From Dehalococcoidia bacterium (lineage in GTDB: Bacteria > Chloroflexota > Dehalococcoidia > Lucifugimonadales > UBA3495), in contig OY763072.1 in NCBI GenBank assembly GCA_963666865.1, positions 2,647,356 through 2,711,355 of the forward strand: a stretch of DNA of 64,000 bases, in the 5' to 3' direction. This document shows positions 1 through 64,000 of the stretch, piece by piece. The notes beneath the pieces are model-generated. The model had not been told where the DNA came from. It saw only the letters and a program-made list of their open reading frames with translations, and made no database searches. Every line of letters starts with the position of its first letter. Within the stretch, counting starts at the first letter, position 1. Made by a program: the position numbers and the translations under genes.

Positions 1-612
1 GGTGGCTGGCGAGGATGACCGTGCGCTGACCGTTGTTGGACAAGTTGCGGATCAGTTCGCGCACTTCCACAATGCCGGCCGGGTCCAGCCCGTTGGTGGG
101 TTCGTCCAGGATGAGCAGGGAGGGGTTGCCAAGAAGGGTTGCGGCGATGCCCAGCCGCTGTTTCATTCCCGTGGAGCAGGCCCGAAACTTGCGTCGGCTC
201 GCGTCTCCATCCAGGCCGACGGTGGCCAGCAGATCGTCAATCTCAGCATCGCCTCCGTCGGATGCGTAAACGCCCTGCAGGCACTTCAGGTTGTCCCGGC
301 AGGACAGGTAGGGCCAAAAGATGGGCCGCTCGATCAACGTCCCCACGTCCGATAGCGCCGTTCGCTGGCCGTCAACACCGCTTTTATCCAACAGGGTTAT
401 CGCGCCGGCTGTCGGATTTATGAAGCCGGCCAGCATGGAGAGCATAGTCGTCTTGCCGGAACCGTTGGGACCCAACAGCCCGAACACGCCTCCCGCCGGG
501 ATCGCCAGGCTGACGTCGTCAACCGCAATAACGCGACCGAACCGCTTGGTCAGACCGGAGACGATGACGGCGAACGCGCCGTCGCCGGGACCAGTTGCCG
601 AGTTGCTCGCCA
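1..612 (-). CDS. ABC transporter ATP-binding protein, N-terminal part (gene runs off window start)
   Basis: Reverse translation from ATG (612-610) reads MASNSATGPGDGAFAVIVSGLTKRFGRVIAVDDVSLAIPAGGVFGLLGPNGSGKTTMLSMLAGF, with Walker A motif GPNGSGKT. The listed + strand ORFs here are GC-rich antisense shadows. Confidence 0.85.
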
Positions 613-779
613 TAACAGTGCGCTAGAGCGCGTGAACAAACTGAACCCATACCAGGAAACCGGATGCCGGCCGGTAGATGACGGAGGATCCGGAAATGTT
701 TTCCTGAGCTGACGTTATTAGGAACACTCTGAGCGTCTGGGCGGTCAGTTGCGGCCGTCTTGACTGGCTCATTTCTTAA

Positions 780-1064
780 CTAAAGGCGTAGCACATTCGT
801 CGGTATCAAGCGTCCGGCCACGGGATCCACTGCCAGGAGGGCCTCCTCCAGCGAGACCACGCCCAGCAGGCTCGGTTCACCTTTTTCCGCTAATATCACC
901 GGCGTGGGGAATTCCTGTCCCTCGAGTCTTATGATGGTTCTTCCGATGTCGACTTGAGCGCGGCTTCCGTCTCCCAGCTCAGACTGGGCTGAACGCAGTA
1001 CCGGCACTGCCAGCCTCCGCAGCATTCCTCTGGGCACTGCCGTAAACGTTGCGCCGGTGTCCAC
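780..1064 (-). CDS. retropepsin-like (clan AA) aspartic protease domain protein, possibly frameshifted at the 5' end
   Basis: VDTGATFTAVP active-site-like motif right at the GTG start. An upstream ATG (1137) opens MGTVKVTI in another frame. The protease frame continues upstream (EFGDPLGRRFENLEVT) to a TAG with no start codon. Confidence 0.5.
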   Translation of the reverse strand: MDTGATFTAVPRGMLRRLAVPVLRSAQSELGDGSRAQVDIGRTIIRLEGQEFPTPVILAEKGEPSLLGVVSLEEALLAVDPVAGRLIPTNVLRL

Positions 1065-1185
1065 TGTGACCTCCAGGTTCTCGAACCGGCGGCCCAGTGG
1101 GTCTCCAAACTCCTATGGTGACCTTCACTGTTCCCATTGCATTTCTCCGACCACGCGTCCAGCGCTGGCATTTTGTCCACACGCC

Positions 1186-2403
1186 CTAGGCTAACACGTC
1201 AAAGCCGTAGCCGGCGTGGTTCAGAGCGCCCTCGGCGAACCGGGAGAAGCGCAAGGGGGTGATGTCCATGGTGGTGGCCGTGCCGCTGCCGATAAGCTCC
1301 GCCATCAGCACGCCCACCATGGGCGACAGCTTGAAGCCGTGGCCGCTGAAACCACTGCAAAGGTAGAGGCCGTCAACCCCGTCGATGCGATCCATGACGG
1401 GATGGGAGTCTGGGGTGTTGGTGTAGAGGCCGGCGTATCCTGTTGCCAGCTCGGCATCTGCGATGGGCGGGATGCGCCGGGCGAGACGCTGCCAAACGTC
1501 CGCGATGAACGCCGGGCTGGCCCGCTGGGCGTACACCTCCGGGTCATCCACCACGTCGGAGTGGTTGCCGTTGCCCACCAGGGTCAGATCCTGTCCTTCG
1601 GGGCGGAAGTAGATGCGATTGCCGATGTCTGCTCCGCCCGGGTGGTGTGGCACCAGGTCCAGGGGTCGGCGGAAGTGCAGCACCTCGTGGCGGGTGGCGA
1701 TCATGGGCACATCGATGCCGTGGGGCGCGAGGAACCGGGCCGTCCAGGGGCCGGTGGCGACCACGGCTATGCCGGTTTCGATACGCTCACCGCCGGCGGT
1801 GCGTACTGCCACCACCCGGCTGCCGTGTCTGGTCGTGGAATACGGGCTGGTCTCGATGGCCGCCGCCGGCGTCTGCAAACGGATGGTGACGCCTTCACTT
1901 CGGGCGCGAGTGGCATAAGCGTAAGCGGTGCCCGAAGCGTCGGCATGGCCGGAGTAGGGCTCGTAGGCAATGGCGGCGGCGTCATCCACCGCGAAACCGG
2001 GAGCCAACTCCGCCGCGTCGCCGGCGCTGATGATGTCGGTAATCACCCCCACCGACTGCTGGGTGGCGATGTTGGAACGGAAGGAAGGGAGATCCTCTTC
2101 GCCGGCGAACACCAGATAGCCGGTACGGGTGTAGCCGCACTCGCCACCGATGATGTCCTCAAAGTTGCGGAAAATCTGCAAACTCCGCCAGGCCAGCTCC
2201 GCGTTGACGGCGGTGGAGTAGTGCATACGGATGGCCGCGCTGCTGCGCCCGGTGGAGCCGCTGCCCAGGGTGTCGCGCTCCAGCAGGACGATGCGGCGCA
2301 GGCCGTGGTCGGCAACGGTCAGCGCCAGGTTGCAGGCGATGCTGCACCCCATCACGCCGCCCCCAATGATGACGACATCGGCGGTTTCGGTTGCGTTGGT
2401 CAT
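1186..2403 (-). CDS. FAD-dependent oxidoreductase (DAO / sarcosine oxidase beta-like)
   Basis: 405-aa ORF. N-terminal dinucleotide fold DVVIIGGGVMGCSIACNLA and a C-terminal SGHGFKLSP motif typical of the DAO family. Confidence 0.8.
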   Translation of the reverse strand: MTNATETADVVIIGGGVMGCSIACNLALTVADHGLRRIVLLERDTLGSGSTGRSSAAIRMHYSTAVNAELAWRSLQIFRNFEDIIGGECGYTRTGYLVFAGEEDLPSFRSNIATQQSVGVITDIISAGDAAELAPGFAVDDAAAIAYEPYSGHADASGTAYAYATRARSEGVTIRLQTPAAAIETSPYSTTRHGSRVVAVRTAGGERIETGIAVVATGPWTARFLAPHGIDVPMIATRHEVLHFRRPLDLVPHHPGGADIGNRIYFRPEGQDLTLVGNGNHSDVVDDPEVYAQRASPAFIADVWQRLARRIPPIADAELATGYAGLYTNTPDSHPVMDRIDGVDGLYLCSGFSGHGFKLSPMVGVLMAELIGSGTATTMDITPLRFSRFAEGALNHAGYGFDVLA

Positions 2404-2891
2404 GAAGCGGTTAGTTCCGGTGGGAAGAGTTCTTGCAGCAGGTCAATTGCCGAGACCACCCCGTCCGCCCTGCGTACCACAGTTTCAGCGGGCAGGTCGT
2501 TTTCATAAAAGTGAATGTGCATACTGTGGGCCGAGTTTGATCCATTGTCCAAAACGGCGCTAGCAACCGGGTCATCTAGAGAGACCAGAGATACAAGACG
2601 CTCGGAGACACGCAGGATGTTGGTATGACTGCGGACGCGGAGTCGATGTTCAGCGGCGATCGCCTTGATAGCCTGGGCATACGATCCCCAGGATTTCTCG
2701 GCTGCCTGACGATAATCGCCATCTGCCAAGCTTTTCTGGACGTGCTCACGATAATGTGCCAGATTCTCACGATAAGTATCAGCCAGTTCTGACGCTTCAG
2801 GCGAGGATAGAAACACATCAGAGCGGTTGGGCAGGCCGGCGCGGATGGCCTCCGCTACTTGCTGCTGGGTGAAATTCGACTGATTCGCCAA
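2400..2891 (-). CDS. PaREP1-like (HEPN-superfamily) protein
   Basis: 163 aa. GDYRQAAEKSWGSYAQAIKAIAAEHRLRVRSH ... AHSMHIHFYENDL matches the PaREP1 pattern as I remember it. AT-richer than its neighbours. Its stop overlaps the downstream oxidoreductase start (ATGA). Confidence 0.5.
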   Translation of the reverse strand: MANQSNFTQQQVAEAIRAGLPNRSDVFLSSPEASELADTYRENLAHYREHVQKSLADGDYRQAAEKSWGSYAQAIKAIAAEHRLRVRSHTNILRVSERLVSLVSLDDPVASAVLDNGSNSAHSMHIHFYENDLPAETVVRRADGVVSAIDLLQELFPPELTAS

Positions 2892-2946
2892 AGCGACGTT
2901 CTCACTGGTCTTTTACGGAATCATAACACGATTGGATGTTGTGAAA

Positions 2947-3399
2947 TCATCCACGCTCTTTCGCCCGCCGCACTTGGAAGGTGCTGCCTTTCTGCTTACG
3001 CATCCAGCGGAGGAAGTCAGTCACGCGTGGGTTGGCCCGCAGCAACTCCACGCTGTACAACTCCTCGGCCAAGGTCGTGACGGAAAACATGGCGTGAACC
3101 TGGCGGTGGCAGGTGGGACAGAGCAAAGCGGTCGGCCCGTGATTACCGCCTCGCGCCCGGGGCACCAGGTGATGCACGGTGAACCGCTCGACGGCCCTTT
3201 CGCACAATTCGCAGATACCGGCGTCCGCGCTGGCGCGCCGGCGACGTCGGTCGTGGGCTTCCTCGGGATGAAGTGGGGCGGAGTCGTTTGTATCGGCGGA
3301 CCGTCGCTTGCGCCCGCCTCGGGAACGGGTGCGGGCGGGACGCTTAGCCACGGCTGCGGGGGTCGGAGGTGTCCAGGAAACGCCAGCCGGGGAGGTCAA
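2947..3399 (-). CDS. HNH endonuclease
   Basis: CELCERAVERFTVHHLVPRARGGNHGPTALLCPTCHRQVH is an HNH / Cys4 zinc motif. Arg-rich N-terminus. The start is uncertain (TTG 3399 or GTG 3351). Confidence 0.7.
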   Translation of the reverse strand: MTSPAGVSWTPPTPAAVAKRPARTRSRGGRKRRSADTNDSAPLHPEEAHDRRRRRASADAGICELCERAVERFTVHHLVPRARGGNHGPTALLCPTCHRQVHAMFSVTTLAEELYSVELLRANPRVTDFLRWMRKQKGSTFQVRRAKERG

Positions 3400-3832
3400 T
3401 CTGCCACTGGGCGTCTTCCAGCAACATGGGGATCATCAGCCCGGACATGAGCCGACTGTGCTGCACCACCGTCTCATCCTTGACGCCGAAGGGCAGAAAG
3501 ACGAAGGCGTGCTCGTCGTCCACGTAGCGGGTGGGCGCGGCAGCCAACTCGGACAGGTCTTCCAGGGGCCAGAGGCGCAGGACGGTGGTGCGAAAATCGT
3601 CCATCATGGAATCGCGCATGGGGTGGTTGACATCGTAAGCGGCACGGTAGGCCACCTGCATATCGATGTTGAGACGGGTAGCCCAGACCCCCATGCGCAT
3701 CCCCCGGGTTTCCTTGGAGAGCATGGACCAAGCCAGGTCCATGTCGCCATCGCGGATGGCCTCGGCGAACAGGCCGGCGCGTTGTCCAACCTCGTCGGGT
3801 TCGTGGCTGCGGCGTTGTCCGGGCATTCGCAT
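3344..3832 (-). CDS. hypothetical protein
   Basis: 162-aa ORF with coding-like composition. No motif I can assign. Confidence 0.45.
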   Translation of the reverse strand: MRMPGQRRSHEPDEVGQRAGLFAEAIRDGDMDLAWSMLSKETRGMRMGVWATRLNIDMQVAYRAAYDVNHPMRDSMMDDFRTTVLRLWPLEDLSELAAAPTRYVDDEHAFVFLPFGVKDETVVQHSRLMSGLMIPMLLEDAQWQIDLPGWRFLDTSDPRSRG

Positions 3833-3877
3833 GATGAGTGTCCATTTTCCAAGTGTTCCGGGACCAATCGGGGAAGC

Positions 3878-5650
3878 CTAGTATCCCACCGCGTACCCAT
3901 CATAGCGGGGGTCCGCCGCTCCATGCAGCGCTCCCGTTTCCGGGTCGATGTACAGGGCCATTTCCCGGCCGGTTACGCCGTCCCAGGCGTCCAGCTCCTG
4001 AACCGGGTGGCCCATGGCCCGCAGTTGGCGCATCGCCGCCGGGTCGAAACGCCTCTCCATCAGCAACGTATCTTCGGCGGTATGTGGGATGGTGGATTCG
4101 GTGCCGTCGCCCACGTGTTTCCACCGGGGGGCTTCCACTGCTTCCTGCACCGTCATGCCGTGGTCAACCAGGTTGGTGATGACCTGCATATTGCTCTGCA
4201 CCTGGCAGTCGGCGCCGGGCGTGCCCAGGACGTAGGCCAGGCGTCGCGCCGGGACGGCGCTGCCGTTGCCGCCGGTTTGTGACGAATCAGCCGCGCGGCG
4301 AAACACCATAACCGGGTTCATGGTGTGGCGCACCCGCTTGCCCGGCTGGAGGCAGTCCACATGGTCGGGATCAAGATGCCAATAGGTCATCCGGTTGTTG
4401 AGCAGGATGCCGGTATCCCCAGCCACCAGCGACGAACCCCAGCCGCTCTGGATGCTCTGCAACTGACAGACGGCGTTGCCGTCCCGGTCGGCCACCACGA
4501 AGCAGGTGGTGTCCTCTTCCTCCGTGCGCGGGCCGCGGCGGCGCGCGCCCACCCCCGCCGGGGCCCGGCGCGGCGCCGGGGTTTGGTGGCGCCATGGGTT
4601 GCCGGCGCCCACGTTTTGAGAGGCGTGCTCCCGGTCGATGGCGGCGGCCCGCTCCGCAGCGTATTCCGCGGACAACATACCGGCCAGCGGCACGTCAATG
4701 TAGTCGGGGTCGGCAACGTAGGTTTCCCGGTCGGCGAAGGCCATCTTCTTGGCTTCCACCATCAGGTGGATGGACTCCGGTGAACCGAAACCCATGCCGG
4801 CCATGTCGTACTGCCGGATGACGTTGAGTTCCTGCAGCAGGATGTGGCCGCTGGAATTGGGCGGCGCTTCATAAACGGTGTAGTCGCCGTAGTCGGTGGA
4901 GATGGGCTCCTGCCAGCGGGCGGAGCAATCGTTCAGGTCGGCCATGGTGAGCAGCCCACCCTGTTCCCCGCTGAAACGGACGATAGCCTCGCCGACTGCG
5001 CCCCGGTAGAAAACGTCGCGGCCATGCTCGGCGATGGTGGACAGGGTGCGGGCCAGGTTGCTCTGGCGCAGGATATCGCCGGCGCGCAACGGTTCGCCGG
5101 AGCCGTTCCGGGTGAAGATGGCGCGGCTGGTGGGAAACTCGCACAGCAGCGAGTCTCCCGCGATTGCCGACGCCAGGTAGTGCGTGACCGGAAATCCGTC
5201 ATCGGCCAGCGCGATGGCCGGGGCCAATACGTCGGACAGAGGCAGCGATCCATAGGCTCCGTGGACGTCCAGCCACGCGTTGAGGATGCCGGGCACCGAG
5301 ACACTGAGGATGCCTTTCATTGGGATGCCGTCGCGATACCGGCCCAGCGTAGCGGCGTATGGAGCGGCGCCGGTGCCGTTGCAGACCCGCAGGCTGTCGC
5401 GACCGGTAATGGGATCGTAGGCGCGATAGGTCATGATGAACCCGTCGCCGCCGATGCCGGACATGAGCGGCTCGACCACGTTGAGAGCGGCGGCAGTGGC
5501 GATGGCGGCGTCAACCGCGTTACCGCCCTTTTGCAGAATGGAAATGCCGGCCTGAGCGGCTAATGGATGGCCGGCGCAGACCATACCGTTGCGTCCCATT
5601 ATCACGGGACGATGGGCCGAATAACGGATACCGTGGGGTGTAGCGGACAT
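3878..5650 (-). CDS. ggt: gamma-glutamyltransferase family protein
   Basis: 590 aa. GGNAVDAAIATAAALNVVEPLMSGIGGDGF, and the autoprocessing Thr context EEDTTCFVVADRDGNAV. Confidence 0.88.
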   Translation of the reverse strand: MSATPHGIRYSAHRPVIMGRNGMVCAGHPLAAQAGISILQKGGNAVDAAIATAAALNVVEPLMSGIGGDGFIMTYRAYDPITGRDSLRVCNGTGAAPYAATLGRYRDGIPMKGILSVSVPGILNAWLDVHGAYGSLPLSDVLAPAIALADDGFPVTHYLASAIAGDSLLCEFPTSRAIFTRNGSGEPLRAGDILRQSNLARTLSTIAEHGRDVFYRGAVGEAIVRFSGEQGGLLTMADLNDCSARWQEPISTDYGDYTVYEAPPNSSGHILLQELNVIRQYDMAGMGFGSPESIHLMVEAKKMAFADRETYVADPDYIDVPLAGMLSAEYAAERAAAIDREHASQNVGAGNPWRHQTPAPRRAPAGVGARRRGPRTEEEDTTCFVVADRDGNAVCQLQSIQSGWGSSLVAGDTGILLNNRMTYWHLDPDHVDCLQPGKRVRHTMNPVMVFRRAADSSQTGGNGSAVPARRLAYVLGTPGADCQVQSNMQVITNLVDHGMTVQEAVEAPRWKHVGDGTESTIPHTAEDTLLMERRFDPAAMRQLRAMGHPVQELDAWDGVTGREMALYIDPETGALHGAADPRYDGYAVGY

Positions 5651-5687
5651 TTAGCCGGTGCTCCTTTAGCGGCCGTGTCAGCCACCA

Positions 5688-6509
5688 TCAGCGCTCGCTC
5701 ATCAAATCGGCCGGGGCGTTTATGGATGATAGCATCGCCACCGAAACTCCGCCCTTGGACAGGAAGGCCTGCTGGTCCGGCGTGAATTCACCGCCGGCGC
5801 TCCGCAACGTATTGATGAGGGTATCAGTGCCAATACTGAGCATCGAAGAAGGTTCGTGGAGCACATTGTCGAGGTTTTTGGCGCCGCCGAGGTCCAGCGC
5901 GGCGAAAATGGTGTCGTGGACAAAGGCTTCGTTCAGGTCGGTGTTTTCCAGCGCTGCCAGGTTGAAATTGGCGTGAGCCAGATTGGAGCGTGACAAGTTG
6001 GCTTCAGTGAGCACCGTTTTGTAAAAAGTGGAATTGGAAAGGTTTGCCGACTGCATGTCTGCCCAGGTGAGGTTCGCTTCGGAAAAATCTGCGTAGTGGC
6101 AGTAGGTTCCCCGAAGTACTGCCCAGCCCAAGTCGGCGCCACGCAAGTTGATCTGGCTCAGATCAGCCGTAGTCAGGTTGGCTCCCTGCAGTTGAGCTCC
6201 GGCCATATTGGTCAGCCGCAGTGTGGCTCCGTGCAATATTGCGCCGCGCAGATCAGCGTCCTGGAAGTTGGCGCCAGTAAGGTCGCAGGAATTCAGGTCG
6301 GCGCCGCGCAGGTCAGCGCCGGCAAAGTCGGACCCGCTGAAATCCAGGTTGTCCAGATTGCTCCATGTTAGATCTTTTTCCCGCAACTGCGAGTTGGCGA
6401 AGGATGTGCTGGAAAGGTCCTTGGTCGCTCGCAATTCGTTCCAGGAAGCTACATCGCGCCTTAGCAGGTTCAAGCCGCGCTCTGTGGAGATCTTGCGCCA
6501 AAGGTTCAT
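5688..6509 (-). CDS. pentapeptide repeat protein
   Basis: Long run of A(D/N)LxG pentapeptides (ADLRGADLNSCDLTGANFQDADLRGAIL...). Start set at ATG 6509, which is preceded by AGGAG. Confidence 0.85.
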   Translation of the reverse strand: MNLWRKISTERGLNLLRRDVASWNELRATKDLSSTSFANSQLREKDLTWSNLDNLDFSGSDFAGADLRGADLNSCDLTGANFQDADLRGAILHGATLRLTNMAGAQLQGANLTTADLSQINLRGADLGWAVLRGTYCHYADFSEANLTWADMQSANLSNSTFYKTVLTEANLSRSNLAHANFNLAALENTDLNEAFVHDTIFAALDLGGAKNLDNVLHEPSSMLSIGTDTLINTLRSAGGEFTPDQQAFLSKGGVSVAMLSSINAPADLMSER

Positions 6510-6600
6510 AACCGAACTCCTAATTGAGCTACGGCACAATGATGACAACTTCGCAGTCGATTAATCAACAGCGGGTATCCACGGCGTTAAGGTTTAACGC

Positions 6601-6634
6601 ATTCGCCCCGGCAAACAGACAAGCCGGGGCGAAT
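6601..6634. terminator. 12-bp stem hairpin ATTCGCCCCGGC / GCCGGGGCGAAT downstream of the HesB-like gene
   Basis: Perfect inverted repeat read directly. It shares the GGGGCGAAT arm with the palindromes at 13686 and 46366. No clear U-tract. Confidence 0.45.
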
Positions 6635-6705
6635 GGTTGCGTTTCCCGGTCGCGCAGTCAGAGGCGCGAACAACGCGGTGCAATTGTGTTGCTCTTCGCC
6701 TGGGA

Positions 6706-7083
6706 TTAGTGCCCTCCGCAACCGCCGCCGCAGCCACCACCACCGCAGCCACAGCCGCCACCACCGCAGCCGCAGCCGCCTCCGCCGCAACCACCGCCGG
6801 CGTACATGGGGTTGTTGATGACGAACCCGACCCGTCCGCCGAACTCTTCCACGTAGTCGATGGTCGCCTCCTCCAGGAACGGGGCGCTGTCAGAGTCCAG
6901 CAGGAACTCCATGCCGTCCATTCGCAAAACGGTATCGTCCGGCTGGTGCTCCTTTTCCATAGTCAGCATATACTGCAGACCGTGTCCTGCCGGCATGGCA
7001 ACCACCCTGAGGGCGGAGCTGGCTTCGTCCTCGGCATCCATGACTTCCTTGAGTTTTTCAATGGCTAGGGGGGTAACGTTCAT
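6706..7083 (-). CDS. HesB/IscA-like protein with a Gly/Cys-repeat C-terminal tail
   Basis: MNVTPLAIEKLKEVM...RVVAMPAGHGLQYMLTMEKE...IDYVEEFGGRVGFVINNP is an IscA-like fold pattern. AGGAG lies upstream of ATG 7083. The tail is GGGCGGGGCGCGGGGCGCGGGGCGGGCGGH. Confidence 0.7.
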   Translation of the reverse strand: MNVTPLAIEKLKEVMDAEDEASSALRVVAMPAGHGLQYMLTMEKEHQPDDTVLRMDGMEFLLDSDSAPFLEEATIDYVEEFGGRVGFVINNPMYAGGGCGGGGCGCGGGGCGCGGGGCGGGCGGH

Positions 7084-7232
7084 CTTTGCTACTCCTGATT
7101 CGCTCACGTAACGAGAATACACGACCGTATTCTCGCCCTCCTTGCAGTGTCGCCAGCGTAACACGCCCAGTCTAACGCGTCAATCGCACTGAACCCCTGG
7201 TATTCTCAACACGTGCTGATTATGTAACATGA

Positions 7233-7625
7233 GTGGCACCTTGCGTCGCCAGGAGGCTGCTCATGGCCCGGCCCCGCGCGTACCAACGCGATTTCCGCTG
7301 TCCCCACTGCGGCTCCGACTGGACCCCCAAGGACGGGCGCTCTCGGGGCAAACAGACCTACCGCTGTCGCGAGTGTCATTACCGTTTCACCCCAGAGGGC
7401 AACCGGCATTACTACTCCGCGGCCGTGAAATCCCAGGCGCTGGACATGTATCAGGAAGGCACGGGCATCACCGCCATCGGCCGGGTATTGGAGGTTCAGA
7501 CGGCCACGGTCTTTTCCTGGGTCAAAAAAAGCCCACCGGGCCTGGCGGGCGGTGGGGTCGGAGACCCGGCGTCGGGCGGACCGATTGCCGTGTCAGCCAC
7601 CGGCCCGAGTGATTTCCTTCGATGA
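7233..7625 (+). CDS. insA: IS1 InsA-like protein (zinc finger plus HTH)
   Basis: CPHCGS...CRECHYRF zinc ribbon and TGITAIGRVLEVQTATVFSWVKK. An A7 tract lies at 7524-7530. Confidence 0.8.
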   Translation: MAPCVARRLLMARPRAYQRDFRCPHCGSDWTPKDGRSRGKQTYRCRECHYRFTPEGNRHYYSAAVKSQALDMYQEGTGITAIGRVLEVQTATVFSWVKKSPPGLAGGGVGDPASGGPIAVSATGPSDFLR

Positions 7626-8016
7626 GATGTGGACTTACCTGGGTGCGCGGCGCCGGGGGAAACGGCGGGAAGTGTGGATTTGGACGGTCCGCCGTAGGCG
7701 GATGGAAGAGGTCAATGGCCAGCGTTGGGGCTGCTTTACGGTGGGCAACCGCAGTGCAGCCGCCTTCTTGCGCCTCTTGGAGCAGTTGCCCGAGGCACAA
7801 CGCTATCGCAGCGACCATTACCAGGTGTACGACTTTTTGCCTCGGAACCGGCATGTGGCGGGCAAGGGCAGCGAGGTGAACCGCAACGAAGGGGTGCATT
7901 CTCAACTGCGGGACCGACTGCGACGGCTGCAACGCAAGACCAAGGGGTACACCAAGAGCCTGGCCATGCTGCGGGGTTCGGTGGCGCTGGTCTATTTGAA
8001 ATTGAACCTAATCTAA
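7552..8016 (+). CDS. insB: IS1 InsB-like transposase catalytic part
   Basis: ISFDEMWTYLG...VWIWT...NEGVHSQLRDRLRRLQRKTKGYTKS are typical IS1 InsB blocks. The frame is open from 7531 and is +1 relative to insA. Confidence 0.8.
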   Translation: MGSETRRRADRLPCQPPARVISFDEMWTYLGARRRGKRREVWIWTVRRRRMEEVNGQRWGCFTVGNRSAAAFLRLLEQLPEAQRYRSDHYQVYDFLPRNRHVAGKGSEVNRNEGVHSQLRDRLRRLQRKTKGYTKSLAMLRGSVALVYLKLNLI

Positions 8017-8089
8017 TACCAGCGCGTGTTGAGAATATCCGTCCAGGCCCCGCTTGCGCAGTAGTACCAAAAGGATGCTCCTATAGGTG

Positions 8090-8907
8090 TCAAGCCGGGT
8101 TGGTGGCCATTCTCGCGGGCGTCTCCAGGTGGAAGAATATCTCGCGGGCGACGTACCGTTTGAGGCAGCGCATGACTTCCGGTTTGCTCCTTCCCTCCCC
8201 GGTTCGACGGCGCATGTATTCTTTCGTTCGCGGGTCGCATCGAAGTCTGACGAGGACGATGCGGTGCCGCGCCGCGCCGCGTTGGCCTGGCGATCGCCAC
8301 CCCGGTTGAGCCGATGCCGATGGGTCTTGCCCGAGGAAGCCGGTATCGGACACACACCACACAGCGCGGCGAAAGCGGCCTCGGAGCGTAGGCGTTCCGG
8401 GTTGCTGCCGGCGGCAATCAGAAGGGTCGCTGCGGTGTCGGGTCCCACGCCGACGATGTTGATCAGGGTTGGAGATGCGGTGCCGATCAGTTGCGTCAGT
8501 TCGGCTTTCAGGTTGCGGATCTCCTCGCTGAGCTGATGGCGCCGGCAGGCCAGGGAACGGAGGGCGTACTTTGCCGCCGCCGTTGGATCGCTCTTACCCT
8601 TCCGATAGCGGGTCGGCCGGTCGGGACGGTTGACCACGACGACGCAATAGCCCAGACTGGTCAGGAAGCGAGCGATGCCCGCGCCGTATGAACCCGTTCC
8701 CTCGATACCGAAGGCGTGAATTGTTCCCAGGTTGCTGGACCATCGCTCGAGCTCGCGATAGCCGGATGTGGTCGCTGTCGCGTACCGCTCTCCCCGGCGG
8801 ACACCTTGCCGGTCGATTGCTACCGCCACATGCTGTTCCTGGTGAGTGTCGATCCCAATAATCACCCGCAGAGCTGCCCTATGTTGGTGATCGGTGACTT
8901 CCAGCAT
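8090..8907 (-). pseudogene. IS110-family transposase, degraded (frameshift and internal deletion)
   Basis: VIIGIDTHQEQHVAVAID...HAFGIEGTGSYGAGIARFL...GVGPDTAATLLIAAG...SSGKTHRHRLNRGGDRQANAA, after which the conserved tail HRIVLVRLRCDPRTKEYMRRRTGEGRSKPEVMRCLKRYVAREIFFHL continues in another frame (ORF 8090-8362). At about 270 aa it is short for the family. Confidence 0.75.
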
Positions 8908-9234
8908 ACCTGCCTCCCGGAGAGTAGTCGCCGGTCGGTTGAGCGGACAAGACTGCGATGGGGCTTTGAGCCACGCTCCGATTGGGTCACGGCTCACCGA
9001 GGCGGTCGGCGCTGTCTGGGCCACTTCGGATCGGGGACAGATCCTTTTGAAGGCATCTCCGCCAATCCATGCTCGGGTCAAACCCGGTACGAGATGGCCC
9101 AGGCAGATCATCGCAGTCCATGCTGTTCTGGGCCATCGCGTTCCTCCCGCATCGGGTTTGTGGTAATTCCGATAAGGATGACGCGGTGGCTGTCTCCTTG
9201 CCACCCGGTTTCCGTTACACCACCTCCAGGTACT

Positions 9235-9591
9235 CTACTGCGGATTGTGCCGGCGTCCCTGATGCTGGTGGTAACGGGAGGAGGGCGCCAACACCGTGAG
9301 CACCGGCAAGGCCCAATGGCGGCCCGCCCCGGGGACGTAGCACAGCCACATCAGGGAGATCCAGCGCAACCCACTGGCCTTGACCAGTTGATGGCGACTG
9401 GAACGCACCGCGTCCCGATAGATGCCTCGGGCCATGATCTTGGCCCCACGACGTCGTTCCGGGGTTTCCCGATTGGTCAATGATCCCATGCTGAAGATCA
9501 ACGGACCGTCGCCGCGATCCAGGTATTGAAGCAGCAACAAGAGCAGGATGCGGGCTGCCTCACGGGGCGACCACACCGCCCGATTTAGCAC
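9235..9591 (-). pseudogene. DDE transposase fragment (IS701/IS4-like), N-terminally truncated
   Basis: VLNRAVWSPREAARILLLLL...ERRRGAKIMARGIYRDAVRSSRHQLVKASGLRWISLMWL...WALPVLTVLAP resembles this transposase class from memory. The fragment abuts the IS5-like end at 9590. Confidence 0.5.
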
Positions 9592-10566
9592 CCCTAACAG
9601 AAAGAGGTCAAGCGTCGGAAGCAGATGATTGAGCAGCCCAGGGACAGGAAGGCTTCATGGATGTCAGCGCGGCGCTCGTAGCGTACCCGCAACCGGCGGA
9701 ACTGGTGCCGCCAACCCAGGGTCCGCTCGACCACCCAGCGGTGCACTCCCAGCCCGCTGCCGTGTTCCGCGCCCCGCCGAGCCGGGGCCGGTGTCCGCCG
9801 GAGGCGGATGGCGTGTCTGCAATTCCTGGCGATGCCGCCGCGAGTCATAGGGCCGGTCAGCGTATCCGCCGCCGGCGGACTGGGGCCGGCGGCGGGGTTG
9901 GCCCCGTTGACCGCGCACCGGCGGCACGGCGTCCACCCGAGCTCCATATCAAGCAGGGGCAGTCCGCCTGGGGCGGAGGTTACGTCGTGACGATTGGCTC
10001 CGGTCAGGATGGCCGACAGGGGGTCCGTTGGCCTCGGTAAGCACATGATGCTTGCTTCCGGGCTTGCCTCGGTCCGTAGGATTGGGGCCGGTCTTTTGCC
10101 CCGCCGCCCACGGCCCGCACTGATGCGCCGTCCACGCAAGCCCGGGACCAGTCCAAACCTTCCGCTCCGTGCAACCGGGACTGCAGCGTTTCGTGGAGCT
10201 TTTCCCACGTTCCCGCTTGCTGCCCGTCCCGCAACCGGCGCCAGCAGGTCATCCCCGAGCCACAGCCCATTTCCTGGGGCAGTCCGCCTCAGGCGGACCG
10301 CTCTTCAATACGAACCGAATGCCGGTCAGAGCCTTGCGGTCATCAAGGGGCTTGCGTCCCGGATTGCGGAACCGTCGGGGCTTGGGTGCTGGCAGCAGTC
10401 CGCCACAGGCGGATACATCTCCCATAGTTCGTCGCTGACCAAAGGTTTCGCCATCGAACACGACCTCCCACTTCCGCGTAATACTGTGCCAGCGCATCTC
10501 AGCGGAATGAACCTACCGAAAGATTAGCCGCCTGATTATGGATCTGCATGCCATTTTGTTAGGGGT
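9590..10566 (-). mobile_element. IS5-family (IS427-like) element with a multiply frameshifted transposase
   Basis: Inverted ends ACCCCTAACAGAA (9590-) and TTTTGTTAGGGGT (-10566). Transposase pieces lie in three frames: LDDRKALTGIRFVL / GSGMTCWRRLRD...WEKLHETL / GAEHGSGLGVHRWVVERTLGWRHQFRRLRVRYERRADIHEAFLSLGCSIICFRRL. Confidence 0.7.
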
Positions 10567-10753
10567 TCTTAGGTCATCAATTCGCAAACATGCTCTCTGG
10601 CCGTAGCGCCGACAACCTGACCCCAGAACCCGAAGCCAACCAACCGACCAACCAAAGGAGGAAAACCTCAACACCACCGCCCCGTTGCACCGGACCACTG
10701 CGAACTTGAGAAGTTGACATAGCGATTGTTCCGGTGTGCTCCGCGGCACAAAG

Positions 10754-10781
10754 TTGACCGTGCGGCGACGTAAGTTATAAT
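10754..10781 (+). promoter_or_regulatory. sigma70-like promoter, TTGACC - 16 nt - TATAAT
   Basis: TTGACC at 10754-10759 and TATAAT at 10776-10781, about 135 nt upstream of the MFS gene. Confidence 0.45.
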
Positions 10782-10917
10782 GCGGCAATTACCTGACTAA
10801 AATCGCAGGTTACGACGGAATTAGCGCGGCCCGCGAGCACCCACGGTTGTTCTGCGGGCCGTAAACGTAGCCGGTTCGCCGTTGCCATCGGGTTTGGCAC
10901 GCAGCAGGAGTAACGAT

Positions 10918-12324
10918 ATGGCCACGGCTCCCGCACCGCAGCGCAACTTTTTCGCCCAAAAAGCGCACCGATTCCTTGCGGCGCTGGTGTTCCGTGACTT
11001 TCGGTTCCTTGCGGTGGCCTCCCTGTCCAGCGGTAGTGGCGCCTGGGCCCTCATCGTGGCTCGCGGCGCTTGGGTGTACAGCATTCCCGAATTGCAGGGC
11101 AGTTGGGGCCTGTGGGTGGGTTTGATTACCTTTGCCGCCATGTCCCCCCGTTTCTTCGCCACTCCTTTCATCGGATACTTGGCGGACCGGATGACCCGCA
11201 AAACGCTGCTGCAATGGGTGTATGCCCTGCAGCTGACCCAGGCCGCTATCATGGCCATCCTGGTGATGATCGGCGTTGATAACCCGTGGTACGTGCTGAT
11301 GCTGGCCATCGTGAACGGCACCCTGCGGGCAACCCAGCAGACTGCTGCCCAGTCATTGACGCCAAACCTGGTGCCCCGGGAGCGGCTCCCCAATGCCGTG
11401 GCGTTGAACGAGGCCATGCAACAGGGCTCCCGCGCCGTCGGTCCCGCGATCCTGCTGGCGGTGTCCGCTTCCGTGGGCAGCAGCGCCCTGTTCGGCGCAA
11501 CCGGAGCGTCGTTCAGCCTCCAGAACTTGGTATTGACCATCGGTACCTCGGCAATCGTGTTCTGGGCCTGCGCCGCCTTCTATCTGGTCGCTCTGGCATC
11601 CGCGCTCTCCATCCGGACCGTTTCCTCCGGCGTCATCGACCGCAACCGCAGTTTCTGGGCCAACACGGCCGCCGGTTTCGCCTACTCGTACAGCACCCCG
11701 CTGGTTTTTGGCATCATCCTCATGGCCCTGGCCCACTGCGTGCTGGTCATGTCATTCGAATCCATGCTGCCGCCTCTGGCGCTGGAGAAACTGTCTCCCG
11801 ACGGCATCACGTTCAATGAGAACGACGTGTACGCGCTGATGTCCGCCCTGGGCATCGGAGCCTTGTTCTCCTCCATCTTCGTGGGCGGCATCGTCAGCCA
11901 CATGACGCGCGGCCGGGTTTTCCTGCTGTTAGGCTTCACCAGCAGCCTGACCCCCATCGGGCTGGGCCTGTCCGCTCAGACTGGTATTTCCATGTTCGCC
12001 GCCATCCTCATGGGACTGGGCACCTCCGGATTTATGACCATCACCCACACCATCATCCAGTCGGTGGTGCCTGATGAAATACGGGGGCGCGTGTCCGCCG
12101 TGTATTCCATGCACGTGGGCGGAAGCATGGCCTTCGCCAATTTGCTGTATGGCCGCCTGGCCGACTTCTGGTCGGCCGGCAATGTGATGGCCATCGCCGG
12201 CGCGGCGTTCACCATCGTGGTGGTTGGTACAATAATCGGCAGCGGGTTCTGGCGAGGAATATACTTCCGCGGCGAAGCCCGGCCGGTAGCCGCCGTAGCC
12301 AGCCCCGCCGGCGGAGACAACTAA
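10918..12324 (+). CDS. MFS transporter
   Basis: About 468 aa with roughly 12 hydrophobic segments. AGGAG lies 7 nt before ATG 10918. FIGYLADRMTRK-type loop between TM2 and TM3. Confidence 0.8.
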   Translation: MATAPAPQRNFFAQKAHRFLAALVFRDFRFLAVASLSSGSGAWALIVARGAWVYSIPELQGSWGLWVGLITFAAMSPRFFATPFIGYLADRMTRKTLLQWVYALQLTQAAIMAILVMIGVDNPWYVLMLAIVNGTLRATQQTAAQSLTPNLVPRERLPNAVALNEAMQQGSRAVGPAILLAVSASVGSSALFGATGASFSLQNLVLTIGTSAIVFWACAAFYLVALASALSIRTVSSGVIDRNRSFWANTAAGFAYSYSTPLVFGIILMALAHCVLVMSFESMLPPLALEKLSPDGITFNENDVYALMSALGIGALFSSIFVGGIVSHMTRGRVFLLLGFTSSLTPIGLGLSAQTGISMFAAILMGLGTSGFMTITHTIIQSVVPDEIRGRVSAVYSMHVGGSMAFANLLYGRLADFWSAGNVMAIAGAAFTIVVVGTIIGSGFWRGIYFRGEARPVAAVASPAGGDN

Positions 12325-12361
12325 ACCAGCCCAATCCCATCATCACCACCGGAGTTCTGAG

Positions 12362-13684
12362 TTGCCAAACAACGAAGTAGCCCGCTACCTGGAAACCACC
12401 TCCAAGTCCCGCGCCATCTGGGAGGAAGCCTGCCGTTATCTGCCCGACGGCGACAGCCGGCATTCCATTTTCTGGAACCCATATCCGATCTTCACGGAGT
12501 CCGCCCAGGGCTCAGTGGTCACGGATGCCGATGGCGTGGAACGCCTGGACTTCATCAACACGATGACCACCATGATCCTGGGTCACGGCCCGGCCCCGGT
12601 CCTGGAGGCCGCCCGGCAGCAGATGGAACTGGGCCTGGCCTATAACTCCCCCAACCGGCATCAGGTCGAACTCGCCCGCCTGCTGTGTCAACGCATCCCC
12701 TCGTTCCAACAGGTGCGCTTCACCAACTCCGGTACTGAGGCTACGCTGAACACGCTGCGCGCGGCCCGGGCATTCACCGGACGCAGTAAGTTCGCCAAGG
12801 TGGAAGGCGGCTACCACGGCACCCATGACGCGGTGTTGGTCAGCCTCCGCATCGACCCGGCAACGGGCGGCGACTACGACAACCCGCAGCCCGTTCCGTC
12901 CAGCGGCGGCCTGGCGGACGGAACACTGGATCAGGCGATCATTATCCCTTATAACGACGTGGAGACCGCCCGACGCATCCTGGAAGAAAACCGTGATGAA
13001 CTGGCCGCAGTGATCGTGGAGCCGGTGATGGGCTCAGTCGGAATGTTGCCGGCCGAAACCGCGTACCTCACCATGCTGCGGGATTTCGCCGACAACAGCG
13101 GCGCGTTGCTCATCTTCGACGAGGTAATCAGCTTTCGGATCGCCCCCGGCGGCGCGCAGGAATACTACGGCGTTACGCCGGACCTGACCGCGTTGGGGAA
13201 GATTGTCGGCGGTGGCTTCCCGGTGGGCGCGTTCGGCGGCCGTTCCGACGTGATGAGCCTCTACAGCCCGGCTAAGGGCGCCGCTATCGCCCATGGCGGC
13301 ACGTTCAACGCCAACCCCATCACCATGGCCGCCGGCGCGGCCACGCTGCACGAACTGACCCCGACCGTCTATCGACGCCTGGCGGAATTGACGGATATGC
13401 TGCGACAGGGTATCCGACAGGTGTGCACTGAACTGGAGCAGCCGGTGCTGGTAACCGGCGCGGGTTCGTTGTTCGGCATCCACTTCACTGAAGGTCCCCT
13501 GCGCAACTACCGCGATATCGCTCAAACCGACAAGGATCTGGCCGGGCGTGTCTTCATGGGGATGCTGAACGAAGGCTTCCTGTTGGCTCCCAACCTGGTG
13601 GGCGCACTGTCAACGTGCCTGGGCGAAGTGGAGATCGACGCCTTCGTGCGTGGCTTTCGCCGGGTACTGCAACGGCAGATATGA
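12362..13684 (+). CDS. class III aminotransferase (glutamate-1-semialdehyde aminomutase-like)
   Basis: FTNSGTEATLNTLRAARAFTGRSKFAKVEGGYHG, LLIFDEVISFR, GKIVGGGFPVGAFGG. Confidence 0.8.
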   Translation: MPNNEVARYLETTSKSRAIWEEACRYLPDGDSRHSIFWNPYPIFTESAQGSVVTDADGVERLDFINTMTTMILGHGPAPVLEAARQQMELGLAYNSPNRHQVELARLLCQRIPSFQQVRFTNSGTEATLNTLRAARAFTGRSKFAKVEGGYHGTHDAVLVSLRIDPATGGDYDNPQPVPSSGGLADGTLDQAIIIPYNDVETARRILEENRDELAAVIVEPVMGSVGMLPAETAYLTMLRDFADNSGALLIFDEVISFRIAPGGAQEYYGVTPDLTALGKIVGGGFPVGAFGGRSDVMSLYSPAKGAAIAHGGTFNANPITMAAGAATLHELTPTVYRRLAELTDMLRQGIRQVCTELEQPVLVTGAGSLFGIHFTEGPLRNYRDIAQTDKDLAGRVFMGMLNEGFLLAPNLVGALSTCLGEVEIDAFVRGFRRVLQRQI

Positions 13685-13685
13685 C

Positions 13686-13713
13686 GTAGGGGCGAATAAT
13701 CATTCGCCCCTAC
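13686..13713. repeat. palindromic element GTAGGGGCGAAT-AATC-ATTCGCCCCTAC (probable bidirectional terminator)
   Basis: 12-bp perfect stem between convergent genes. A near-identical copy lies at 46366-46393. Confidence 0.7.
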
Positions 13714-13735
13714 TGCCACGACACGGGGGTTAGAC

Positions 13736-14065
13736 TCAGTCCACCGGAGGCCGCTTCTCCCACTTTTCCGGCACCGGGTACACCGGCGTGGCGATCTTGC
13801 GGATGTTCTCGGTGGCGAACCAGTCGGCGCATTCCTCCCGCCACTTAATGAAGTGCGGAGCGTTCCGGTGGGCCTCCACCGCGGCTTCGTCCTCGTACAC
13901 CTCGAACAGGTGGATCTTGTTCTCGTCCTCGTTGTCCTGCAACACGTCAAAACGGAGGCAACCCGGTTCGTCGTTGTTGGAGCCGCGAGCATCGCCAAGC
14001 ATGGATGCCATGAACTGGTCCTTGAATCCGGGCTTGATGTTGATTTCAACAATCAACGCAATCAT
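13736..14065 (-). CDS. antibiotic-biosynthesis-monooxygenase (ABM) domain protein
   Basis: 109 aa. IKPGFKDQF...PGCLRFDVLQD...IHLFEVYEDEAAVEAHRNAPHF is the ABM / YgiN-like pattern. Confidence 0.75.
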   Translation of the reverse strand: MIALIVEINIKPGFKDQFMASMLGDARGSNNDEPGCLRFDVLQDNEDENKIHLFEVYEDEAAVEAHRNAPHFIKWREECADWFATENIRKIATPVYPVPEKWEKRPPVD

Positions 14066-14094
14066 CTCAATCTCCTTTGAAAATTATTCTCTCC

Positions 14095-14121
14095 GTCATT
14101 CCGGCGAAAGCCGGAATCCAG
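14095..14121. repeat. dispersed repeat, A-type arm GTCATTCCGGCGAAAGCCGGAATCCAG (solo)
   Basis: Same unit as at 18044, 55990 and other sites. Internal hairpin TCCGGC-GAAA-GCCGGA. Confidence 0.7.
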
Positions 14122-14212
14122 TCGCTCCAAGCGATTCCCGCCGGATTATAGCAGTGGCGGCATCAAAGTTGTAGAATGCCGGGCATAATCGGCCCACGAC
14201 CGGGAGGCAATC

Positions 14213-14428
14213 ATGGCAGACATTCCCATCGTGTACACGCTGACCGTTTGTCCCGCGTGCGATTCGTTGCGCGCGGCCTGGCGGCGGGAAGGCGTGGAAT
14301 ATGAGGAACGCCGCGTTGACCAGAGCCAGGACACGCTGGACGAAGCCCTGGACTACGGCGACGTCGTGCCCATCATCGTGTGGCCCGACGGCAAGGTCGA
14401 GATGGGTTTCCGAGGTCAGCGCGGTTGA
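14213..14428 (+). CDS. glutaredoxin-like protein
   Basis: 71 aa. IVYTLTVCPACDSLRAAW (CxxC) ... VPIIVWPDG. Confidence 0.7.
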   Translation: MADIPIVYTLTVCPACDSLRAAWRREGVEYEERRVDQSQDTLDEALDYGDVVPIIVWPDGKVEMGFRGQRG

Positions 14429-14465
14429 GAAATCGGCTGACGGGCCGGCGGCCCGCTTGTTACCC

Positions 14466-14567
14466 GTCATTCCCGCGAAAGAACGTCCCCTCGTACTTGA
14501 TATGGGGCGGGAATCCAGAGCGTCTTTGTTGCGGTGGATCCTGGATTCCAGCGCAAGCAGGAATGAC
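14466..14567. repeat. dispersed MITE-like repeat (B-type arm plus inverted A-type arm)
   Basis: GTCATTCCCGCGAAAGAACGTCCCCTCGTACTTGATATGGGGCGGGAATCCAG ... CTGGATTCCAGCGCAAGCAGGAATGAC, with terminal inverted GTCATTCC / GGAATGAC. Confidence 0.7.
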
Positions 14568-14595
14568 GACTTGAACTCAAAAGAGAGGTGCAACT

Positions 14596-15180
14596 ATGGC
14601 CCAGCAAACCAGCGTCGTAACCACGGAGCGTTACGCCCAGGGCATGACCTACGACGAATACATGGACAGCATCAAGGTCAACAAGGCCCGTTTCGAGGAG
14701 TACTACGCCAACGTCAAATTGGAACCCGGACAGGCGGCGAAGTTGCGCGAATTGGCCGCCGCTGAGGGCGGCCCGAACCACATGATGGTGATCGGCGAAG
14801 ACTGGTGCGGTGACGTGGTTCGGGAACTGCCGGTTCTGGCCCGTGTGGCAGAAGCCGCCGGCTTTGAACTCCGCATTTTCCCCCGGGACGAGAATCACGA
14901 CATCATGAACGAGTACCTCAAAGAGGGGCTTTACATGTCCATTCCGGTGGCGGTGTTCTACGACAAGGAACACGACTACATCTGCCATTGGATTGAGCGT
15001 TCGGAAACGGCTAACCGTGAGCAGGGCGAGATCGAGACCGCCATCCGGGCCGAGCAGCCGGATATCTCCGATCAGGATTTCGGCCGGCAGCGCCGCGCCC
15101 ACACCGCCGCCAAGGCCGCCGAGTGGCAGAAAGCCACCGTCGATGAACTACTGGGAATTCTGGAGCAGCATCTGCACTAG
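14596..15180 (+). CDS. thioredoxin-fold family protein
   Basis: 194 aa. MVIGEDWCGDVVRELPVLARV is typical of thioredoxin-like proteins with a single Cys motif. Confidence 0.6.
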   Translation: MAQQTSVVTTERYAQGMTYDEYMDSIKVNKARFEEYYANVKLEPGQAAKLRELAAAEGGPNHMMVIGEDWCGDVVRELPVLARVAEAAGFELRIFPRDENHDIMNEYLKEGLYMSIPVAVFYDKEHDYICHWIERSETANREQGEIETAIRAEQPDISDQDFGRQRRAHTAAKAAEWQKATVDELLGILEQHLH

Positions 15181-15431
15181 CCGTCGATCAGTTCCACGGT
15201 GAACCGATATTCCTCAATCACGGGGTTTGACAGCAGTTGGTCGCACATCCCGGCCACTGCTGCCTCCGCTTGTGATGCGTCGTCCCCGGCGATGCGGATT
15301 TCCAGGTACTTGCCGATGCGCACATCTGCCACGGCTTCGTAGCCCAGGCTGTGCAGTCCGCCCATTACCGTCAAGCCCTGCGGGTCGTTGACGGCAGTCT
15401 TGAGGGTTACGTAAATGCGAGCCAGGAACAT
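15177..15431 (-). CDS. purS: phosphoribosylformylglycinamidine synthase subunit PurS
   Basis: 84 aa. YVTLKTAVNDPQGLTVMGGLHSLGY...VRIGKYLEI. Confidence 0.85.
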   Translation of the reverse strand: MFLARIYVTLKTAVNDPQGLTVMGGLHSLGYEAVADVRIGKYLEIRIAGDDASQAEAAVAGMCDQLLSNPVIEEYRFTVELIDG

Positions 15432-15465
15432 GACGCTTGCGATGCCTCTCCAGGTAAAGTGGCTT

Positions 15466-16272
15466 TCATCCGCTGGAGGATTGGGTCATATCGACGCCGG
15501 TAGTGCAGGGTAGTCCGTTGGCGAACTCAGGCCCGGTGTTGCCAGGATAGTCGGCAAAGAAACGGGCAATGCGCTCCGGGTCCACACCCATCATTCGGTC
15601 CAAAACACCCCAGGTTGTAATCGCTACCATGCCCTCCGGTATCTCATGGTAGCGCCGGATGATGGCGAACTCTTTGGCCAACGGAATGGTTTCCACGGCG
15701 GCTCGCAACGTTGCCACGTCGGCGTCGTCGGTCAGGTTGTAGCTGACGATGATGTTGCCGTGCTCAAGGTTGTGCACCAGCATTTCGTCGGGCAACGTAT
15801 GGTAGTAGAAACCGCAGTAGCTCCACTCTCCCCAATGCTGGCCCGACGTGGGCGGCACGGTGCTGTATCCGCCCGGCACCACGTCGCCGATGCGCATTGC
15901 TTTCGGGAAATGGTTGCGGCTCGGCATTGGCTCAACCCGGATTGCTCCGTCGGTGGGCGGCACCTGCTCCAACGTCGGACCGGAAGGCGTAGGTGTAGGC
16001 GTCGGTGTTGCGGGTGACGTTGGGGTCGGGATGGGTGATGGCGCGGCGGTTGCAGTCGCGGTTGTAGGGACCAGGGGGGACGTAGGGGTGGGGGCGGGCG
16101 TGGGCGTCGGAGCGACGGTCGGCGTTGGCGTGGCTACGTTTGTGCCGGATTTGTGAGAAATTGTGGGGGTAGGTTGCGCAATAGGCGGTGGCGCAGGGTC
16201 ATCCTGACAGGCCGCCAGCGCCAGCGCCAACACCCACAGTACCGCTGGCCCCAGGACCAATGTCCGTTTCAT
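15466..16272 (-). CDS. DUF3105-domain lipoprotein with Pro/Thr-rich linker
   Basis: Signal peptide plus lipobox LALAACQ. PTPT linker. YSTVPPTSGQHWGEWSYCGFY...LVHNLEHGNIIVSYNL. Confidence 0.75.
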   Translation of the reverse strand: MKRTLVLGPAVLWVLALALAACQDDPAPPPIAQPTPTISHKSGTNVATPTPTVAPTPTPAPTPTSPLVPTTATATAAPSPIPTPTSPATPTPTPTPSGPTLEQVPPTDGAIRVEPMPSRNHFPKAMRIGDVVPGGYSTVPPTSGQHWGEWSYCGFYYHTLPDEMLVHNLEHGNIIVSYNLTDDADVATLRAAVETIPLAKEFAIIRRYHEIPEGMVAITTWGVLDRMMGVDPERIARFFADYPGNTGPEFANGLPCTTGVDMTQSSSG

Positions 16273-16283
16273 GGCGGGATGGC

Positions 16284-17078
16284 CTAGGGGTTCATCACGC
16301 CGCCGCGAGTGCAGTCCGCCCCGGCCGGCCTCCCCTCAATGGCGGGAAATTCCGGGCTCAACGTGCCGGAGTAGGCGCGGAAAAACTCCTCGATGCGGTC
16401 TTTTCCGATGCCTATCGAGTCACCGTCCGCGCCAAGGTCGTCCACGTGCCATTTGTCTATCACGCCCCAAGTCGTAAGCGCGACGGTGCCTTCCGGGAAC
16501 GCTACTACGCCGTTTTCGTCCAGCAGAGCGTTGCCCTCCGCGTCCACAGGCTGGTAGGCGCGCGCCACACCCCAGCGATTCGTCAGACCTATCGACTCAT
16601 AGACGTCCTTCAACTCGTCAATCTGGGCTTGATCCGTCAGGTTATAGCTGAGGATGATGTTGCCGTGCTCCATGTTGTGGACGATGCGCTCGTCGGGCAC
16701 GGCCTCGGTGTACCAGCCGCATTGCACCCAGCCGTTCCAGTGACGACCGGATGTGGGTGGTGTCGTCGAGTAACCTTCCTGGTTGGTTACGTCGTAAATG
16801 GTGAAAGTGTCGGCGAAGTGGGCGCGGTCATCGGGCGCGTCCACTTGGATTCCGATGCCATCCACGTACCCGCTGGCTTCGCCCTGCCGGCTGCCTCCAC
16901 CCCCAAAGTTCACCGGCAGGACCACCGGCACCAGCAGCGCCACGATGAACAACACGGCGATTGCGCCAAAGGCAAACAGCAACCACCGGCTGCGAAAACC
17001 GCCACCGGAAGAGATTGGGGGAGTGCGCCTCTGGGAACGACGGGCGGCCCGACGCCGGCGGTGTCTGGATGGTGGCAC
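16284..17078 (-). CDS. DUF3105-domain membrane-anchored protein (paralog of 15466-16272)
   Basis: Arg-rich N-terminus plus a TM helix. YSTTPPTSGRHWNGWVQCGWY...IVHNMEHGNIILSYNL. Confidence 0.75.
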   Translation of the reverse strand: MPPSRHRRRRAARRSQRRTPPISSGGGFRSRWLLFAFGAIAVLFIVALLVPVVLPVNFGGGGSRQGEASGYVDGIGIQVDAPDDRAHFADTFTIYDVTNQEGYSTTPPTSGRHWNGWVQCGWYTEAVPDERIVHNMEHGNIILSYNLTDQAQIDELKDVYESIGLTNRWGVARAYQPVDAEGNALLDENGVVAFPEGTVALTTWGVIDKWHVDDLGADGDSIGIGKDRIEEFFRAYSGTLSPEFPAIEGRPAGADCTRGGVMNP

Positions 17079-17115
17079 GGGTGATGCTCGTACGCTACGG
17101 GTGACGATTCGAGTA

Positions 17116-18018
17116 TCAGAGGGCTGCGCCGGTGAGACGCTGGTACGCTTGCCGGTACAGTTCCGCCGTCCGCTGCACCACTTCGTCAGGCAGCTCCGGC
17201 GCCGGCGGTTCCTGGTTCCAACCCTGGGCCGTCAGCCAGTCTCTGACATACTGCTTGTCATAACTGGGCTGGGACTTGCCCGGCGAGTAACCCTCGGCAT
17301 CCCAGAAACGGCTGGAGTCGGGGGTCAGCAGCTCGTCGATAAGAATCAGCTCGCCGTCAAGGAAACCGAACTCCATCTTGGTGTCGGCCAGAACGATGCC
17401 ACGGTCCCGCGCGTAATCATGGGCGTGCAGATAAACGGCCTTGCTGATGTCGGCCAGCCGTTGCGCCGTTTCCGCCCCGACCATGTCCACCACCTCTTGG
17501 TCGGTCATGTTCTCGTCGTGGCCTTCTTCGGCCTTGGTGGTGGGGGTGAACAGCGGTTCCGGGAAGCGGTCACCCTCAACCAGGCCTTCCGGCATCGGTT
17601 TGCCTGAAACAGTGCCTTGCCGCCGGTACTCGCCCCAGGCGGAACCGGTGATGTATCCGCGCACGATGCACTCGATGTCGATGCGCTCCGCCTTCTTGAC
17701 CACCATGGCCTGCCGACCCACATTGTCTTCGGCGTAGGCGGGATGGGTGATTACCGGGTTGTCCGCGTAGGCCGCCGCCTCGGGCGAATCTGCCAACGCC
17801 ACCAGGTGATTGGGTACGATGTGATCGGTCAAGTGGAACCAGAAAGCGGACATGCCGTTGAGAGCCGCTCCCTTGTCCGGGATCCCGTTGGGTAGAACCA
17901 CGTCGAAGGCGGAGATCCGGTCGGTGGCCACCATCAGCAGCAGATCGTCGGTGAGCTGATAGGTGTCGCGCACCTTGCCGCGGTGCATTCGGTCGGGCAT
18001 TCGAGTTTCGATAATCAT
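17116..18018 (-). CDS. purC: phosphoribosylaminoimidazole-succinocarboxamide synthase
   Basis: 300 aa. GKVRDTY...ATDRISAFD...LADTKMEFG. Confidence 0.9.
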   Translation of the reverse strand: MIIETRMPDRMHRGKVRDTYQLTDDLLLMVATDRISAFDVVLPNGIPDKGAALNGMSAFWFHLTDHIVPNHLVALADSPEAAAYADNPVITHPAYAEDNVGRQAMVVKKAERIDIECIVRGYITGSAWGEYRRQGTVSGKPMPEGLVEGDRFPEPLFTPTTKAEEGHDENMTDQEVVDMVGAETAQRLADISKAVYLHAHDYARDRGIVLADTKMEFGFLDGELILIDELLTPDSSRFWDAEGYSPGKSQPSYDKQYVRDWLTAQGWNQEPPAPELPDEVVQRTAELYRQAYQRLTGAAL

Positions 18019-18043
18019 GGCAATTCAGATTTCCTTCCCAATC

Positions 18044-18106
18044 GTCACTCCGGCGAAAGCCGAAGTACAGCGGCGTTTTCTGGATTCCGGCTTTCGCCGG
18101 AATGAC
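18044..18106. repeat. dispersed MITE-like repeat (63 bp, A-arm / spacer / inverted A-arm)
   Basis: GTCACTCCGGCGAAAGCCG...CGTTTTCTGGATTCCGGCTTTCGCCGGAATGAC. Same architecture as 55990-56052. Confidence 0.75.
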
Positions 18107-18141
18107 GATGCTGATGTTGGTCGAGGTTTTGCAGATCCTGT

Positions 18142-19455
18142 TCACACCAGTGCCGGGGCCGGCAGCAGCCCGATTCGTTGAAAATTATCGTCCACGTAGC
18201 GGGTGTAGTAGCCGTAATCGAAAAGGGCTTCCATCTCATCGGCGTTGAGATGTTCCGCAGCCTGCGGGTCCGATTTGAGCAGGTGCCGGAAGTCTTGGGC
18301 GTCGTCCCAGGCGCGCATGGCGTTGCGCTGGACGATGTCGTAAGCCTCCTCCCGCGACAGACCTTTCTCTTCAACCAGCGCCAGCAGCACCCGTTGGCTG
18401 AAAATCAACCCCCGGCTGCTCTCGAGGTTTTGCCACATCCGGTCCGCGTCCACCCGCCAGCCGCTCACCACGTGGGTGAAGATGCTCAGGATGTAGTCCA
18501 GCATCAGGCAGGTATCGGGCAGGATGATGCGCTCGGACGAAGAATGGCTGATGTCCCGTTCCCCCCACAGGGCCACGTTTTCCAGGGCGGGCACGGCGTT
18601 GCCCCGGATAGTGCGCGCCAGGCCGCAGATGCGTTCCGTAAGCTCCGGGTTGCGCTTGTGGGGCATGGAGGACGAGCCGGTCTGTCCCGCGCCGAAAGGC
18701 TCCTCGACTTCGTGGACCTCGGTGCGCTGCATCCCCCGGATCTCGGTGGCGAACTTCTCCAACGAGGCGGCAACCAGAGCGCAAGTCGTGATGAAGTGGG
18801 CGTGGCGATCCCGTTGCACCACCTGGTTGGACACCGGTTCCACCTTCAGTCCCAGGTGGTGGCAGACCCGGTCCTCGATGTGCGGCGGAATGGTGGCATG
18901 AGTGCCCACCGCGCCGGAGATTTTGCCCACCCGAACTGACTCCCGTGCCTCCTCCATGCGTTCCCGCTGGCGGCGCAATTCGTCCCACCACAGGGCAAGT
19001 TTCAATCCGAAGGTCATGGGTTCGGCGTGGACCCCATGGGTTCGCCCCATCATCAGGGTGTCCTTGTGCCGGATGGCCTGTTCCTTGACGGCGGCGATGG
19101 CAGCGTCAATCTCGCCGAGTAGCAGGTCGGCGGCAGCCACCAGTTGCAGCGCCTGGCCCGTGTCCAGCATGTCGGAGGAGGTCATGCCCAGGTGTAGCCA
19201 ACGCCCTTCCGGGCCAAGGGTTTCCGTGATGGAGCGCAGGAACGCCGTAACGTCGTGGCGGGTGGTTTCGAAAATCTCCATCATCCGCTGATGGTTGTAA
19301 GCCGCGCCGCGCAGCCGCTCCATATCCTCTAGCGGGACCACGCCGGCTTCGGTCCAAGCCTCGCATACGGCCAGCTCCACGTCCAGCCACATCCGGTACT
19401 TGTTTTCGTCAGACCAGACCCGTTTCATCTCGGCCCTGGAGTAGCGGTCAATCAA
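18142..19455 (-). CDS. purB: adenylosuccinate lyase
   Basis: 437 aa. MIDRYSRAEMKRVWSDENKY...GSSSMPHKRNP signature. Confidence 0.92.
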   Translation of the reverse strand: MIDRYSRAEMKRVWSDENKYRMWLDVELAVCEAWTEAGVVPLEDMERLRGAAYNHQRMMEIFETTRHDVTAFLRSITETLGPEGRWLHLGMTSSDMLDTGQALQLVAAADLLLGEIDAAIAAVKEQAIRHKDTLMMGRTHGVHAEPMTFGLKLALWWDELRRQRERMEEARESVRVGKISGAVGTHATIPPHIEDRVCHHLGLKVEPVSNQVVQRDRHAHFITTCALVAASLEKFATEIRGMQRTEVHEVEEPFGAGQTGSSSMPHKRNPELTERICGLARTIRGNAVPALENVALWGERDISHSSSERIILPDTCLMLDYILSIFTHVVSGWRVDADRMWQNLESSRGLIFSQRVLLALVEEKGLSREEAYDIVQRNAMRAWDDAQDFRHLLKSDPQAAEHLNADEMEALFDYGYYTRYVDDNFQRIGLLPAPALV

Positions 19456-19514
19456 GGTTTCGCCTCCCCTGAGTCATGAACACGCGGATAATTTTATCAT
19501 AGCCCAAAGGGTCG

Positions 19515-20204
19515 TCAGCCTTCGCCGCGCGAATACTCGCGGACCGCTTCCAGCACCGGGCCGAAATCGGTGAACAGCGTGAACGGGATGCCGGCGTCCT
19601 CGCACATGGCGGCCATCTGCCGGTGGGCGAAAACGGTGTCGGCGACCTCGCCGGCCTCAAAATCGGATCGACCGTCTCCCATATAAAAGACGTGTCGCCC
19701 CTGCTCCCGGAACCGTTGCACGATCAACGCCTTGCTGTTGCCAAGCTCCGGCGCATCGGGATACGGGAAGTCGTAGCGGTATCCCTGGACTCGCCCGTTG
19801 TCGTCGAACCGGGTGACCACCGCATAGACCGGCACGTCCGAGTGACCGCTGCCGTCCAGCAAAGCCTGGATGTAAAAATCCAAACCCTGGCTGATAATGC
19901 ACATTGGGAAGTCGTTCTCCCAGCAGAATTGCCATAGCTCGTCGAAATAAGGGCGGAAGCAAGCGTTCTCCCGGACGTATGCCTGCATCGCTTCCTTCTT
20001 GGCGTCCATCCGCAGGAAGGTTATCTCCTGGTACTCTTTGAGCGTCAGTTCGCCGGCGCGAAAACGATCGCGCACCTCGGTCCAGGAAGGATGGCCGAAC
20101 CGGTGCAGCAACAACTCCGCTACGTTCTGAGCCGCAGCGGTGTCGTCAAAATCGGTCAGAACCGCCGGCAGACGGCGGCTAGCTGGGCCGGGATTATCGC
20201 TCAC
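19515..20204 (-). CDS. HAD-superfamily phosphatase (MtnX-like)
   Basis: LTDFDDTAA (DxDxT-like motif I) ... YMGDGRSDF. Start taken as GTG 20204, which overlaps the purE stop. The longer track ORF overlaps purE. Confidence 0.65.
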   Translation of the reverse strand: MSDNPGPASRRLPAVLTDFDDTAAAQNVAELLLHRFGHPSWTEVRDRFRAGELTLKEYQEITFLRMDAKKEAMQAYVRENACFRPYFDELWQFCWENDFPMCIISQGLDFYIQALLDGSGHSDVPVYAVVTRFDDNGRVQGYRYDFPYPDAPELGNSKALIVQRFREQGRHVFYMGDGRSDFEAGEVADTVFAHRQMAAMCEDAGIPFTLFTDFGPVLEAVREYSRGEG

Positions 20205-20652
20205 GGAGAGACTGCCGGTATTGCTCGACGGCCTGGCGGATGTTGTCGTGCTTGATCGCCAGGATCTGGGCGGCGTAGTAGGCGGCGTTGCGCGCTCCCC
20301 AACCACCCACGGCCATGGCGGCCACCGGGATGCCGGGGGGCATCTGTGCCGTTGACAACAACGCATCCCAGCCGTTGAGCTCGCTTGAAGTCAACGGTAT
20401 CCCGATCACCGGCAACGTGGTCTGGGCCGCCAGCGCGCCGCCCAGGGCTGCTGAACCACCGGCCGCGGCGATGAGCACCTCAAGGCCGCGTTCGCGGGCG
20501 GTGGAGGCATACTCGTGGACCCGCTCCGGCGTGCGGTGGGCAGACATGACCCGGACCTCATATTCGACGCCCAGGGATTCCAGCGTGTTAATGGTCGGTT
20601 GGACGGCCTCCTCGTCGGAAGCGCTGCCCATAACTACTCCTACCAGTGGCAA
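20194..20652 (-). CDS. purE: 5-(carboxyamino)imidazole ribonucleotide mutase
   Basis: VGVVMGSASD...VRVMSAHRTPE...IAAAGGSAALGG. TTG start preceded by AAGGAG. Confidence 0.9.
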   Translation of the reverse strand: MPLVGVVMGSASDEEAVQPTINTLESLGVEYEVRVMSAHRTPERVHEYASTARERGLEVLIAAAGGSAALGGALAAQTTLPVIGIPLTSSELNGWDALLSTAQMPPGIPVAAMAVGGWGARNAAYYAAQILAIKHDNIRQAVEQYRQSLRER

Positions 20653-20741
20653 AATCGTTCTCCTTTCTCAATCTCTTGCCCGTTTCGGCTGCCGGGCGTC
20701 CGCATCGCACTATACACCACTAGGGCTTTGGGTAACGACGG

Positions 20742-21173
20742 TCAACCCTCCACCATATCCGCAATGTCCCGGAACGCGTCCAGGAGCGCGGACTGTATGG
20801 ATTCTGCGTCATCATCGACCTCTTCGTCTTCTACAACCACGTACCCGGAATCGTCTTCATCGATGCCGACTCGCACCTCAATTTCCACCGGCTCACCGTC
20901 GTGCCAGAAAAGAACATAGACGATTTCGTCCACATCCTCTTCTTCCGACAGATCCTCCTCATCAAATTCATAATGCCAGGAACGATTGATAATCAATCGG
21001 GCGCCGCCATCCAGCAGCACGTCATTCATCTGGTTGAGCAATCCGTCCACTGCCAATCGACCGGCGAACCGCTCCAGCAGGGTACGCCGCTCCGCAACTT
21101 CGGTTATGCGGCGGCCATAACCTTCGTTGTCCACGCGCACCCGCAGTCGATTCAACTCATCCAGCCAGGGCAT
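20742..21173 (-). CDS. hypothetical acidic protein
   Basis: 143 aa from ATG 21173 (GGAGGAAG upstream). Very Asp/Glu-rich C-terminal half. No recognisable motif. Confidence 0.5.
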   Translation of the reverse strand: MPWLDELNRLRVRVDNEGYGRRITEVAERRTLLERFAGRLAVDGLLNQMNDVLLDGGARLIINRSWHYEFDEEDLSEEEDVDEIVYVLFWHDGEPVEIEVRVGIDEDDSGYVVVEDEEVDDDAESIQSALLDAFRDIADMVEG

Positions 21174-21205
21174 TGGTACTTCCTCCGGTATCGCCGGGCG
21201 CAACT

Positions 21206-21811
21206 TTATCGCGCCCGGGGTTTCCGATTGCGCCCGTTAAAGTAGCAGAACTCATCGACGGTGCGAAAGTCAGGAACGTGCAACCTCCGAGCCAAATTGC
21301 CTAGGATGTCCAGGAGATCGATGTAGCACAATCCGGGATGTCCCTGGCTGAACCCGGCCGGCAGCATTCCCAGCCGCCGCAGCGCCCGCTCAGTGTGAGG
21401 ACTCCAGGGAGCGAACAACGTCGGATCGCGCAAGGCCAGCAGGTACGAAGGCCATTCTTTGCCAGCGCCGCTCAATCCGAAACCGCCGGTTGCGACGGCG
21501 CACTCTTCGAAACGATTTTCCAACTTGATGACGTCGTAGAGCAAGAAATCCACGGTCTCGCGGATATCCTCAATTGGATTGGCGCGGAACTTTGAAACTT
21601 GCCGGCCGCCGGCGCCCCGGTACAGGATAACGGCTTGATCTTCGGTCAATTCAGGCAGCGCGTCTTGCTCCAGCCAGGCTTGCCACTCATCCGCCCGGCT
21701 CCAGCGACGCCGGCGGAATGCGTCCAATTCCCCTGACGCCCCAGCGGCGTGATATGCCTCCACCAGAGCCGGCCAATCGGGTTCTGTAACGGCGATGCGG
21801 GCGGCGATCAT
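21206..21811 (-). CDS. hypothetical protein, distantly related by eye to the 38727 / 39776 duplicated domain
   Basis: 201 aa. Shares the motifs SYLLALRDPTLFAPW (compare LSLLNPALFVMW) and TVDEFCYF (compare FIDEYNWL). Confidence 0.5.
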   Translation of the reverse strand: MIAARIAVTEPDWPALVEAYHAAGASGELDAFRRRRWSRADEWQAWLEQDALPELTEDQAVILYRGAGGRQVSKFRANPIEDIRETVDFLLYDVIKLENRFEECAVATGGFGLSGAGKEWPSYLLALRDPTLFAPWSPHTERALRRLGMLPAGFSQGHPGLCYIDLLDILGNLARRLHVPDFRTVDEFCYFNGRNRKPRAR

Positions 21812-21826
21812 ATGCAGTGGTGATTG

Positions 21827-23122
21827 TTACACCGAGACGGGTTCGCCAACCGGCGTCGCGGCAATGTCCCGCCGGTAGTAGGCGTCAGTGAACGAGATAC
21901 TCTGCACCCGGCGATAGGCCCGTTCCCTCGCTTCAGCGACGCGGTCGCCCAGCCCCACCACCGCCAGCACCCGGCCGCCGGCCGTCACCACGCCGCCGCT
22001 GTCGTCCTCCGCCGGTTGCGCGCCGGCGTGGAAAACCAAGCTATCCTGATCATCGGCGTCGTCATCCAGCCCGTTTATGGTGTACCCGGTCTGGTACTGC
22101 CCCGGGTATCCTCCGGAGACCATCACCACGGCGACTGCGGGGCGTTCGGACCACTCCACCGGGCCGGCATTATCCAGGTTTCCGTTGGCGCAGGCCAGCA
22201 TCGCCTCCACCGGGTCGCTCAACAACCGGGGCATGATGACCTGGGTTTCCGGGTCACCGAAGCGACAGTTGAATTCCAACACGCGGGGACCTTCCCGCGT
22301 CAGCATCAACCCGCAGTACAAGGCTCCGCGATAGGGGCAACCCCTTTCCGCCAGTTCCCTGATGACGGGCAACATGAAGCGTTGGCGAATTTCGTGGGCG
22401 AACTCGGCGTTCCAGAAGTCAGGCGGCCCGAAGCTGCCCATTCCTCCGGTATTGGGTCCAACGTCACCCTCGCCCACGCGCTTGTAATCGGTCGCTGCCA
22501 CCAACTCCGATAGATTCTCGCCGTCGGTGAAACCGAATACGCTCACTTCGATCCCGTGCAGCCAATCCTCGATGACCACGGTCTCGCCCGACGTGCCGAA
22601 TATTCGATCCTCCATGCATGCGCGGATGGCGATCTTGGCGTCTTCTCGGGTGGCGCACATGGCGACGCCCTTGCCGGCGGCCAGGCCATCGGCCTTCACC
22701 ACCACCGGGCGGTCATGATAGTCAACATAACTCAGCGCCCCGGAAATGGTCTGGAAGACGCGATAGTTCGGGCCGGGCACTCTGGCGGCGTCCAGCACGC
22801 TGCGGGCGAAGCTCTTGCTGGATTCCAGTCGGGCCGCGGCTCGACTCGGGCCGAATGCCGGGATCTCGACAGCGGCGAGACGGTCGGCCAACCCCAGGGC
22901 CAGTGGCGTCTCCGGGCCTATCACCACCAGGTCTATGGCGTGGTCAGCGGCAGCCGCAACAATCCCGTCAACGTCGGTGTCGGCTAGGGGCAGGTTCGTT
23001 CCCAGACCCGCCGTGCCGGAGTTGCCGGGCGCGGCCAAAAGTTCAGTGACGGAATCCGAGCGTTGCAGCCGCCATGCCAGCGCGTGTTCTCGCCCGCCGG
23101 AACCCACTATCAGGACACGCAT
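21827..23122 (-). CDS. purD: phosphoribosylamine--glycine ligase
   Basis: MRVLIVGSGGREHALAW..., ATP-grasp blocks, 431 aa. Confidence 0.92.
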   Translation of the reverse strand: MRVLIVGSGGREHALAWRLQRSDSVTELLAAPGNSGTAGLGTNLPLADTDVDGIVAAAADHAIDLVVIGPETPLALGLADRLAAVEIPAFGPSRAAARLESSKSFARSVLDAARVPGPNYRVFQTISGALSYVDYHDRPVVVKADGLAAGKGVAMCATREDAKIAIRACMEDRIFGTSGETVVIEDWLHGIEVSVFGFTDGENLSELVAATDYKRVGEGDVGPNTGGMGSFGPPDFWNAEFAHEIRQRFMLPVIRELAERGCPYRGALYCGLMLTREGPRVLEFNCRFGDPETQVIMPRLLSDPVEAMLACANGNLDNAGPVEWSERPAVAVVMVSGGYPGQYQTGYTINGLDDDADDQDSLVFHAGAQPAEDDSGGVVTAGGRVLAVVGLGDRVAEARERAYRRVQSISFTDAYYRRDIAATPVGEPVSV

Positions 23123-23192
23123 CGAATTACCTCAATGCCCCGCTCATGGTGAGCGGCAATCCTCCGCTCGTGGTGAGCCTGTCGAACCACGG

Positions 23193-24761
23193 TTATTCCC
23201 ACTCAATGGTGCCGGGCGGTTTGCTGGTAATGTCATAGACCACCCGGTTCACTCCGTCCACCTCGTTGACGATCCGGTTGCTGATGCGCGCCAGCACGTC
23301 GTAAGGCAAACGAACCCAGTCGGCGGTCATGGCGTCTTCGGAGTTCACGGCGCGAATGGCGCAGGCGTAGCCGTAGGTGCGGTAATCGCCCATAACGCCA
23401 ACGGTGCGGTTGTCGGTGAGTACGGCAAAGCTCTGCCAGATATCCCGATACAATCCGGCATCGGCTATCTCTTCCAGCACGACGCGGTCGCAGTTTCGCA
23501 GCAATTCCACCCGCTCCGGCGTCACCTCCCCGATGATGCGAATGGCCAATCCGGGACCGGGGAAGGGCTGACGGTAGATAATCTCCTCCGGCAGACCCAA
23601 CTCCAAGCCCACCGCTCGCACCTCATCCTTGAACAGGTATCGCAGCGGCTCCACCAGCCCGAAGTCCATGCGCTCCGGCAGTCCGCCTACGTTGTGGTGG
23701 GTCTTGATGCGGGCTGAGGCCCGGTTTTCCGGAGTTTCGCTCTCAATAACGTCGGGATAAAGCGTGCCCTGGGCCAGCCACTTTACGTTTTCAATCTCGG
23801 CGGCGGCGTCTTCAAAGACGCGGATGAACTCGCCGCCGATAGTCTTGCGCTTGGTCTCCGGATCCGTCACCCCGGCCAGACCGTTCAGGAACCGGTCCGA
23901 GGCGTCAACATAGCGCAGGTCCAGGCCCAGGTTTTTGTGAAAGGTTTCCTGCACCTGCTCCGATTCCCCATGACGCAGCAGACCATTGTTCACGAGTATG
24001 CAGGTCAGTTGGGGCCCTATCGCCCGGTGCAGCAGCGCCGCCGCCACCGACGAATCCACGCCGCCGCTCAACCCGCAGATAACGCGGTCGTCGCCCACCT
24101 GCGCCCGCACCCGTTCCACGGTGTCCACCACGAAATTACCGGGCGTCCAGGCGCCGGAACACCCGCAGATGTCGCGGATGAAGTTGCGCAGTATGGTCAT
24201 GCCGTCCGGGGTGTGCCGCACTTCCGGATGGAACTGGAGGCCGTACCAGCGTTGGCCGTCGGAAATGGCGGCGCACTCGGTGTTGGCGGTGCGCCCCAAC
24301 GCGGCCATGCCCTCCGGCAGCCGTTCCACTCGGTCGCCGTGGCTCATCCAAACCGGGATCGTGCCCTCGATGCCGGCCAGTAGAGCGCCCGAAGCATCGC
24401 CTCCGGATTGTTGAACAATCGCAAAGTCGGCGTGTCCGTACTCCCGCACATTCCCAGGCGTTACAACACCCCCCAGCTGATGCACCATGGCCTGCATCCC
24501 GTAGCAAATACCCAGCGTCGGCAGGCCGCATTCCAGCACCCAATCCGGTATCACCGGCGCCCGGGCATCGTACACGCTGGCCGGGCCACCGGACAGGATG
24601 ATGCCCCGGGCGTTCAGATGGGAGATCGCCCCGGCATCGGCGGTGGCCGAGATGATCTCCGAATACACCTGCAACTCTCTGACGCGGCGGGCAATCAGAT
24701 GGGTGTATTGGGAGCCGAAGTCTATGACTACAATGGCGTCGGGTTGCGCTGGGCTGTTCAT
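23193..24761 (-). CDS. guaA: glutamine-hydrolysing GMP synthase
   Basis: [38 protein letters not shown]-terminal PPGTIEWE. Start set at ATG 24761 (MNSPAQP). Confidence 0.92.
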
Positions 24762-24894
24762 AAAATCCCCGCCGGAGCGATGCGGTTGCGGCGACAATAT
24801 TAGCATAATGCGGGAAGGCGTTCACCGCACGCCGTTACCCGGTACCGCCATCCTTGATAGAATACGCACGCCGACCGGCCCCCAGGATGCGACG

Positions 24895-26295
24895 ATGACG
24901 GTTTTTGCGACGACCAGAGAACCGCGCCCGGACCAGCATATTGTGCGCGAGTGGCCCTTGCCGCTGAACCAGCGCAACCAGTACGATGGACTTGACTTGC
25001 TGGCCGCCCTGGAGCCGGCATCAGTGCCCCTCTGCATTTTTGACCCGCAGTACCGGGGCATATTGGACAAGATGCAGTATGGCAACGAAGGGGTCAGTCG
25101 GGGCCGCGCGCGATCAGCGTTGCCGCAGATGAGCGAGGAAACCATCGCTAAATTCATCGAAGGCATTTCTAGGGCGCTGAGACCGTCGGGCCACTTGTTT
25201 CTGTGGGTGGACAAGTTCCACATCTGTACCGGAGTAAAGCCGTGGCTTGCACGATTTGGGCTGGAAATCGTGGACCTGGTGACTTGGAACAAGGGTAAAA
25301 TGGGCATGGGCTACCGCACACGGAGATACGCTGAATACTTGGTGATCGCCCAAAAACCGCCGAAACGTGCGAAAGGCGTTTGGCACCGGCACAACATTCC
25401 CGACGTTTGGGTGGAAATAGCGGACGACCAGCACGCCCACACTAAGCCGGTGCTTTTACAAGCGGCTCTAATTGAGGCGGTCACTGACCCCGGAGATGTT
25501 ATATTGGACCCAGCCGCGGGGAGCTATTCGGTTCTGGAAGCTGCAAGATGGGTAAAACGCAAGTTCTTGGGTTGCGATATCAATGTACCAGAAGCAGACA
25601 GAGGTGAGGCAATGCCGAAAATTAGAGATAGCAAACCCGGACGTAGGGATGGATCTTACACCCGCCTATTCGACGACCCCAATATCGGGGCTATGTTGTC
25701 CCAAATTCATGCGACGTCGATCAGAGCCGGAACGGAATTGGAAAATATCATCCAAAAACACGCCAAAGAGAACGAGAATCTAATACCAGACTTGGACGGG
25801 TTCCTTTCCCTTTCGAACATTTTCGAAGGTGTGTTCCTGGCAGACAAGAAGGTGATTAGGAAGTCGCGAACAGTTGGTGCCAGTGTGCAGCCTGATTATC
25901 TGGTATTTGACCAGAGGAATGGTACACGACAGTGTTATGTCGTGGAGCTGAAAGACGGTGACGTGTTTGACACCAAAAAGACAGACGGAGAAATCGATGC
26001 GTTAAACAGCTTTATGCAAAAGATAGCAAGGCGCATCCAATACTCTGTTGGCATCAGAGTCTGTTCGTTCAATCAGACTGACAAAAATGCTATCGCAAAC
26101 GGATTTAAAAATCGAGTTGACGCGTCCGAAGTCTGGACAGGTCAGGAATTTTGCGAGCTGTTAGGTATTGATTACCGAGCGATTCTGGACGAGCGAAGAA
26201 CTTACGCCGAGCAAAACCGTGAATGGCTTGTGACCGAAGTGCTCAACATCCCAGAGCTGAAGCAAATCATTGAGCAGAAAATCACCAAACGTTAG
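24895..26295 (+). CDS. beta-class N6A/N4C DNA methyltransferase fused in frame to a PD-(D/E)xK restriction-endonuclease-like domain
   Basis: Motif IV CIFDPQY, then [33 protein letters not shown] (motif I). C-terminal GTELENII ... QPDYLVFD ... YVVELKDG. Start ATG 24895. The track start at 24598 overlaps guaA. Confidence 0.75.
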
Positions 26296-26305
26296 ACGTG
26301 GGAGC

Positions 26306-26731
26306 ATGGCAATGACCTCAGTGAGTCACAACCAGCCTCTACAGGGAGAATCCGTCGGTAAATTTATTCAGCCGAAAACGCCGGTGGCAGAACGCATAGA
26401 CCAGCTGTTGTTGAACGACCCCCATGAACAGGAGTCGTGCCAGCGACGACTCGGCCAAGCCCAATGGTTGAAGCGAGTAATGGCCCTCCGGTGGGGCGAT
26501 CACCTTCCTCAACCCTTCATCGGGTTTGACCCAGACGAAGGGCTGTTCATCATGGAGTGGCAGTCCGACACGGAGTGCAATACGCTGACCATTGACGCCG
26601 AGAACCATAAAGCTTGGTACGACCCCTGGCCCACTGGTCAAACCGACCCCGCACCTGCCACTGAACTCAACCTGGACACGGAGGAAGGGTGGGAATGCCT
26701 TCGGTCTGCCCTCACGACAATCCAACCATAA
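26306..26731 (+). CDS. hypothetical protein (cassette gene a, copy 1)
   Basis: 141 aa. GGGAG before ATG 26306. Related by eye to 44034-44420. Confidence 0.6.
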   Translation: MAMTSVSHNQPLQGESVGKFIQPKTPVAERIDQLLLNDPHEQESCQRRLGQAQWLKRVMALRWGDHLPQPFIGFDPDEGLFIMEWQSDTECNTLTIDAENHKAWYDPWPTGQTDPAPATELNLDTEEGWECLRSALTTIQP

Positions 26732-27117
26732 CTACCGACGGCCCCTACTACCGCCAGGTACACCCCAATAATTTTCAGGATGGCCGGGTCTTGTCCCCGG
26801 CCTTTGCATTGCAAGATATTGGCTGCCATCTATGCCTTTCGCTTAACGACGGTGCTCGCACCACGGCGCGGCGCTGTTACCTCGAATGCACTCAGAATGG
26901 CGAGCGCCCATCGGCCGCAGTTCTGGAGATAACGTCGCAGGAGCTCAAAGAATCGGGAGCGGCTCGAGTGGTGGATTCGCCTAACGAACAGACTCTCGCC
27001 CACGTTGACGCCATGTACGAAAAGCCGCTGAGCCGGTGGCAACGTCGGAACGTAAGCCAATCCCTGGCCGCGTCGGCCAATAAAAGGAACCCAGCCTATC
27101 AGCCTTACGCAGGTTGA
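26695..27117 (+). CDS. hypothetical protein (cassette gene b, copy 1)
   Basis: 140 aa. GGAGGA 9 nt before ATG 26695. Overlaps gene a by 37 nt. Related by eye to 44417-44791. Confidence 0.6.
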   Translation: MPSVCPHDNPTITTDGPYYRQVHPNNFQDGRVLSPAFALQDIGCHLCLSLNDGARTTARRCYLECTQNGERPSAAVLEITSQELKESGAARVVDSPNEQTLAHVDAMYEKPLSRWQRRNVSQSLAASANKRNPAYQPYAG

Positions 27118-27161
27118 GGACCGTCATCGACCTTCAGCCTGATGGTACAATCGTCTCCGGC

Positions 27162-27791
27162 ATGGATTACCAAACCGAAATTGCCCAGGCCGCCGCGGTT
27201 GTCTCCGCCGGCGGCGTAGTCGCCATCCCCACTGACACGCTCTTTGGCCTGGCGGCAGACGCCCTCAATTCCGACGCAGTCGAGCGAGTGTACGTCGCCA
27301 AGGGCCGGCCGGCTGATCTGCCCCTGCCGGTGCTGGTGTCCGGATGGGAGCAGGCGACGCAGGTGGCGGCTATTCCCGCCGCCGCGCTGCCCATGGTCCA
27401 AAAGCTCGCCGAGGCATACTGGCCCGGCAGCCTGACCATGGTGCTCCCTGCCGCGCCGGGTCTCCCGGACCGCCTCACCGCCGGCCGTGACACCATCGCG
27501 GTGCGGATGCCCAACCATCCGGCGCCTCTGGCGTTGGCGGAAGCCCTGGGTCGTCCCATCACTGGAACCAGCGCCAACCGCAGCGGCGAGCCGGACATTA
27601 CCGACGCGGATGAATTGCGGGCAATCATCGGTCCGCGAGTTGATGGTATCATTGCATCCGGCCCGACCCCGAAGGGAACCGCCAGCACTATTATATCCGT
27701 GTCCCCAGAAGGCACCGCGCTGCTCCGGGAGGGAGCATTGCTCTATCGCGAAATACTGGACCTCCTTGACATGATGGAAGCGCGCAGTTAG
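27162..27791 (+). CDS. tsaC: L-threonylcarbamoyladenylate synthase (YrdC/TsaC type)
   Basis: GGVVAIPTDTLFGLAADA...YVAKGRP...SANRSGEP. Confidence 0.85.
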   Translation: MDYQTEIAQAAAVVSAGGVVAIPTDTLFGLAADALNSDAVERVYVAKGRPADLPLPVLVSGWEQATQVAAIPAAALPMVQKLAEAYWPGSLTMVLPAAPGLPDRLTAGRDTIAVRMPNHPAPLALAEALGRPITGTSANRSGEPDITDADELRAIIGPRVDGIIASGPTPKGTASTIISVSPEGTALLREGALLYREILDLLDMMEARS

Positions 27792-27804
27792 TGAGGACCC
27801 CATC

Positions 27805-28830
27805 GTGGCAAACGACACATACGAACGCTACCGCGCCGTCGTGGACGCCGAACTGCGCGACGCATTTGACGGCCGGCAGGGGATGCTCTACGACCTGCTT
27901 CGTTATCATCTGGGTTGGGTGGACGAGCGCGGCAACCCGGCCGAATCGGCGCTGACTCCGCTGCACCACTGTGGCGTCCTGGCTTTAGCCGCTGCCGACG
28001 CCGTATCCGGCGATTATGGTCCGGCCGTATCCGCCGCCGCTGCCGTTGAGCTGGCGTACAACTTCGTGCTCGTCCACAACGACGTTCAAGCCGGCCGGAT
28101 CGGCCAATCTTCCGACCGTCCCAGCATCTGGTGGGTTTGGGGGCCGTCCCAGGCCATCAACGCCGGCGACGGTCTGCACGCGCTGGCCCGTGCCGTATTG
28201 ATGCGATTGTCCGAGGCCGGAACGCCGGCTTCCATTGTGTTGACCGCCCTGCGCAGTCTAGATCAAGCGTGTCTCACGCTGTGCGAAGGGCAATACATGG
28301 ACCTGACTTACCAGGACCAACTGATGGTGTCAGAGCCCGATTACCTTGACATGGTAGGACGTAAATCCGGGGCCCTGGTTGGTTGCTCTGCCGGGTTGGG
28401 AGCGTTGGCAGTCGGCGGCGATGAGGCCACCGCCGAAGCCCTGCGCCGGTGGGGAGAGCTGCTGGGAACGGCCCGGCAGATCCGGGAAGATATCGACGAC
28501 CTGTGGGGCGCCGGCGGCGACGGGTTCACCCCGGCCAACGTCCTGAACAAAAAGAAAAGTCTGCCCCTTATCCACGCGCTGCAAAACTCCGCGACCTCAG
28601 CGAAGCGGGAGTTGGGCGGCATCTACATGAAACGTGTCCTCGAACCCGACGATCCGCCCCGCATTGTCGCCATCCTGGATGATGCCGGCTCCCGTCAGTA
28701 CGCCGAGGACAAGGCGGAGCAACTGCTGCGCGAAGCCGACGCGGCCCTTGTGATGGACGGCTGCAAATTGCAGCGTCCGGTAGCGTTGCAATGGGCGTCG
28801 GAATGGGTTATTGGCCGGCCCCAATCCTGA
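27805..28830 (+). CDS. polyprenyl synthetase family protein with degenerate first Asp-rich motif
   Basis: 341 aa. The second motif region RQIREDIDDLWG and KKKSLPLIHAL are present. The first motif reads LVHNDVQAG instead of L(I/V)HDDxxD. Confidence 0.65.
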   Translation: MANDTYERYRAVVDAELRDAFDGRQGMLYDLLRYHLGWVDERGNPAESALTPLHHCGVLALAAADAVSGDYGPAVSAAAAVELAYNFVLVHNDVQAGRIGQSSDRPSIWWVWGPSQAINAGDGLHALARAVLMRLSEAGTPASIVLTALRSLDQACLTLCEGQYMDLTYQDQLMVSEPDYLDMVGRKSGALVGCSAGLGALAVGGDEATAEALRRWGELLGTARQIREDIDDLWGAGGDGFTPANVLNKKKSLPLIHALQNSATSAKRELGGIYMKRVLEPDDPPRIVAILDDAGSRQYAEDKAEQLLREADAALVMDGCKLQRPVALQWASEWVIGRPQS

Positions 28831-28848
28831 CTTTCAGAGGGTAATCAA

Positions 28849-30060
28849 ATGAGCAAGCGTACCCTTTCCCAACTGGACGTGGCGGGCAAGACGGTCTTGG
28901 TGCGTGTTGACTTCAACGTACCCATCGAGCAGGGAGTGGAGGCCATCGCCAATTACGACCAGCGCCTCCGCGCCACACTGCCCACCATCCAATACCTGGT
29001 GGAAAGACAGTGCCGCACGGTGCTGTGTTCTCACCTCGGTCGTCCCCGCGGCAAAGTTGATGATGGATTGCGCTTGAAGCCGGTGGGCGACCGACTGGCC
29101 GTGCTCCTAGGCCGCCCGGTAGCGTCCCTCCGCGACTGCGTGGGTGAAGCCGTGACCGAGCGCGTCGCCGGTATGTCCGCCGGTGATATATGCCTGCTGG
29201 AAAACCTGCGTTTCCACGAGGGCGAGGAGAGCGACCCGGATTCTTCAACATTCCGGGCCTTTGCCGCCGAGTTGGCCGCTCTCGCGGACTGCTTCGTCAT
29301 GGATGCCTTTGCCGTGGCCCATCGTGCCCACGCCTCAACCGTCGGGATACCCCGGCACCTGCCCACGGCCATGGGCCTGCTCACGCAGCGCGAGGTCGAG
29401 TCCCTGGGCTTGGCATTGGCGGAGCCGGACCGTCCCCTGGCCGCGCTGATGGGCGGAGCCAAGGTCAGCGACAAAATCCTGGTTCTGGAAAACCTGCTGG
29501 AACGCCTGGATCACCTGTTCATTGGCGGCGGAATGGCGGTGACGTTCCTCGCCGCGGCCGGCAAGCCGGTGGGCGCGTCCGTCGTTGAGGAAGATCGCCT
29601 GGACTTCGCCCGGGATGTGATGCGCCGGGCCGACGCCGGCGGCGTCACCGTCCATCTTCCCGCAGACGTGGTTGCCGCCGACGAATTCTCGCCCCAGCCC
29701 GCATCCTTCAACACCGTTTCCTCAGATAACATCCCGGATGGCTGGTACATCATGGACATCGGCCCGGATACCGCCCGCGTTTACGCTAGCGAGTTGGCCG
29801 GCTGCAAGACCATCCTGTGGAACGGCCCCATGGGCGTGTTCGAGATGGAGAGATTCAGCGCCGGCACCCGGCACGTTGCTGATGGCATCGCCAGCCTCCC
29901 GGGAGTGACCACTGTAGTCGGCGGCGGCTCCACTGCGGAGGCAGTCGAGGCCCTGGGGCTGATGGAGAAAATGACCCACGTGTCCACCGGCGGCGGGGCA
30001 TCCCTGGAGTTCCTTGAGGGGCGCACGTTGCCCGGCATCGCCGCCATCCCCGACGCTTGA
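28849..30060 (+). CDS. pgk: phosphoglycerate kinase
   Basis: VLVRVDFNVP...RTVLCSHLGRP...GGGASLEFLEG. Confidence 0.93.
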   Translation: MSKRTLSQLDVAGKTVLVRVDFNVPIEQGVEAIANYDQRLRATLPTIQYLVERQCRTVLCSHLGRPRGKVDDGLRLKPVGDRLAVLLGRPVASLRDCVGEAVTERVAGMSAGDICLLENLRFHEGEESDPDSSTFRAFAAELAALADCFVMDAFAVAHRAHASTVGIPRHLPTAMGLLTQREVESLGLALAEPDRPLAALMGGAKVSDKILVLENLLERLDHLFIGGGMAVTFLAAAGKPVGASVVEEDRLDFARDVMRRADAGGVTVHLPADVVAADEFSPQPASFNTVSSDNIPDGWYIMDIGPDTARVYASELAGCKTILWNGPMGVFEMERFSAGTRHVADGIASLPGVTTVVGGGSTAEAVEALGLMEKMTHVSTGGGASLEFLEGRTLPGIAAIPDA

Positions 30061-30069
30061 CCCCATTCC

Positions 30070-30126
30070 GTCATTCATTCCAGCGAAAGAACGTCACCCC
30101 GTACTTGATACGGGGCCGGAATCCAG
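30070..30126. repeat. dispersed repeat, B-type (GTCATTC..GCGAAAGAACGTCACCCCGTACTTGATACGGGGCCGGAATCCAG)
   Basis: Same unit as 14466, 58207 and 51645. It explains the spurious N-terminal extension (RKNVTPYLIRG) of ORF 30057. Confidence 0.75.
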
Positions 30127-30173
30127 CGCCCGTAGCAATAACAACCGCTATCGGGCCAGTCATCGGAGCAAAT

Positions 30174-31379
30174 ATGATTGACTTGGAACAGATTCAAGAC
30201 AGCATCGCCAGCACGCCATCCAAGATTGTCATGCTGGTGGCCGACGGACTGGGCGGGTTGCCCCATCCCGACACGCGCAAGTCGGAACTGGAAACCGCCC
30301 ACATCCCCAACCTGGACGCCCTAGCCCAACGCAGCGCCTGCGGTTTGACCACGCCGGTCGAGGTTGGCATCGCTCCCGGTAGCGGGCCGGGCCATCTGGC
30401 GTTGTTCGGCTACAACCCCCTGAAGTACTTCATCGGCAGAGGGGTGTTGGAGGGTCTGGGTATCGGCCTCGAATTGCTACCCGGCGACGTGGCCGCCCGG
30501 GGCAATTTCTGCACCGTGGACGACGACGGACTGCTCACCGACCGCCGAGCCGGACGCATCGCCACCGAGTTGAGCGCTCCTTTGTGTGAGCGTCTGGACC
30601 GCATCGAAATCCCCGGCGTGCAGGTGGACGTGTTACCGGTGCAGGATTACCGCTTCGTGCTGCGGCTGCGCGGCGAGGGCCTTTCCGAGGCTATTGAAGA
30701 GACGGACCCGCAGCGCGAGGGCGTGGCTCCCCGTCCTGCTGGCGCATTGGTTCCGGAAGCAGCGCGCACCGCTGACATCGTGCAAAAATTTGTCACCGAG
30801 GCGGGCCGCCTCCTCTCCGAAGAACAGCCGGCCAACATGGTTTTGCTGCGCGGCTGGGCGCAACTGCCCAACCTGCCCGACTTCGGCCAGGTCTATCACC
30901 TCAACCCCGCTGCCATCGCCGCCTACCCCATGTATCGCGGCCTGGCCTCGGTCGCCAATATGCAGATCATCCCCACCGGCATGACCTTCGGCGATGAGGT
31001 GAACACCCTCCAGGCTAACTGGGACAACCACGATTTCTTCTTCATCCATTACAAGCCGGCCGACGCCGCCGGCGAGGATGGTGATTTCGACGGCAAAGTA
31101 AAGCGGCTGGAGGAGTTGGACGTTCACATCCCGCGCATATTGGACCTCCAACCCGACGTGCTGATGGTGGCCGGCGACCACGCCACGCCCGCCATCATGG
31201 CGTCTCACAGCTGGCACCCGGTCCCATTCATGCTCCATTCCAAGTTGACCTTGGGCGAAGGAGTGGACGGCTTCAACGAGAAGGCTTGTGCGCAAGGTTC
31301 GCTGGGGCGCATACCAGCTGAAACGATTATGTTGCTGGCGCTGTCCCACTCCGGCAAACTGGCCAAGTTCGGCCCGTGA
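30174..31379 (+). CDS. apgM: cofactor-independent phosphoglycerate mutase, archaeal (ApgM) type
   Basis: KIVMLVADGLGG...HIPNLDALA...GSGPGHLALFGY...VAGDHATP. Start ATG 30174, downstream of the repeat. Confidence 0.85.
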   Translation: MIDLEQIQDSIASTPSKIVMLVADGLGGLPHPDTRKSELETAHIPNLDALAQRSACGLTTPVEVGIAPGSGPGHLALFGYNPLKYFIGRGVLEGLGIGLELLPGDVAARGNFCTVDDDGLLTDRRAGRIATELSAPLCERLDRIEIPGVQVDVLPVQDYRFVLRLRGEGLSEAIEETDPQREGVAPRPAGALVPEAARTADIVQKFVTEAGRLLSEEQPANMVLLRGWAQLPNLPDFGQVYHLNPAAIAAYPMYRGLASVANMQIIPTGMTFGDEVNTLQANWDNHDFFFIHYKPADAAGEDGDFDGKVKRLEELDVHIPRILDLQPDVLMVAGDHATPAIMASHSWHPVPFMLHSKLTLGEGVDGFNEKACAQGSLGRIPAETIMLLALSHSGKLAKFGP

Positions 31380-33070
31380 CGCCCCGGGAACACGAACAGA
31401 CGTTAAACGTCTGGCTGGCCGGCCTGCTCCGCCAGCGCGGCCTGAACGCCCGGCCCGAGGTTACGCACCCCGGCAACCTTCGCGTGGACGTGGAGGTGCG
31501 TATCGGGCCGGCGGTTATCGCCGTGGAGGCCGAGCACGGGCAGACCCCCGCCAAACGGGCGGAGGCCATCGGAGACGCCGACGCCCGCCTGATGCAAAAA
31601 CTCGCTCATGGCGCCGTGGCGGTCTGCTATCCTGACCATACCACCGAAAAATCGCTGCCCGACGCGCAATTCATCTGGATGGTGCGCGACGGCGTGAACG
31701 CTGCGCCGCACTGGACCTCCGGTGATCTTGACCGCCTGACCTCGGTGATCCGGCTCACGCCAGCCCAGCTGGGCAACCCCGACTACGCCGCCGCCGCGCT
31801 GTCAGGCAGCCTGGACGCCGCCGTCAACCGCCTCAACGACACCCAAAAGCGGTTGCTGGCGCAAACGCTGGACTTGCCCGCCGCCAAGACCTCCGGGCGG
31901 GAAGGCGGCCAATGGAACCGGGCCGCCAAGCGCGCCCTGCTGGTGCTGGCCACTGCCGTGATGTTCCACTCCCGGCTGGACAGCCATCTGGCCGATATGC
32001 GGCCGGATGCAGACCGCCGCGAGCATCCGCCCGCAGATTTCACCGGCCCCTGGCCGCCGGCCATGGCCCACCTGTGCCGGGACGCCCACGATCCCATCGC
32101 CGCTTTCCGCGACGCCTGGAACCTGATCCTCGCCCTGGACTACAAGCCCATCTTTGAAACCGGGCGGGCCGCCTTGCAGTCCTGTCCGCCCGACCCGGCC
32201 TTTGCCGACGCGGTGCGCGACACCGCCGACGCCGCCCTGGCCGTGGTGCAGAACATCGCCGGCCTGCGCCACGACCTGCTGGGCCGCATCTTTCATACCG
32301 TCCTGGATACCGCCCGCTACGACGGTTCCTTTTACACTACCACCGCCGCGGCGACGCTGCTGGCGGCGCTGGCTTTGCGGGAAGATGCCTGCGACTGGCA
32401 GGACGCGGCAGCCATCGCCAACCTGCGCATTACCGACCCGGCCTGCGGCACGGGAACGCTGCTGATGGCCGCCGCCGAGCGCATCCGCGACCTGGCCCCG
32501 CAGTCCGACGTTGACGAAACCATCGCCCGCGCCCTCATCGAAAACGTTTTCACCGGCTACGACGTGAACCTCACGGCGACCCACATGGCGGCGACCACCC
32601 TGGGCCTGCTGTCTCCAACGACCCAGTTCCGCAACATGAAAATCGGGCGGACCTTCCTGGGGGTGGACGACGCCGGCGAAGCCCATCTCGGCTCCCTGGA
32701 GTTCCTGGACCGCCAGCCCATGTTGATGCCCTGGCCGGGCGGAGCGCAGGCGGCGGCCCAGGTGGATACCGGCGAGGGCATGGCCGCCGCTGAGCCGGCC
32801 GACCTGGTGATTATGAACCCGCCCTTCACCCGCGACAGCCTGCGCCACGACCAGTTTGATGCTGCCACCGAACGCAAGATCAAGGAGCGGGAAAAGGCCC
32901 TGTTCGCCAACAAGCCAACTTACATGGCCGGCAACAGTGGTGCGTTTCTTGTATTGGCAGAGTACATCTGTAAACCAGAATCTGGCGCATTGGCAGCAAT
33001 TTTGCCACTGGTAGCGGCTACGGATGTGTCAGGATTGGAAATTCGCAGGTATCTTGCAGGCCACTATCAT

Positions 33071-33965
33071 AACCATTGGTGCTAGTAAGTGTCAGAGGAT
33101 GAAGTGAGCGATGGAGCGATGGATGCGTCCCTGGGCGTCCGGTTCCAACCCATTCCATTGGGTCAGTATATCGAATGCGGCGATGGCGTAAGCCAAGTGG
33201 GCCTCAAAGCCATTCCACGCCCGATGGCGCATTTCTTTACTGCCCCACACCACTGACATCATGGCGAAAGTGGTCTCCACCGCCATGCGCACGTTCCACT
33301 GTCCCCGACGACAGATCTTGACGTTGGCCGGGTCGCCTTTGGCGCGGTGAAAGCCGGTGTCGGCCAGCACAATCATCTGTCCGTCGTATTGAGCGAGCAA
33401 GGGCAGGAAGGTCTGGTCGTGGACATTGGCTCCGGCGCAGTCCCAATCGGTAATCAGGCCCCACTGGTTCTGTACGATGCAGAGTTTACCTCCCACGATC
33501 CAGCGATGGTTGGACTTGCCTTTCTTGCCGATTTGGTTAGCCCGTCGCCCTTCGCGTATGGGATGACGCAATTCTACTCCGTAGCTGTCGGCCACCCCCA
33601 GGACGGTGGGCCCGGCCAGGAAGTAGCCGGTCCAGTCCCGTTGCGCCCGCAACCGGCGGTTCAGACGGGTGCGGCTGGGCAGTTGGGGAAAGAGGTGGCC
33701 ATAGTTGTCTTTGAGCCAATGGTAGAAGGCCCGTTGCGTAACCTGCTTCATGGCTTGCAGCACGCCGATGGTAATCAGTTCGCTGAGGGAGAGGATGGCC
33801 TGACTGTGCTGGGGAACGTCGGGCAGCGCGTCATCTATCTGGCAGTACAGTTCAGTGATAAAATCGGCGATGTTCACGAGGTTCCTCCGCTGTAGTGTAA
33901 GCAACTCACAGCATAGTGGAACTTCGTGGCATTTTCAAAATCAACTCAAACTAGCACCAATGGTT
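33071..33965 (-). mobile_element. IS982-family insertion sequence (895 bp)
   Basis: Perfect 16-bp inverted repeats AACCATTGGTGCTAGT (33071-33086) and ACTAGCACCAATGGTT (33950-33965), flanked by direct CAT / CAT (33068-70 and 33966-68). Confidence 0.88.
33092..33904 (-). CDS. IS982-family DDE transposase
   Basis: 270 aa. ITELYCQIDD...VADSYGVELRHP...NHRWIVGGKLCIV...VLADTGF...ETTFAMM, blocks typical of IS982. Confidence 0.8.
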   Translation of the reverse strand: MLTLQRRNLVNIADFITELYCQIDDALPDVPQHSQAILSLSELITIGVLQAMKQVTQRAFYHWLKDNYGHLFPQLPSRTRLNRRLRAQRDWTGYFLAGPTVLGVADSYGVELRHPIREGRRANQIGKKGKSNHRWIVGGKLCIVQNQWGLITDWDCAGANVHDQTFLPLLAQYDGQMIVLADTGFHRAKGDPANVKICRRGQWNVRMAVETTFAMMSVVWGSKEMRHRAWNGFEAHLAYAIAAFDILTQWNGLEPDAQGRIHRSIAHFIL

Positions 33966-35041
33966 CATATAGAATCTATCATCACCTCTCACGACCCGGA
34001 GCGTATCTACTTCTCCGAGAACACGGATATTGGCGAGATGCTGGTAGTCTGCCGTCGCTGGCCGGCCGTCAACGGGCCGAAACCTCCGACGCGGGTGGTC
34101 AATCTGGCCAGAAACCCGGCGACACCGGCCGACGCAATCAGCATGGCGGCCGCCATCGAGACCGACAACATCGCCGGCCAGGGCTACGGCACAGTGCAGC
34201 AGTGGCCGGAGTCGCGCGTCGTCGCCGGAGACTGGGGCGCGGTGCAATTCCTTTCGCCTTACCTGTGCGAAAGATTCATCGAGCTGCGGGACGGCGGTCT
34301 GTTCCGGTCGGTAACGCTGGGTAGCATCGCCAACATCGGGCCGGCCGGCCAGCGGATACGGGACGCCTTTACCCGGTCGGCGATGCCCGACGCCGAGGGC
34401 AGGGTTGCGCTGTGGCAGCACGACACGGAAGTGACGCAATCCATGGCTGCTGAGTGGGATACGCACATTGTCGCCAAGCCGCCGAGAGCGCACCTGGCGG
34501 AAAGGTATTGGCAACAGAGAGGCAAGTTATTGTTGCCAAATCGGATGCGCCTTAATACTGTCAAGGTGAACTGCGTAAGATTGGATACACCATCCTTAGG
34601 TTCCTCTTGGACACCTTGCACGTTTGACACTACCGAAAACTTCAGGGACATGATGGAAAAATCCGTTTGCGTGTACCTGAACTCGTCTGTCGGTATCCTG
34701 GCTCTCTTGGGAAATCGCACAAACAGGGTGCCGTCCTATCCGCGCTTTTCCATCGATGACCAGCGGAAACTTACGGTGCCGGACTTCGACTCCATCGGCG
34801 AGGCGGGGGTAACGCAACTGTCCGCCGCCTACGATACCCACGCCGCGGACATCCTGCTGCCCCTGCCGCAGATGGACGCCGACCCGGTACGGCGGGCACT
34901 GGACGACGCCGTGGCATCCGCCCTAGGCCTGGACGGGGATACGGTGGTGGCCGTCCGGCGCAACCTGGCCATGGAGCCGTCGGTGACGGGGCGGCGGTAT
35001 GGCTAGGGTGGGCGGTGGGGCAATATCCTGGCACATTATCC

Positions 35042-35069
35042 TTGAGATCGCCGTGCGGTACGCTATAAT
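35042..35069 (+). promoter_or_regulatory. sigma70-like promoter, TTGAGA - 16 nt - TATAAT
   Basis: TTGAGA at 35042-35047 and TATAAT at 35064-35069, about 45 nt upstream of the HNH gene. Confidence 0.4.
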
Positions 35070-35111
35070 TAATCACTAGGAACCACGATACCCCGGCGCG
35101 TTTGCAGAGTC

Positions 35112-35858
35112 ATGGAGTCCACCATGTTCCAATCAGTCATGCACGAGATCCGCGTTATCCACAACTATGAGCCTCTTGAGTCACGTCGATCCCATAACGG
35201 TGGATACGTTACGGTTGAAATCTGCAAGGATTGCGGCACAAAGCAGGAAACCTTGCGTTTATCTAGAAGAGAAGGGCCGAATTTGAGTGATTTGGCGAAG
35301 CATGGAGCAGGATACCAACACAAACAAATATATTCCACATTGGAAAATTTAACCAAGCAACTCGGGGAGATAGTAAAATCTCTTGAGGAGTACACGAATT
35401 CCATAACCGCAGGCACAGACTACTCCGACATCCGAGACCTTGTAGAAACCATGGACCAGCGGTATGTCGGCCAAATTAACGCTTCCAGCGCTCCGCTCGG
35501 TGTGCTAGATCTCTGGGTCAATACGTCCGGCAAACACCTGTCGCGGAAAGTATTGCTAGGTTTCAAACAGGGATTGGTCTGCAACCGATGTGACAAAGTG
35601 ATGTACTCGTTAGACGACCTGACGGTTGATCACATTGTTCCTCGAAGCCGTGGCGGCGAATCGGTACTGAAAAACCTTCAGTTGCTTTGCCGCAAGTGTA
35701 ATCTCCTCAAGGGAGACAGTGGACCAAGCGACAAAGATATTGCGCCGTTCACATACGATGGGTCGCCTTGTGTACACACTATGACGTGCGGTGACATTGA
35801 CAACATGCGACCGTTGCATAAGAAACGGCGTCATGCCAGCGAGAAGGTGCCATCCTAA
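35112..35858 (+). CDS. HNH endonuclease (AT-richer, N-terminal zinc ribbon-like CKDCG)
   Basis: CNRCDKVMYSLDDLTVDHIVPRSRGGESVLKNLQLLCRKCNLLKG. Confidence 0.8.
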   Translation: MESTMFQSVMHEIRVIHNYEPLESRRSHNGGYVTVEICKDCGTKQETLRLSRREGPNLSDLAKHGAGYQHKQIYSTLENLTKQLGEIVKSLEEYTNSITAGTDYSDIRDLVETMDQRYVGQINASSAPLGVLDLWVNTSGKHLSRKVLLGFKQGLVCNRCDKVMYSLDDLTVDHIVPRSRGGESVLKNLQLLCRKCNLLKGDSGPSDKDIAPFTYDGSPCVHTMTCGDIDNMRPLHKKRRHASEKVPS

Positions 35859-36087
35859 TGAGTAAACCGAACGAGAAGCGCATGGACCGGATTCTGCTGG
35901 AAAAGCGGTGAGGTGGCGGACGCCCTAAACCGCGAACGCCATCTGGTGAAGTCCGTCAATGGGAACCACCTAACGAGGGCAAGACGCCCGCCGACCGGAA
36001 GAAGCCAAAAGCCGACCAGGGAGACTGACGCGGCTGAACAACCATTCGTCGCTGGCCGATCAGCGCTCGTCACGCAAGGAGCCGTCT

Positions 36088-36861
<774 letters not shown>

Positions 36862-36881
36862 GTTCATCCCCAGGCCGGGGT

Positions 36882-37811
36882 ATGTCGCCCCACGTCACCC
36901 TTATCGCTGTCGTAGGCCCCACTGCGGTGGGCAAGACCGCCCTGGCCATTCAACTCGCCCAGAGTTTTAGCGGCGAAATCGTCAACGCCGATAGCCGACA
37001 GGTTTATATCGGCATGGACATCGGAACCGCCAAGCCCACTGCGGACGAACTTTGCGCCGCCCGTCACCACCTCATCAACATTCGCAAACCCGATACCCCG
37101 CTCAGCTTGGGGGAATATCTGCCCTTGGCCCGGGAATGTGTGGAGGAAATTTCCGCCCGAGGACAACTTCCCATCCTGTGCGGCGGCACGGGCCAGTACG
37201 TATGGGCGGTGTTGGAAGGTTGGGATGTTCCCGAGATACCGCCCGACACTGATTTTCGAGCTCGGCTCGAACAACGTGCCTCCGCTGACGGAACGAGGTC
37301 TCTCTGGAACGAATTGAACGCCGTCGATCCCAAGCGCGCTGTTTCCATCGGGCCGCACAACACCCGCCGCATCATCCGCGCTCTGGAGATCCTTCACTCC
37401 GCCGGAGAACAGGTAAGCGCCGCTCGACGGAGCGCGGAGCCGCCCTACCGTGCTCTCATCATCGGCTTGACCGCTGAACGTGCGGATCTTTACCGGCGGG
37501 TTGACGAAAGATTCGACATGATGATGTCGCAAGGCCTGCTGGACGAAGCCCGCCGCTTGGCGGTTGCGGGTTATGAGCTGGGCTGTGGACCGTTGTCCGG
37601 GGTCGGCTACACTCAGTTGGGACAATATCTTGCCGGCGAAATGACTCTGCCCGATGCCGTCGCCCGCGCCAAGACCCAAACCCACCGTCTGGTGCGTCGC
37701 CAATACACGTGGTTCAAGCCGTCCGACCGACGCATCAAGTGGCTGGACGCCACCCACGAACTGCCGATTGCGGAAGCCACCCGCCGCGTGGAGCGCTTTC
37801 TGGAGCCCTGA
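36882..37811 (+). CDS. miaA: tRNA dimethylallyltransferase
   Basis: IAVVGPTAVGKTALAIQLA...IVNADSRQVY...IPILCGGTGQY. Confidence 0.9.
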   Translation: MSPHVTLIAVVGPTAVGKTALAIQLAQSFSGEIVNADSRQVYIGMDIGTAKPTADELCAARHHLINIRKPDTPLSLGEYLPLARECVEEISARGQLPILCGGTGQYVWAVLEGWDVPEIPPDTDFRARLEQRASADGTRSLWNELNAVDPKRAVSIGPHNTRRIIRALEILHSAGEQVSAARRSAEPPYRALIIGLTAERADLYRRVDERFDMMMSQGLLDEARRLAVAGYELGCGPLSGVGYTQLGQYLAGEMTLPDAVARAKTQTHRLVRRQYTWFKPSDRRIKWLDATHELPIAEATRRVERFLEP

Positions 37812-37872
37812 AACGGGTGTGGTACAATTCCGGGCTATAGGCCACGAGCCAATTCGGCGCAGGAGTCCCGCG

Positions 37873-38730
37873 ATGGAATTCACCAAAATGCACGGCGCTG
37901 GCAACGATTACGTGTATATCGACGCCCGAACGATGCCCGACCGTGATTGGGGTAGCCTGTCCCGAGCCATCAGCGACCGGCATTTCGGCGTCGGCGGCGA
38001 TGGTCTGATCCTGGTGATGGATTCCGATGTAGCGGATCTCCAGATGCGGATGTTCAATTCCGACGGTTCCGAAGGAGAAATGTGTGGCAACGGCATACGC
38101 TGCTTCGCCAAATACGCTATCGAGCGGGGGATCGTATCGCCATCAGCCCAGCAGGTCACAGTGGACACCCTGGCCGGCGTGCGCACGGTGGTGCCCCATT
38201 ACGATGGCGCCGCAGTCCATGCCGCGCGGGTGAGCATGGGAGCTCCGCACCTGGTGCCGGCGGATATCCCTGTTGATTTGGACCCTGCCATTAGCAACCG
38301 GCAAGGGCCCATTCTCAACTACGCCGTCCATCCCGGTGACTTCCGCCTGTTTCTCACCTTCGTGTCCATGGGGAACCCCCACGCCGTGACCTTTATCGAT
38401 CAACCGGTGGAGGAGTTTCCCCTGCACAATATCGGGCCGTTGGTGGAGCGGCATCCCATCTTCCCCCGCCGGGTCAACTTTGAAATCGTGAACCTGCGCG
38501 ACGACGGCCACCTGGACGCTCGGGTCTGGGAGCGCGGCTCCGGCGAGACCATGGCCTGCGGGACCGGTGCCTGTGCCATCGGCGTGGCCGCGCGCCTTTT
38601 GGGGCACACCGGAGACCGGGTAGCGGTTAACCTGCCCGGCGGTACGCTAAACATCGAATGGGACGGCGAGGGCGAAGTTTATCTCGAAGGCCCGGCAGCC
38701 GAAGTTTTCAGCGGAGTGTGGACAGAATGA
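37873..38730 (+). CDS. dapF: diaminopimelate epimerase
   Basis: MEFTKMHGAGNDYVYID...GEMCGNGIRC...ETMACGTGACA. Start ATG 37873. Confidence 0.9.
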   Translation: MEFTKMHGAGNDYVYIDARTMPDRDWGSLSRAISDRHFGVGGDGLILVMDSDVADLQMRMFNSDGSEGEMCGNGIRCFAKYAIERGIVSPSAQQVTVDTLAGVRTVVPHYDGAAVHAARVSMGAPHLVPADIPVDLDPAISNRQGPILNYAVHPGDFRLFLTFVSMGNPHAVTFIDQPVEEFPLHNIGPLVERHPIFPRRVNFEIVNLRDDGHLDARVWERGSGETMACGTGACAIGVAARLLGHTGDRVAVNLPGGTLNIEWDGEGEVYLEGPAAEVFSGVWTE

Positions 38731-39407
38731 GCAACTACGTAACCGGCCCGACCACTTTTGAGCAGATCCGCTGGTCAGCGACGACCTTCCGCCGCGAGAC
38801 CAGCGACGACGCAGACTACATCCCCCTGTACACGTCTGAATTTCGCCAGTCCCTCCTCGAAAAGCAGGGCGCCGACAGCGTGGAGCGGCTGCTGCGTTTC
38901 GTCAACAAGTGGGGTTTCCGAGTATCCTATGACAAAGCTCCCGGCATAGCATTGGCTATCGCCCAGGCTGCCCCGCATCTCAAGCCGTTATCTGGGTCCG
39001 CGCTGGAATTCGACGACCTGCGCTGCGCCACCCTGGACATCATCGAGCGAGCCTACGACAGCATCGCAGCGGCAGACGGCGTCGGGCCGTCATCAACATC
39101 GTTGACTCTGTCCCTGTTGAACCCGGCCCTCTTCGTGATGTGGAACACGCAGATACGCAACGCCTACTTCCCCAACGACCCGCCCAACGGCGCCACCTAC
39201 GCTCAGTTCCTCACCATAATGCGCATGGCCGCCCTGTCGATAACCGCCGACGCTCGTAGCCAGCACGGTATGGACGACCCTGCCGGCGTGCTGTCTGCTG
39301 ACTTGGGTATTGAACCGCCGTTCAGCCTCGCCAAGTTCATCGACGAATACAACTGGCTTACGCTGGAGCGGGGTATGGCCTGCCAAAGCGACGCGGTTGC
39401 GGTTTAG
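38727..39407 (+). CDS. hypothetical protein (stand-alone copy of the duplicated unknown domain)
   Basis: 226 aa. ATG overlaps the dapF stop (ATGA). Paralogous by eye to residues about 120-364 of 39776-40870. Confidence 0.6.
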   Translation: MSNYVTGPTTFEQIRWSATTFRRETSDDADYIPLYTSEFRQSLLEKQGADSVERLLRFVNKWGFRVSYDKAPGIALAIAQAAPHLKPLSGSALEFDDLRCATLDIIERAYDSIAAADGVGPSSTSLTLSLLNPALFVMWNTQIRNAYFPNDPPNGATYAQFLTIMRMAALSITADARSQHGMDDPAGVLSADLGIEPPFSLAKFIDEYNWLTLERGMACQSDAVAV

Positions 39408-39416
39408 GGATTCACA

Positions 39417-39779
39417 ATGCCTTGGGAGGTTGAATTCACTGATGAGTTCAACCAGTGATGGCATACCCTCACCTTGCCGGAACAGCGCGCCCTGGGTTCC
39501 CGAATCGGCCGGCTCAGGGTCTATGGCGTCGCGCTGTCGAGAAAATATTCAAAACGAGTTCGTGTCGGGAATGGGTTAGAGATGCACGAATTAAGGGCGC
39601 AATGCGAAGGGCGTCCGTTGCGCGCGCTCTACGCATTTGACCCGCGAATGGCGGCCATAGTCCTGCTAGGCGGCGACAAAACCGGAGACAGCGATTTTTA
39701 CCCTCGCAACATACCTAGGGCGTATGACCTCTATGACGCGCATATCGCACGTTTGGAAAGGGAGGGGTTAATCCAATGA
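39417..39779 (+). pseudogene. RelE/HigB (Gp49-like) toxin with in-frame TGA at codon 14
   Basis: MPWEVEFTDEFNQ-TGA-WHTLT...MHELRAQCEGRPLRALYAFDPRMAAIVLLGGDKTG. The TGA at 39456-39458 is in the same frame as ORF 39474-39779. Confidence 0.7.
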
Positions 39780-40870
39780 GCGGGCTGCATAAATTTGAAG
39801 AACTAACCGCCCACTTCACCCCGGAAGACTGGGAGCGCATGGCGGAGCTGGAGGCCGAGATCGACGCCACCATGCCTCCAGACGAATCCTGCGCCCTGAT
39901 GCCGCTGCGGATGATGCGGGAGCATGAGGACGCTCCCCTGTCCGAATATGCGGCGGAGCTACATACCGACGAGGCCGGCGTCCGCGCTTTTGAAGAATGC
40001 GATGACGCACCGGTGTCGCAAATCGCTGCATACATCAAGGCCATGGGCGGCCGCCTGAAAGTCGTCGCCGAGTTCCCCGGCGGCGATGAGGTCATCATCG
40101 CCAACTTCTACCGCAAACGGCGCTGGTCCATCCGTGCCAACGACCTCCTTTTCGGAGAATTGTACTTTGAGGTGGACACCGCCACCGGCCCCACAACCTA
40201 CCGCCAGATTGAATGGGCGGCGCAAGCCTACCGGCAGTACGGAGAGGGGCGCAAATACGATACTGCCTATGGCCAGATTTATACCGACGAGTTCCGCGAT
40301 GCCTTGCTCAACGGCGCCCCGGAATCTGCCATAAAGCGGCTGCTCAGCTTTCTAAATCAAATAAACGCCGATTTGCCTACCGAAACGCTGCTGCCCGTCC
40401 TGCTAACCTCGGTGCCGGATGCCGTCGCCACCCTGCGGCATCTGGCCTTCGCTACGCTGTATGATGTTGAGGGGGATGGCTTGAGCGATTGGGACAGTGC
40501 GTTGTCAACGCGGGCCGCTGATCGATTGACGGCGGACGACGGCATTGAATTTGCGCTGGCGTCGCAAATTCTCAGTGTCGTGAACCCGGCGCTGTTCCTA
40601 CCATGGGATTTGGCGACACACGAGCACTTTTTCCCCAAGAACGATCTAGATGACGGGTTCGCCGCCGTTCGCTACACCCGGTTCATCTGGAAAATGGCCG
40701 ATGCCGCCAGAGCCATCCGCAAGGATGCCCTCGCCAACCACGAAATTGAAGACCCAGCAGCTCAGCTGTCGGCAACGTTGGACATCACACCGCCCTACAC
40801 CCTGGCCAAGTTTATTGATGAGTACAATTTCCTCACCATCACTAAAGGTGAGATCCATCCCGGCCCCTAG
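39776..40870 (+). CDS. XRE-type antitoxin domain fused to the duplicated unknown domain
   Basis: N-terminal FEELTAHFTPED...LMPLRMMRE...VSQIAAYIKAMGGRLKVVAEFPGG is the typical HigA-like partner of Gp49-type toxins. The start overlaps the toxin stop (ATGA). The C-terminal 250 aa are paralogous to 38727. Confidence 0.65.
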   Translation: MSGLHKFEELTAHFTPEDWERMAELEAEIDATMPPDESCALMPLRMMREHEDAPLSEYAAELHTDEAGVRAFEECDDAPVSQIAAYIKAMGGRLKVVAEFPGGDEVIIANFYRKRRWSIRANDLLFGELYFEVDTATGPTTYRQIEWAAQAYRQYGEGRKYDTAYGQIYTDEFRDALLNGAPESAIKRLLSFLNQINADLPTETLLPVLLTSVPDAVATLRHLAFATLYDVEGDGLSDWDSALSTRAADRLTADDGIEFALASQILSVVNPALFLPWDLATHEHFFPKNDLDDGFAAVRYTRFIWKMADAARAIRKDALANHEIEDPAAQLSATLDITPPYTLAKFIDEYNFLTITKGEIHPGP

Positions 40871-40887
40871 CAGCCCCAGGAGCAAAA

Positions 40888-42066
40888 ATGCCCACCTTCT
40901 CCCAACGCCTCGGCAAACTCGCCCCCTACCCCTTCGTCGAAATCTCCCGCATCATCGCCGAAAAGCGTGCCGCCGGCGCCGACGTGGTCACCTTCGGCAT
41001 CGGCGACCCGGACATTCCCACGCCGCAGCCCATCATCGACCGTTTGCTCACGGCCTCCCAGGACCCGCCGAACCATCGCTACCCGGAGACCGATGGCCTG
41101 CCGGAGATGCGCCGCGCCATCGCCCAATGGTACAAGCAGCGCTTCGACGTTGACCTGGACCCGGACACCGAGGTGCTTCCCCTCATCGGCGCCAAAGAAG
41201 GCATCGGCCACGCCGCCTTCTGCTTCCTGGACCCCGGCGACATCGCCCTGGTCCCCGATCCTGCTTATCCGGTGTACGCCGTGGGCACCATGTTCGCCGG
41301 CGCCGAGAGCTACGTCATGCCCCTCTACCAGCGCAACGGCTGGCTCCCGGAGTACGACGCCATACCGGATGACGTGGCCCGCGCCGCCAAGGTAATGTGG
41401 CTCAACTACCCCAACAATCCCACCAGCGCCGTCGCGTCCCAGGAAGACCTGGAATCGGCCCTGCGTTACTGTCGGGAGCACGACATCGCCATGCTCCACG
41501 ACGCCGCCTACTCTGAAGTCGGCTACGATGGCTACCGCGCCGGCAGCATGATGCAACTTGATGGGGCCAAAGAGGTCGGCCTGGAGTTCCACTCCCTGTC
41601 CAAGACCTACAACATGACCGGATGGCGCATGGGCATGGCCGTGGGCAACGCCGACATGATCAAAGCGCTGTTCCAGATCAAGGCCAACCTGGACTCCGGC
41701 ATCCCGCAGGCGATCCAGGAAATGTCTATGGAGGCGCTGACCGGCCCACAGGACTGTATTGACCACAACGTCGCCATCTACCAGTGGCGCCGCGACCGGG
41801 TACTCCAGGCATTGACCCGCATGGGCCTGAACGTGGAAACGCCCCGCGCCAGTCTGTACATCTGGGCGCCCGTTCCCGAAGGTTTCACCTCCGCCGATTT
41901 CGCCGCCCGCCTGCTGGAAGAGATCGACATCGTGGTCACCCCCGGTTCCTCCTACGGCCAGTATGGCGAAGGCTACATCCGCCTGTCCCTAACCACTCCC
42001 GACGAGCGGGTGGAGACAGGTTGTCAGCGCCTGGAAAACTGGACCATCCCCGCGCCGCGCGCCTAG
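40888..42066 (+). CDS. dapL: LL-diaminopimelate aminotransferase
   Basis: LAPYPFVEISRIIAEKRAAGADVVTFGIGDPDIPTP...NHRYPETDGL...LIGAKEGIGH...SLSKTYNMTGWR. Confidence 0.85.
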   Translation: MPTFSQRLGKLAPYPFVEISRIIAEKRAAGADVVTFGIGDPDIPTPQPIIDRLLTASQDPPNHRYPETDGLPEMRRAIAQWYKQRFDVDLDPDTEVLPLIGAKEGIGHAAFCFLDPGDIALVPDPAYPVYAVGTMFAGAESYVMPLYQRNGWLPEYDAIPDDVARAAKVMWLNYPNNPTSAVASQEDLESALRYCREHDIAMLHDAAYSEVGYDGYRAGSMMQLDGAKEVGLEFHSLSKTYNMTGWRMGMAVGNADMIKALFQIKANLDSGIPQAIQEMSMEALTGPQDCIDHNVAIYQWRRDRVLQALTRMGLNVETPRASLYIWAPVPEGFTSADFAARLLEEIDIVVTPGSSYGQYGEGYIRLSLTTPDERVETGCQRLENWTIPAPRA

Positions 42067-42098
42067 ACCCGGATTCGCTGGAGACGATAGCAGGCCGT

Positions 42099-43292
42099 AT
42101 GCCCAAATCCCGACAACCCAAACCCACCGGCCCGCAAACCGAGCGGGCCGTCTTGGTGGCCGTCGAAGAGAAAAAGCGTGGCGAACAGCTCTGGGGGCTG
42201 CAAGATACGCTGGTCGAACTGGACTATCTGACCCGCTCTGCCGGCGCCGAGGTCGTCGCCACCGTCTCCCAGCGCGCCGACCGTCTCACCCCCACCTACG
42301 TTGGGAAGGGCAAGCTCCAGGAGTTGCAGGACGTTCTCGCCGAAGAACGCCCCGACGTGGTGATATGCGACGACGAGTTGACGCCTACCCAGCAGCGTAA
42401 TCTCGAGGCCGCCCTGCAGATCAAAGTTATCGACCGCACCGCCCTCATTCTTGACGTGTTCGGCCGCCACGCCCGCACCCGCGAAGGCCAGATGCAGGTC
42501 GAACTGGCCCAGCACCAGTACCTGCTGCCCCGTCTCATCGGACAATGGTCTCACCTGGAGCGTCTTGGCGGCGGCATCGGCACCCGTGGCCCCGGTGAAA
42601 CCCAACTTGAAACCGACCGGCGCATCATCCGGCGGCGCATCCAGAAAATCGAGTCGGAGTTGGATAACGTCCGCCAGCGGCGCAGCCAGTACCTCGAACG
42701 CCGCCGTCGATCAGCCACTCCCATGGCCACGTTGGTCGGTTACACCAACGCCGGCAAAAGCACCCTGTTCAACGCCCTGTGCAACGCCGGCGTTCCCGCC
42801 GAAGACCAATTGTTCAACACCCTCGACCCGGTAACCCGTCGTCTTCACCTGCCCGACGGCGGCGAACTTTTGCTCAGCGACACGGTGGGCTTTATCCAGA
42901 AACTCTCTCCCACCGTAGTCGCCGCCTTTCGCGCCACGCTGGCCGAACTGAGCGAAGCCGACCTGCTGCTCCACGTCATCGACATAACCCACCCCAAAGC
43001 CCCGGAGCAGGCCGAGGTGGTGGAGCAAACCCTCAATGACCTGGAACTGGGCGGCAAACCCCGCCTGCTGGTCATCAACAAGATGGACCTGCTCACCGAC
43101 GACCCGGCCGACGTTGAAACCTTTGATCAAATCGACCTGTCCGTCATCGCCGCTGCTGATTCGCCCGCAGTGGGCGGCCGTGTCTTCGTGTCCGCCGCCA
43201 AGGGCTGGAACCTGCCGGCGCTCCTGAAAGCCATCAGACGTCAAGTTGGAGATACCGTACCCCAATGGCAAACCGCCGTAGAATCCGCCTGA
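42099..43292 (+). CDS. hflX: GTPase HflX
   Basis: VGKGKLQEL...LVGYTNAGKSTLFNAL...SDTVGFI...VINKMD. Start ATG 42099. Confidence 0.88.
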   Translation: MPKSRQPKPTGPQTERAVLVAVEEKKRGEQLWGLQDTLVELDYLTRSAGAEVVATVSQRADRLTPTYVGKGKLQELQDVLAEERPDVVICDDELTPTQQRNLEAALQIKVIDRTALILDVFGRHARTREGQMQVELAQHQYLLPRLIGQWSHLERLGGGIGTRGPGETQLETDRRIIRRRIQKIESELDNVRQRRSQYLERRRRSATPMATLVGYTNAGKSTLFNALCNAGVPAEDQLFNTLDPVTRRLHLPDGGELLLSDTVGFIQKLSPTVVAAFRATLAELSEADLLLHVIDITHPKAPEQAEVVEQTLNDLELGGKPRLLVINKMDLLTDDPADVETFDQIDLSVIAAADSPAVGGRVFVSAAKGWNLPALLKAIRRQVGDTVPQWQTAVESA

Positions 43293-43999
43293 TCCACACC
43301 TCGGACACCCACCTGGGCGACGACTGGGATCCCGACGCTGCGCAACGCGCCCTGTCCGCCGTGGTTGACAGTGTCCACCTGTTCCACGCCGACGCCTTGC
43401 TAATTGCCGGAGATGTCTTCGACAACGCCCGTATCTCCGACGCCGTGCTGGAGTTCTTCATCGCAGAGATGACCCGCGCCCAAGTGCCAGCCGTCATCCT
43501 CCCCGGCAACCACGACCTCTACGATGCCGCCAGCCTGTACCGGCGAGCGCCCTTCGAGGCTGCGACGGAAAACCTGCACATCATCACCGGCACCCGCGGC
43601 GAAACCCTGTCCTTCCCGCACCTGACCCTGGACATCTGGGGCCGCGCCATGGACAGCCACACCCCGGCTTTCCGCCCGCTGGCCGGCATCCCCACCGACC
43701 GCAACGGACATTGGCGCGTCGCCATCGCCCACGGCCACTTCCACTATCCCGACGACACGGAAGAGCGCTCGTCGCCGATCCGTCCACATGAGATCGCTGA
43801 CTCGGCTTGCGACTACATCGCCCTGGGCCACTGGGAACGATTCGAGGATGTGAGCCAAGCCGGGGTAACGGCATTTTACTCCGGTTCGCCGATGGGAGCG
43901 TCGAGCGCGAGGGGCAAGATAGCGGTGAACGTGGTGGATTTGGACCCGGTTAGTGTAAACCCGGTGAACGTCGAGCAGTCTAAACTGGCTCTGCTATGA
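43265..43999 (+). CDS. metallophosphoesterase (SbcD/Mre11-like N-terminal domain)
   Basis: IRLIHTSDTHLGDD...LLIAGDVFD...ILPGNHD...AIAHGH. Confidence 0.75.
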   Translation: MANRRRIRLIHTSDTHLGDDWDPDAAQRALSAVVDSVHLFHADALLIAGDVFDNARISDAVLEFFIAEMTRAQVPAVILPGNHDLYDAASLYRRAPFEAATENLHIITGTRGETLSFPHLTLDIWGRAMDSHTPAFRPLAGIPTDRNGHWRVAIAHGHFHYPDDTEERSSPIRPHEIADSACDYIALGHWERFEDVSQAGVTAFYSGSPMGASSARGKIAVNVVDLDPVSVNPVNVEQSKLALL

Positions 44000-44033
44000 T
44001 GGTTTTGACGGAATCAATCCAAGGAGTCGCCCC

Positions 44034-44420
44034 ATGACCACTATTGAGACCCCCGGGCTGAAAGCCAGTCGACAAATCGCTAGCTTGCGCTACTTGTCCG
44101 ACGGCTGGCGTAACGGCGAAGGGGTAGCCTTTGACGTTGATTACCTGAACTGGCTGTCGGAAGCTTTCCGACAGATGTACCCGGTTCACGCCCCGGAGCC
44201 AATTATATGCCCGACTACCTACGGCTTCGTTTCCGTCGAATGGTCATTTCCCGACGCTGAAATCAGCTTGGAGATTGCCCCCGAAACCCGCCGGGGAGAA
44301 CTGGTGTGGGCCGATACGCGCACCCAAAACTCCGGTGAAGTCTTCCTGGACATGGCAGAAGCCGACGGATGGACTCGGCTGGCGAACTATCTTGCGAAAG
44401 TCGCCGGAGCCAGCGAATGA
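44034..44420 (+). CDS. hypothetical protein (cassette gene a, copy 2)
   Basis: 128 aa. Related by eye to 26306-26731. Confidence 0.6.
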   Translation: MTTIETPGLKASRQIASLRYLSDGWRNGEGVAFDVDYLNWLSEAFRQMYPVHAPEPIICPTTYGFVSVEWSFPDAEISLEIAPETRRGELVWADTRTQNSGEVFLDMAEADGWTRLANYLAKVAGASE

Positions 44421-44791
44421 CTGGACCGCATCTTTACTATGTGATGATTTACCCCAACCCTGACTCGCCCGATACAGCGACTTCCGCCGATTTCAACCCC
44501 TTCCGACGCAGAGACCCCAACCTTTCCGCTTACGACAGTCGCCTTATCTCAGCGGAGGCTGCCTACCTGCATTTCGTGGGTCAGGGCAACGAAGCCAGCG
44601 GCGTTATGGCGGTCACAGCGGAGGAATGCGAAAACTTGGGCCTTACTATCGTACCGGACCCGTTACCCACAAACGTGGCCCACGCCCTGATTAGATTCGA
44701 CGCCATCCCAGAACGCAGAAACCCATTCCGTGCGGTAGCCTTGCAGCTCAAAGAATTCGCCAACCGACGCGGCTGGATTTACAAACCCTGA
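44417..44791 (+). CDS. hypothetical protein (cassette gene b, copy 2)
   Basis: 124 aa from ATG 44417, overlapping the gene a stop (ATGA). Related by eye to 26695-27117. Confidence 0.6.
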   Translation: MTGPHLYYVMIYPNPDSPDTATSADFNPFRRRDPNLSAYDSRLISAEAAYLHFVGQGNEASGVMAVTAEECENLGLTIVPDPLPTNVAHALIRFDAIPERRNPFRAVALQLKEFANRRGWIYKP

Positions 44792-44837
44792 CCGCTCGCC
44801 AAGTCTCAACCCCTAGCGCCTTTAGTCGGGAGCAACA

Positions 44838-45479
44838 ATGCTCGATATTGACGATTTGATGTCCGGTCTGTCCAGACGACGCCCCCTTTTCCATTCCGAG
44901 GCTGACTTCCAGCACGAACTGGCATGGGAAATTCGTGCCACCATAGATGGTTGCCCGGCTCGTCTTGAATTTCCGCCATTCCCAGATAACGACAAGCGGA
45001 TGGCATTGGACATCTGGTTGCCAAGCGTTGGAACGGCAATCGAACTGAAATATTGCACACGTAAATTTGAGCGGTCCGTTTTGGGAGGGCGTTTTTCGCT
45101 TGCGAATCAACTCGCACGCGACATCAAGCGCTACGATTTCCTAAACGACATTCAACGTATAGAACGGGTCGTTATGGATTATGAGACTGCGAATTGTGGC
45201 CTTGCGGTTTTGCTTACAAACGACCCATTGTTTTGGGAGCAACAATCTCGGGCTGATGTCGTGGACGCTGAATTTCACATACCTGACGGTCAGCGAATCG
45301 GGCTTAATGAGATGAGCTGGGGCGACAATGCCAGCGATGGCACAAAGCGGTCGCGCGAGAAACCGATCACGTTGTCCCATTCTTATGTCTTAAAATGGCA
45401 TGACTACTCGGCATTGGGCGATAAACGCGGCGAAAGGTTCCGGTACCTCGCCGTTGCTGTACCTCCCGCAAAGGAGTGA
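44838..45479 (+). CDS. PD-(D/E)xK nuclease-like protein
   Basis: 213 aa, AT-richer. SEADFQHELAWEI ... MALDIWLPSVGTAIELKY gives an E / D / ExK arrangement. Confidence 0.55.
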   Translation: MLDIDDLMSGLSRRRPLFHSEADFQHELAWEIRATIDGCPARLEFPPFPDNDKRMALDIWLPSVGTAIELKYCTRKFERSVLGGRFSLANQLARDIKRYDFLNDIQRIERVVMDYETANCGLAVLLTNDPLFWEQQSRADVVDAEFHIPDGQRIGLNEMSWGDNASDGTKRSREKPITLSHSYVLKWHDYSALGDKRGERFRYLAVAVPPAKE

Positions 45480-45484
45480 CCAAA

Positions 45485-46357
45485 ATGAAAACCATCTCCC
45501 GCGAACACCGCATCTACCTCCTCCACCCCGAAAACGAACCCGCCGTTACCATTGACGATGGCGACGACCTCATAGTCGAAACCTGGGACGCCTTTGAGGG
45601 CATCCGCGAGCCGGGCGTATTGCAGGAAAAATCCCTCAAGGGTCCGGCCACCGGCCCCATCTATGTCAATGGCGCGGAGCCTGGTGATGTCCTACGCATC
45701 GAATTCGTCAGCATCACCCCCAAGGAAAACCCGGCTCACATGGTGATGCCCGGCCGGGGCTTTCTGGAAGCCGAGTTCACCGAGGGCTATCCCACCGTAA
45801 TGAGCATCGACGGCGCCGATCTGGTGCTGCCCAGCGGCGTCCGCTTGCCCCTGAACCCGTCCCTGGGCCTCGTTGCCACTACGCCCACCTATCCGCAGGA
45901 AACCGCCAGCGACAGCGGCCCCTACGGTGGCGACATCGACATGAAGGAACTGGTGGAAGGCAGCGTCCTCTATTTGCCCGTGTTCGTGCCCGGAGCCCTG
46001 CTGGCCATGGGCGACTGCCACGCCGTGGTCGGTGACGGCGCGGTGGCCGGCACCGGCGCCGAATGCTCCGCCGACACCCACGTCCGCGTCACGGTGGAGA
46101 AGGGCATGAATATCTCCGGGCCCCGCGCTATCACGCCGGAGCACTACGTCGTCCTGTCCCACGGCGAAGACCTCGGCCCGGCCATGAAGCAGGCCGTCCG
46201 CGAAATGGTGGACTTCCTGATTGATGAGAAGAGCATGGCTCCATACGACGCCTACACCTTGTGCAGCCTGGCCGGCGACGTCCGCGTCTCCCGCACCTTC
46301 CGCCCCATCAGCCCGGTCAAGATGATGCTCTCCCGGCAGGCGTTGGAGCAGCTGTAA
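45485..46357 (+). CDS. acetamidase/formamidase family protein
   Basis: GDDLIVETWDAF...GPATGPIYVNGAEPGD...GGDIDMKEL...AMGDCHAVVGDG. AAGGAG lies before ATG 45485. Confidence 0.8.
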   Translation: MKTISREHRIYLLHPENEPAVTIDDGDDLIVETWDAFEGIREPGVLQEKSLKGPATGPIYVNGAEPGDVLRIEFVSITPKENPAHMVMPGRGFLEAEFTEGYPTVMSIDGADLVLPSGVRLPLNPSLGLVATTPTYPQETASDSGPYGGDIDMKELVEGSVLYLPVFVPGALLAMGDCHAVVGDGAVAGTGAECSADTHVRVTVEKGMNISGPRAITPEHYVVLSHGEDLGPAMKQAVREMVDFLIDEKSMAPYDAYTLCSLAGDVRVSRTFRPISPVKMMLSRQALEQL

Positions 46358-46365
46358 CCCGTAAC

Positions 46366-46393
46366 GTAGGGGCGAATAATTATTCGCCCCTAC
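46366..46393. repeat. palindromic element GTAGGGGCGAAT-AATT-ATTCGCCCCTAC
   Basis: Second copy of the 13686 palindrome, again between convergent genes. Confidence 0.7.
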
Positions 46394-46403
46394 ACCGCAT
46401 GAT

Positions 46404-47192
46404 TCACGCCACCGAATAACCGCCGTCCACCGCAATCACCGCCCCGGTCACGTAGTCCGACGCGCGACTGGCCAGGAACACCGCTGCACCCTGCAACTCC
46501 TCGGCATCACCCCACCGTCCCATGGGGATGCGTCGGTTGATCAGGTCGTACCGTTCCGGCTGGGTTTCGGGTATCGCTTGGGTCAGTTCAGTCATGAACC
46601 AGCCCGGTAGAATGGCGTTGGACTGGATGTTGTCCCCCGCCCAGGCCACAGCGAAGCTCTTGGCCAGCTGCACGATGCCGCCCTTGCTGGACGAATAGGG
46701 CACCCCGCTGCCTCCGCCGCCGAAGATGCTGAACATACTGCCGATGCTGATGATCTTGCCGCCGCCCTGGGATTTGAAGTGCGGATAGACCGCCCGGCAC
46801 GATAGGAAAGCGGCCCGCAGGTTCACGTCCAGCACGTTGTCCCACTCGGCGGCGGTGATGTCCTCGGGCGCTTTGCGCACGGTTGCGCCAGCGTTGTTGA
46901 CGAGAATGTCCACGTGGCCAAAATACCCCAACGCTCTGGATACCATATCGTCAATATCCGAGTCGCTGGTGACGTCCGTTGGGATGGCAAAGGCCCGCCG
47001 TCCGGTGGCTTCGATGGCGGCAACAGCGGCAGTATTTTTCTCCGGATTGCGAGCCGCAACGGCGATGTCCGCCCCGGCGTTAGCCAGCCCCAGAGCCATC
47101 CCCAAACCCAACCCGCCGTTGCCACCGGTTATCAGGGCCACCCGTCCGCTGAGGTCAAATAGATTGCCGTTGCTGGTAGTCATCGTGGTCAT
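46404..47192 (-). CDS. SDR-family oxidoreductase
   Basis: GRVALITGGNGGLGLG...NNAG...YSSSKGG. Start probably ATG 47192; the longest ORF begins at 47216. Confidence 0.8.
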   Translation of the reverse strand: MTTMTTSNGNLFDLSGRVALITGGNGGLGLGMALGLANAGADIAVAARNPEKNTAAVAAIEATGRRAFAIPTDVTSDSDIDDMVSRALGYFGHVDILVNNAGATVRKAPEDITAAEWDNVLDVNLRAAFLSCRAVYPHFKSQGGGKIISIGSMFSIFGGGGSGVPYSSSKGGIVQLAKSFAVAWAGDNIQSNAILPGWFMTELTQAIPETQPERYDLINRRIPMGRWGDAEELQGAAVFLASRASDYVTGAVIAVDGGYSVA

Positions 47193-47235
47193 CCCCCGTC
47201 TCGAATTCTCGGCCAATGTATCACATCAATAAGTG

Positions 47236-47258
47236 GGGGCGGGTTTCAAACCCGCCCC
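47236..47258 (-). terminator. GC-rich hairpin GGGGCGGGTT..AACCCGCCCC downstream of hppA
   Basis: Perfect inverted repeat 28 nt after the hppA stop. Confidence 0.5.
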
Positions 47259-47285
47259 TACCGAATCTCAGCGGCGTACCGCCCT

Positions 47286-49355
47286 TTACAGGTTGATCAA
47301 ATTTGGCGCCGCCACGAATGCCGGGGCAAACACCAAGGACACTATCGCCATCAGCTTGAGCAGGATGTTCAGGCTGGGGCCGGAGGTGTCCTTGAACGGG
47401 TCGCCCACCACGTCGCCTTCCACCGCTGCCTTGTGAGCGTCCGAACCCTTGCCGCCGTAGTTGCCCAGCTCGACGTACTTCTTGGCGTTGTCCCAGGTGC
47501 CGCCGGCCGAGGCCATCATGATGGCCAGCATGAACCCGGCCGATACCGAACCGATGAGCAGTCCTCCCAGCGCGGCCTCACCCAGGATGAAGCCGGTGGC
47601 AATGGGGGCGATCACCGCCATCACGCCGGGGAGAATCATCTCCCGCAGCGCCCCTCTGGTGCTGATGTCAACGCACCGCGCCGAGTCAGGTCGCGCGTTC
47701 CCTTCCATCAGCCCCGGGATCTCGCGGAACTGTCGGCGCACTTCGTCAACGATGCCTTGCGCAGCGCGACCCACCGCCTGCATGGTAAGGGCGGAGAAGA
47801 TGAACGGCAGCATCGCGCCGATCACCAGCCCAACGAGGATCTGCGGCTGCAGCAGGTTGATGCCTGAGCCGCCGGCCGCCAACCGGCCATCGGATCCCAG
47901 AGTAATAAGCCCGGCGCTCACCGAATACGCCGCCAGCAGCGCCAGCGCCGTCAGCGCGGCCGAGCCTATGGCGAACCCCTTGCCGGTGGCGGCGGTGGTG
48001 TTCCCCAGGGCGTCCAGGGCGTCGGTGCGTTCGCGGACCTGGGGCTCCAGTTCCGCCTGCTCGGCGATGCCGCCGGCGTTGTCGGCCACCGGCCCGTAGG
48101 CGTCGGTCGCCAGTGTGATGCCCAGCGTGGACAGCAACCCCACGCCGGCCAACGCGACGCCGTAGAACCCGGCGAACCAGTAGGCCAGCAGGATGGCCAC
48201 CGAAACGCAGATGACGGGGATCAGAGTGCTGAGCATCCCCGTAGCGATGCCGCTGATTATCACCGTGGCCGCGCCGGTCTGAGAGGACTCCGAAACCCGC
48301 TGGGTCGGCTTGTAGCTGTACGACGTATAGTATTCGGTGGCTAGGCCGATGATTGTTCCTGCCACCAGGCCGGCGACCACGCAGCCAAACCACCACCAGT
48401 TGCCGGTGAGGGTTATGGTCAGAATGGCGGCGAAGACAATCAGCAGACCGCCGGCGGCAAAGATGCCGTACCGCAACGCCCAGAGCAGCCGCTCGAAATC
48501 GGCCTGCTCGCCGCTCCGCACCACGAAGGTTCCCAGGATGGCGGCGATGATGCCGGCGCCGGCCAGCAGCATCGGGAAAACCGCGTCATCGCCGAATACG
48601 GCAAAGGCCGTCGTGCTCGCGGCGGCCAACGCGACGGCGGAAATGATGCTGCCCACGTAGGACTCGAACAGGTCAGCCCCCATGCCGGCAACGTCGCCCA
48701 CGTTGTCGCCCACATTGTCGGCGATGACGCCGGGGTTGCGCGGGTCGTCTTCGGGAATGCCCGCTTCAACCTTCCCCACCAGGTCGGAACCAACGTCAGC
48801 GGCCTTGGTGAAGATCCCTCCGCCCACGCGGGCGAACAGGGCGATGGAGCTGGCTCCGAAGCCGAAACCGGCCACCGCGCTGATGTTCTGGAAGATGATG
48901 TAGAGTATCGTCACCCCGAGCAGGCCGATGCCCACCACGGTCACGCCCATCACGGTGCCGCTGGAGAAGGCCACGCGCAGCGCGGGGTTCAGGCCCCGCA
49001 TGGCGGCGGCCGCGGTTCGCACGTTGGCCCGAACCGCCACGTTCATTCCCACGAACCCGGCCAGGCCGGAGCAGATGGTGCCCACCAGATATGAGATTGC
49101 CGTGGCCGGCACGCTCAGGCCGTGGGTGAACACCGTGTAGTCGAGCACGCCCAGGACCACCGCCACCACGATGACGAAGGGCAGCAGGGACATGTACTCC
49201 CGGCGCAGAAAGGCCGACGCTCCGCTGCGTATGGCGTCGCCAATCTCGGTCATGCGCGCATTGCCCGCGTCCGCGCCGATAACTCGGAAGGCCATCAACG
49301 CCGCGAACGCCAAGGCGATCACCCCCGCCGCCAGGGCGACAATTATTGATTCCAT
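47286..49355 (-). CDS. hppA: membrane-bound proton/sodium-translocating pyrophosphatase
   Basis: 689 aa, polytopic. [18 protein letters not shown] and DNAGGIAE motifs. Confidence 0.93.
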
Positions 49356-49444
49356 TCTCTCCTCTCCGTTTTCCGGTTAAAAATCCCGACAAACATTGCG
49401 AAACTAGCACACGCCCTTTTAGGTGTCAATGAACAAGCCTTCCA

Positions 49445-50005
49445 TCATTTCGATGCCAGATCCAGGATGTGTGGACTGATCGCCCCATCCCGTATCTCCA
49501 AAATGCCGACAGTGCCCAACGAACCCGGGACGTGGCGACGCCCGGGGTAGGTCGGACTGCCCGGGTTGACGAAAAGCACGTCTTCGCGCCATTCCGCCAG
49601 CTCTTCGTGGGTGTCGCCGAAGGCGACCACGTCCACCTCGCCGCCAAATTTTCGCTGCAATAACTGGCGCAACCCGGTGTCGGGATAAACTAACCCGGTC
49701 CCGTCCGGCGTGGTAGCGATGGCCGGCGGCGGCCACTGGATGTCATGGACCATCCCGATACGAGCTCCGCCAACCTCTACGATACGCGACACGTCGGCCA
49801 GGCGCTCACCCGGCTCGCGTGGGTCTTCGTATCCGCGCACCGCCAGTACCGGCGCGGCCTGCTCCAGGCAGTCCAAAACCCCGATGCATTCCAGATCGCC
49901 GCAGTGCAGCAGCAGGTCGCAGTCGCCCAGCGCGTCTAGAACCGCCGCGGGCAGGTCCCATCCGCTGCCGGCAGAGTGCGTGTCCGAAATGAGGCCGATC
50001 TTCAC
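49445..50005 (-). CDS. YfcE/MJ0936-type metallophosphoesterase
   Basis: MKIGLISDTH...LLHCGDL...AFGDTH. Confidence 0.75.
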   Translation of the reverse strand: MKIGLISDTHSAGSGWDLPAAVLDALGDCDLLLHCGDLECIGVLDCLEQAAPVLAVRGYEDPREPGERLADVSRIVEVGGARIGMVHDIQWPPPAIATTPDGTGLVYPDTGLRQLLQRKFGGEVDVVAFGDTHEELAEWREDVLFVNPGSPTYPGRRHVPGSLGTVGILEIRDGAISPHILDLASK

Positions 50006-50014
50006 GGCGGTCGA

Positions 50015-51025
50015 TCAGTCCTTCGGAGCCAGCGACTCCAGCGTCCCCAGCATGGTTTCGCGGTCGGAGCCGTGAGGGAACGCCACCAAAGGCATATCCA
50101 CCCCGTTGTTCCGAAACCGGGCCATTTTCTCGCGGCATTCATCAGGCGTTCCGATAACGGTGATGTTGTCCACCATTTCGTCGGTGATGGCTTCCGCCGC
50201 TTTGCCCCGGTCTCCCTCTCCCCAGGCCCGGCGCAGCGCGTCGCATTCGTCCTGATAACCATACCGGCAGAACAGGTCGTAGTAATACTGGCCCATTCCG
50301 CCGACGTAAAAGGCCATGTGCACCCGCGCCTGCCTCACTGCCTCCGCAACGGTTTCTTCGTCGTCGCTGGCGCAGCATAGGATTTGCGGCGCGGTGGTAA
50401 TGTCCGAAGCAGAACGCCCGGCTGCATCCGCCGCCTTCGTCAACGGTTCTTTCACCAGCGGCAATTTCTCGCAGTGCGTCCAGATTGGAAGCCATCCGTC
50501 AGCCGCGCGTCCGGTCAGCTCCAAATTCCTCCGTCCCAGCGATGCAACGTAGATGGGAATGCGCTCCTGCACCGGGCGGGCGCCCATGCGAAAGCGTTTC
50601 AGGTTATAAAACCGGCCCTCGTAATTAACCCTGTCGCCGGCCAGCGCCATCCTGATGATGTCAATGTACTCCGCCGTGCGGCCCACCGGGTGGTCGAACT
50701 TCACCCCATGCCAGTCTTCGATGACGATGCGGCCGCTGCTTCCCAAACCCAGGATCGCCCGACCGCCGCTGATCTGGTCCAGGGAGGCGATGCTCTGGGC
50801 GATCAACCCCGGCGTCCGGCTGTACACGGTTACAATGCCCGTGCCCAGGCCGACGCGCTCGGTATGGCACGCCAGCATGGTCAGCACCGTAAAGGCGTCC
50901 CGTCCCCAGGATTCGCCGGTCCAGAACGATTCGTAGCCCAACCGGTCCGCTGCCTGGGCCACCGCAATCAGGTCCGAGTCGTCGTTATTATCCCGGCTGC
51001 TGAAGGTTAATGCGATCCGTTCCAT
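50015..51025 (-). CDS. LLM-class (luciferase-like) flavin/F420-dependent oxidoreductase
   Basis: AADRLGYESFWTGESWGRDAF...GTGIV...GGRAILGLGSSG. Confidence 0.8.
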   Translation of the reverse strand: MERIALTFSSRDNNDDSDLIAVAQAADRLGYESFWTGESWGRDAFTVLTMLACHTERVGLGTGIVTVYSRTPGLIAQSIASLDQISGGRAILGLGSSGRIVIEDWHGVKFDHPVGRTAEYIDIIRMALAGDRVNYEGRFYNLKRFRMGARPVQERIPIYVASLGRRNLELTGRAADGWLPIWTHCEKLPLVKEPLTKAADAAGRSASDITTAPQILCCASDDEETVAEAVRQARVHMAFYVGGMGQYYYDLFCRYGYQDECDALRRAWGEGDRGKAAEAITDEMVDNITVIGTPDECREKMARFRNNGVDMPLVAFPHGSDRETMLGTLESLAPKD

Positions 51026-51041
51026 GATGAAGTGAACGTCC

Positions 51042-51617
51042 TCAGTTGCGGTTTTGCCAGATGTAGTAGGGATCCAGCGATTCGTCGGTCATCGTTTCAC
51101 CCAATGCCTCGCCGGTGGCCGGGAAAGCCCTGGTCTCCAATTCGATCAGCCGACCTAGTTCCCTGGTCCAGTGCTCAACGTCAACGGGGTCCAGCTTTCC
51201 GGCAAGCATATCCGAAAAACCGGACACCACCTGCTCGGAGGGAATGGCCAGCGTCGGACCGGAGATGACGAAAACCACCACTTCGGGCAGGTTTTCCTCG
51301 TCGTGGAAGTCAACCCCCAGACGCTCCAGGATGTAGTGCATCGCCACGCCACGCACCAGGTCGTCAACCTGATTGGGCAGGTGCATCAGATGCAAAAAGG
51401 GCCTCTCGCCCCCTTCCCGCAGCACGCCGGCGAATTCGTTCTCCACGGTCCGGTAGTAGTCATCGGTGAACACGTCTTCCGTGGAGAGCATCCTTACCGA
51501 CGCGGTCAAGCCGCGGGTGTCCACCACCATAAACTCCCGCAGGTGGGGAAAGATCGCCAGAGTGATTTCAGGATACTGCCCATTGGGTAGCGGTCCACCG
51601 CTGAGTTCCTGGAACAA
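51042..51617 (-). CDS. hypothetical protein
   Basis: Start set at TTG 51617 (AAGGAG 6 nt upstream). The longer track ORF begins inside repeat 51645-51674 (PPYRVRG artefact). Confidence 0.5.
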   Translation of the reverse strand: MFQELSGGPLPNGQYPEITLAIFPHLREFMVVDTRGLTASVRMLSTEDVFTDDYYRTVENEFAGVLREGGERPFLHLMHLPNQVDDLVRGVAMHYILERLGVDFHDEENLPEVVVFVISGPTLAIPSEQVVSGFSDMLAGKLDPVDVEHWTRELGRLIELETRAFPATGEALGETMTDESLDPYYIWQNRN

Positions 51618-51644
51618 AGCTGTGCTCCTTGTGCCGACGCGCCC

Positions 51645-51674
51645 ACTGCCATTGCGACCCCGTACTCGATACGG
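51645..51674. repeat. partial B-type dispersed repeat (GACCCCGTACTCGATACGGGGGCGGCAATC)
   Basis: Core hairpin CCCCGTA-CTCGA-TACGGGG, shared with 14466, 30070 and 58207. Confidence 0.6.
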
Positions 51675-51703
51675 GGGCGGCAATCTCGTTCCCGATACTG
51701 GCG

Positions 51704-52465
51704 TCAGCGGTTGGCCAACTGCCGCACGGCGCCGGCGACGCCGGAAAGATCATCCACCGCCGCATCCGCCTGGCTGTCGGGATCGTCTGGATCTTCCGGT
51801 TCGTAAAACCCGCGAATCCAGATTGATTTCATCCCCACTCGGTTCGCTCCAACCACGTCGTTAGCCACGTGGTCGCCGACGTGGATGGTCCCTTGCGGTG
51901 TTGAACCCAGCGAATTCATCGTCATCATAAAAATTTCGTCAGACGGTTTCGCCAGCAAAACCTCATCGGAAAAAGTCAGGGTGTCAAAGAAACCCAGCAG
52001 GTCGTGCCTCCGCAGAAACTCTCGGAAGGTGTAACCCGGGGTCATGCCGGTGTTGGAAATCAGGCCGATCCTGAGTCCCAGATTGTGAACCGACTCCAGA
52101 GTGTCACGGGTGGCTTCGTGGAAACGGGGCGGGTAGTCGAAAAAGGATTCGGCGTAGATGCGCTCGATTTCGGCGATGGTGGGTTCGGGCAAACGCGCCA
52201 CCAGCCCGTCCTCAATCAGGTTGATGAAAATCTCCACTTGGGTGCGAAAACTCACGTCCTTGTTGGTATTGCGCACCTCGCGGCAGGCTCGATAGCAGCC
52301 TCGGTACGCCTCCCGAATGTGGTCCGGGTCGAAATCCGCCCCCTGCCCGGCCAGCAAATCGCGAGCGCCGTCCAGCCGCACTTGCGCGCGTTTCAGCCCA
52401 AGCTCCCGGTTGTCCAGGATGAGCGTTTGCCAGAGATCGAAGGTGACGGCGATGATGTCAGCCAC
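51704..52465 (-). CDS. HAD-family hydrolase
   Basis: AVTFDLWQTL (DxW variant of motif I) ... ISNTG ... HVGDHVANDVVGA. Confidence 0.7.
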   Translation of the reverse strand: MADIIAVTFDLWQTLILDNRELGLKRAQVRLDGARDLLAGQGADFDPDHIREAYRGCYRACREVRNTNKDVSFRTQVEIFINLIEDGLVARLPEPTIAEIERIYAESFFDYPPRFHEATRDTLESVHNLGLRIGLISNTGMTPGYTFREFLRRHDLLGFFDTLTFSDEVLLAKPSDEIFMMTMNSLGSTPQGTIHVGDHVANDVVGANRVGMKSIWIRGFYEPEDPDDPDSQADAAVDDLSGVAGAVRQLANR

Positions 52466-52501
52466 GAAAATATCCGATACCTTTGGAGTGCTTGCCGACG
52501 C

Positions 52502-53914
52502 CTACAGCGGCGGTCGCCTGGTGTGCCAATCGTTAGCCTGCTGGTACGCGTAAGCCGCCCGCAACACCGTGTGTTCGTCAAAGTTGCGGCCGGCCAGGTG
52601 CAAGCCCACGGGCAAACCATCGGAGGCAAACCCGCACGGCACCGATATGGCCGGCGACCCGGTGATGTTGTACACCCGGGTGTACTTGGTCAACGACGGC
52701 ACCGCGGGCAACGACTGGCCCGCGATGTCGATGCGTCGTTCCAACAACACGGGCGCCGTAACCGGCTCCACCGGGCCGGCCAGCAGGTCAACGCCCTCCA
52801 GCAGCTCGGCCACCTGTCCGCAGAAAACCTGTCGCGCCTGCTGCGCGCGGAGGTACTCCGCCGCCGAAATGAACAGCCCCTCCTCCAGGCGTTCTCGCAC
52901 CTGCGGATACAACTTGTCCCCGTCGCTCAGAAGCAGATCCCGGTGGGCCGCAGTGGCTTCCGCGCTGAGAATAGCGTTGCTGATGGGCTGTGCATACTCG
53001 TACAGGGGCAGAGAGACGTCCACGATCTCCGCGCCCAGTTCACCGAGTACGCCGATGGCGCGTTGGGTCAGTTCGGCCACTTCCGCGTCGATCTCCGTCT
53101 CAAAGTATTCTCGGACTATGCCGATGCGCAGGCCGCGTACGTCTCCGGTAAGGGCGGTGGTGTAGTCCGGTGCCGGCACGTCAACCGTCGCGTGATCCCT
53201 GGCGTCAACTCCGGCGATAGCATTCATCGCCAATGCTGCGTCCTCCACCGTCCTCGTCATCGGCCCCGGATGGTCCAGACACCACGACAGCGGCGTCAGC
53301 CCGGCCCGGCTCACTCGCCCGTAGGTCGGTTTCAGGCCAACAATCCCGCACAGGGCGGCCGGGATTCTCACGCTGCCGCCGGTGTCGCTCCCCATGGTGA
53401 TGGTGCACTGCCCGGCCGCCGCCGCCGATCCGCTGCCCCCGCTGGACCCGCCGGTGATCCGCTCGGGGTTCCACGGGTTGTGCATGTGTCCGTAATCGGC
53501 GTTCTCCCCCGTGGGGCCGAAGGCCAGCGGGTGCATATTGAGCTTGCCCAGCAGTATGGCTCCGGCCCGGTTGAAACGGGTCGCTACCGTACAGTCTTCA
53601 GTTGGAGTGTAGGTGTCGTAGAGCCGCGTACCCGACGTGGTGCGCACGCCGGCTGTGTTGAACAGGTCCTTCAGGCCCACCGGAATGCCGTGCAGCGGGC
53701 CACGATAGCTGCCCCGGCCAATCTCCTCCTCGGCGCGACGGGCCGCCGCCCGCGCCGGTTCTGCCAGAACGGTGATGAACGAGTTGAGCACGGGTTCGGT
53801 AGATTCAATCCGCGTCAGGCAGGCGTTAATCACTTCAACCGGGGAAACCTGCCGGTCACGTATCAACCCGGACAGTTCCCAGGCTGACATATAGTGGAGT
53901 TCGGATCCCGCCAT
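52502..53914 (-). CDS. amidase (amidase-signature family, GatA/AtzE-like)
   Basis: GIPVGLKD...GGSSGGSGSAAAAG...GSDTGGSVRIPAALCG. Has SWCLDHPGP rather than the GatA-type ASSLDQ. ATG 53914 follows GAGGTG. Confidence 0.8.
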   Translation of the reverse strand: MAGSELHYMSAWELSGLIRDRQVSPVEVINACLTRIESTEPVLNSFITVLAEPARAAARRAEEEIGRGSYRGPLHGIPVGLKDLFNTAGVRTTSGTRLYDTYTPTEDCTVATRFNRAGAILLGKLNMHPLAFGPTGENADYGHMHNPWNPERITGGSSGGSGSAAAAGQCTITMGSDTGGSVRIPAALCGIVGLKPTYGRVSRAGLTPLSWCLDHPGPMTRTVEDAALAMNAIAGVDARDHATVDVPAPDYTTALTGDVRGLRIGIVREYFETEIDAEVAELTQRAIGVLGELGAEIVDVSLPLYEYAQPISNAILSAEATAAHRDLLLSDGDKLYPQVRERLEEGLFISAAEYLRAQQARQVFCGQVAELLEGVDLLAGPVEPVTAPVLLERRIDIAGQSLPAVPSLTKYTRVYNITGSPAISVPCGFASDGLPVGLHLAGRNFDEHTVLRAAYAYQQANDWHTRRPPL

Positions 53915-53940
53915 TATCACCTCTTGGGAATGGCCGGCTG

Positions 53941-54144
53941 CTACCGGCGAACCGGCACGAATGCCGACGGCGATTCCGCGCCGGAAACGTCGATTTCATA
54001 GAGGCGGGACAAACCCTCCCGCATGAGGTTCACGCGCCGCCGTAAATTCTCCATCGCTTCCGTGTCGGAAGTATCCAGGCCGGCCGCTTCAGCCACTCTC
54101 AAAAACCCCGTTTCGGAAAGCGGGGTTTCCCTGTCTGTGGACAT
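53941..54144 (-). CDS. GatC/AtzG-like small protein
   Basis: 67 aa. AEAAGLDTSDTEAMENLRRRVNLMREGLSRLYEIDVSGAESP fits the GatC pattern (LxLseeE...L..l.evD..g.eP). Confidence 0.5.
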   Translation of the reverse strand: MSTDRETPLSETGFLRVAEAAGLDTSDTEAMENLRRRVNLMREGLSRLYEIDVSGAESPSAFVPVRR

Positions 54145-54296
54145 AATTCCTCGCTCGCGCTCCAGGCAGGGTTCTTACCGTCCCGGCGCGACGGCTGCAT
54201 TATGGCGTAACCCGGCACCATTGGCAAATGACCCGCGCGAACGCGGCTATACTTAACGCGAAAAACGCCCACGGGCCATTTCGCAAGCTTTCCATC

Positions 54297-55070
54297 ATGA
54301 TTTCGTACTGTACCAAATGCGGCAAGACGCTGCCGTCCGAGTCAACTGCCTGCGCCGCCTGCGACCCCGTTCTCGACTCACCGCCGGCGCAGTGCATCCA
54401 GGCCCGCCGAGCGAGTTGGGGGTTCGGGCCGGTCGCCCTGGGCGTTATCGCCCTGATCCCGACGGCCCTGCTGGTGGCCTCGTTGGCCCTGCTGATTCCC
54501 CTGCCGGTGGCAACCGTTGTATCGGCGACATTGTTGGGCGGTGCGCAGATCTTCCTGGTCTGGCTGCTGGCGATGCGGACCTGGCCGCCGCCACTGGCCG
54601 CCGTCGGCCTGACGCGCCCCAGGTTATCGTACCGCAGCACGGCGTTTTTCGCCGCCGGCGCCATCGCGGGCAGCCTGTTGTTCGCCCAACTGTACACGAC
54701 GGCGGCAACCGCGCTGGATTGGACTTTCCTGCTGCCCCCGGAGTTGCCGGACGAACTGCTGCTGCCCGGAGCCGCCGCGATCCTGAGCGTCTTGGCCCTG
54801 GCGGTTTTGACGCCCATCGCCGAGGAGATTTTCTTTCGCGGCTTCGTCCAGCGCGGTCTGGTCAACCGGTGGGGACCGGTTCCGGGATTGGTTGTCTCGG
54901 CCGCCGTGTTTTCAGGATTGCATTTCTCGCCGGCAGTGCTCCTGCCGGTGTTCGTCACCGGTCTGCTGCTGGGAGCGCTCTATTGGTACACTCGCTCACT
55001 GTGGCCGTGTATCGCAGTCCACGCCGCCCAAAATTTCGTGGCAGTGCTCACGATAATGCTGAGGCTGTAG
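54297..55070 (+). CDS. CPBP-family intramembrane glutamic endopeptidase with N-terminal zinc ribbon
   Basis: YCTKCGKTLPSESTACAACD, multiple TM segments, EEIFFRGF, FSGLHF, HAAQNF. Confidence 0.75.
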   Translation: MISYCTKCGKTLPSESTACAACDPVLDSPPAQCIQARRASWGFGPVALGVIALIPTALLVASLALLIPLPVATVVSATLLGGAQIFLVWLLAMRTWPPPLAAVGLTRPRLSYRSTAFFAAGAIAGSLLFAQLYTTAATALDWTFLLPPELPDELLLPGAAAILSVLALAVLTPIAEEIFFRGFVQRGLVNRWGPVPGLVVSAAVFSGLHFSPAVLLPVFVTGLLLGALYWYTRSLWPCIAVHAAQNFVAVLTIMLRL

Positions 55071-55137
55071 AAAATTCCTGACCCGACCGAGTGGTAAGAT
55101 AAATCGTCCGACAACGCAACCAACATCGGGGTTTTAC

Positions 55138-55950
55138 ATGGCGACCCAACCTGCTACCACCACCGACCGCATCGCCGCCAAGTTCGCGTCCATCAAGTCT
55201 GAAAATCGCCCTGGCCTGATTCCTTTCGTCACAGTTGGCCATCCATATCCGGATGCCGCCTTGGAGGTAGTGCCACGCCTGGTTGACGCCGGCGCCGACG
55301 TCATCGAGCTGGGCGTTCCCTTCAGCGATCCCATCGGGGAAGGTCCGGTCATCCAGCAATCCAGCTACGTGGCGTTGCAGAACGGCGTGACCACCAGGGA
55401 GTGCCTGGACACGGCCGCAGCTCTGCGCCCTCACGTCGGCGACACCCCTTTGATCCTGATGGGCTACTACAACCCTCTCCTGTCCTACGGCCTGCAACGT
55501 TTCGCCGCCGATTGCGCCGCCGCTACCGTGGACGGTCTCATCATCGTTGATCTTCCCAGCGTAGAGGCCGGTGCCCTGGTCGCCCAAACCGCCCCCTACG
55601 GCATTCACCTGATACCGCTGCTGGCGCCCACGAGTACGGACCAGAGCATCGCCCGGTCGGTGAGCATTGGAGGTGGGTTCGTGTACTGCACCAGCGTGGT
55701 GGGAATCACCGGCGCTCGCTCTGAAGTATCCGGTCGCGGCTTCGATCTGGTTGACCGAGTCCGACAACATACCGACCTTCCCATCACCATCGGTTTCGGC
55801 ATATCGCGCCGGGAGCACGTCCTCGAAGTAGGCAAACGCGCCGATGCCGCCGCGGTGGGAAGTGCCCTCGTCAGCGCACTGGCCGACGGCCCCGACCATG
55901 GCGCGGCGGAGCGCGGTGCCAGAGTTGTCGCCGAACTCGCCGGCCGATGA
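55138..55950 (+). CDS. trpA: tryptophan synthase alpha chain
   Basis: LIPFVTVGHP...IELGVPFSDPIGEGPVIQ...GFVYCTSVVGITG. Confidence 0.9.
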   Translation: MATQPATTTDRIAAKFASIKSENRPGLIPFVTVGHPYPDAALEVVPRLVDAGADVIELGVPFSDPIGEGPVIQQSSYVALQNGVTTRECLDTAAALRPHVGDTPLILMGYYNPLLSYGLQRFAADCAAATVDGLIIVDLPSVEAGALVAQTAPYGIHLIPLLAPTSTDQSIARSVSIGGGFVYCTSVVGITGARSEVSGRGFDLVDRVRQHTDLPITIGFGISRREHVLEVGKRADAAAVGSALVSALADGPDHGAAERGARVVAELAGR

Positions 55951-55989
55951 ATCTCAAAAGGACTTATGCAGTTGAGGGCCTTCACACAC

Positions 55990-56052
55990 GTCATTCCGGC
56001 GAAAGCCGGAATCCAGTAGCGTTTTCTGGACTCCGGCTTTCGCCGGAGTGAC
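55990..56052. repeat. dispersed MITE-like repeat (63 bp, A-arm / spacer / inverted A-arm)
   Basis: GTCATTCCGGCGAAAGCCGGAATCCAGTAGCGTTTTCTGGACTCCGGCTTTCGCCGGAGTGAC. Confidence 0.75.
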
Positions 56053-56094
56053 GGACCTGCTGTTTTGCACAGCCCTGTAATTTGTCAGTATCCG

Positions 56095-56123
56095 TTGACA
56101 ATATCCTCGTGCGGGGTTAGGAT
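56095..56123 (+). promoter_or_regulatory. sigma70-like promoter, TTGACA - 17 nt - TAGGAT
   Basis: TTGACA at 56095-56100 and TAGGAT at 56118-56123. The expected transcription start of about 56130 lies just before the leader ATG. Confidence 0.5.
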
Positions 56124-56132
56124 TTCTGTGCA

Positions 56133-56237
56133 ATGAGTACCGCCTGCCGCCAAATCTCATACGGTTATTACCGCCCCTTCTGGTTTTACGCTTACCGCCG
56201 CCCGGTAGGCGAGCATCCGGCGTGGGAAACCCGTTAA
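56133..56237 (+). CDS. candidate leader peptide MSTACRQISYGYYRPFWFYAYRRPVGEHPAWETR (aromatic-codon run)
   Basis: 34-codon ORF read directly. Of 12 consecutive codons (56160-56195), 8 are Tyr, Phe or Trp. No SD sequence, but the ATG is about 10 nt from the -10 hexamer (leaderless-type). Confidence 0.45.
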   Translation: MSTACRQISYGYYRPFWFYAYRRPVGEHPAWETR

Positions 56238-56260
56238 ACTTGGTGACAACCACTTTGGCA

Positions 56261-56297
56261 GGACTTCAGCCGGATGCAGGCTGAAGTCCTTTTCTTT
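56261..56297 (+). terminator. intrinsic terminator / attenuator upstream of the DAHP synthase gene
   Basis: GGACTTCAGCC (56261-71), a 7-nt loop, GGCTGAAGTCC (56279-89), then TTTTCTTT. Confidence 0.65.
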
Positions 56298-56359
56298 GGG
56301 AAACAGCCTGAACTCACCGGCGCCAGCGGCGAACCTTTCGACAATGGAGGATGAAAAAG

Positions 56360-57409
56360 ATGGCAATCTCACCGGCAAAAGATGTGAACGTAATGAGCAA
56401 CAACGCCTTGATCCGTCCGTCGGAACTGGAGGAGCGCATTCCCCTCAGCGCCACCGCTGAAGCCACCGTCCTCGAGGGACGGCGACAGCTTGAGGCCGTC
56501 CTCAACGGCGAGGACGAGCGCTTTGCCGTCATCGTGGGCCCTTGCTCCATACACGATCGGTCCGGCGCTCTGGACTACGCCGAGCGGCTCAAGCCCCTTG
56601 CCGACCGGCTCAGCGACCGGATCATGATCGTCATGCGGGTTTATTTCGAGAAGCCCCGCACCACTGTTGGCTGGAAGGGCCTGATCTACGACCCTAATCT
56701 GAACGACACCTATCAGATCGAGGACGGTCTGCATCGCGCCCGCCAAATCCTGATGGACCTCTCCGAAGCCGGCCTCTATTCCGCCACCGAATTCCTGGAC
56801 CCCATCGTGCCGCAGTACGTGGCCGATCTGGTCACCTGGGCGGCCATCGGAGCGCGTACCACCGAGAGCCAGATCCATCGCCAGATGGCGTCCGGCCTGT
56901 CCATGCCCGTTGGCTTCAAGAATGGCACCGACGGTGATCCTCAGACCGCGGTGGACGCCCTCGTCGCGGCCGGCACGCCGCAAGCGTTCCTCGGCATCGA
57001 CCATGATGGACAGGCTTCCATTGTCGAAACTCGCGGAAACCCCAACTGCCACTTGGTCATGCGCGGCGGGCGCAGCGGCACCAACTTCGACGCCCGTTCC
57101 GTCGCCGCCGCCGCCGAGTCCCTGCGCAAGGCTGACGCTCCGACCCCCATCTTGATCGATTGCAGCCACGGCAACTCCAACAAAGACCACACCCGCCAGC
57201 ACATCGCCTTCCGCGACGTCCTGGCCCAACGCCTGGAGGGCAACCCGGACCTGATCGGTGTGATGCTGGAGAGCAATATCAACGCCGGCGCGCAGAAGCT
57301 CGGACCGAACCCCGCCGAACTGGAGTACGGCGTCTCCATCACCGACTCCTGCATCGGTTGGGAGGAAACGGTGGAGCTGTTGGATTGGGCCTACGACCGG
57401 TTGGGCTAA
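56360..57409 (+). CDS. aroG: 3-deoxy-7-phosphoheptulonate (DAHP) synthase, class I (AroFGH type)
   Basis: FAVIVGPCSIHD...MRVYFEKPRTTVGWKGL...IDCSHGNS. Start ATG 56360 (GGAGG 9 nt upstream) or ATG 56351. Confidence 0.88.
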   Translation: MAISPAKDVNVMSNNALIRPSELEERIPLSATAEATVLEGRRQLEAVLNGEDERFAVIVGPCSIHDRSGALDYAERLKPLADRLSDRIMIVMRVYFEKPRTTVGWKGLIYDPNLNDTYQIEDGLHRARQILMDLSEAGLYSATEFLDPIVPQYVADLVTWAAIGARTTESQIHRQMASGLSMPVGFKNGTDGDPQTAVDALVAAGTPQAFLGIDHDGQASIVETRGNPNCHLVMRGGRSGTNFDARSVAAAAESLRKADAPTPILIDCSHGNSNKDHTRQHIAFRDVLAQRLEGNPDLIGVMLESNINAGAQKLGPNPAELEYGVSITDSCIGWEETVELLDWAYDRLG

Positions 57410-57464
57410 GAGGCGGCCTCCCCGGCTGACTGACCACCGTATCGTCACAAGCGTTCCCATTGAC

Positions 57465-57504
57465 GGGTCGGGACGGGTTGGCAACCCGTCCCGACCTATT
57501 TTTG
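57465..57504 (+). terminator. intrinsic terminator after the DAHP synthase gene
   Basis: GGGTCGGGACGGGTT..AACCCGTCCCGACC followed by TATTTTT. Confidence 0.7.
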
Positions 57505-57507
57505 CCG

Positions 57508-57516
57508 TGCTATAAT
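57508..57516 (+). promoter_or_regulatory. extended -10 promoter element TGcTATAAT
   Basis: TG at 57508-09 and TATAAT at 57511-16, about 80 nt upstream of the GNAT gene. No good -35 hexamer. Confidence 0.4.
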
Positions 57517-57595
57517 CGACGAAAACGTGTGACATAAACTAGCGCAACCGGGCGTCCCCACATCAACCGCCGTTGCAGTTTGAGGAGGCCGGAAT

Positions 57596-58180
57596 ATGTT
57601 CCCCCAAGTTAGCCTGACTAACGAGGTTTCCCGAGACGACGTTTCGCGAGTGCGCGATTGGCTTCGCGATCCCGAAGTCAGTTCCCTGTGGTACGGCACC
57701 GACGACTCCGACGGTCACGCCCTCCACATCGGGTACTCCCCCGAAACTATCCAAGAGGCCGAAGACGCCGAATGGCATCAGGTTTTCAACCAGGATGAGC
57801 GGCGTATCTACTCCATCTACTCCACCGACGAAGCCCATATCGGCGAGGGACAATTGCTCGTCGAGTGGCCCCTGGAAGAAGCCCAACTCTTCATTCTCAT
57901 CGGCCGCAAGGACCTCTGGCACCATCATTACGGCACGGCAGCCCTGGTTTCCCTGCTGGATGAGGCTTTCGACAACCTGGAACTGCACCGGGTCTGGGTG
58001 GATGTTCCCGAGTACAACGAACACGCCCTGCAGATGTTCCGCCACCTGGGGTTCGTTCTGGAGGGTCATCTGCGCCGCACCCACCGCAAGGACGGCAATT
58101 GGTACGATTCCTTTGCCATGGGCCTCCTGGTCGATGAATACCACCGCCGCCGCAGTCGGGTGCTGGCACAATACGCCTGA
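57596..58180 (+). CDS. GNAT-family N-acetyltransferase
   Basis: GAGGAGG before the ATG. HHHYGTAALVSLLDEAFDNLELHRVWVDVPEYNEHALQMFRHLGF. Confidence 0.75.
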   Translation: MFPQVSLTNEVSRDDVSRVRDWLRDPEVSSLWYGTDDSDGHALHIGYSPETIQEAEDAEWHQVFNQDERRIYSIYSTDEAHIGEGQLLVEWPLEEAQLFILIGRKDLWHHHYGTAALVSLLDEAFDNLELHRVWVDVPEYNEHALQMFRHLGFVLEGHLRRTHRKDGNWYDSFAMGLLVDEYHRRRSRVLAQYA

Positions 58181-58206
58181 TAAAAACGCCTTACCCACCT
58201 AATCTC

Positions 58207-58258
58207 GTCTTTCCGGCGAAAGAACGTCACCCCGTACTTGATACGGGGCCAGATCCAG
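58207..58258. repeat. dispersed repeat, B-type
   Basis: GTCTTTCCGGCGAAAGAACGTCACCCCGTACTTGATACGGGGCCAGATCCAG. It explains the spurious N-terminal extension of ORF 58238. Confidence 0.75.
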
Positions 58259-58270
58259 AGGGGCATCATT

Positions 58271-58981
58271 ATGCCAGTCATCACCATCAACGGCGTCATC
58301 GGCAGCGGTACGCTGGAAATCGGCCACCTCGTCGCTCAGAACATGGGCCTCAACTACGTTGACCGTTACATCTTCTCCGAGGCGGCCCGGCTGGTCGGTT
58401 CGCCCGTGAGCCAGCTCATTGAGAAAGAGCAGCGTGTGGTGCCCTTCCGCGAGAAGGTCGCCCGCTTCATGCAGACGGTGCTGGAACGCTCCGCGGTGGC
58501 CGGCGCCGGCGCCGAACCATACTTCGGGCGCGGCATCGAAATGCTCCCGGCCGAGGCCTATACCGAACTCGTCTCCGACGCGGCTTCGGCCTCCACCGTA
58601 CACGACCGCGCTTTCATTGAGGCCACCACCTCGGTGATCAAAGAACTGGCCGGCGGCGGTGACGTAGTGATTATCGGGCGCGGCAGCAACATGATACTCG
58701 CGGATACTCCGGGAGTCGTGCACGTGGGCCTCCTCGCCCCCATGGACGTTCGCATCGACACCATGGCCAAGCGGGAGTTATTCACGGCCGACGAGGCCAG
58801 ATCCTACGCCGAGGAACTGGAAAACGCCCGCTTGACCTTCTATCGCAAGTTCTTCCGGGTCAACCCCAACGACCCCACCAAGTTCCACCTGATGCTGAAC
58901 ATCGGGCGCATCTCCCAGAGCACCGCCGCGGAAATCATCGCCCACGCCGCCGAAGACATCACCGCCGCGACCACCGCCTAG
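58271..58981 (+). CDS. cytidylate kinase-like family (AAA_18-type) protein
   Basis: MPVITINGVIGSGTLEIGHLVA (P-loop-like) ... VIIGRGSN. Start ATG 58271. Confidence 0.6.
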   Translation: MPVITINGVIGSGTLEIGHLVAQNMGLNYVDRYIFSEAARLVGSPVSQLIEKEQRVVPFREKVARFMQTVLERSAVAGAGAEPYFGRGIEMLPAEAYTELVSDAASASTVHDRAFIEATTSVIKELAGGGDVVIIGRGSNMILADTPGVVHVGLLAPMDVRIDTMAKRELFTADEARSYAEELENARLTFYRKFFRVNPNDPTKFHLMLNIGRISQSTAAEIIAHAAEDITAATTA

Positions 58982-58983
58982 CC

Positions 58984-59808
58984 GTGCTGCCCATATCCGA
59001 CGGCGGGCGGCCCCGGGGAACTTTCCCCTACGTCAACGCCGTTCTCATCGGCCTGAACACCCTCGTCTTTCTCTACGAGATTGGCGTCGGGGGGTTCGGC
59101 TTCCTTTTCGGTGGCAGCAGCCTCGGCATCTACGTCTTTTTCCTGAAGTTCGGCTTCATACCGGCGGAGCTGACGTCGGGGCAGGCTTTCGAGAGCCTCG
59201 GATTGGGACGCGGCGCCGCCATCAGCATCGCCTCTCCCATACCAACCTGGGCGACGATGCTGACGTCCATGTTCATTCACGGCGGGCTGATGCACTTCAT
59301 CGGCAATATGCTGTTCCTGTGGGTTTTCGGCGACAACATCGAGGACACCTTCGGCCACGTTCGCTACCTGATTTTCTACCTCATCTCCGGCATCCTGGCC
59401 ACCCTGGCCCACTTCGCCATCGACCCAGCCTCGCAAACCCCATTGGTGGGCGCCAGTGGCGCAATCTCCGGCGTAATGGGCGCCTACCTGCTCATCTACC
59501 CGAACAACCGCATCCGCACCCTCATCATCTACATCCTGATAACCGTAATCGAGCTGCGAGCGATGTGGCTGCTCCTGATCTGGATAGCCCTACAAACCAT
59601 CCAGGGCCTCCTCTCCATCGGCGTCAGCGACCAGGTGAGCACCGCCTTCTTCGCCCACATCGGCGGCTTCGTGGTGGGCGTCGCCGTCGCCCTGGTGTAC
59701 AAGGCATTCCCCCGCCGCCCCTCCGGGCCGGCGGCCGGCTATTGGGGCAACGGTGGCGGCGGATACCGGCGCCCGCCGCAGTACTGGCGGGGGCGGCGGA
59801 TTGATTGA
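58984..59808 (+). CDS. rhomboid-family intramembrane serine protease
   Basis: FIHGGLMHFIGNMLFLWVFG ... GASGAISGVMGAY ... FFAHIGGF. Confidence 0.85.
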   Translation: MLPISDGGRPRGTFPYVNAVLIGLNTLVFLYEIGVGGFGFLFGGSSLGIYVFFLKFGFIPAELTSGQAFESLGLGRGAAISIASPIPTWATMLTSMFIHGGLMHFIGNMLFLWVFGDNIEDTFGHVRYLIFYLISGILATLAHFAIDPASQTPLVGASGAISGVMGAYLLIYPNNRIRTLIIYILITVIELRAMWLLLIWIALQTIQGLLSIGVSDQVSTAFFAHIGGFVVGVAVALVYKAFPRRPSGPAAGYWGNGGGGYRRPPQYWRGRRID

Positions 59809-59861
59809 AAAGCGGTGGTGGCTTACGATTGGGTTATTCGATGACAAGATGGAGGCCCACC

Positions 59862-60143
59862 ATGGACGTAAAAGCAGCTACTCACACTGCACGAGACTAC
59901 ATAACTGACGTTTTCGCTGGCGAGGAAATCTCCCAGTTGGGACTTGAGGAGGTCGTGTACGATACTGACACTGACCAGTGGCGCATTACTTTCGGTTTTG
60001 CCCGTCCTTGGGACAAACAGAATACGATGGCCGTTAAAATGGGACTGAAAACCCCGCGCGCTTACAAAGTGGTCAGCATTGACGACGGCACCGGCCGCGT
60101 CGTAGCCCTTACCGACCGACTGCTACCAGACTTGAAATCCTGA
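59862..60143 (+). CDS. hypothetical small protein (putative partner of the PIN protein)
   Basis: 93 aa from ATG 59862 (GGAGG upstream). Its stop overlaps the PIN start (TGATG). No HTH, RHH or AbrB motif seen. Confidence 0.5.
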   Translation: MDVKAATHTARDYITDVFAGEEISQLGLEEVVYDTDTDQWRITFGFARPWDKQNTMAVKMGLKTPRAYKVVSIDDGTGRVVALTDRLLPDLKS

Positions 60144-60604
60144 TGCGGATAGCCGGATACTTTCTGGACACCAACCTGCTGATACTCCTCATCGTCGGTG
60201 GTGTTGACACACGCATCATCGCCAAGCATCGACGGTTGAGCGACTACACCGAAGACGATTACGTGCTTCTGCTCGTCATCCTCGAGGAGGCCAGCCAGGT
60301 ACTCGTAACCCCTAACACACTTACCGAGGCTTCCAACCTCCTCGCCCAACACGGCGAACCGGAACGCTCCCTGCTGATGGCCGGGCTGCACTACCTGATT
60401 GATGAGAGCGAAGAAATTGTAGTCAGCAGCGCACTGGCATCCGCCAACTCGGAGTTCCAGAGGTTAGGACTGACCGATTCAGCTTTGCTGGAGGCCATCA
60501 GCGAGGAAAGACCACTGGTCACCGTAGATATGGACTTGTACGCGGCGGCACTGACGAAGGGCGATAACGTGGCGGTGAACTTCAGGGAGTTCATTGCCGC
60601 CTAG
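60143..60604 (+). CDS. PIN-domain protein
   Basis: YFLDTNLL ... LTEASN ... LGLTDSALL ... VTVDMDL gives the four acidic PIN positions. Confidence 0.7.
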   Translation: MRIAGYFLDTNLLILLIVGGVDTRIIAKHRRLSDYTEDDYVLLLVILEEASQVLVTPNTLTEASNLLAQHGEPERSLLMAGLHYLIDESEEIVVSSALASANSEFQRLGLTDSALLEAISEERPLVTVDMDLYAAALTKGDNVAVNFREFIAA

Positions 60605-60651
60605 CGCGCATCATGGCGCGTTGCCTGAAATCATTCTTGGAGAATGCAATC

Positions 60652-61224
60652 ATGACCGCACACATTCCGGTAGATACCAATATGCTCATGAACGCTACAC
60701 AAATGGGAGTGGAATCATTCCTGCGCTTTAAAGAGTGTCACGGCTATTATGAAAACACCCCCAATTCCCACATTGTGGGCAAAATCGGCGAATTGGCGTG
60801 TGCCCGGTGGGCGGAAAACTTGGGCATACATTGCGATCAGGCGTTCCGAGACCTCAATCGTAAGAATGAAGCGGACCTTATCTTAAATTTGGGAGACACA
60901 CGAATCGTCCGGATTGAGGTCAAGACTTGGAGTTCAGATTGGTGGCAGACCTTTGGCAGATGCATTGCAGTTAGGCAGATGCGGCAGGTACGTGCTAAAG
61001 CGGACATAGTGATTTGGTGCGCATCAACACCGTATTCTGACCTTGCGCAAAGAGAGACGGGCAACGTTAATATCGCAGGATGGAACACACCCGCCGAGAT
61101 TGCACGGATAGAGCCTACCTTGACAGGCCGGCCAGGCCAGGACCCAGTTCGCAATCATCAGGTTCCCATGGAACAAGTGCGGCCACTTGACGAACTCGAT
61201 GCATGGTTGCGCGGTGAAGTATAA
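60652..61224 (+). CDS. PD-(D/E)xK nuclease-like protein
   Basis: GKIGELACARW ... EADLILNLGD ... VRIEVKTW gives E / D / ExK. AT-richer. Alternative start at ATG 60613. Confidence 0.55.
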   Translation: MTAHIPVDTNMLMNATQMGVESFLRFKECHGYYENTPNSHIVGKIGELACARWAENLGIHCDQAFRDLNRKNEADLILNLGDTRIVRIEVKTWSSDWWQTFGRCIAVRQMRQVRAKADIVIWCASTPYSDLAQRETGNVNIAGWNTPAEIARIEPTLTGRPGQDPVRNHQVPMEQVRPLDELDAWLRGEV

Positions 61225-61250
61225 CGTTCTGGTCCTCGCCAAGCCTATAC

Positions 61251-62858
61251 CTACGGCGGCGTGGCCTGCCCGCGTCCGTTATACCCCCAGCAAACGACTT
61301 GACGGTCGTTCTTCACTCCACAGGTATGCAAGCCGCCGGCGGTGACCTGCTGAAAGGTGCCGGCTGGTGGCCTAACTTGTCCGTGCCTGTTAGATCCCCA
61401 GCAAATAACCCGACCGTCGGTTCTTATTCCGCAAGTATGAGCTTGGCCCCCGGCGCTAACTTGGTGGAAATTACCCGCTGGGGGAGTAGCTTGGTCCCTG
61501 TGATTCGATCCCCAGCAGGCGATCCTGTGATCAGATCTTACTCCGCAGGTGAAGTTCTCCCCGCTACTGATTTGTCGAAATTCGCCTGGCGGGGGCGTCG
61601 CCTGTCCAGATTTATTCCACCCCCAGCAGACGATGCGCCCATCGGTTTTTAGACCACAAGTGTGGGAAGTGCCGGCGCTAATCTGCTTGAAATTTCCCAT
61701 TGGGGTGTTGAGTCTTTCTTCGCTGCTTTCTCCCCAACAAACGACACTACTATCAGATTTTAGTCCGCACGTATGTAGACTGCCTGCGCTAACTTGTCGG
61801 AAAGCACCGGAAGGAGGAGATGATTGTCTGTATTCATCATCTCCCCAGCATACAATACTACCGCCAGTTCTGACCCCGCAGCTGTGATAATTGCCAGCGC
61901 TTACTTGTTTAAATTCCCCAGCTGGCGGATCCACTAGCCGATACTCATTATTGCCCCAGCACACTACATTGCCATTAACATTTACCCCGCAAGTATGCAA
62001 CCCTCCAGCACTAACCTGTTTGAACTGCTCGGATGGCGATAACGTAGGCTGCGGCGTCGCGGTTGGCGGGATACGAGACAAGGCTTCCAGCCGGCTATTG
62101 AGTTCGTCAACCGATAGGGCAAACGCCACGCCCTCGGCTTCTGCTATGCCGAAAGTGATGATCCCAATGACATCACCATCCCGGTTCAGCAGCGGCCCGC
62201 CGCTGTTGCCGGGGTTCAGCGCGGCATCGGTTTGAAAATACTCGTAACCTTCAAACTGTCGCCTTGCTGAAATGACTCCCGTAGTGACCGTGAAGTCGTC
62301 TCCAAGCACGGCGCTCAGAGGAAATCCCAGAGCCGTTACTTCTTCTCCTGTGGGTACCCGTCCGGCGCTGCCCAGGGAGACCGCCTCGAAAGCATCATCG
62401 GAGTCCAGATGCACCACCGCCAAATCAGCCGTTTCGTTCCGGTTGATCACTTTGCCCCGGTACTCTTCGCCCATCACAACTACCGTCACGCGGTCACGAT
62501 TGTCCACGACGTGAGCGTTGGTGACTACCAAGCCGCTCGCGTCGTACACAAAGCCTGAGCCGGCACCGTCCGGAGTGATGATCTGCGCCAGGCTGGGCCG
62601 TAGCCGCGCCACCAGGTCGGCTATTGTCGGGGTAGTCGTAGGCTCAGGCGTCGCCGTCAACTCCGGCGCAACGCGGGTCAGTTCTGCCGCAACCATGGCT
62701 TGTACGTCCGGTGTTGCTTCCTCCACGACGCGGGTCAGTTCCGCTTCAACCGTTGCCGCTACCCGTGCGTCGGTTTCTTCCGATGTTGAGCACGCCAATG
62801 CCGCCAGCAGCAATGCCAGCGCTAACACTGCCGTGCAAGTTTTCTCCAATGTTCCCAT
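61251..62858 (-). CDS. lipoprotein: trypsin-like (S1C) serine protease fused to seven RCC1-like repeats
   Basis: Lipobox LAALACS. VTNAHVV ... DAALNPGNSGGPLLNRDGDVIGI. Then seven repeats of F(K/R)Q(V/I)SAGxxHTCG...VCWG. Confidence 0.8.
   Translation of the reverse strand: MGTLEKTCTAVLALALLLAALACSTSEETDARVAATVEAELTRVVEEATPDVQAMVAAELTRVAPELTATPEPTTTPTIADLVARLRPSLAQIITPDGAGSGFVYDASGLVVTNAHVVDNRDRVTVVVMGEEYRGKVINRNETADLAVVHLDSDDAFEAVSLGSAGRVPTGEEVTALGFPLSAVLGDDFTVTTGVISARRQFEGYEYFQTDAALNPGNSGGPLLNRDGDVIGIITFGIAEAEGVAFALSVDELNSRLEALSRIPPTATPQPTLSPSEQFKQVSAGGLHTCGVNVNGNVVCWGNNEYRLVDPPAGEFKQVSAGNYHSCGVRTGGSIVCWGDDEYRQSSPPSGAFRQVSAGSLHTCGLKSDSSVVCWGESSEERLNTPMGNFKQISAGTSHTCGLKTDGRIVCWGWNKSGQATPPPGEFRQISSGENFTCGVRSDHRIACWGSNHRDQATPPAGNFHQVSAGGQAHTCGIRTDGRVICWGSNRHGQVRPPAGTFQQVTAGGLHTCGVKNDRQVVCWGYNGRGQATPP
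61254..62024 (-). repeat. seven tandem RCC1-like coding repeats of about 37 aa (111 nt)
   Basis: Counted directly from the translated ORF. Confidence 0.8.
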
Positions 62859-62865
62859 TGCCGGA

Positions 62866-63750
62866 TTACCCGCCGTTTCGCAAGTCCCCCGGTCCAGTCC
62901 CGGTTATGCGGAATACCTCAGTCACAAAAGCGTTAACCGCCCGGTCAATACGCTCCTGCAACTCTAGGTATCCGGCCGGGCCCAGCCGGTGCTGCGCGCC
63001 GCCGTAGCGGTAATCGACGGCGTATTGGGTGAGCCAGTCCCGCGCCTCGTGATCTCGCAGCCCTTCCAATTGTTCCGGTGGCAGGGTTACGAATTCCACC
63101 AGCGCGTCCAATTCCTCCCGAGCCGACGACGAGTGTTCCGCCACGTTGTCAACGAGAATGTCGGCCAGCTCGTGAATGCGATGGATATTCCGATACTCGC
63201 AGTCTATGGCAGAAATCCAGCCCTTCAGCGCGTTCTCCCCCGCCTGCTGCGCGATGAAGCCAATCAATTCCTGGTCGTCCAGGCCAGTGTCAATGTTGTG
63301 GTTCAGACTGCCCAACCAACGCCGGGCGTTGATCAGCCGCTGGCGGATGTCCGGCCAGTCGGCGGGATAGCCGTCGTCGTATTCGTCGATAAGGTCATCG
63401 AAATCGTCGTCGTTCATTATCACCCCGTCGCGCAGCGCCTGGGCGGCGATGTGGTTGCGGGCCCGCCGGCAGTGACCGAAACTTTCGCGTGTAATGGGTA
63501 TTACGTCCACGCCGAACTTGCCAGGACACTCTTTGAGCTTGCGGAACGCGGCGTTCGAGGCGGCGCCGTAGCCGTGTGAACGCACGGCGCTCACCCCCTC
63601 GTCCACTATTACCAGCAGGTCCACGTCGGAGTCGGGGCGGTGGTCACCCCGGGCCCGCGAGCCGAACAGGATTACGGTGGCGTCGGGCGACGCTTCCTGC
63701 GCGGCCCTTGCTACTGCCAGCCCAATCGGGTCGGCGTGCTCCCGACCCAT
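62866..63750 (-). CDS. fused minimal nucleotidyltransferase (MNT) - HEPN protein
   Basis: ILFGSRARGDHRPDSDVDLLVIV is the NTase motif. The C-terminal helical domain has EYRNIHRIHEL (Rx4-6H-like). Confidence 0.7.
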   Translation of the reverse strand: MGREHADPIGLAVARAAQEASPDATVILFGSRARGDHRPDSDVDLLVIVDEGVSAVRSHGYGAASNAAFRKLKECPGKFGVDVIPITRESFGHCRRARNHIAAQALRDGVIMNDDDFDDLIDEYDDGYPADWPDIRQRLINARRWLGSLNHNIDTGLDDQELIGFIAQQAGENALKGWISAIDCEYRNIHRIHELADILVDNVAEHSSSAREELDALVEFVTLPPEQLEGLRDHEARDWLTQYAVDYRYGGAQHRLGPAGYLELQERIDRAVNAFVTEVFRITGTGPGDLRNGG

Positions 63751-63754
63751 GATG

Positions 63755-64000
63755 CTACGCCTCCGGGAACGGTATCAATCCCAGCATGTCTCGCGCCTGC
63801 TGTGGCGTGGCCGGTTCGCGGCCGTGCAGCCGGGCCATGGTCACCGCCCATTCGATATATTCCGCGTTGGACGTGGGCTGCGGGTTGTTGGGCAGGAAGG
63901 GGCTGTCCTCAAATCCTACGCGGATGTGCGCGCCGGTGGCGATGGCGATGGCGCACAACGGGAAGGTCTGCCCCATGCTGCTGTGGGCCAGCCAGGTAGC
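63755..64000 (-). CDS. 3-keto-5-aminohexanoate cleavage enzyme (BKACE / DUF849) family, C-terminal part (continues past window end)
   Basis: AIAIATGAHIRVGFEDSPFLPNN...SNAEYIEWAVTMARLHGREPATPQQARDMLGL. Confidence 0.75.
   Translation of the reverse strand, partial: ATWLAHSSMGQTFPLCAIAIATGAHIRVGFEDSPFLPNNPQPTSNAEYIEWAVTMARLHGREPATPQQARDMLGLIPFPEA

What the first reader, a model, noticed from the sequence alone, without database searches (positions are those of the whole stretch)
38727..40870. Three-gene insert between dapF and dapL: duplicated unknown domain flanking a RelE-like toxin, with one copy fused to the antitoxin
DapL makes LL-DAP and DapF epimerises it, so these are consecutive steps, yet a 2.1-kb insert separates the genes.
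- Gene 1 (226 aa) starts on the dapF stop (ATGA).
- Gene 2 is a Gp49/RelE-type toxin.
- Gene 3 starts on the toxin stop (ATGA). Its first 115 aa or so are the cognate XRE/HigA-like antitoxin (...SQIAAYIKAMGGRLKVVAEFPGG). Its remaining 250 aa are a clear paralogue of gene 1.

Paired segments (gene 1 / gene 3): TGPTTFEQIRWSATTFRR / TGPTTYRQIEWAAQAYRQ; LYTSEFRQSLLEK / IYTDEFRDALLNG; LSLLNPALFVMWN / LSVVNPALFLPWD; PPFSLAKFIDEYNWLTLERG / PPYTLAKFIDEYNFLTITKG.

I cannot assign this domain to a known family. An antitoxin covalently linked to a domain that is also encoded free next door suggests a three-component or sensor-coupled toxin-antitoxin or defence module. A third distant member may be 21206-21811.
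Basis: partly seen in the sequence, partly recalled or inferred. Interest (0 to 1): 0.65.

Follow-up and report, generated by a model that had tools for sequence, protein, structure and literature searches.

The report
Toxin-antitoxin cassette with borrowed neighbour domain
Between two lysine-pathway genes of an uncultured Dehalococcoidia bacterium lies an optional toxin-antitoxin cassette whose antitoxin is fused to an old copy of the uncharacterised gene next door; the fusion is real and recurrent, but the toxin is broken here and the neighbour gene is a fixed resident, not part of the cassette.

Summary
The sequence observation holds. Gene 1 (38727-39407) starts on the dapF stop. Gene 2 (39417-39779) is a Gp49/HigB2-type toxin with an in-frame TGA at codon 14. 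Gene 3 (39776-40870) starts on the toxin stop. It combines a HigA2-like N-terminus with a roughly 230-aa domain paralogous to gene 1 (37% identity, E 3e-39).

The fusion is not an artefact. 45 protein clusters keep it full-length, and every part is under purifying selection.

The "three-gene insert" reading is only partly right:
- Gene 1 follows dapF in all 45 related Dehalococcoidia species genomes, and 28 of them carry no toxin there.
- The variable unit is the toxin plus fused antitoxin, present in 16 of 45, always at this one site and with mosaic, recombinant histories.
- Short forms join the 35-aa N-terminal peptide directly to the domain, with no XRE domain.

The domain is a distant sister of Pfam DUF6308 and carries a helix-hairpin-helix core. 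Its wider family has about 1450 cluster representatives, stands alone, and shows no toxin linkage in 87 metagenome loci. That family keeps a near-invariant Lys and Asp. The fused copies keep the Asp; gene 1 has lost both residues.

The proposed third member at 21206-21811 is not supported.

Verdict: an undescribed variant of a HigBA-type module, with moderate interest.

The parts
37873..38730 (+). dapF (diaminopimelate epimerase). Upstream anchor; its TGA stop overlaps the gene 1 ATG.
   Evidence: TIGR00652, 271 bits against a cut-off of 114.65. Sequence read.
38727..39407 (+). Gene 1: a free 226-aa all-alpha protein related to DUF6308, with a helix-hairpin-helix core. It is fixed in the lineage and translationally coupled to dapF. 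It lacks the family's signature Lys and Asp (Asn140 at 39144-39146 replaces the Asp).
   Evidence: - No Pfam, NCBIfam or PADLOC hit.
- 126 homologue clusters.
- Present after dapF in all 47 related loci.
- AF2 model pLDDT 84.6.
- Lys in 0 of 48 and Asp in 3 of 48 gene 1 sequences (47 orthologues plus the window).
- dN/dS 0.13-0.21.
39417..39779 (+). Gene 2: a Gp49/HigB2 (RelE-superfamily) toxin, interrupted by an in-frame TGA at 39456-39458 (codon 14, Trp in orthologues). Probably a recent pseudogene.
   Evidence: - Translation.
- PF05973, E 1.6e-12.
- Intact orthologues in L001, L002 and L003.
- dN/dS 0.12 against L003.
39776..39880 (+). Gene 3 residues 1-35: N-terminal helical peptide, the presumed toxin-neutralising segment. 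It is shared with the short fusions that lack the XRE domain.
   Evidence: - Alignment A2.
- tblastn of residues 1-35 gives 49% identity to the short fusions.
- Short-fusion sequences.
- Functional precedent in V. cholerae HigA2 (PMC5416850).
39881..40111 (+). Gene 3 residues 36-112: HigA2-like XRE helix-turn-helix domain plus beta-hairpin. It is unusually acidic (net charge -10).
   Evidence: - Foldseek to 7ewc: probability 1.0, TMt 0.70-0.78.
- HigA3 6lty at E 0.05.
- Charge calculation.
- No Pfam HTH hit.
40112..40183 (+). Gene 3 residues 113-136: low-confidence linker that begins within the invariant Y-x-K-R-R-W patch (Y112-W117).
   Evidence: pLDDT below 50 for residues 109-130. Invariant Y112, R115, R116 and W117 in alignment A2.
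40184..40870 (+). Gene 3 residues 137-364 plus stop: DUF6308-related domain, the paralogue of gene 1. It keeps the signature Asp (D278, 40607-40609). The signature Lys is Gln here.
   Evidence: - BLASTP E 3e-39.
- Asp in 11 of 11 and Lys in 5 of 11 long-form fusions.
- Model pLDDT 84-97 across the domain.
40888..42066 (+). dapL (LL-diaminopimelate aminotransferase). Downstream anchor.
   Evidence: NF006756, 577 bits against a cut-off of 507.

Best explanation
Window 39417-40870 is a toxin-first (hig-type) type II toxin-antitoxin cassette. It sits between a lineage-fixed gene (gene 1) and dapL, inside a long housekeeping operon (tpiA-miaA-dapF-gene1-...-dapL-hflX).

Components
- The toxin is a Gp49/HigB2-family, RelE-like mRNA interferase.
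- The antitoxin has three parts: a roughly 35-aa N-terminal helical peptide, an acidic HigA2-like XRE domain, and a roughly 230-aa all-alpha domain.
- That C-terminal domain is an ancient paralogue of gene 1 and a distant sister of Pfam DUF6308.

Inferred mechanism
- The N-terminal peptide folds onto the toxin and neutralises it, as in V. cholerae HigA2.
- The DUF6308-like domain has taken over the structured dimerisation or partner-binding role that the helix-turn-helix domain normally plays. Sister cassettes at the same site join the peptide directly to this domain and have dropped the XRE domain altogether.
- Expression comes from operon read-through with translational coupling (ATGA overlaps), not from an autoregulated promoter.

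Evolution and status
- Gene 1 is a separate, degenerate paralogue that has lost the family's Lys and Asp. It is present whether or not the cassette is.
- The cassette is optional. It is confined to this one site and is exchanged between related genomes by recombination.
- In this window the toxin carries a recent nonsense codon. The module is probably no longer a working toxin-antitoxin pair, and a still-constrained antitoxin fusion is left behind.
For: Shown by tool results
- Toxin family and gene order.
- HigA2-like fold of gene 3 residues about 42-111.
- Paralogy of gene 1 and the gene 3 C-terminus.
- Fusion conserved in 45 clusters.
- Gene 1 present in 45 of 45 species loci. The cassette is present in 16 of 45, always between gene 1 and dapL. 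Independent contigs agree.
- Short fusions consist of the peptide plus the domain, with no XRE.
- Paralogue clades are old, and the cassette phylogeny and dS values disagree with gene 1 and the flanks. Example, window against L025: dS is 1.54 for gene 1 and 3.2 for the toxin, but 0.66 for the fused domain.
- dN/dS is 0.05-0.33 for every part.
- No promoter-like or terminator-like site on the coding strand in 37600-41200.
- Lys/Asp pattern: wider family 73 of 74 for each residue; short fusions 9 of 10 and 10 of 10; long fusions Lys 5 of 11, Asp 11 of 11; gene 1 Lys 0 of 48, Asp 3 of 48.

From the literature
- The V. cholerae HigA2 N-terminal disordered segment neutralises HigB2, and its C-terminal helix-turn-helix domain dimerises and binds DNA (PMC5416850).
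Against: - No test of binding or neutralisation was possible. No multimer prediction was available.
- The role assigned to the C-terminal domain is inference from architecture only.
- The domain is acidic (net charge -14 for the fused copy, -9 for gene 1). This argues against simple DNA binding.
- The strict co-location with a paralogue is not explained by a pure scaffold role.
- The toxin nonsense codon could be an assembly error.
- Loci were recovered through gene 1 itself. Relatives lacking gene 1 would not have been found.
Confidence: 0.6

Rival explanations
1. Three-component or paralogue-coupled system. Free gene 1 and the fused copy interact, for example as a heterodimer or by competing for one ligand, so that the state of gene 1 or of its ligand controls release of the toxin.
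For: - Every cassette found sits immediately after gene 1.
- The antitoxin always carries a paralogue of gene 1.
- Gene 1 and toxin identities to the window track each other across loci: 93/93, 89/91, 67/63 and 58/57 %.
Against: - 28 of 45 species keep gene 1 without any toxin.
- The paralogues are only about 35-40% identical and diverged long ago.
- Gene 1 has lost the Lys and Asp that the fused copies retain.
- The co-variation between gene 1 and the toxin can be explained by recombination block structure.
Confidence: 0.15
2. The domain is an enzyme of the HhH-GPD DNA-glycosylase type, with the conserved Asp (and Lys) at the active site. The fused antitoxin would then couple recognition of damaged or modified (phage) DNA to toxin release. 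Gene 1 would be a catalytically dead derivative.
For: - Weak Pfam HHH hits in 7 of 85 and 2 of 74 members.
- Local pattern helix, G-h-G hairpin, helix, Pro-containing loop, Asp, helix. The Asp lies 20 residues after the hairpin Gly, the same spacing as Gly118 to Asp138 in E. coli endonuclease III (model secondary structure, motif; the Nth numbering is from my own knowledge).
- MutY, EndoIII, Ogg and MagIII dominate the top of the Foldseek list.
- One relative is fused to DUF6884.
Against: - All those Foldseek hits are non-significant: E 0.4-3, probability at most 0.23, TM-score at most 0.38.
- hhalign of the family profile against E. coli Nth gives probability 0.2.
- Profile searches of PDB sequences find no glycosylase.
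- The proteins are acidic.
- The conserved Lys is not at the endonuclease III catalytic Lys position.
Confidence: 0.15
3. Evolutionary debris. A toxin-antitoxin pair landed beside a tandem duplicate of gene 1, the antitoxin stop codon was lost, and the fusion has no function of its own.
For: - Free extra copies of the domain exist at the same site (L003 8205-8888, L006 8200-8898, L021 6708-), and they group with the fused clades.
- The toxin is broken in the window, in L011 and in L044.
Against: - The fusion is kept full-length in 45 clusters down to 51% identity, with many invariant residues in both halves.
- dN/dS is 0.17-0.33 for the fused domain.
- A second, independent architecture (peptide plus domain) also retains the domain.
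Confidence: 0.1

Closest known systems
HigB2-HigA2 of Vibrio cholerae, and HigBA2/HigBA3 of Mycobacterium tuberculosis (Gp49/RelE-type toxin with an XRE antitoxin)
   Same: - Toxin gene first, with overlapping stop and start codons.
- Toxin in Pfam Gp49.
- Antitoxin with an N-terminal segment followed by an XRE helix-turn-helix domain that superposes on Mtb HigA2 (PMC5416850).
   Different: - The antitoxin carries an extra roughly 230-aa DUF6308-like domain.
- The XRE domain is very acidic, is missed by Pfam HTH models, and is absent altogether in sister cassettes.
- No promoter of its own is evident.
- The cassette is confined to one chromosomal site next to a paralogue.
- The toxin is truncated in this window.
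Tripartite toxin-antitoxin-chaperone (TAC) systems, for example M. tuberculosis HigB1-HigA1-SecB-like chaperone (from my own knowledge)
   Same: A hig-type pair plus a third adjacent gene, with a C-terminal extension on the antitoxin.
   Different: - The third gene here is not SecB-like.
- It lies upstream.
- It is a paralogue of the antitoxin extension, not a chaperone for it.
- It is conserved in 28 of 45 species that have no toxin.
Pfam DUF6308 (PF19827), an uncharacterised family
   Same: The central helix-hairpin-helix core aligns to profile positions about 64-162 of 193. 17 of 85 close relatives and 26 of 74 distant relatives score E 1e-5 to 1e-3.
   Different: - Gene 1 and gene 3 themselves score nothing at E up to 1.
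- In the 8 relatives whose bit scores were read, DUF6308 hits scored 18.8-27.9 bits against a cut-off of 27.3; only the 254-aa short fusion of L001 passes.
- The N- and C-terminal thirds, including the LAKFIDEYNW motif, are not covered.
- No paper mentions DUF6308 or PF19827.
Modular or 'hyperpromiscuous' antitoxin domains, such as Panacea/DUF4065 antitoxins (from my own knowledge)
   Same: A non-HTH globular domain is attached to, or replaces, the classical antitoxin DNA-binding domain.
   Different: - This domain is linked to a single toxin family at a single locus in one lineage.
- Its wider family is not linked to toxins.

Membership tests
Gp49/HigB2 (RelE superfamily) toxin | Sequence match to Pfam PF05973 above the gathering score | tested here: met
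   47.7 bits against a cut-off of 23.9, E 1.6e-12, with the TGA read as Trp.
Gp49/HigB2 (RelE superfamily) toxin | Intact open reading frame | tested here: not met
   - In-frame TGA at codon 14 (39456-39458).
- Orthologues have TGG.
- TGA is used as a stop by dapF and by gene 2 itself.
Gp49/HigB2 (RelE superfamily) toxin | Ribosome-dependent mRNA cleavage and toxicity | not testable with these tools
   Needs expression assays.
HigA2-type XRE antitoxin | Encoded directly downstream of the toxin and translationally coupled to it | tested here: met
   ATGA overlap at 39776-39779. Same arrangement in 18 other loci.
HigA2-type XRE antitoxin | XRE helix-turn-helix fold | tested here: met
   - Foldseek to 7ewc: probability 1.0, TMt 0.70-0.78, rmsd 2.1-2.6 A.
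- The sequence signal is weak: HigA3 at E 0.05 and no Pfam HTH hit.
HigA2-type XRE antitoxin | Operator DNA binding and autoregulation | not testable with these tools
   Indirect signs against it: the domain has net charge -10 and the helix 2-3 region -6, and no promoter-like site lies on the coding strand.
HigA2-type XRE antitoxin | N-terminal segment binds and neutralises the toxin | not testable with these tools
   Inferred from V. cholerae HigA2 (PMC5416850) and from retention of the 35-aa peptide in XRE-less fusions.
Pfam DUF6308 (PF19827) | Score at or above the gathering threshold (27.3 bits) | tested here: not met
   No hit for gene 1 or gene 3. In the 8 relatives whose bit scores were read, DUF6308 hits scored 18.8-27.9 bits and covered only the central core.
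HhH-GPD DNA glycosylase superfamily | Helix-hairpin-helix followed by a Gly/Pro loop and a catalytic Asp | tested here: inconclusive
   - The motif and the 20-residue spacing are present in gene 3 (D278) and in the wider family. Gene 1 lacks the Asp (N140).
- Pfam HHH hits are weak.
HhH-GPD DNA glycosylase superfamily | Global fold or profile similarity to known members | tested here: not met
   - Foldseek best E 0.4, TM-score at most 0.38.
- hhalign against E. coli Nth, probability 0.2.
- PDB profile searches negative.
Tripartite TAC (toxin-antitoxin-SecB chaperone) | SecB-like chaperone as the third gene | tested here: not met
   Gene 1 is all-alpha, has no Pfam hit including SecB, and is a paralogue of the antitoxin C-domain.
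Known anti-phage defence systems (PADLOC) | Match to a PADLOC component model | tested here: not met
   - No hit for gene 1 or gene 3.
- The toxin hits NsnC only at E 0.0026.
- In the wider family, 1 of 74 members matches PDC-M57A; which part of that protein matches was not checked.

The most novel reading that the evidence does not exclude
The DUF6308-like fold is a previously unrecognised helix-hairpin-helix enzyme or ligand-binding family. In the antitoxin fusion it acts as an integrated sensor or bait. Binding of its substrate (damaged or modified DNA) or of a phage factor aimed at the housekeeping paralogue gene 1 would free the HigB-type toxin. That would make this a paralogue-guarding abortive-infection module fixed at one chromosomal site.
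Probability: 0.12. Interest if true: 0.75.

Novelty: new variant of a known kind. Interest (0 to 1): 0.45.

Why it matters
Antitoxins are modular, but here the classical DNA-binding domain is being replaced by an uncharacterised fold, and the replacement can be seen at three stages:
- a 128-aa cluster representative (P0173) carrying only the peptide and XRE domain; its completeness and genomic context were not checked;
- XRE plus the domain;
- the domain alone, joined to the neutralising peptide.

All the fused forms examined sit at a single site beside an ancient free paralogue. This gives three things:
- a first functional handle on the DUF6308-related family, which has about 1450 cluster representatives and no literature;
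- a natural series of constructs for asking what the structured half of an antitoxin actually needs to do;
- an example of a toxin-antitoxin cassette that spreads by recombination between conserved housekeeping flanks, not on a mobile element.

The practical weight is limited. The organisms are uncultured, and the toxin in this window is broken.

Tried and rejected
- **Sequencing artefact or missed stop for the fusion.** Rejected: 45 full-length clusters, and invariant residues on both sides of the junction.
- **Third family member at 21206-21811.** Rejected by the profile HMMs.
- **Recent local duplication of gene 1 as the origin of the fused domain.** Rejected: separate, deep clades.
- **General association of the domain with toxins.** Rejected: 0 of 87 wider-family loci have a Gp49-like toxin or a HigA-like N-terminus within 4 kb, and no neighbour family recurs in more than 4 loci. 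Six individual contexts were inspected. Five were unrelated. The sixth (L052) is a distant orthologue in the same dapF-X-dapL synteny, without a toxin.
- **Direct assignment to a known family.** Pfam, NCBIfam and PADLOC gave nothing for gene 1 or gene 3. PDB sequence searches were negative. Foldseek against PDB and BFVD gave no significant hit for the domain. hhalign against E. coli Nth was negative.
- **Literature.** Searches for DUF6308, PF19827 and for HhH-antitoxin fusions found nothing relevant.
- **TGA recoding.** Rejected: TGA terminates dapF and gene 2 in the same window.
- **Operator-like inverted repeat upstream of the toxin.** Only a weak repeat inside the toxin's own 5' end.
- **Look-up of the window's own gene 3 product.** It returned no contig, so the source assembly was not identified.
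Full report
**1. What is in the sequence**

The ORF list and the raw sequence show five genes in a row on the + strand.
- dapF ends at 38730.
- Gene 1 runs 38727-39407 (226 aa). Its ATG lies inside the ATGA that holds the dapF stop.
- Gene 2 runs 39417-39779.
- Gene 3 runs 39776-40870 (364 aa). Its ATG lies inside the ATGA that holds the gene 2 stop.
- An aminotransferase gene runs 40888-42066.

NCBIfam confirms DapF (TIGR00652, 271 bits) and LL-diaminopimelate aminotransferase (NF006756, 577 bits against a cut-off of 507).

Gene 2 translates to MPWEVEFTDEFNQ*WHTL..., with an in-frame TGA at codon 14. Read as Trp, the product matches Pfam Gp49 PF05973 (47.7 bits, cut-off 23.9). TGA is a true stop in this genome, because it ends both dapF and gene 2.

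BLASTP of gene 1 against gene 3 aligns gene 1 residues 6-216 with gene 3 residues 137-358 at 37% identity, E 3e-39.

The suggested third member (21206-21811) is a 201-aa ORF on the minus strand. It shares only a roughly 30-residue motif with the family (E 0.004-0.01). Family HMMs do not detect it above noise.

**2. The antitoxin half of gene 3**

No Pfam, NCBIfam or PADLOC model matches gene 3. The AlphaFold2 model has mean pLDDT 78 and shows:
- a helix over residues 16-31;
- a four-helix unit followed by a beta-hairpin over residues 44-111;
- a disordered linker over residues 109-130;
- a confident all-alpha domain from residue 137.

Foldseek places residues about 42-111 on M. tuberculosis HigA2 (7ewc) with probability 1.0, TMt 0.70-0.78 and rmsd 2.1-2.6 A. 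phmmer finds HigA3 (6lty) at E 0.05, aligned over ...YVAALGGHLRIVAEF.

This XRE domain is strongly acidic: net charge -10 over 77 residues, and -6 over helices 2-3. That is unusual for an operator-binding helix-turn-helix.

**3. The fusion is real and recurrent**

A search of 5.8 billion proteins returns 45 clusters that cover gene 3 end to end at 51-100% identity. Their alignment has invariant residues throughout, including the junction (Y112, R115, R116, W117, P139, W147).

Gene 1 has 126 clusters, named only as hypothetical proteins of Dehalococcoidia or Chloroflexi MAGs.

**4. Genomic context in relatives**

A scan of one genome per GTDB species found 45 loci. All but one are labelled Dehalococcoidia, Chloroflexota or SAR202 MAGs; the exception, a 4-kb contig, is labelled Candidatus Tectimicrobiota.

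tblastn mapping shows the order miaA, dapF, gene 1..., dapL, hflX in all of them where the contig reaches (two loci end before dapL or miaA). In 44 of 45, gene 1 starts at the dapF stop. The content between gene 1 and dapL varies:
- 28 loci have only gene 1 between dapF and dapL, with a spacer of 60-135 nt between gene 1 and dapL.
- 16 loci have a Gp49 toxin plus a fused antitoxin.
- 1 locus (L021) has gene 1 followed by a second free copy, and then the contig ends.

Independent metagenome contigs show the same arrangement.

Three architectures follow the toxin or sit at this site:
- **Long form** (360-380 aa): peptide + XRE + domain, as in the window. Found in 9 species.
- **Short form** (250-262 aa): the 35-aa peptide MxGRHKWSDLKxxMTPExxxR...AT.PP joined directly to the start of the domain, with no XRE. 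Found in 8 species; L005, like L001, carries both forms in tandem.
- **Extra free copies** of the domain, in L003, L006 and L021.

The toxin is intact in most loci. It is disrupted in the window (nonsense codon), in L011 (fragmentary) and in L044 (frameshift).

The closest relatives differ in cassette content. L003 and L005 have the cassette; L004 and L007 do not.

**5. Evolutionary history**

A neighbour-joining tree of all copies of the domain separates four groups as old clades: gene 1 orthologues, long-form domains, short-form domains and the free extra copies. The free extra copies lie next to the fused clades.

The cassette phylogeny disagrees with the gene 1 phylogeny. L001 and L005 share near-identical cassettes although their gene 1 copies are far apart in the tree (67% and 89% identical to the window's). 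The fused domain of L025 groups with the window, although gene 1 of L025 is only 58% identical to the window's.

Synonymous divergence is mosaic. For the window against L025, dS is 1.54 for gene 1, 3.2 for the toxin, 0.66 for the fused domain and 0.84 for dapL.

dN/dS is 0.13-0.21 for gene 1, 0.12-0.22 for the toxin, 0.05-0.24 for the antitoxin N-terminus and 0.17-0.33 for the fused domain. All parts are therefore constrained, and the nonsense codon in the window is recent.

The cassette's 3' end runs into the conserved dapL ribosome-binding region, and the cassette replaces the short spacer seen in cassette-free genomes. No promoter-like or terminator-like site lies on the coding strand across 37600-41200.

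My inference is that the cassette is expressed by operon read-through and spreads by homologous recombination between the highly conserved flanks.

**6. What the duplicated domain is**

The gene 1 model is confident (pLDDT 84.6, pTM 0.84) and consists of 11 helices.

An exhaustive profile search of 1.84 billion cluster representatives finds 1450 relatives at E <= 1e-3 and 284 at E <= 1e-10. Most are free-standing proteins of 210-260 aa.

Pfam DUF6308 (PF19827) is hit weakly by 17 of 85 close and 26 of 74 distant members. In the 8 relatives whose bit scores were read, the hits scored 18.8-27.9 bits against a cut-off of 27.3 and covered only the central core. A few members hit the HHH motif model. 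The family is therefore a distant sister of DUF6308. No paper mentions that family.

The wider family has a near-invariant signature, G-P-T-x-A-S-K-I-L-x-x-L-N-P-x-L-F-V-M-W-D. The signature Lys and Asp are distributed as follows:

| Group | Lys | Asp |
|---|---|---|
| Wider family | 73 of 74 | 73 of 74 |
| Short fusions | 9 of 10 | 10 of 10 |
| Long fusions | 5 of 11 (Gln in the window) | 11 of 11 |
| Gene 1 clade | 0 of 48 | 3 of 48 (Asn140 in the window) |

The local pattern is helix, G-h-G hairpin, helix, Pro loop, Asp, helix. The Asp lies 20 residues after the hairpin Gly. This resembles the HhH-GPD signature of endonuclease III (my own knowledge of Nth G118 and D138).

Global evidence for that relationship fails:
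- The top Foldseek hits are MutY, EndoIII, Ogg and MagIII, but at E 0.4-3 and TM-score at most 0.38.
- hhalign against Nth gives probability 0.2.
- PDB profile searches and BFVD are negative.
- The proteins are acidic.

I treat the glycosylase-like reading as a rival, not a result.

**7. Is the toxin link general?**

No. In 87 loci of the wider family from metagenomes, no ORF within 4 kb matches a toxin HMM built from 16 cassette toxins or the HigA-like N-terminus. No neighbour family recurs in more than 4 loci.

Six individual contexts were inspected:
- Five were unrelated to one another.
- The sixth (L052) is a more distant orthologue, again between dapF and dapL and without a toxin.

Caveats: many of the metagenome contigs are short, and the toxin HMM is narrow.

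**8. Interpretation**

The variable unit is a HigBA-type cassette with an unusual antitoxin. By analogy with V. cholerae HigA2, I infer that the conserved 35-aa peptide neutralises the toxin. In HigA2 the disordered N-terminal segment neutralises HigB2, and the C-terminal helix-turn-helix domain dimerises and binds DNA (PMC5416850).

I also infer that the DUF6308-like domain has taken the place of the helix-turn-helix as the structured half. Two observations support this: the XRE domain is dispensable in the short forms, and it is acidic in the long forms.

Gene 1 is a fixed, degenerate paralogue that does not depend on the cassette. Why the cassette always carries a paralogue of its fixed neighbour is unexplained. 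Possible reasons:
- **Historical accident:** insertion next to a tandem duplicate followed by loss of a stop codon, consistent with the free extra copies.
- **Functional coupling** with gene 1.
- **A sensor or bait role** for the fused domain.

**9. Verdict**

This is an undescribed variant of a known kind of system, restricted to one uncultured lineage, and its toxin is inactivated in this window. Interest is moderate.

Noticed in passing
L001 481-3099 and 9428-10003; L135 1357-2093 and 6963-7538; L054 1861-2433: In relatives, the same housekeeping operon (pgk-pgm-tpiA-miaA-dapF-...-dapL-hflX) is interrupted at other gene junctions by other toxin-antitoxin-type genes: PIN between tpiA and miaA, Uma2 between dapL and hflX, and SocA_Panacea upstream. 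The operon seems to be a landing strip for such cassettes. The window has none at those junctions.
   Followed up: partly
window 20745-21203 (-) and 21209-21811 (-): A 201-aa ORF with a helix-hairpin-helix-like motif (G.SGAGKEWPSYLLALRDPTLFAPW) is followed by a very acidic 153-aa ORF, downstream of purD. Neither has a Pfam or NCBIfam family. They are not members of the gene 1 family by profile search.
   Followed up: partly
P0181 (388 aa) and P0185: In other organisms a relative of the domain is fused C-terminally to DUF6884 (PF21818, E 5e-38), which also gives a weak YaaA-like hit. This is a second, unrelated fusion partner for the fold.
   Followed up: no
window 40868-40887, compared with L002, L008, L013, L025, L135 and L136: In most relatives the fused antitoxin reads on through the dapL ribosome-binding site (tails such as ...AQEHHA or ...PQPPRSKNA) and overlaps the dapL start by 8 nt. 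In the window an earlier TAG (Gln codon CAG in L025) ends gene 3 17 nt before dapL.
   Followed up: partly
L054 2484-4454: A distant family member lies directly upstream of an aspartokinase gene (AA_kinase plus ACT domains) and after a GHMP kinase and a Uma2 gene. This is another aspartate/lysine-pathway neighbourhood and may be coincidence.
   Followed up: no
L100 2122-3438, also L060, L096, L105: Four wider-family loci share a 439-aa neighbour whose sequence looks Cas1-like to me. No family search was run on it.
   Followed up: no
L010 (JAKZSW010000082.1, 4090 bp): A contig carrying the typical dapF-gene1-toxin-short fusion-dapL arrangement is labelled Candidatus Tectimicrobiota. Every other locus is Dehalococcoidia or Chloroflexota, so this is probably a binning error.
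   Followed up: no
P0162 (350 aa, PF00155): One database protein joins a gene 1-like N-terminus to an aminotransferase domain. It is probably a gene-calling or frameshift artefact across the gene 1-dapL junction in a cassette-free genome.
   Followed up: no

Follow-up and report, generated by a model that had tools for sequence, protein, structure and literature searches.

A candidate Tyr-biased leader-peptide attenuator upstream of DAHP synthase in Dehalococcoidia

In Corynebacterium glutamicum, the leader peptide AroR, which carries the aromatic residues Phe-Tyr-Phe, is described as attenuating expression of aroF, the gene for a DAHP synthase (Mentz 2013, PMC4046766; Neshat 2014 cited in PMC11802643). 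The aroR attenuator is described as responding to Phe and not to Tyr (Neshat 2014 cited in PMC11802643), and the synthesis of leader peptides in C. glutamicum can do without a ribosome-binding site (Morbach 2000, cited in PMC4046766). The element analysed here is like aroR-aroF in that a short leader ORF with aromatic codons lies directly 5' of a DAHP synthase gene, and by analogy we propose the same kind of mechanism for it, ribosome-mediated transcription attenuation. The two differ in that aroR-aroF belongs to Actinomycetota and the present element to Dehalococcoidia (Chloroflexota), and in that aroR, compared here by its description, has Phe-Tyr-Phe only, whereas the leaders of Dehalococcoidia carry 4-8 aromatic codons with a Tyr:Phe ratio of 2:1. 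Unlike aroR-aroF, the present regulated unit is monocistronic (terminator at 57465-97). An origin independent of aroR seems likely because of the phylogenetic gap.

The E. coli pheL-pheA and trpL-trpEDCBA leaders follow the classical 1:2 / 2:3 / 3:4 model. They share their logic with the present proposal: a regulatory codon run, a terminator, and an antiterminator with a 5' strand that becomes available when the ribosome stalls. Compared with these systems, the present leader has no match to the Rfam leader models, its start is leaderless-like and without a Shine-Dalgarno sequence, and region 2 (with GCATCCGGC) is part of the ORF, 14-22 nt upstream of its stop codon, whereas in E. coli it lies just after the stop. 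The antiterminator here overlaps mainly the terminator loop and top, and the target is the entry enzyme of the common pathway rather than that of a terminal branch. The 1:2 structure also competes weakly here, so that behaviour without translation may differ from that in E. coli. T-box riboswitches of aromatic amino-acid genes in Firmicutes likewise respond to tRNA charging, with a choice of antiterminator or terminator 5' of amino-acid genes. In contrast, no T-box motif or Rfam match is present here, the leader is far too short, and sensing would proceed via codon translation and not by direct tRNA binding.

The locus was found in a 64-kb window, by which we mean the whole stretch of Dehalococcoidia DNA that was analysed. 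We propose, with a probability of roughly 85%, that it contains a ribosome-mediated leader-peptide transcription attenuator controlling a DAHP synthase of Tyr-sensitive type (Table 1). This function, suggested in a first-pass annotation of the window, is strongly supported by an architecture that recurs in relatives and by an antiterminator strand that co-varies with its own terminator arm. The same annotation knew of no such attenuation for a DAHP synthase gene in a comparable lineage. Its novelty was overstated, since C. glutamicum aroR already attenuates the DAHP synthase gene aroF, although searching the literature for Chloroflexi or Dehalococcoidia attenuators yielded nothing relevant and thus no description for Dehalococcoidia. 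What is new here is a further case of a known mechanism in a new phylum, in a Tyr-biased and apparently leaderless form. At somewhat better than even odds, this is the first recognised ribosome-mediated attenuator family in Chloroflexota: leaderless and Tyr-dominated, of independent origin and spread across the class Dehalococcoidia with its SAR202-type genomes, and with its antiterminator strand inside the leader ORF. Given that position of the strand, termination rather than read-through may be the translation-dependent state.

Table 1 Features of the proposed attenuator and of the DAHP synthase unit (positions in the window).
Feature	Position	Strand	Remarks
-35 hexamer TTGACA	56095-56100	+	leader promoter; near-perfect or perfect TTGACA at the same relative place in 24/32 related loci
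-10 hexamer TAGGAT	56118-56123	+	17-nt spacer; kept as TAGGAT or TAGCAT in L001-L005
Leader ORF, 34 codons, MSTACRQISYGYYRPFWFYAYRRPVGEHPAWETR	56133-56237	+	ATG 9 nt past the -10 hexamer
Regulatory codon run YGYYRPFWFYAY	56160-56195	+	8 aromatic of 12 codons (5 Tyr, 2 Phe, 1 Trp); proposed ribosome stalling zone
Region 1 and 1:2 hairpin	56180-56211	+	9-bp stem 56189-97/56203-11; optional outer stem 56180-83/56217-20; from MFE structures
Region 2, candidate antiterminator 5' strand: GCATCCGGC (56213-21) plus weak pairs at 56223-26 and 56230-31	56213-56231	+	
Small hairpin GUUAAA..UGGU GACA ACCA.UUUGGC	56233-56258	+	enclosed by the antiterminator; spans the stop codon; comparable hairpin in L002-L005
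Intrinsic terminator hairpin, 12-bp stem, 7-nt loop	56260-56290	+	-22.1 kcal/mol; equivalent terminator in 31 related loci
Region 3, terminator 5' arm and loop	56260-56278	+	
Region 4, terminator 3' arm	56279-56290	+	
U-tract TTTTCTTT	56291-56298	+	directly 3' of the terminator hairpin
Shine-Dalgarno GGAGG of the DAHP synthase gene	56346-56350	+	AGGAGGA at the same place in L002-L005
DAHP synthase gene, type I-alpha, AroF-like	56360-57409	+	Pfam DAHP_synth_1, E=1e-84
Strong terminator, 15-bp stem	57465-57497	+	ends the monocistronic DAHP synthase unit

The leader promoter has 10 of 12 consensus matches and is the sole promoter-like site that a motif scan detected in 55000-58000. A lone promoter-like or terminator-like match is insignificant (0.9 and 2.1, respectively, are expected per 3 kb), and the weight of the promoter and the terminator therefore comes from their conservation in relatives. 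Because the ATG at 56133 follows the -10 hexamer so closely, there is no room for a Shine-Dalgarno sequence, and the leader mRNA would be leaderless or carry a 5' UTR of 0-4 nt. Attenuator transcripts of C. glutamicum are reportedly leaderless as well, which matches the spacing seen here. Nowhere else in the six frames of the 64-kb window is there a 12-codon stretch as aromatic as the regulatory run: among 98,552 stop-free stretches of this length, at least seven aromatic residues occur only in five overlapping ones at 56154-56166. When the whole 64-kb window was scanned for other leader-peptide-plus-terminator candidates, for any amino acid, none was convincing. The first-pass reading of this region, a TTGACA-17-TAGGAT promoter, an ATG without Shine-Dalgarno sequence that opens a 34-codon ORF with its stop at 56235-56237, and eight aromatic codons in a run of 12, was borne out in each of these points.

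A comparison of orthologous upstream regions, one of the checks that the annotation had proposed, shows that the small ORF and its aromatic run are conserved throughout Dehalococcoidia, despite divergent peptide and RNA sequence. The layout of promoter, ATG, Tyr/Phe-rich ORF (13-34 codons), terminator and DAHP synthase gene is present at 20 of 26 Dehalococcoidia/Chloroflexota loci and at 12 metagenome loci, with leaders such as MKFATASFYFSTYAYFSGTHAAD, MKITWDGCGYCCYFFTGCQPVGEGLVC and MIQNYFTYYYYFKKRRANCRV. It was found at none of ~50 loci of other phyla, including cyanobacterial, verrucomicrobial and planctomycete ones, and a search for weaker aromatic leaders in the one actinobacterial locus compared, L076 (Nocardiopsis), and in other non-Dehalococcoidia loci also gave none. 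With the leader features combined into one criterion, 31 of 152 upstream regions were recovered, as against 3 after reverse-complementing the same 152 and 7 among 1611 other chunks; by these controls, the enrichment is specific to frame and strand. The start codon is ATG in 32/32 loci (the start being taken as the one nearest the promoter), and the -10 hexamer ends 6-13 nt 5' of it in 24 of the 32. In the window, the 9-10 nt between the -10 hexamer and ATG 56133 are slightly long for a strictly leaderless start.

The leader peptides of these 32 loci are otherwise unrelated in sequence, and the aromatic run, with 4-8 aromatic residues per 8-12 codons, is their only conserved feature. Leaders of the group to which the window belongs exchange one aromatic residue for another (W17 for F or Y; Y13 for F) while the residues on either side drift; given this interchange, the sequence comparison speaks for selection on aromatic identity. 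Summed over the 32 leaders, the runs contain 126 Tyr, 63 Phe and 11 Trp. The mixed Tyr/Phe/Trp sensor originally envisaged therefore fits as regards aromatic sensing but not as an even three-way sensor, the codons being mainly Tyr and then Phe.

An alternative is that the leader RNA itself is an attenuator that binds a metabolite, a tRNA or a protein (T-box-like, TRAP-like or a riboswitch), the ORF being incidental and untranslated. A terminator/antiterminator alternative suits all mechanisms of this kind, the ORF lacks a Shine-Dalgarno sequence, and T-boxes are known in Chloroflexi. We nevertheless consider this very unlikely. An Rfam cmscan of 54000-58000 with E up to 10 returned only spurious miRNA-type matches outside the leader, and no Trp_leader (RF00513), no His, Leu or Thr leader and no T-box; the ~130 nt from start to terminator are too short for a T-box, and the leader contains no (G/U)AG repeat array. 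Moreover, no aptamer-like sequence is conserved between subgroups, which instead keep a TAY/TTY-rich, in-frame ATG-to-stop ORF at the start of the transcript, and the frame and strand specificity of the enrichment likewise argues against an incidental ORF.

For the proposed ribosome-mediated switch, the terminator and antiterminator must compete. The terminator hairpin annotated with 11 bp is present, and our scan gives 12 bp through one extra A-U pair. Likewise, GCATCCGGC (56213-56221) is, as had been noted, the exact reverse complement of GCCGGATGC (56269-56277). The 9-bp helix that these would form shares only the top 3 nt of the terminator 5' arm (56269-71), plus 6 loop nt. The overlap from which mutual exclusivity of the two helices had been deduced is thus real but smaller than implied, with only 3 stem nt, so that exclusivity also needs the weaker pairs (56223-26/56265-68 and 56230-31/56261-62) and steric constraints. 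In MFE folds, region 1 has an alternative pairing (56198-205/56217-25) that also ties up the CCGG core of region 2. The 1:2 hairpin is only partly conserved in L002-L005, with mismatches, and may act as a competitor or as a pause hairpin. We discarded its 9-bp stem as a classical 1:2 competitor; since this stem and the 9-nt antiterminator strand have no positions in common, and mismatches erode the stem in L004 and L005, we treat it only as a possible pause or auxiliary hairpin.

The 9-bp helix is confined to the window and the relative closest to it. In L002-L005, whose enzymes are 85-88% identical, it is represented by a CCGGC/GCCGG core of 5-7 bp with other flanking pairs. No clean case of strict compensatory change in the 9-bp helix was obtained within the window's subgroup, and alignment-free shuffle and swap tests were therefore used instead. 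Between subgroups, one double change (L009 C-G versus L017 U-A) and several wobble-compatible single changes are seen; the subgroups are too divergent for one alignment.

In the window, the duplex between leader and terminator arm has a predicted energy of -22.2 kcal/mol (z=-3.6, p ~0.003 against dinucleotide shuffles). The mean z over 20 loci is -1.74, with no significant duplex at L006, L012 and L019 within the segment limits used, and the whole leader folds better than shuffles (z=-2.2). When leaders are swapped between loci, the cognate leader of a terminator arm has a mean rank of 4.4 among 19, against an expectation of 10 (permutation p <5e-5), and composition-matched controls rank 8-10. 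This preference of each 5' arm for the leader segment of its own locus supports a selected antiterminator. Thus, the antiterminator of the first-pass annotation stands in so far as leader and arm co-vary, but its exact 9-bp helix is not conserved and some of the changes are non-compensatory.

Folding with ribosome-covered segments masked, another of the proposed checks, had a divided outcome. Partition-function folding with ribosome footprints masked reveals no switch at equilibrium, with a terminator probability of ~0.9-0.99 in nearly every modelled ribosome position, whereas pairing before the 3' arm is made changes in the expected direction. Because equilibrium folding favours the terminator, any antitermination must be kinetic. 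The measure that we kept is accordingly co-transcriptional, namely how far the 5' arm is paired while the 3' arm has yet to be transcribed. In transcripts cut before the 3' arm, the 5' arm pairs with the leader segment: its pre-paired fraction is 0.56-0.98 when the ribosome is stalled early or midway in the aromatic run, versus 0.01-0.53 when it is at the stop codon. In this simple footprint model, pre-pairing is higher for an early or midway stall than for the stop codon in 20/20 loci; four loci (L006, L012, L019 and L020) no longer show this difference once the stall is moved to the last aromatic codon. Region 2 begins 17 nt past the last aromatic codon, a spacing that would keep it clear of a stalled ribosome. 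Occlusion of 56213-21 had been expected from a ribosome at the stop codon, but such a ribosome covers only the 3' edge of this segment and not the whole of it. The antiterminator in truncated transcripts also forms without any ribosome, so that the untranslated default may be read-through and not super-attenuation of the E. coli trp kind.

These observations are consistent with the following model. Transcription would start at the leader AUG or a few bases from it, and the 34-codon leader would be translated, initiation probably being leaderless. Under a shortage of charged tRNA-Tyr (and tRNA-Phe), the ribosome is predicted to stall in 56160-56195, leaving region 2 (56213-56231) free behind the polymerase; region 2 would then pair with the terminator 5' arm and loop (56260-56277) before the 3' arm is made, permitting read-through into the DAHP synthase gene. 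When the aromatic tRNAs are charged, the ribosome would reach the stop codon at 56235, cover the 3' part of region 2 and melt the 56233-58 hairpin. The local 12-bp terminator could then form, and transcription would stop at the U-tract near 56298. Expression would in this way respond to the supply of aromatic amino acids.

Since the antiterminator forms in silico without stalling, one may also suppose that the leader ORF is translated but serves mainly in something other than sensing (transcription-translation coupling in general, ribosome loading or as a functional micropeptide), its aromatic bias being incidental. Roles of leader ORFs beyond attenuation have indeed been proposed (PMC4833913). 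This is, in our judgement, even less probable than a ligand-binding leader RNA: the aromatic run is the sole conserved feature of the peptide, it is extreme, it matches the product of the pathway, and it lies just 5' of the antiterminator strand in every subgroup.

Attenuation further requires that the gene be reached from the leader promoter. The distance from terminator end to gene start is 24-122 nt across loci; of the 18 genome-collection loci that show the layout, 11 have a gap of 24-52 nt, as do 13 of the 30 genuine loci overall, and the Shine-Dalgarno region fills these short gaps. The window has 62 nt between the U-tract and the DAHP synthase start, and a motif scan between 56298 and 56350 found no promoter-like site. 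With no promoter in this gap and short gaps in relatives, DAHP synthase is expressible by read-through alone. Locus L010 represents a natural deletion mutant, from which the ORF and terminator are deleted together and in which the promoter is retained directly before the gene. Least probable of all is that the small ORF and hairpin are an independent small gene with its own terminator, the DAHP synthase gene being served by a separate promoter with no read-through control: the terminator is strong and favoured at equilibrium, the gap in the window measures 62 nt, and a promoter could fit into the gaps of 106-122 nt in L001, L009 and L015-17, but against this stand the scan result, the short, Shine-Dalgarno-occupied gaps of many relatives, a peptide unconserved save for its aromatic composition, the co-variation of leader and terminator arm, and the joint loss in L010.

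The longest ORF of the DAHP synthase gene runs from 56351, and the ATG at 56360 is its likely start; the enzymes of relatives begin M-A-I. The protein is 95% identical to that of OY762251.1, and its best solved relative is the Tyr-sensitive AroF of E. coli (6AGM). In the alignment, it has Gly where the Phe-sensitive AroG has Ser211, a position that we take to be equivalent to that of G226S in yeast Aro4. The G226S substitution of Aro4 is described as a specificity switch (PMC9733642). Judged by these comparisons, the DAHP synthase looks to be of the Tyr-sensitive type, which would fit the Tyr-dominated leader run.

Dehalococcoidia, marine SAR202 and sponge-associated lineages included, are to our knowledge abundant and mostly uncultured, and their gene regulation is almost unstudied. 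The textbook mechanism of attenuation is itself unchanged by our proposal, but a conserved leader-peptide attenuator in this class would extend classical attenuation past Proteobacteria and Actinomycetota. The 30-odd divergent examples, including the deletion mutant L010, provide a comparative set for the evolution of attenuator geometry. If the proposal is true, transcription and translation are tightly coupled in uncultured Dehalococcoidia, leaderless mRNAs are probably translated there, and the entry of carbon to their shikimate pathway is controlled mainly by the charging of Tyr- and Phe-tRNA, matching the Tyr-sensitive-looking enzyme.

All the leader elements listed in the first-pass annotation (promoter, ATG, open reading frame, aromatic run, hairpin and complementary segment) were confirmed, coordinate for coordinate, upstream of the DAHP synthase gene. 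The promoter is the sole sigma-70-like site within 55000-58000, and across six frames of the 64-kb window only this spot contains 12-codon windows with at least seven aromatic residues. The leader folds more stably than shuffled sequences (z=-2.2), and the leader/terminator-arm duplex scores z=-3.6 (p ~0.003) against dinucleotide shuffles. A single promoter-like or terminator-like match per 3 kb is non-significant by itself; the weight for both comes from their conservation.

Features of the probable attenuator locus (window positions; region 2 is the 5' strand of the antiterminator)
Feature	Position	Details
Open frame, 627 codons	52004-53887 (+)	no Pfam match
Amidase gene	52502-53920 (-)	E=3e-117
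trpA	55138-55950	upstream gene (Pfam)
Palindrome	55989-56053	28-nt arms CGTCATTCCGGCGAAAGCCGGAATCCAG / CTGGACTCCGGCTTTCGCCGGAGTGACG, 93% complementary
-35 hexamer TTGACA	56095-56100	read directly
-10 hexamer TAGGAT	56118-56123	17-nt spacer from TTGACA
Leader ORF	56133-56237	product MSTACRQISYGYYRPFWFYAYRRPVGEHPAWETR
Aromatic codon run	56160-56195	5 Tyr, 2 Phe, 1 Trp
Full-transcript hairpin (with terminator)	56189-97/56203-11	extended by 56180-83/56217-20
Alternative pairing	56198-205/56217-25	also hides CCGG core of region 2
Antiterminator complement	56213-21 vs 56269-77	GCATCCGGC vs GCCGGATGC, exact
Irregular hairpin	56213-21/56269-77, 56223-26/56265-68, 56230-31/56261-62	truncated-transcript folds
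Enclosed small hairpin	56233-58	truncated-transcript folds
Terminator hairpin	56260-56290	12 bp, 7-nt loop, -22.1 kcal/mol; then TTTTCTTT
GGAGG	56346-50	precedes DAHP synthase
First ATG of longest DAHP synthase ORF	56351	directly 3' of GGAGG
Second ATG, probable DAHP synthase start	56360	proper Shine-Dalgarno spacing
DAHP synthase unit terminator	57465-97	15 bp

The downstream gene encodes a type-I DAHP synthase (Pfam), and the terminator that ends its unit makes the regulated unit monocistronic. Its second ATG matches the M-A-I N-termini of relatives and is probably the true start; automatic annotation may therefore over-extend the protein by three codons. No complete trp operon was found near the locus; a CAAX protease gene lies 5' of trpA, with the amidase gene on the opposite strand. 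The long plus-strand frame that overlaps the amidase gene is probably no real gene but a shadow ORF of high-G+C DNA. The palindrome between trpA and the leader promoter is a dispersed repeat (five matches in the window vs 0.01 expected, with other copies including 14100-14119 and 18049-18101); it resembles a REP or MITE element, with a possible role in terminating or insulating the transcription of trpA.

Relatives were found by scanning one genome from each species, which places the window in Dehalococcoidia (Chloroflexota). DAHP synthase is 95% identical in OY762251.1, 85-88% in four further MAGs (including L003, deposited as Chloroflexi bacterium isolate SB0662_bin_27) and 56-64% in ~20 more Dehalococcoidia or SAR202 genomes. 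The small ORF and aromatic run, whose presence in relatives had been proposed as a check, are indeed kept in 20 of these 26 loci and in 12 metagenome loci, within a shared order of strong promoter, ATG a few bases past the -10 hexamer, 13-34-codon ORF with a Tyr/Phe run, G+C-rich hairpin with U-tract, and gene. The aromatic run is the sole common feature of the leader peptides (for example MKFATASFYFSTYAYFSGTHAAD, MIEVTANTYFGYYFYRTGCEAVG, MKITWDGCGYCCYFFTGCQPVGEGLVC, MYYGYWYFFTGWHKAGGDLLR, MIQNYFTYYYYFKKRRANCRV and MNKNYYTYYYFRLTESF). When at least 4 aromatic residues in 8 and a downstream terminator were required together, 31 of 152 upstream regions qualified, compared with 3 of the 152 reverse complements and 7 of 1611 further chunks of 409 nt; the cyanobacterial, verrucomicrobial, planctomycete and remaining loci gave no match. 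Within the window's subgroup, aromatic residues replace one another (F or Y for W, F for Y) and the flanking residues drift, as would be predicted from selection on codon identity and not on peptide sequence. In many loci the terminator lies 24-52 nt from the gene, a gap too small for a second promoter, so that DAHP synthase would be expressed solely by read-through. In the closest relative, L001 (95% identical enzyme), about four tandem copies of a 15-nt unit, CGAACCCTTGACCAG, lie at 2925-2995, past the attenuator and ahead of the start of DAHP synthase; the window lacks this repeat.

Only 9 nt separate the -10 hexamer from the leader ATG in the window, which excludes a Shine-Dalgarno sequence for the leader ORF; a canonical one is present before the structural gene. 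This distance is 6-13 nt (mostly 7-10) in 24 of 32 loci. Together these features suggest that translation of the leader peptide is initiated leaderless or nearly so. In a low-G+C SAR202-like subgroup, the 5' UTR is instead ~20 nt long. Every leader was taken to start with ATG, and several of the same genomes start DAHP synthase with GTG; the all-ATG leader starts count as weak support, since they were picked by eye as the promoter-nearest ATG.

In silico, a long irregular hairpin is the predicted fold of transcripts that end short of the terminator's 3' arm. The exact complementarity on which the first-pass annotation based its antiterminator does overlap the terminator's 5' arm and loop, but the overlap takes in just three bases at the top of the stem and six of the loop, and only the window and L001 have the full 9-bp helix. 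In L002-L005, the loci with 85-88% identical enzymes, it has shrunk to a 5-7-bp CCGGC/GCCGG core with other flanking pairs. Other subgroups follow the same plan with other sequences, for example CUGCCGG/CCGGCAG (L014, L015), UGUCGGCUG/CAGUCGGCA (L008) and GAAGGGGC/GCCCUUUC (L082); in each of them the partner is found 10-25 nt beyond the aromatic run and base-pairs with the terminator's upper 5' arm and loop. Across 20 loci, the leader/arm duplex has a mean shuffle z=-1.74. When leaders were swapped among 19 subgroup representatives, each terminator arm ranked its own leader 4.4th on average vs 10 expected (0 of 20,000 permutations as extreme), and reversed or shuffled arms of equal composition gave mean ranks of 8-10. 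These alignment-free tests support selection for leader/terminator-arm pairing.

In the proposed mechanism, a ribosome that stalls at Tyr/Phe codons would keep region 2 available for pairing with region 3 (terminator 5' arm and loop) before region 4 (3' arm) exists. A ribosome at the stop codon would cover ~56220-56249 and melt the enclosed hairpin together with the 3' portion of region 2, so the local terminator would prevail. For stalls in the early or middle part of the aromatic run, a crude footprint model gave the expected direction in 20 of 20 loci, with 5' arm pre-pairing of 0.56-0.98 for the stalled ribosome vs 0.01-0.53 for one at the stop codon; moving the stall to the last aromatic codon abolished the difference in L006, L012, L019 and L020. 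For complete transcripts, equilibrium folding prefers the terminator at almost any ribosome position, and the switch must thus be kinetic. The antiterminator also forms in silico without a ribosome, and untranslated transcripts might read through. Region 2 is located 5' of the stop codon, not 3' of it, and contains a Trp codon (W31, 56223-56225) at which a stall would promote termination, contrary to the main run; the window, L001 and L005 alone have this codon, which, not being conserved, is probably incidental. The comparative evidence supports the attenuator interpretation well, and we estimate its probability at about 0.85; the exact antiterminator pairing and ribosome geometry are less certain, though more likely than not.

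Among solved structures, the enzyme is closest to the Tyr-sensitive AroF of E. coli (6AGM). Tyr codons dominate the aromatic runs of the 32 leaders (126, against 63 for Phe and 11 for Trp); the mixed Y/F/W sensor suggested at first would thus be mainly a Tyr sensor, then Phe. Gly212 of the enzyme aligns with Gly in AroF and with Ser211 in the Phe-sensitive AroG, a position that we take to be equivalent to the yeast Aro4 G226 site. Aro4 G226S switches Tyr regulation to Phe regulation (Hartmann 2003, as described in PMC9733642). Since codon counts and the AroF-like enzyme point the same way, predicted sensor and enzyme would both sense tyrosine first and phenylalanine second.

Some loci depart from this plan. 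Compared with L009 and L013, L010 (OZ242009.1, region 2930-2975) carries a ~190-nt deletion that removes the leader ORF body and terminator; the T of the leader ATG is also missing, and the retained promoter is now directly 5' of DAHP synthase. L010 looks like a constitutive variant that has lost the attenuator by natural deletion. A Dehalococcoidia subgroup without an aromatic leader shares the intergenic motif CTGTTTACGCGCC..GGCAGCG.TAGC....CTAT.GCTAGCC (L018 2860-2925, L024 2880-2925, L069 2865-2915, L087 1335-1385), with a weaker, more distant likeness in L090; it may be a different, putative regulatory site. In L069, the only subgroup locus with ORFs listed, the order is trpA, a 124-aa ORF that we take, by eye, to be an AroH-type chorismate mutase, and DAHP synthase.

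Functionally, apart from a ribosome geometry that fits less clearly, the element shows the in-silico-testable defining features of ribosome-mediated attenuators. It matched no Rfam family, which places it outside the curated Trp, His, Leu and Thr leader families and indicates that it is not a T-box. The first-pass annotation knew of no such attenuation for a DAHP synthase gene in a comparable lineage, but for the gene as such it is already described in C. glutamicum: a Phe-Tyr-Phe leader peptide precedes aroF, one of its two DAHP synthase genes (PMC4046766), and this peptide, aroR, attenuates transcription in response to Phe-tRNA (PMC11802643, citing Neshat 2014). Corynebacterial leader peptides are also produced without a ribosome-binding site, according to the title of Morbach 2000. 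The Dehalococcoidia element is the counterpart of aroR-aroF, Tyr-biased and apparently leaderless. It would have a kinetic switch in common with E. coli trp, but would differ from the E. coli paradigm if untranslated transcripts read through. A literature search without most subscription journals found no description of such an attenuator in Chloroflexi or Dehalococcoidia. The element is of a known kind, here forming a Dehalococcoidia family of more than 30 divergent, conserved examples.
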